Source of the DNA: Escherichia coli
GTDB taxonomy: Bacteria; Pseudomonadota; Gammaproteobacteria; Enterobacterales; Enterobacteriaceae
Assembly: GCF_003334355.1 (NCBI RefSeq)
Contig: NZ_QOWP01000106.1
Strand: one strand, 5' to 3'
Length of the DNA: 464 nucleotides
Shown: in pieces, positions 1 to 464 of the stretch
How the letters are laid out: each line of letters opens with the position of its first letter
Position numbering within the stretch: position 1 is the first letter of the stretch
Position numbers and translations under genes: made by a program
The notes under the pieces: model-generated
Seen by the model: the letters and a program-made list of their open reading frames with translations, nothing else
Databases searched by the model: none
What the model was told of the DNA's origin: nothing

Positions 1-63
1 ATGACTGGGGTGAAGTCGTAACAAGGTAACCGTAGGGGAACCTGCGGTTGGATCACCTCCTTA
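1..63 (+). rRNA. rrs: 16S ribosomal RNA, 3'-terminal fragment (5' part lies upstream of the window)
   Basis: Seen in sequence: universally conserved 16S 3' end GTCGTAACAAGGTAACCGTAGGGGAACCTGCGGTTGGATCACCTCCTTA. The anti-Shine-Dalgarno core CCTCC is at 56-60 and the mature 3' end ...CCTTA is at 63. The helix-45 GGAA loop is at 37-40, with adjacent adenines 39-40 matching E. coli A1518/A1519. The 5' boundary is truncated by the window. Confidence 0.95.
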
Positions 64-131
64 CCTTAAAGAAGCGTTCTTTGAAGTGCTCACACAGATT
101 GTCTGATGAAAATGAGCAGTAAAACCTCTAC

Positions 132-208
<77 letters not shown>

Positions 209-225
209 AATTTGCACGGCAAATT
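209..225 (+). other. Small A/T-rich hairpin in the tRNA-Ile to tRNA-Ala intergenic spacer
   Basis: AATTTGC (209-215) pairs with GCAAATT (219-225) around the 3-nt loop ACG. Alternatively a 6-bp stem with a 5-nt loop. It starts immediately 3' of the tRNA-Ile CCA end. Confidence 0.25.
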
Positions 226-250
226 TGAAGAGGTTTTAACTACATGTTAT

Positions 251-326
251 GGGGCTATAGCTCAGCTGGGAGAGCGCCTGCTTTGCACGCAGGAGGTCTG
301 CGGTTCGATCCCGCATAGCTCCACCA
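251..326 (+). tRNA. alaT/alaU/alaV: tRNA-Ala, anticodon TGC (UGC), with encoded 3' CCA
   Basis: The acceptor stem is 251-257 (GGGGCTA) paired with 316-322 (TAGCTCC) and contains the G3-U70 wobble (G253-T320), the classical alanyl-tRNA synthetase identity element. The anticodon stem is CCTGC (277-281) / GCAGG (289-293), with loop TTTGCAC and anticodon TGC at 284-286. T loop TTCGATC, discriminator A323, CCA at 324-326. Confidence 0.97.
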
Positions 327-352
327 TCTCTGTAGTGATTAAATAAAAAATA

Positions 353-386
353 CTTCAGAGTGTACCTGCAAAGGTTCACTGCGAAG
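353..386 (+). promoter_or_regulatory. Imperfect stem-loop with GCAA tetraloop directly upstream of boxA; boxB-like element of the spacer antitermination region (tentative)
   Basis: Hand-folded. The outer stem pairs 353-356 (CTTC) with 383-386 (GAAG) and 359-362 (AGTG) with 377-380 (CACT), separated by a 2x2 mismatch. The inner stem pairs 364-367 (ACCT) with 372-375 (AGGT), closing the GNRA-type loop GCAA at 368-371. A hairpin followed by boxA is the arrangement in rrn leader and spacer regions. Confidence 0.4.
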
Positions 387-389
387 TTT

Positions 390-402
390 TGCTCTTTAAA
401 AA
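390..402 (+). promoter_or_regulatory. Spacer boxA-like transcription antitermination element (binding site for the NusB/NusE-containing antitermination complex)
   Basis: The motif TGCTCTTTAAAAA at 390-402 matches the rrn boxA core GCTCTTTAACAA at 11 of 12 positions, and lies in the expected place between the spacer tRNAs and 23S. The call rests on the motif alone. Confidence 0.6.
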
Positions 403-430
403 TCTGGATCAAGCTGAAAATTGAAACACT

Positions 431-448
431 GAACAACGAAAGTTGTTC
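431..448 (+). other. Perfect 7-bp hairpin with GAAA tetraloop in the distal spacer (probable precursor-rRNA structural or processing element)
   Basis: GAACAAC (431-437) is the exact reverse complement of GTTGTTC (442-448), closing a GNRA tetraloop GAAA at 438-441. A T430-G449 wobble could extend the stem. Function is not determinable from sequence. Confidence 0.3.
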
Positions 449-464
449 GTGAGTCTCTCAAATT

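Follow-up and report, generated by a model that had tools for sequence, protein, structure and literature searches.

Can a single wobble pair in an acceptor stem tell both which amino acid a tRNA carries and whether its gene is in working order? The question is raised by a 464-nucleotide stretch of Escherichia coli DNA, here called the window, in which positions 251-326 were proposed from the letters alone to form a functional tRNA-Ala gene bearing the G3·U70 identity pair and an encoded CCA. Both partners in this proposal are already known, the tRNA-Ala gene as a textbook gene and G3·U70 as a textbook identity element. The result is best regarded as a quality control, in that a tRNA identity element was located and interpreted correctly from raw sequence. 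The features of the window are as follows.

1-63, plus strand: 3' end of the 16S rRNA gene (rrs), matching positions 1471-1533 of the Rfam SSU_rRNA_bacteria model; the rrsA annotation stops at window position 63.
132-208, plus strand: tRNA-Ile(GAU) gene of the ileT type, from ARAGORN, Rfam and RefSeq annotation, 42 nt upstream of tRNA-Ala.
251-326, plus strand: tRNA-Ala(UGC) gene, 76 nt including the encoded CCA, from ARAGORN, Rfam RF00005, the match to alaT/alaU/alaV and RefSeq.
253, plus strand: G3, the 5' partner of the G3·U70 identity wobble, from the acceptor-stem register.
284-286, plus strand: anticodon TGC, tRNA positions 34-36, from the ARAGORN anticodon at position 34.
320, plus strand: U70 (T in DNA), the 3' partner of G3·U70, from the acceptor-stem register.
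323, plus strand: discriminator base A73, read from the sequence.
324-326, plus strand: genomically encoded 3'-terminal CCA, positions 74-76, read from the sequence.
390-464, plus strand: spacer toward the 23S rRNA, with a boxA-like TGCTCTTTAA at 390-399 and the Rfam family StyR-44 at 394-464.

Since the 3' end of the 16S rRNA occupies the start of the window, the tRNA-Ala lies in a 16S-23S spacer, and the RefSeq gene order at matching loci runs from 16S rRNA through tRNA-Ile and tRNA-Ala to 23S rRNA. This position, between the two rRNA genes and downstream of tRNA-Ile(GAU), is that of an ileT-alaT type rrn spacer tRNA. The StyR-44 match reaches 81.5 bits (gathering score 54) over the last 71 nt, where it is cut by the window end, and in K-12 the 23S rRNA starts 46 nt farther on. 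TGCTCTTTAA occurs once in the window, where 0.01 occurrences would be expected by chance, and we take TGCTCTTTAAAAA at 390-402 to be similar to the rrn boxA antitermination element. The window scan found no promoter-like or terminator-like sites, and minus-strand Rfam matches to OxyS, Plastid-ycf2 and HPnc0260 were weak and far under their gathering thresholds.

Running ARAGORN on the window, the check suggested with the original prediction, returned a tRNA-Ala with anticodon TGC at exactly 251-326 on the plus strand, with a G·U at 3:70. The Rfam tRNA model RF00005 matched 251-323 at 65.6 bits (gathering score 29, E = 3.6e-14) in an alignment that covers the full model from 1 to 71 and flags zero non-standard pairs; the stretch thus belongs to this family by a cloverleaf that scores above the gathering threshold. 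The acceptor stem consists of G251-C322, G252-C321, G253·T320, G254-C319, C255-G318, T256-A317 and A257-T316. Rfam and direct reading agree on this register, and the pairing of G253 with T320 at 3:70 was exact as predicted. All 21 of the 21 cloverleaf pairs are standard, with G3·U70 as the sole wobble, and G20 falls at window position 270. By each feature that defines the isotype the gene is a tRNA-Ala: an NGC anticodon at 34-36 (TGC), G3·U70 (G253·T320), and the accompanying G1-C72, G2-C71 and A73 (G251-C322, G252-C321 and A323). In ViennaRNA the minimum-free-energy fold of the bare tRNA-Ala is an extended hairpin at -31.8 kcal/mol, against -29.2 kcal/mol for the cloverleaf, and the acceptor stem is present in both. 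A non-cloverleaf minimum is common for unmodified tRNA sequences. The structure was defined by the covariance model and ARAGORN, and the energy fold was left out as evidence.

Recognition of alanine tRNA through G3·U70 is a classic result of 1988, often called part of the "second genetic code". That the pair is the main determinant for alanyl-tRNA synthetase (AlaRS), as had been stated for the window, is well grounded in the literature, which describes it as the major determinant, in E. coli first (PMC9976931, PMC6055181). E. coli tRNA-Ala(UGC) is the very molecule on which the rule was established; changing G3·U70 to G3-C70 or A3-U70 abolishes charging by AlaRS, while moving the pair into other tRNAs confers alanine acceptance on them (PMC9976931). 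The E. coli enzyme reads G3 directly in the minor groove, where a conserved Asp contacts its free 2-amino group, and competing pairs are repelled by a conserved Asn (PMC6055181). Outside mitochondria, every known tRNA-Ala keeps G1-C72, G2-C71 and A73 in addition to G3·U70 (PMC9976931).

How specific the pair is can be judged at three scales, the smallest being the window itself. The tRNA-Ile(GAU) at 132-208 shares A73 and an encoded CCA (206-208), carries a U5·G68 wobble (T136·G200) and has G3-C70, which makes it a built-in negative control for G3·U70. The second scale is E. coli K-12, where 13 regions with 50 annotated tRNA genes yielded 29 complete distinct sequences for all 20 amino acids and the initiator. 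Among these, a G·U at 3:70 is confined to alanine tRNAs, namely the UGC isoacceptor with 3 genes and the GGC isoacceptor with 2, and neither G·U nor U·G stands at this position in any of the 27 distinct non-Ala sequences. Two items were left out of the K-12 set: valU, which is cut by the end of region L005, and an unannotated 72-nt ARAGORN "tRNA-Arg(tcg)" in L011 (K-12 2817000-2819500, the argQ-serV region), an artefact whose acceptor stem is unpaired.

The third scale is a cross-species control, for which one genome per species was scanned with TTGCANNNNNNRGGTCNNNGGTTCRANYCC, a probe that spans the anticodon to the T arm and leaves the acceptor stem untouched. At least 120 loci (L015-L134) were retrieved; the taxa among the matches listed include Proteobacteria, Firmicutes, Actinobacteria, Bacteroidota, spirochaetes, Thermotoga, candidate-phyla-radiation lineages and two archaea. 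In setting the acceptor register, the T-loop served as the anchor of the 3' strand. Seven ARAGORN tRNA-Ala calls (L026, L061-L063, L105, L107 and L122) take in the T that precedes G1 and so begin one base early. Apparent "G3-C70" alanine tRNAs and three apparent non-Ala G3·U70 cases were shifted stems and disappeared after T-loop anchoring. Both tRNA-Ile(GAU) and tRNA-Ala(UGC) were present in 64 of 111 loci among the matches listed.

Among the matches listed, G3·U70 was found in 112 of 113 tRNA-Ala genes (110 UGC, 3 CGC), and no G·U or U·G stood at 3:70 in the 208 non-Ala tRNAs from the same loci (Fisher exact p ~1e-87), figures that restate the G3·U70 rule in numbers. Across both control sets, the cross-species one taken for the matches listed, the pair is confined to tRNA-Ala, whether the UGC, GGC or CGC isoacceptor. 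The earlier reading that G3·U70 establishes tRNA-Ala independently of the anticodon therefore holds over this range. It might still be argued that the G·U in the window is a chance wobble with no diagnostic value and that the tRNA could belong to another isotype. Wobbles are indeed common elsewhere in non-Ala acceptor stems, as G·U and U·G together occur 9, 5, 0, 7, 15, 9 and 4 times at pairs 1 to 7 of the 208 tRNAs among the matches listed, and the neighbouring tRNA-Ile has its U5·G68. At 3:70, however, such a wobble occurs in no non-Ala tRNA of the K-12 set or of the cross-species matches listed, and the anticodon TGC independently specifies alanine in a molecule that also has A73, G1-C72 and G2-C71, which leaves a chance wobble extremely unlikely.

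The behavior of the remaining stem pairs adds to this picture. Among the matches listed there are 96 distinct tRNA-Ala(UGC) sequences, of which all 96 have G1-C72 and 95 each have G2-C71, G3·U70 and A73, in agreement with the conservation reported in the review (PMC9976931). These sequences comprise 35 different acceptor stems in which 3:70 stays G·U, while pairs 5:68, 6:67 and 7:66 vary in a compensatory manner, each taking four to six standard pairs. The constancy of 3:70 amid freely varying pairs is the pattern that would be expected of a selected identity element.

Turning to whether the gene works, the G·U pair alone is no proof of function; the functional argument is carried by the intact cloverleaf together with identity to a characterised gene. 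Over all 464 nt the window has 0 mismatches to the K-12 MG1655 rrnA spacer (ileT-alaT), an identity of 100%, and it differs from rrnD at 2 positions (78 and 84) and from rrnH at 4 (78, 84, 338 and 437). These four spacer positions, which tell apart the three K-12 operons of the Ile-Ala type, all lie outside the tRNA-Ala. By its identity to alaT, alaU and alaV the gene is thus a member of the ileT-alaT type.

One could nevertheless suppose that this is no working gene but a pseudogene, an integration-site remnant or some other tRNA-Ala copy that is decayed or incomplete. Copies of this kind do exist. In the actinomycete MAG JAKAQL010000071.1 (L091:8234-14516) an integrative element of 6.2 kb occupies a tRNA-Ala(UGC) gene, with the intact gene 6.2 kb away from a 50-nt direct repeat of the tRNA-Ala 3' part that is 98% identical. 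Between the repeats lie a tyrosine integrase (13208-14335, minus strand; phrog_1, E = 1.5e-62) and a primase/helicase (9833-12463, minus strand), and the partial repeat is a leftover attachment-site copy of the element. ARAGORN calls this copy a tRNA-Ala. A true 5' acceptor strand is missing from it, 4 of the 7 acceptor pairs are present, and G3·U70 is absent. By contrast, the window tRNA-Ala is full length, keeps its complete set of standard stem pairs and its 65.6-bit score, is identical to alaT/alaU/alaV and sits in an intact, universally conserved rrn spacer. The chance that it is a decayed copy is minimal. In this comparison G3·U70 separates working genes from a remnant, which supports the argument made in the original prediction that the pair marks a functional, undecayed gene; the identity to alaT/alaU/alaV, the intact rrn spacer, G1-C72, G2-C71 and A73 favor the same conclusion.

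A separate exception comes from the rrn spacer of Vibrio hannami (NZ_JARQZP010000006.1, L048:7441-8152), whose tRNA-Ala(UGC) at 7708-7784 has a 5' acceptor strand of 7 nt (GGGCGAT) and a 3' strand of 8 nt (ATCGCTCC) before ACCA. The stem can be drawn in two ways, either with G1-C, G2-C and G3·U kept and followed by a bulged C, or with seven pairs, a shifted G2·U71 and a CACCA tail. Just upstream, at 7529-7598, lies a degenerate tRNA-Glu of 30 bits. A metagenome scan with the anticodon and T arm of this tRNA-Ala gave 0 matches. This tRNA-Ala may represent either a genuine variant or a mistake in the assembly.

Least probable of all, and practically negligible, is a protein-coding region on either strand with an incidental tRNA-like fold: mechanical ORFs do overlap the tRNA-Ala (173-346, plus strand, 57 aa, GTG start; 236-436, minus strand, 66 aa, TTG start), but each is a short frame that has a non-ATG start and falls within the spacer of an rRNA operon, RefSeq has no CDS at matching loci, the scan of the window for promoter-like sites was empty, and the evidence for an RNA gene is overwhelming.

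The encoded CCA had been described as typical of enterobacterial tRNA genes, a statement that the evidence supports for E. coli. With CCA at 324-326 directly after position 73, the gene has the form of E. coli-type tRNA genes, and the triplet is encoded in all 29 of the 29 distinct K-12 sequences sampled. According to PMC6468291, CCA is encoded by every tRNA gene of E. coli, and a strain that lacks cca shows a mild phenotype only. Among the matches listed, 54 of the 96 distinct tRNA-Ala(UGC) sequences of other taxa encode it and 42 do not, and it is present in 215 of 321 tRNAs of the cross-species sample overall. The data support an encoded CCA as typical of E. coli and not as a general bacterial feature.

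Taken together, positions 251-326 are almost certainly a functional E. coli spacer tRNA-Ala(UGC) gene of the alaT/alaU/alaV type, located in an rrnA-type 16S-23S spacer 42 nt downstream of tRNA-Ile(GAU). From what is established for E. coli about transcription, processing by RNase III, RNase P and 3' trimming, and decoding, its path to a working tRNA can be sketched. The tRNA-Ala would be transcribed within a single rrn precursor, whose rRNA stems would be cut by RNase III. Its 5' end would be made by RNase P, and its 3' end by endonuclease cleavage followed by 3' exonuclease trimming that would stop at the encoded CCA; with the CCA already encoded, the CCA-adding enzyme would be needed for repair only. 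AlaRS would then charge the tRNA with no anticodon contact, through G3·U70 in the acceptor stem, and the charged molecule would decode GCN alanine codons through U34. For the window tRNA, charging with alanine by AlaRS is predicted from its identity to E. coli tRNA-Ala(UGC). It is very unlikely that the spacer tRNA-Ala, beside accepting alanine, also functions in cis as part of the rRNA precursor, with its fold or its acceptor-stem G·U helping to order the processing of the 16S-23S spacer.

The window is widespread within the species. In a megablast search it was matched in 5426 of 5426 complete E. coli genomes, with at least 80% of its length covered in 5408, and the best match had at least 99% identity in 5084 of 5435 matching E. 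coli records, the top records being 100% identical. Plasmids accounted for 14 of the 44429 matching places of the rrn spacer in E. coli genomes. The best-listed match, in strain E2865, lies at an rrnH-like chromosomal position between gmhB and dkgB, so spacer alleles are common to several operons across strains. Aeromonas phage AP1 (MT713136, 254 kb) also has a tRNA-Ala that matches the E. coli gene at 100% identity. The phage collection as a whole holds 376 records with a tRNA-Ala-like match, several of which (AFYI01..., AGRM01...) are Salmonella genome contigs with an identical tRNA-Ala.

Compared with characterised systems, the closest relatives of the window gene are alaT (b3853), alaU (b3276) and alaV (b0203) in the rrnA, rrnD and rrnH spacers of K-12, whose 76-nt sequence matches it exactly and whose operons have the same gene order of 16S, tRNA-Ile(GAU), tRNA-Ala(UGC) and 23S. 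The second alanine isoacceptor of K-12, the tRNA-Ala(GGC) encoded by alaW and alaX, shares the acceptor stem GGGGCUA/UAGCUCC with its G3·U70, as well as A73 and the encoded CCA. It differs in the anticodon GGC and in its anticodon-stem and T-stem sequences, and its genes lie outside the rrn operons, adjoining pdeA and yfeC. In other bacteria and in archaea, the spacer tRNA-Ala(UGC) genes are unlike the window gene at acceptor pairs 4:69 to 7:66.

Follow-up and report, generated by a model that had tools for sequence, protein, structure and literature searches.

The segment studied here is, we are confident, the nut-like site of the Escherichia coli 16S-23S rRNA spacer, in which a boxB-like hairpin (positions 352-387) is followed by boxA (390-402). 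All positions refer to the window, the whole 464-nt stretch of DNA that was analyzed. An earlier note, made from the sequence alone, had read the hairpin-then-boxA arrangement as an rrn spacer antitermination module and as known biology, and the locus, the conservation of the element, and the literature all back this reading. The element is already known, and confirming it adds no new kind of element: a second boxB-boxA-boxC set upstream of 23S has been described (PMC10250234), boxA and boxB occur in both the leader and the spacer in an order reversed relative to that of lambda, with RNA polymerase being modified at both places (PMC6614797, PMC6614801, PMC8632103), and E. coli and many other species carry two boxA copies, one upstream of 16S and one upstream of 23S (PMC4807359). 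According to PMC4807359 and PMC6614797, the function and conservation of the leader and spacer boxB-boxA were treated by Berg, Squires and Squires (1989; J Mol Biol 209:345), and the part played by the spacer boxA in making 23S efficiently was treated by Pfeiffer and Hartmann (1997). How much antitermination (anti-Rho read-through) counts relative to chaperoning (co-transcriptional folding and processing) is disputed (PMC4807359).

The window represents a 16S-23S spacer of the tRNA-Ile/tRNA-Ala (Ile/Ala) type from an rrn operon. It matches rrnH of E. coli E2865 at 100% identity; the gene order there is gmhB - 16S - tRNA-Ile - tRNA-Ala - 23S - 5S - tRNA-Asp, and the window had a match in 5,426 of the 5,426 complete E. 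coli genomes searched. The 16S 3' end at the start of the window defines the operon and its transcribed strand, and in the identical E2865 locus the 23S gene starts 46 nt past the window end, at window-equivalent position 510. The gene order and the nearby 23S start therefore place the element on the transcribed strand of the distal Ile/Ala-type 16S-23S internal transcribed spacer, that is, inside an rrn operon between the 16S and spacer tRNA genes and the 23S gene, with 138 nt of distal spacer (327-464) following tRNA-Ala in the window. The 71-nt segment holding the hairpin and boxA (340-410) was present in 5,408 of the 5,426 E. coli genomes, with a median of three copies, and no annotated feature lay under it in RefSeq among the records listed. 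The open reading frames were only 21 to 66 aa long, most of them overlapping the tRNA genes or the 16S end, and coding potential was rejected; weak Rfam matches over 299-430 (OxyS antisense, MALAT1, and mir-465) were far below their gathering scores and were set aside as chance.

Some sequence details of the window lie outside the element itself. Position 338 is A (GTGATTAAAT), as in rrnA and rrnD of MG1655, and MG1655 rrnH has G there (GTGGTTAAAT). The A indicates that the E2865 rrnH copy carries an rrnA/D-type distal spacer, a sequence pattern of the kind that gene conversion between operons would leave. At 207-227 there is a perfect 9-bp inverted repeat, CAAATTTGC-ACG-GCAAATTTG, which begins at the last two bases of tRNA-Ile and lies in the gap that separates it from tRNA-Ala. 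Another inverted repeat, of 11 nt (63-87; 82% complementary, 3-nt loop), follows immediately on the 16S 3' end, in the region expected to supply the 3' strand of the 16S leader-trailer helix.

Table. Features of the 464-nt window around the spacer hairpin and boxA, with the evidence for each.
Feature	Position	Strand	Evidence
16S rRNA 3' end	1..63	+	Rfam SSU_rRNA_bacteria, model 1471-1533, 61 bits; RefSeq annotation of identical locus
tRNA-Ile(GAU)	132..208	+	ARAGORN; Rfam tRNA, 66.3 bits; RefSeq annotation
tRNA-Ala(UGC), last gene before the element	251..326	+	ARAGORN; Rfam tRNA, 65.6 bits; RefSeq annotation
boxB-like hairpin	352..387	+	MFE and centroid in three contexts; cofold with 23S trailer; covariation
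Hairpin lower stem	352-356/383-387	+	RNA folding
Hairpin 2x2 internal loop	AG (357-358) / GC (381-382)	+	RNA folding
Hairpin middle stem	359-362/377-380	+	RNA folding
Hairpin mismatch	U363-U376	+	RNA folding
Hairpin upper stem	364-367/372-375	+	RNA folding
Hairpin GCAA tetraloop	368-371	+	RNA folding
UU linker, hairpin to boxA	388..389	+	Direct reading and folding
boxA core UGCUCUUUA, exact rrn consensus, expected NusB/NusE binding site	390..398	+	Sequence match; predicted unpaired
boxA 3' extension AAAA; position 400 is A, replacing leader C	399..402	+	MG1655 leader/spacer comparison
Predicted 23S leader-trailer helix, start of 5' strand	401..464, continuing past window to 23S 5' end	+	RNAcofold
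Predicted segments pairing with 23S 3' trailer	401-406, 409-411, 413-422, 454-460	+	RNAcofold
Local branch hairpin, GAAA loop	427-451	+	RNAcofold
StyR-44 (RF01830) match, model 1-71 of 107, cut by window end	394..464	+	Rfam, 81.5 bits vs. gathering 54

The assignment of boxA rests on an exact match to its core. The rrn boxA consensus is the 9-mer UGCUCUUUA (PMC2724277, PMC6614797), and the window agrees with it at nine of nine positions; over the longer 13-mer it agrees with the leader form at 12 of 13. A search of both strands of the window for the leader 13-mer TGCTCTTTAACAA at ≤1 mismatch found TGCTCTTTAAAAA at 390-402 and nothing else, and such a match was seen in 0 of 200 dinucleotide-preserving shuffles. 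In all seven MG1655 operons the leader reads TGCTCTTTAACAA, starting 144 nt upstream of 16S, and the spacer reads TGCTCTTTAAAAA. The earlier note had reported a one-base deviation from boxA, and this holds for the comparison with the leader 13-mer (C to A) but not for the core: since the consensus is a 9-mer, since 8 nt of boxA are recognized by NusB/NusE in the crystal structure (PMC3177189), and since the change falls at position 11, the boxA core is matched perfectly. Position 11 lies in a leader stretch, ACAAUUUA, that was measured as a weak NusA-binding linker (PMC2724277). The leader-like form AACAA occurs in spacers of Pantoea, Photorhabdus, Xenorhabdus, Providencia, Yersinia, Lonsdalea, Vibrio, Photobacterium, Grimontia, and others, and AAAAA occurs in Escherichia, Citrobacter, Enterobacter, Cedecea, “Ca. 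Steffania,” Pseudoalteromonas, and Pasteurella; most other Gammaproteobacteria sampled have C at this position of the spacer, and T was seen as well. These mixed states across genera indicate that position 11 is tolerant and lineage-specific rather than governed by a spacer-versus-leader rule.

Conservation of boxA was assessed across operons and taxa. Each 5.8-kb E. coli rrn locus contains exactly two copies of TGCTCTTTA, which belong to the leader and the spacer and share the sense orientation, and the spacer boxA together with its first downstream bases (TGCTCTTTAAAAATCTGGA) is identical in seven of seven MG1655 operons despite unrelated classes of upstream hairpin. Representative bacterial genomes were scanned with a conserved 22-mer anchor in the 5' part of 23S, which yielded 120 gammaproteobacterial loci; as the anchor lies in 23S, the sample carries no bias toward boxA-bearing spacers. 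A match to TGCTCTTTAA (≤1 mismatch) was found in 84 of 89 distinct 600-nt regions upstream of the anchor, 68 of them exact, in a sample that includes several operons per genome and is phylogenetically non-independent; with all bases taken as equally frequent, we calculate a chance expectation of about 0.02 matches per region. Leader and spacer copies occurred together in 32 operons where both could be scored, the contig reaching the leader. The conservation that the earlier note had anticipated at the homologous spacer position of Enterobacteriaceae thus holds, and it extends well beyond the family. Thiolinea, Thiomicrorhabdus, Hydrogenovibrio, Idiomarina tyrosinivorans, and one Vibrio isolate had no boxA at ≤1 mismatch within 600 nt upstream of 23S, nor did these five taxa (L020/L021, L064-L066, L099, L118, and L121) have a leader boxA at the expected place; they may use a more divergent boxA. 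Two boxA-like copies were seen in a single spacer in Vibrio fortis (L054; -521 and -375 relative to the 23S anchor) and in Endozoicomonas elysicola (L048; -616 and -248).

The hairpin is equally evident from direct reading and from folding. An imperfect hairpin with a GCAA tetraloop had been proposed at 353-386, and the inverted repeat reads CTTC-AG-AGTG-T-ACCT-GCAA-AGGT-T-CACT-GC-GAAG over exactly this interval. Folded alone, 353-386 reached -13.3 kcal/mol (z = -3.5), equaled by 1 of 200 shuffles; folding of 345-405 gave -15.5 kcal/mol (z = -2.9), with 3 of 200 shuffles folding equally well; and in the 138-nt context of 327-464 both the MFE and the centroid structure contained the same hairpin. 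It is thus the thermodynamically favored fold of this segment, and the covariation described below backs it. The claim that the hairpin precedes boxA by 3 nt was right about the adjoining position but not about the spacing, as an additional A352-U387 pair extends the hairpin to 352-387 and leaves a linker of 2 nt (UU). The stem-loop stands immediately 5' of boxA, opposite to the arrangement in lambda. The complement reaches a similar folding energy (-14.9 kcal/mol), as does that of any inverted repeat, but an RNA from the minus strand was ruled out: the operon is transcribed on the plus strand, and G-U pairs in the homologues, which fit plus-strand RNA only, would be A-C mismatches on the other strand.

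Within a single E. coli cell, hairpins of different sequence occupy this place. The Ile/Ala spacers (rrnA/D/H type) carry ACUUCAGAGUGUACCUGCAAAGGUUCACUGCGAAGU, and the Glu spacers (rrnB/C/E/G) carry a sequence-unrelated hairpin, AUAUCUCAAAACUCAUCUUCGGGUGAUGUUUGAGAUAU, at the same site; rrnG (L003) has a weaker Glu-type variant (-10.8 kcal/mol) with a GUUA loop. In MG1655 the leader boxA is also directly preceded by a hairpin, in two sequence versions. The loops differ among the E. coli operons (GCAA, UUCG, and GUUA) and among genera (GAAA, GCGA, GUUU, and AAGU). Glu-type loops belong mostly to the UNCG class (UUCG, UACG, UGCG, UCCG, and CACG; the rrnC, rrnB, and rrnE spacers are L005, L007, and L008), and GNRA loops (GCAA, GAAA, and GCGA) occur in several Ile/Ala-type hairpins, namely, those of E. 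coli, Citrobacter, Enterobacter, Pantoea, and Photorhabdus. That no loop or stem sequence is common to the hairpins of one cell argues for a structural role (insulation of boxA and fast local folding) over sequence-specific recognition.

Covariation was examined separately in the two hairpin classes. In the Ile/Ala-type alignment of nine enterobacterial sequences, 96.9% of the cells were paired, compared with 31 to 53% in slid controls, and 8 of 15 pairs had changed on both sides; in the Glu-type alignment of 14 sequences the corresponding values were 96.9%, 20 to 48%, and 9 of 16. The observed covariation score was reached by 0 of 500 shuffles in either class; the aligned sequences are related, with several per genome, so these figures are to be read as supportive counts and not as probabilities. 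The mismatch at 363/376 is U-U in E. coli and Citrobacter and A-G in Enterobacter, and the same columns hold a standard pair in Pantoea, Photorhabdus, Providencia, Cedecea, and Xenorhabdus. The Ile/Ala-type upper stem covaries freely, and the lower stem is invariant from Escherichia to Providencia (n = 9). The 2x2 internal loop is nearly invariant: together with its flanking stem bases (354-359 and 380-385) it reads UUC-AG-A ... U-GC-GAA in seven of the nine sequences, with Cedecea and Xenorhabdus differing in the loop bases. With nine related sequences, both patterns may reflect plain relatedness.

A hairpin that lies 25 nt after tRNA-Ala, behind an A/U-rich stretch, could also be a tRNA-maturation or stability structure, a 3' trailer guiding RNase E or RNase P or blocking exonucleases, with boxA as the only functional element and the adjacency of the two accidental. 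Such a reading would sit well with reports that rrn boxB is dispensable for antitermination (PMC6614797, PMC10250234). The comparative data speak against it. In the gammaproteobacterial sample, the 50 nt before boxA folded with a median dG of -13.7 kcal/mol (median z of -3.4), and across taxa the 3'-most helix ended a median of 1 nt before boxA (interquartile range, 0 to 1), whereas the distance from the upstream tRNA to the hairpin ranged from 4 to 202 nt. A strict criterion, requiring a helix of ≤-8 kcal/mol ending within 2 nt of boxA, was passed by 50% of the real cases, compared with 7.5% of windows elsewhere in the same spacers and 5% of shuffles. Moreover, 7 of the 62 scored spacers had the hairpin-boxA pair with no tRNA detected upstream (up to 600 nt upstream of 23S examined), the leader boxA has a hairpin directly before it and no tRNA upstream, and the Glu- and Ile/Ala-type spacers have unrelated hairpin sequences at the same place. 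We consider a tRNA-directed structure quite improbable and retain the hairpin as part of a joint hairpin-boxA site. Deletion of the leader boxB was reported to have little effect on 30S activity (PMC10250234). As boxB is reported to be dispensable and to lack a consensus (PMC6614797, PMC2724277, PMC10250234), the case for a role of the hairpin comes from its conservation only.

Termination was considered as well. With its stable hairpin (-15.5 kcal/mol) and the 8 U among the 11 nt that come right after it (UUUUGCUCUUU), the segment resembles a pause site or a weak intrinsic terminator, which would make it an attenuator between the tRNAs and 23S rather than an assembly site, and a hairpin-dependent pause could in principle allow time for factor loading. 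However, the terminator scan returned no terminator-like site in the window, and in place of the G+C-rich, uninterrupted stem and T run of an intrinsic terminator the stem here is interrupted and A/U-rich at its base. The U tract is moreover the exact boxA consensus, so that it is the sequence and not U-richness that is conserved, and efficient read-through is needed in all operons for equimolar 23S. Attenuation at this point is, in our judgment, very unlikely, and the nut-like site remains the preferred reading.

Downstream of boxA, the spacer is predicted to enter the 23S leader-trailer helix. When the L001 spacer and the 23S 3' trailer of its operon were folded together with RNAcofold, 57 intermolecular pairs were predicted at -111.5 kcal/mol, in a helix reaching the mature 23S ends, which agrees with the general description of leader-trailer helices in PMC10250234. 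The outermost predicted pairs begin at 401, directly after the boxA core, and in this model no stretch other than the core stays unpaired between the hairpin and the base of the helix. The predicted layout resembles that of the leader, in which boxA and boxC come before the strand of the 16S helix. The local branch hairpin at 427-451 is polymorphic in MG1655, with C437T in rrnH and rrnG and A440G in rrnB; the window has the rrnA/rrnD form.

The same region scores above the Rfam gathering threshold for StyR-44, whose first model position falls on C394, inside boxA. Counted from 394, 109 nt would reach to about 502 and stop 8 nt short of the 23S 5' end, close to the presumed RNase III cut in the 23S stem. 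The family is probably the spacer fragment between boxA and this presumed cut, a processing by-product rather than a gene. The original description is of a 109-nt RNA that lies ahead of 23S in every rrn operon and may be a processing intermediate; it was seen by northern blotting in Salmonella Typhi and E. coli (PMC2943607). That the conservation of 390-402 marks the 5' end of an independent small RNA with a function of its own, and not a Nus site, is barely credible despite the Rfam match from 394 and the blot, as its discoverers themselves allowed that it might be a metastable rRNA processing intermediate (PMC2943607), the fragment would end so near the 23S 5' end, a scan found no promoter-like site in the window, and the leader boxA, which is followed by no StyR-44 sequence, is just as well conserved. 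The overlap bears on annotation: an element that is unannotated in RefSeq lies partly under an Rfam “ncRNA” family that is probably a processing fragment.

For the nut-like site, the following course of events can be proposed. The hairpin would fold locally on leaving RNA polymerase and leave the boxA core UGCUCUUUA exposed and single-stranded. The NusB/NusE(S10) heterodimer would then bind boxA and, with NusA, NusG, SuhB, and S4, form or re-form the rrnTAC, and the polymerase so modified would resist Rho and elongate faster. Finally, under the “delivery” model (PMC6614801), the polymerase would keep its grip on boxA, which adjoins the base of the 23S leader-trailer helix, and could thereby bring the 5' strand of this helix to its 3' partner once that strand has been transcribed, some 3 kb further on. 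The leader boxA is cut off from the nascent chain when RNase III cleaves the 16S helix co-transcriptionally, which would explain the need for a second site. The sequence, fold, position, conservation, and covariation of the site were established in the present analysis. Binding of NusB/NusE to the boxA consensus and the need for the spacer boxA in efficient 23S synthesis are taken from the literature as cited in the sources above, and we infer the re-loading rationale, the insulation of boxA by the hairpin, and the handing over of the 23S helix strand. In textbook terms, the site helps cells to produce full-length 23S at the pace of 16S, and it probably assists the two 23S ends in finding one another.

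One further possibility concerns the base at position 11 and the Ile/Ala-type stem. The leader boxA, UGCUCUUUAACAA (L001 2378-2390), contains ACA; the spacer boxA, UGCUCUUUAAAAA (390-402), does not, and ACA is absent throughout 352-402 of the window. We know of no published explanation for the missing spacer ACA or for the invariant lower stem and near-invariant internal loop. A MazF cleavage site has been located inside the leader boxA (PMC12541390), and as the C-to-A change at position 11 removes ACA, the spacer site could be MazF-resistant. On these sequence patterns, the spacer site of Escherichia, Citrobacter, Enterobacter, and Cedecea might be a MazF-resistant re-loading point, with the lower stem and internal loop of the Ile/Ala hairpin making a sequence-specific protein contact, a combination that we regard as improbable. 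If true, a protein contact at the Ile/Ala hairpin would contradict the view of an rrn boxB without consensus. A literature search for a description of boxB contacts in the rrnTAC cryo-EM structure gave no match.

Compared with known systems, the element is closest to the E. coli rrn spacer antiterminator, with which it shares the locus, boxA TGCTCTTTAAAAA, and a hairpin directly upstream, as found in all seven operons. Nothing of substance sets the two apart; the present copy is the Ile/Ala version, whose hairpin is unrelated to the Glu type. StyR-44 overlaps the element but differs from it in being a detected RNA species that runs from inside boxA to just before 23S, without the hairpin or the first four bases of boxA.

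The rrn leader site, a boxB-boxA-boxC set downstream of P2, has the same 9-nt core, a hairpin 2 to 3 nt upstream, and a boxA lying just 5' of the strand that forms the next rRNA's leader-trailer helix. It differs in position 11 (C in the leader, A in the spacer) and in its hairpin, which is unrelated in sequence. The downstream linkers differ too: in the leader UUUAUCAGACAAUC leads to boxC UGUGUGGG, whereas the spacer has UCUGGAUCAAGC. No plus-strand match to the leader-type boxC TGTGTGGG at ≤2 mismatches was found after 402, and the overall count was at chance level; as boxC has been reported to be unnecessary for rrn antitermination (PMC6614797), its absence is compatible with the assignment. 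A GU-rich stretch, GGGTTGTGAGG, is found at the 23S stem, beyond the window.

With lambda nutL and nutR the site shares a NusB/NusE-bound boxA, a stem-loop, and the same host Nus factors, and the spacer loop here is of the GNRA class; according to the reference list of PMC10250234, the lambda boxB loop adopts a GNRA-like fold. The spacer order is reversed, with the hairpin first, and boxA is UGCUCUUUA here and CGCUCUUA in lambda (PMC2724277). The host has no N protein (PMC10250234), and the spacer hairpin, at about 36 nt with internal loops and with a loop that varies among operons, is not the short stem with a GNRA-like, purine-rich, N-bound pentaloop that characterizes lambda boxB. The hairpin is therefore boxB-like by position and shape only, not by similarity to the boxB of lambda.

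Follow-up and report, generated by a model that had tools for sequence, protein, structure and literature searches.

The perfect inverted repeat at positions 431-448 of the Escherichia coli spacer analysed here is a real hairpin that is evolutionarily maintained. By computation, the hairpin exists and is stable, it is conserved in position among other Gammaproteobacteria with covariation in its stem, it folds better from the sense strand, and it belongs to an Rfam family: it is the central stem-loop of the catalogued StyR-44 RNA (RF01830), and thus an already known element rather than a new one. Selection favours the ability of this segment to pair with itself and not its sequence; arms, length and loop turn over between genera, and a stable hairpin remains. 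The hairpin is probably a local leader-leader helix, a structure-only arm of the pre-23S leader-trailer structure as modelled here, and a structural arm is the default reading of its role. The mildly new points are limited to the flanks. These are a distal pairing with the 23S-5S spacer, predicted to start right after boxA, and the conflict of this pairing with the outer helix drawn in Rfam.

The window, that is, the whole stretch of 464 nucleotides that was analysed, is an E. coli 16S-23S spacer of the tRNA-Ile/tRNA-Ala type and has 100% identity to the spacer of rrnH. Over the distal 138 nt the identity to E. coli spacers is 100%, with a median of 7 copies per genome (5425 of 5426 complete E. 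coli genomes); one match is the rrnH copy, which is flanked by gmhB and dkgB. The first-pass annotation had set the repeat in an Ile/Ala spacer. The window is indeed of that type, but the element is not limited to such spacers, as the median of 7 copies per E. coli genome indicates. The sequence TGCTCTTTAAAAA at 390-402 matches the boxA consensus and is the spacer boxA, the loading signal of the antitermination complex. In rrnH the 23S gene starts at window-equivalent position 510 and the hairpin core lies 79 to 62 nt upstream of it, so that the proposed placement between boxA and the 23S start is borne out. A second boxB-boxA-boxC set has been described upstream of 23S (PMC10250234). The boxB-like hairpin at 352-385, unlike the repeat at 431-448, occupies the nut-like boxB position of rrn operons. 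Features of the region are collected in the table. The motif UUGAAAC, which surrounds the linker before the hairpin, is kept throughout the Enterobacterales in the alignment, and GAGUCUCUC comes directly after the hairpin stem.

Features of the window and of the corresponding operon (locus L001), with window positions counted from the first letter of the 464-nt stretch
Feature	Window position	L001 position	Strand	Basis or remark
16S rRNA 3' end	1-63			Rfam
tRNA-Ile(GAT)	132-208			ARAGORN
tRNA-Ala(TGC)	251-326			ARAGORN
boxB-like hairpin, GCAA tetraloop (367-370) on ACCU/AGGU stem	352-385		+	fold of 327-464
Spacer boxA, TGCTCTTTAAAAA	390-402		+	upstream of 23S; sequence fits boxA consensus
Predicted 5' strand of distal leader-trailer helix	401-422		+	partner at L001 6721-6742, 23S-5S spacer
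GAAA linker, unpaired, between the predicted distal long-range helix and the hairpin	423-426		+	alignment, co-fold
Full hairpin, 10 bp, U430 bulged; 7-bp core 431-437/442-448, loop 438-441	427-451		+	fold, repeat, Rfam consensus
UCUCUCA, core of the AGUCUCUCAA box directly 3' of the hairpin	454-460		+	co-fold
3' strand of Rfam outer helix	461-467	3735-3741		
Trailer segment AUUUUCAGC		6722-6730		counterpart of leader 413-421

Other sequence features of the window were seen in passing. A perfect 9-bp inverted repeat, CAAATTTGC / ACG / GCAAATTTG, is present at 207-227 and outsizes the repeat at 431-448; it begins in the last bases of tRNA-Ile and sits between both tRNAs, a position that corresponds to that of the cyanobacterial V2 helix. 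An imperfect inverted repeat at 63-87, ACCTTAAAGAA / TTCTTTGAAGT, is 82% complementary and directly follows the 16S 3' end, where the spacer should supply the trailer strand of the 16S leader-trailer helix. Open reading frames of 21-66 codons with TTG or GTG starts are found, one of them antisense through tRNA-Ala; these were dismissed and the coding potential is taken as nil.

The arms GAACAAC and GTTGTTC are 100% complementary and enclose the 4-nt loop GAAA, and the exact inverted repeat that the first-pass annotation had described is present at 431-448 without deviation. RNA folding lengthens the stem to 10 bp by the pairs C429-G449, A428-U450 and C427-G451, which are added across the bulged U430. 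The 427-451 fold has an energy of -11.4 kcal/mol and a z of -3.8, and 0 of 200 shuffles are as stable. All folds are thermodynamic predictions. The seven core pairs have a probability of at least 0.995 in each of four folding contexts (the window; the whole spacer with 40 nt of 23S; the distal spacer with 300 nt of 23S; and a co-fold with the 23S trailer), and the three extension pairs reach 0.5-0.6 only. No competing partner for 431-448 was found, a point that had been raised as a possible objection; full-spacer folds retain the same pairing at a probability of at least 0.995. Of 5000 dinucleotide shuffles of the window, 3% contain a perfect 7-bp stem that closes a 4-nt loop, and 0.1% one that closes a GNRA loop, a loop class chosen after the loop of the hairpin had been seen. 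One sequence alone is weak evidence for the hairpin, and it is the comparison across genomes that provides evidence beyond chance.

Homologous loci were collected by searching a single genome of each species for boxA with AAGCTG after it. At least 120 loci were obtained, which span Enterobacterales, Vibrionales, Alteromonadales and their relatives, in an arbitrary taxon sample that holds no Salmonella or Klebsiella isolates. The anchors of the analysis were the conserved AAGCUGA box after boxA and a second conserved box of AGUYUCUCAA type, for which AGTTCTCAA was accepted too, and the segment between them was folded without alignment. Among the matches listed, 66 spacer variants from about 45 gammaproteobacterial genomes carry at the same spot a hairpin of unrelated sequence and variable length; the inter-box segment folds into a hairpin in nearly all complete variants, again among the matches listed, and the hairpin abuts the second box. 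This box reads AGUCUCUCAA in Enterobacterales, AGUUCUCAA in vibrios and AGUUUUCAA in Pseudoalteromonas. Stem length in the homologues ranges from 9 to 31 bp and z lies mostly between -3 and -8; from one genus to another the arms show no relation in sequence. Two hairpins occupy the site in some Shewanella and Photobacterium, and the hairpins of Citrobacter, Serratia and Yersinia contain nested inserted modules. In a few spacers with boxA and AAGCTG, the AGUYUCUCAA-type pattern is unmatched downstream: those of an Arsenophonus endosymbiont (L066), Zobellella (L043-L045) and Cognaticolwellia (L010). The Arsenophonus sequence beyond AAGCTGAAAAA looks unrelated.

Covariation is most readily seen in Photorhabdus and Xenorhabdus, where nine variants of equal length can be aligned. 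Pairing is kept in 95% of the cells of this alignment, 6 of 12 pairs are changed on both sides, and the covariation score is reached by 0 of 500 shuffles; slid registers of the same alignment are only 31-57% paired. The helix is thus kept by compensatory change in relatives, as well as in alleles of E. coli described below, which is the pattern that the first-pass annotation had put forward as support for a conserved helix. No consensus structure emerged from RNAalifold when all 25 Enterobacterales variants were aligned with MAFFT alone, because bulge positions and lengths differ between genera and an alignment by sequence only is out of register. In the alignment of the long Citrobacter-type hairpins two rows are one column off in the apical stem, and compensatory changes there were judged by eye.

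A separate observation concerns an apical module in some of the longer hairpins. Those of Citrobacter, Shimwellia and 'Escherichia sp. ESNIH1' (L030, L031, L033, L084, L086, L088, L089) have an extra apical stem with an invariant 8-nt loop, CCGUAAUA; the stem below this loop covaries (CUGUUCU/AGAACAG, CAUUUCU/AGAAAUG, CAUUCUU/AAGAAUG). Serratia and Yersinia share another conserved loop, UCCGUAGAUGUAUU, of which Rahnella has a close variant on a truncated contig (L021, L096, L079). A conserved loop atop a covarying stem hints at a sequence-specific partner. This conserved-loop module is absent from the E. coli hairpin.

The long-range setting of the hairpin was modelled by co-folding the leader, from boxA to position +12 of 23S, with the trailer, from the 23S end to 5S, in 12 species with a complete operon. 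The co-folds are broadly alike: the far end of the trailer is the partner of the leader stretch right after boxA, and the hairpin stands alone. In E. coli, AAUCUG (401-406), UCA (409-411) and GCUGAAAAUU (413-422) are predicted to pair with CAGAUU, UGA and GAUUUUCAGC, at pair probabilities of 0.96-1.0. Against shuffled trailers, z of the distal duplex lies between -4.4 and -8.9 in each of the 12 species. Compensatory changes are also found: Citrobacter pairs leader AUCAAG with trailer CUUGAU where Photorhabdus has AACAAG and CUUGUU, and the AAUCUGG/ACAGAUU of Enterobacterales is replaced by AAUUUGG/CCGAAUU in Vibrio. A distal helix that starts right after boxA is therefore a well supported prediction. 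On the 3' side of the hairpin, UCUCUCA pairs with the trailer sequence UGAGAGA (L001 6713-6719) in the Enterobacterales and Vibrio co-folds, and in the Pseudoalteromonas co-fold the corresponding box is partly absorbed into the base of the hairpin. The 7-bp UCUCUCA/UGAGAGA duplex is not significant against shuffled trailers (z from +1.0 to -2.5), and the middle helix that it would form, on which the three-way-junction model depends, is a weak prediction. The classical RNase III stem of pre-23S, which lies 3' of the hairpin region, is reproduced further 3' in the co-folds. On the trailer side in E. coli a single unpaired nucleotide separates the UGAGAGA and GAUUUUCAGC segments, and for this reason the hairpin is described as the third arm of the putative junction.

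In essentially all bacteria 16S and 23S are bracketed by leader-trailer helices, which subunit biogenesis requires in a manner independent of RNase III; variable leader-leader and trailer-trailer helices form part of the published models, and the 2024 study by Gemler et al. folded the whole leader from tRNA to 23S (PMC11404451). The E. coli 23S leader-trailer helix is given as about 30 bp (PMC8782170), and the distal helix is therefore a prediction of the present analysis. This additional helix would place the hairpin inside the leader-trailer structure and not, as with the published helix, outside it. The distal helix may be under-described in the literature, and the supplementary models of PMC11404451 may already show it. 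The earlier proposal of a precursor hairpin stands with respect to structure; the hairpin is predicted not to be free-standing, however, but to be an arm nested within the pairing of the leader with the 23S-5S spacer.

The predicted folds can be read as the following sequence of events. The polymerase would clear the spacer boxA and then transcribe 401-422, a 5' strand whose partner would appear about 3 kb later. The 25 nt of 427-451 have no complement in the trailer and would immediately form a hairpin of their own. Once the precursor is complete, the trailer strand would be near-continuous, and the hairpin would protrude as a third arm between two leader-trailer helices, with the RNase III stem further in. 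The part played by the hairpin is likely passive: it may sequester single-stranded leader from mispairing with waiting 5' strands or with nascent 23S, and may let the long-range helices lie side by side. This role against mispairing and at the junction is what we infer from the modelled folds.

A more active variant is unlikely. The hairpin and the strand 401-422 would together be a conserved module that keeps the pre-23S leader in a set geometry on the antitermination complex, such that the distal helix zips first when the trailer appears 3 kb later, or else the released StyR-44 fragment would itself be functional. The background for the first version comes from 16S, where boxC, a conserved box soon after boxA, supplies the 5' side of the leader-trailer helix and structure outweighs sequence; in the tethering model, the boxC strand stays close to the RNA exit channel, held there by a boxA bound to NusB/E, until the trailer emerges (PMC10250234). 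The assembled antitermination complex also boosts co-transcriptional formation of the long-range 16S helix (bioRxiv 10.64898/2026.03.17.712431). If such a module were present upstream of 23S, it would be the 23S counterpart of boxA-boxC tethering, and the size and stability of the hairpin, not its sequence, would tune 50S biogenesis.

RF01830 matches 394-464 on the plus strand with 81.5 bits (gathering score 54), from the first position of the model and truncated by the window end. The complete match reaches 124.9 bits and covers 3668-3776 of L001, equivalent to window positions 394-502. The central stem-loop of the consensus, <<<-<<<<<<<____>>>>>>>>>>, aligns on 427-451 and no non-canonical pair is flagged by cmscan; the consensus has 3 pairs, a 1-base bulge, 7 pairs and a 4-base loop, as does the 427-451 fold. 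The stem positions are in lower case, i.e., variable, in the consensus. The suggestion of the first-pass annotation that the hairpin is conserved precursor structure and nothing new agrees both with the compensatory changes in relatives and with the presence of the stem-loop in this consensus. The gathering score is reached in Escherichia, Enterobacter, Citrobacter, Shimwellia, Serratia and, barely, Xenorhabdus. It is not reached in Photorhabdus, Brenneria, Vibrio, Pseudoalteromonas and Shewanella, although their boxes and hairpin are arranged in the same way.

Pre-23S retains 7 extra nucleotides after the classical RNase III cut. The full StyR-44 match stops 8 nt before the annotated 23S start, and this predicted 3' end fits a cut at -7. 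By such a cut the hairpin would come to lie mid-way in a discarded 109-nt leader fragment, StyR-44, and it probably aids the transient persistence of the fragment and hence its visibility on Northern blots. The RNA, 109 nt long and found in all seven operons, was obtained by cloning from Salmonella Typhi; longer precursors give rise to it by processing, and the authors left room for its being a metastable intermediate of maturation (PMC2943607).

That the hairpin is instead a functional module of a trans-acting small RNA, StyR-44/sYJ118, with a regulatory job beyond rRNA maturation is judged very unlikely. Such a role would account for the discrete 109-nt Northern signal in S. Typhi and E. coli, which depends on growth phase (PMC2943607), and for the increase of the RNA under two drugs: 8-fold under tigecycline in Salmonella, with an increase in Klebsiella as well (PMC3511261), and strongly after carolacton in E. 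coli (PMC5615136), in each case without a function. Drugs directed at the ribosome are expected, however, to raise every pre-rRNA fragment, and the discovery papers allow for a mere processing by-product (PMC2943607; PMC3511261). The predicted 3' end lies exactly at the RNase III cut, no target is known, and the hairpin sequence is hypervariable between genera, which is unexpected for a seed or a target-pairing module.

The curated StyR-44 structure differs from the present folds in its outer helix, which pairs 416-422 with 461-467 (GAAAAUU with AAUUUUC). This helix has a probability of 0.001-0.002 in the leader alone and of 0 in the co-fold, and AAUUUUC is absent from the Photorhabdus and Xenorhabdus spacers; it was accordingly rejected as the main partner of 416-422. 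The outer helix competes with the better supported long-range pairing of 413-422 to the trailer. This suggests that the curated outer helix may need revision, and that it could be redrawn as a long-range pairing with the 23S-5S spacer.

An origin by chance or at the DNA level, in which the repeat would be a palindrome with no RNA role or a tolerated hot spot for palindromic insertions, is also given very little probability. A perfect 7-bp stem with a loop of 3-8 nt is common enough in shuffled sequence, as it occurs in 14% of the 5000 shuffles of the window, and the length range of 9 to 31 bp together with the nested modules of Citrobacter, Serratia and Yersinia resembles an insertion-tolerant site. 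The minus strand of the E. coli site can also fold into a hairpin, at -10.1 kcal/mol. The recurrence at the same site in about 45 genomes among the matches listed, with compensatory changes, argues against such an origin. Furthermore, 105 of 1020 predicted pairs across the 66 variants are G.U, and in 58 of 66 variants the sense strand gives the more stable fold of the two strands (Wilcoxon p = 3e-10), both among the matches listed. G.U pairs and this strong energy bias toward the plus strand point to selection on the rRNA-sense transcript and not on a DNA palindrome, and the recurrence of stable tetraloops (GAAA, UUCG, UACG, GCAA, GUAA) also speaks against the latter. A version of this explanation in which a tolerated insertion must pair with itself fits the structural-arm reading and is not a true rival to it.

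Loop identity was compared within Escherichia and between genera. In E. coli there is also another allele, GAAUAGUC-GAAA-GAUUAUUC, whose stem is paired throughout and which was found in 161 of 5432 records at 99% identity or more. It has 8 bp, GAATAGTC GAAA GATTATTC, is identical to the E. albertii sequence, and differs from the reference by one double change (C-G to U-A), one change of A-U to G.U and one inserted pair. Contigs from gut metagenomes carry a variant with a GAGA loop (6 contigs) and a C437T variant (2 contigs), in which C437U turns the closing pair into U.G. Pairing persists in all four Escherichia-type alleles, and their loop is always of the GNRA type (GAAA or GAGA). A stem-breaking substitution, which had been considered to be damaging to the case for the hairpin, was not found among the variants recovered, a small sample. 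The GNRA tetraloop of the first-pass annotation is therefore kept within Escherichia; outside that genus it is not a conserved feature. Among the matches listed, the genera together show about 40 apical loops, UUCG, UACG, GCUCA, ACCGA and UUUA among them, and GNRA loops are found there only in Escherichia and a few marine genera. Very stable tetraloops recur on unrelated hairpins: UUCG in four genera, UACG in three groups and GAAA in four genera, in addition to GCAA and GUAA. This suggests selection for a fast and stable fold and not for a recognition loop.

The same variation bears on the proposal that the hairpin is a boxB in the style of lambda nut, with a GNRA-type loop read by an antitermination or assembly factor. 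The core begins 28 nt past boxA (24 nt if counted from the base of the hairpin), the GAAA loop is of the appropriate type, as are the loops of all four Escherichia-type alleles, and lambda boxB takes a GNRA-like fold, at least as related in PMC10250234. The proposal is nevertheless extremely improbable, as the loop varies across genera (GCUCA, ACCGA, UUCG, UACG, UUUA and others), the rrn boxB is 5' of boxA (352-385 here; order in PMC10250234) whereas the hairpin is 3' of it, and E. coli is without N protein, boxA alone being enough for complex formation (PMC10250234). Hardly any likelihood attaches to a transcription signal (an intrinsic terminator or pause) or to a nuclease site for RNase III or RNase E, although the hairpin is stable and lies in a transcribed, heavily processed region, since no U-tract follows the stem, terminator and promoter scans of the region found nothing (0 terminator-like sites on both strands), its 10 bp are well short of the approximately 22 bp needed by RNase III (bioRxiv 10.64898/2026.03.17.712431), and the StyR-44 match, taken as a proxy for the fragment ends, runs from 394 to 502 with neither end at the hairpin.

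Little follows in practice: a stem-loop that Rfam had already curated is confirmed to be a real helix under selection. The architecture of boxA, conserved box, variable hairpin and conserved box reaches well past the genera that the Rfam model detects. If the distal helix after boxA is real, the tethering model, so far tested for 16S only, becomes testable for 23S.

Among known systems, the hairpin resembles the variable leader-leader helices of the pre-23S leader-trailer structure (Young and Steitz 1978; Liiv and Remme 1998; Gemler et al. 2024, PMC11404451). The hairpin is likewise local, the 5' leader is predicted to pair with the trailer, and structure outlasts sequence. With StyR-44 (Salmonella Typhi npcRNA 44; sYJ118) it shares the same stem-loop at the same site, upstream of 23S in all seven operons, and between the hairpin itself and the central stem-loop of StyR-44 there is no difference. 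In cyanobacteria the spacer domains follow the order Box-B helix, Box-A, D4 and V3 helix (PMC5658200), the same order as that of the boxB-like hairpin at 352-385, boxA, the AAGCUGA box and the variable hairpin. The V3 helix is a taxonomic marker without an assigned mechanism, and the analogy is one of position only. The likeness to the 16S boxC of Warner et al. (2023, PMC10250234) concerns the flanking strand 401-422 and not the hairpin, as an equivalent hairpin in the 16S leader between boxA and boxC is not described in that paper. By analogy, the strand 401-422 looks as if it is possibly the 23S counterpart of the 16S boxC.
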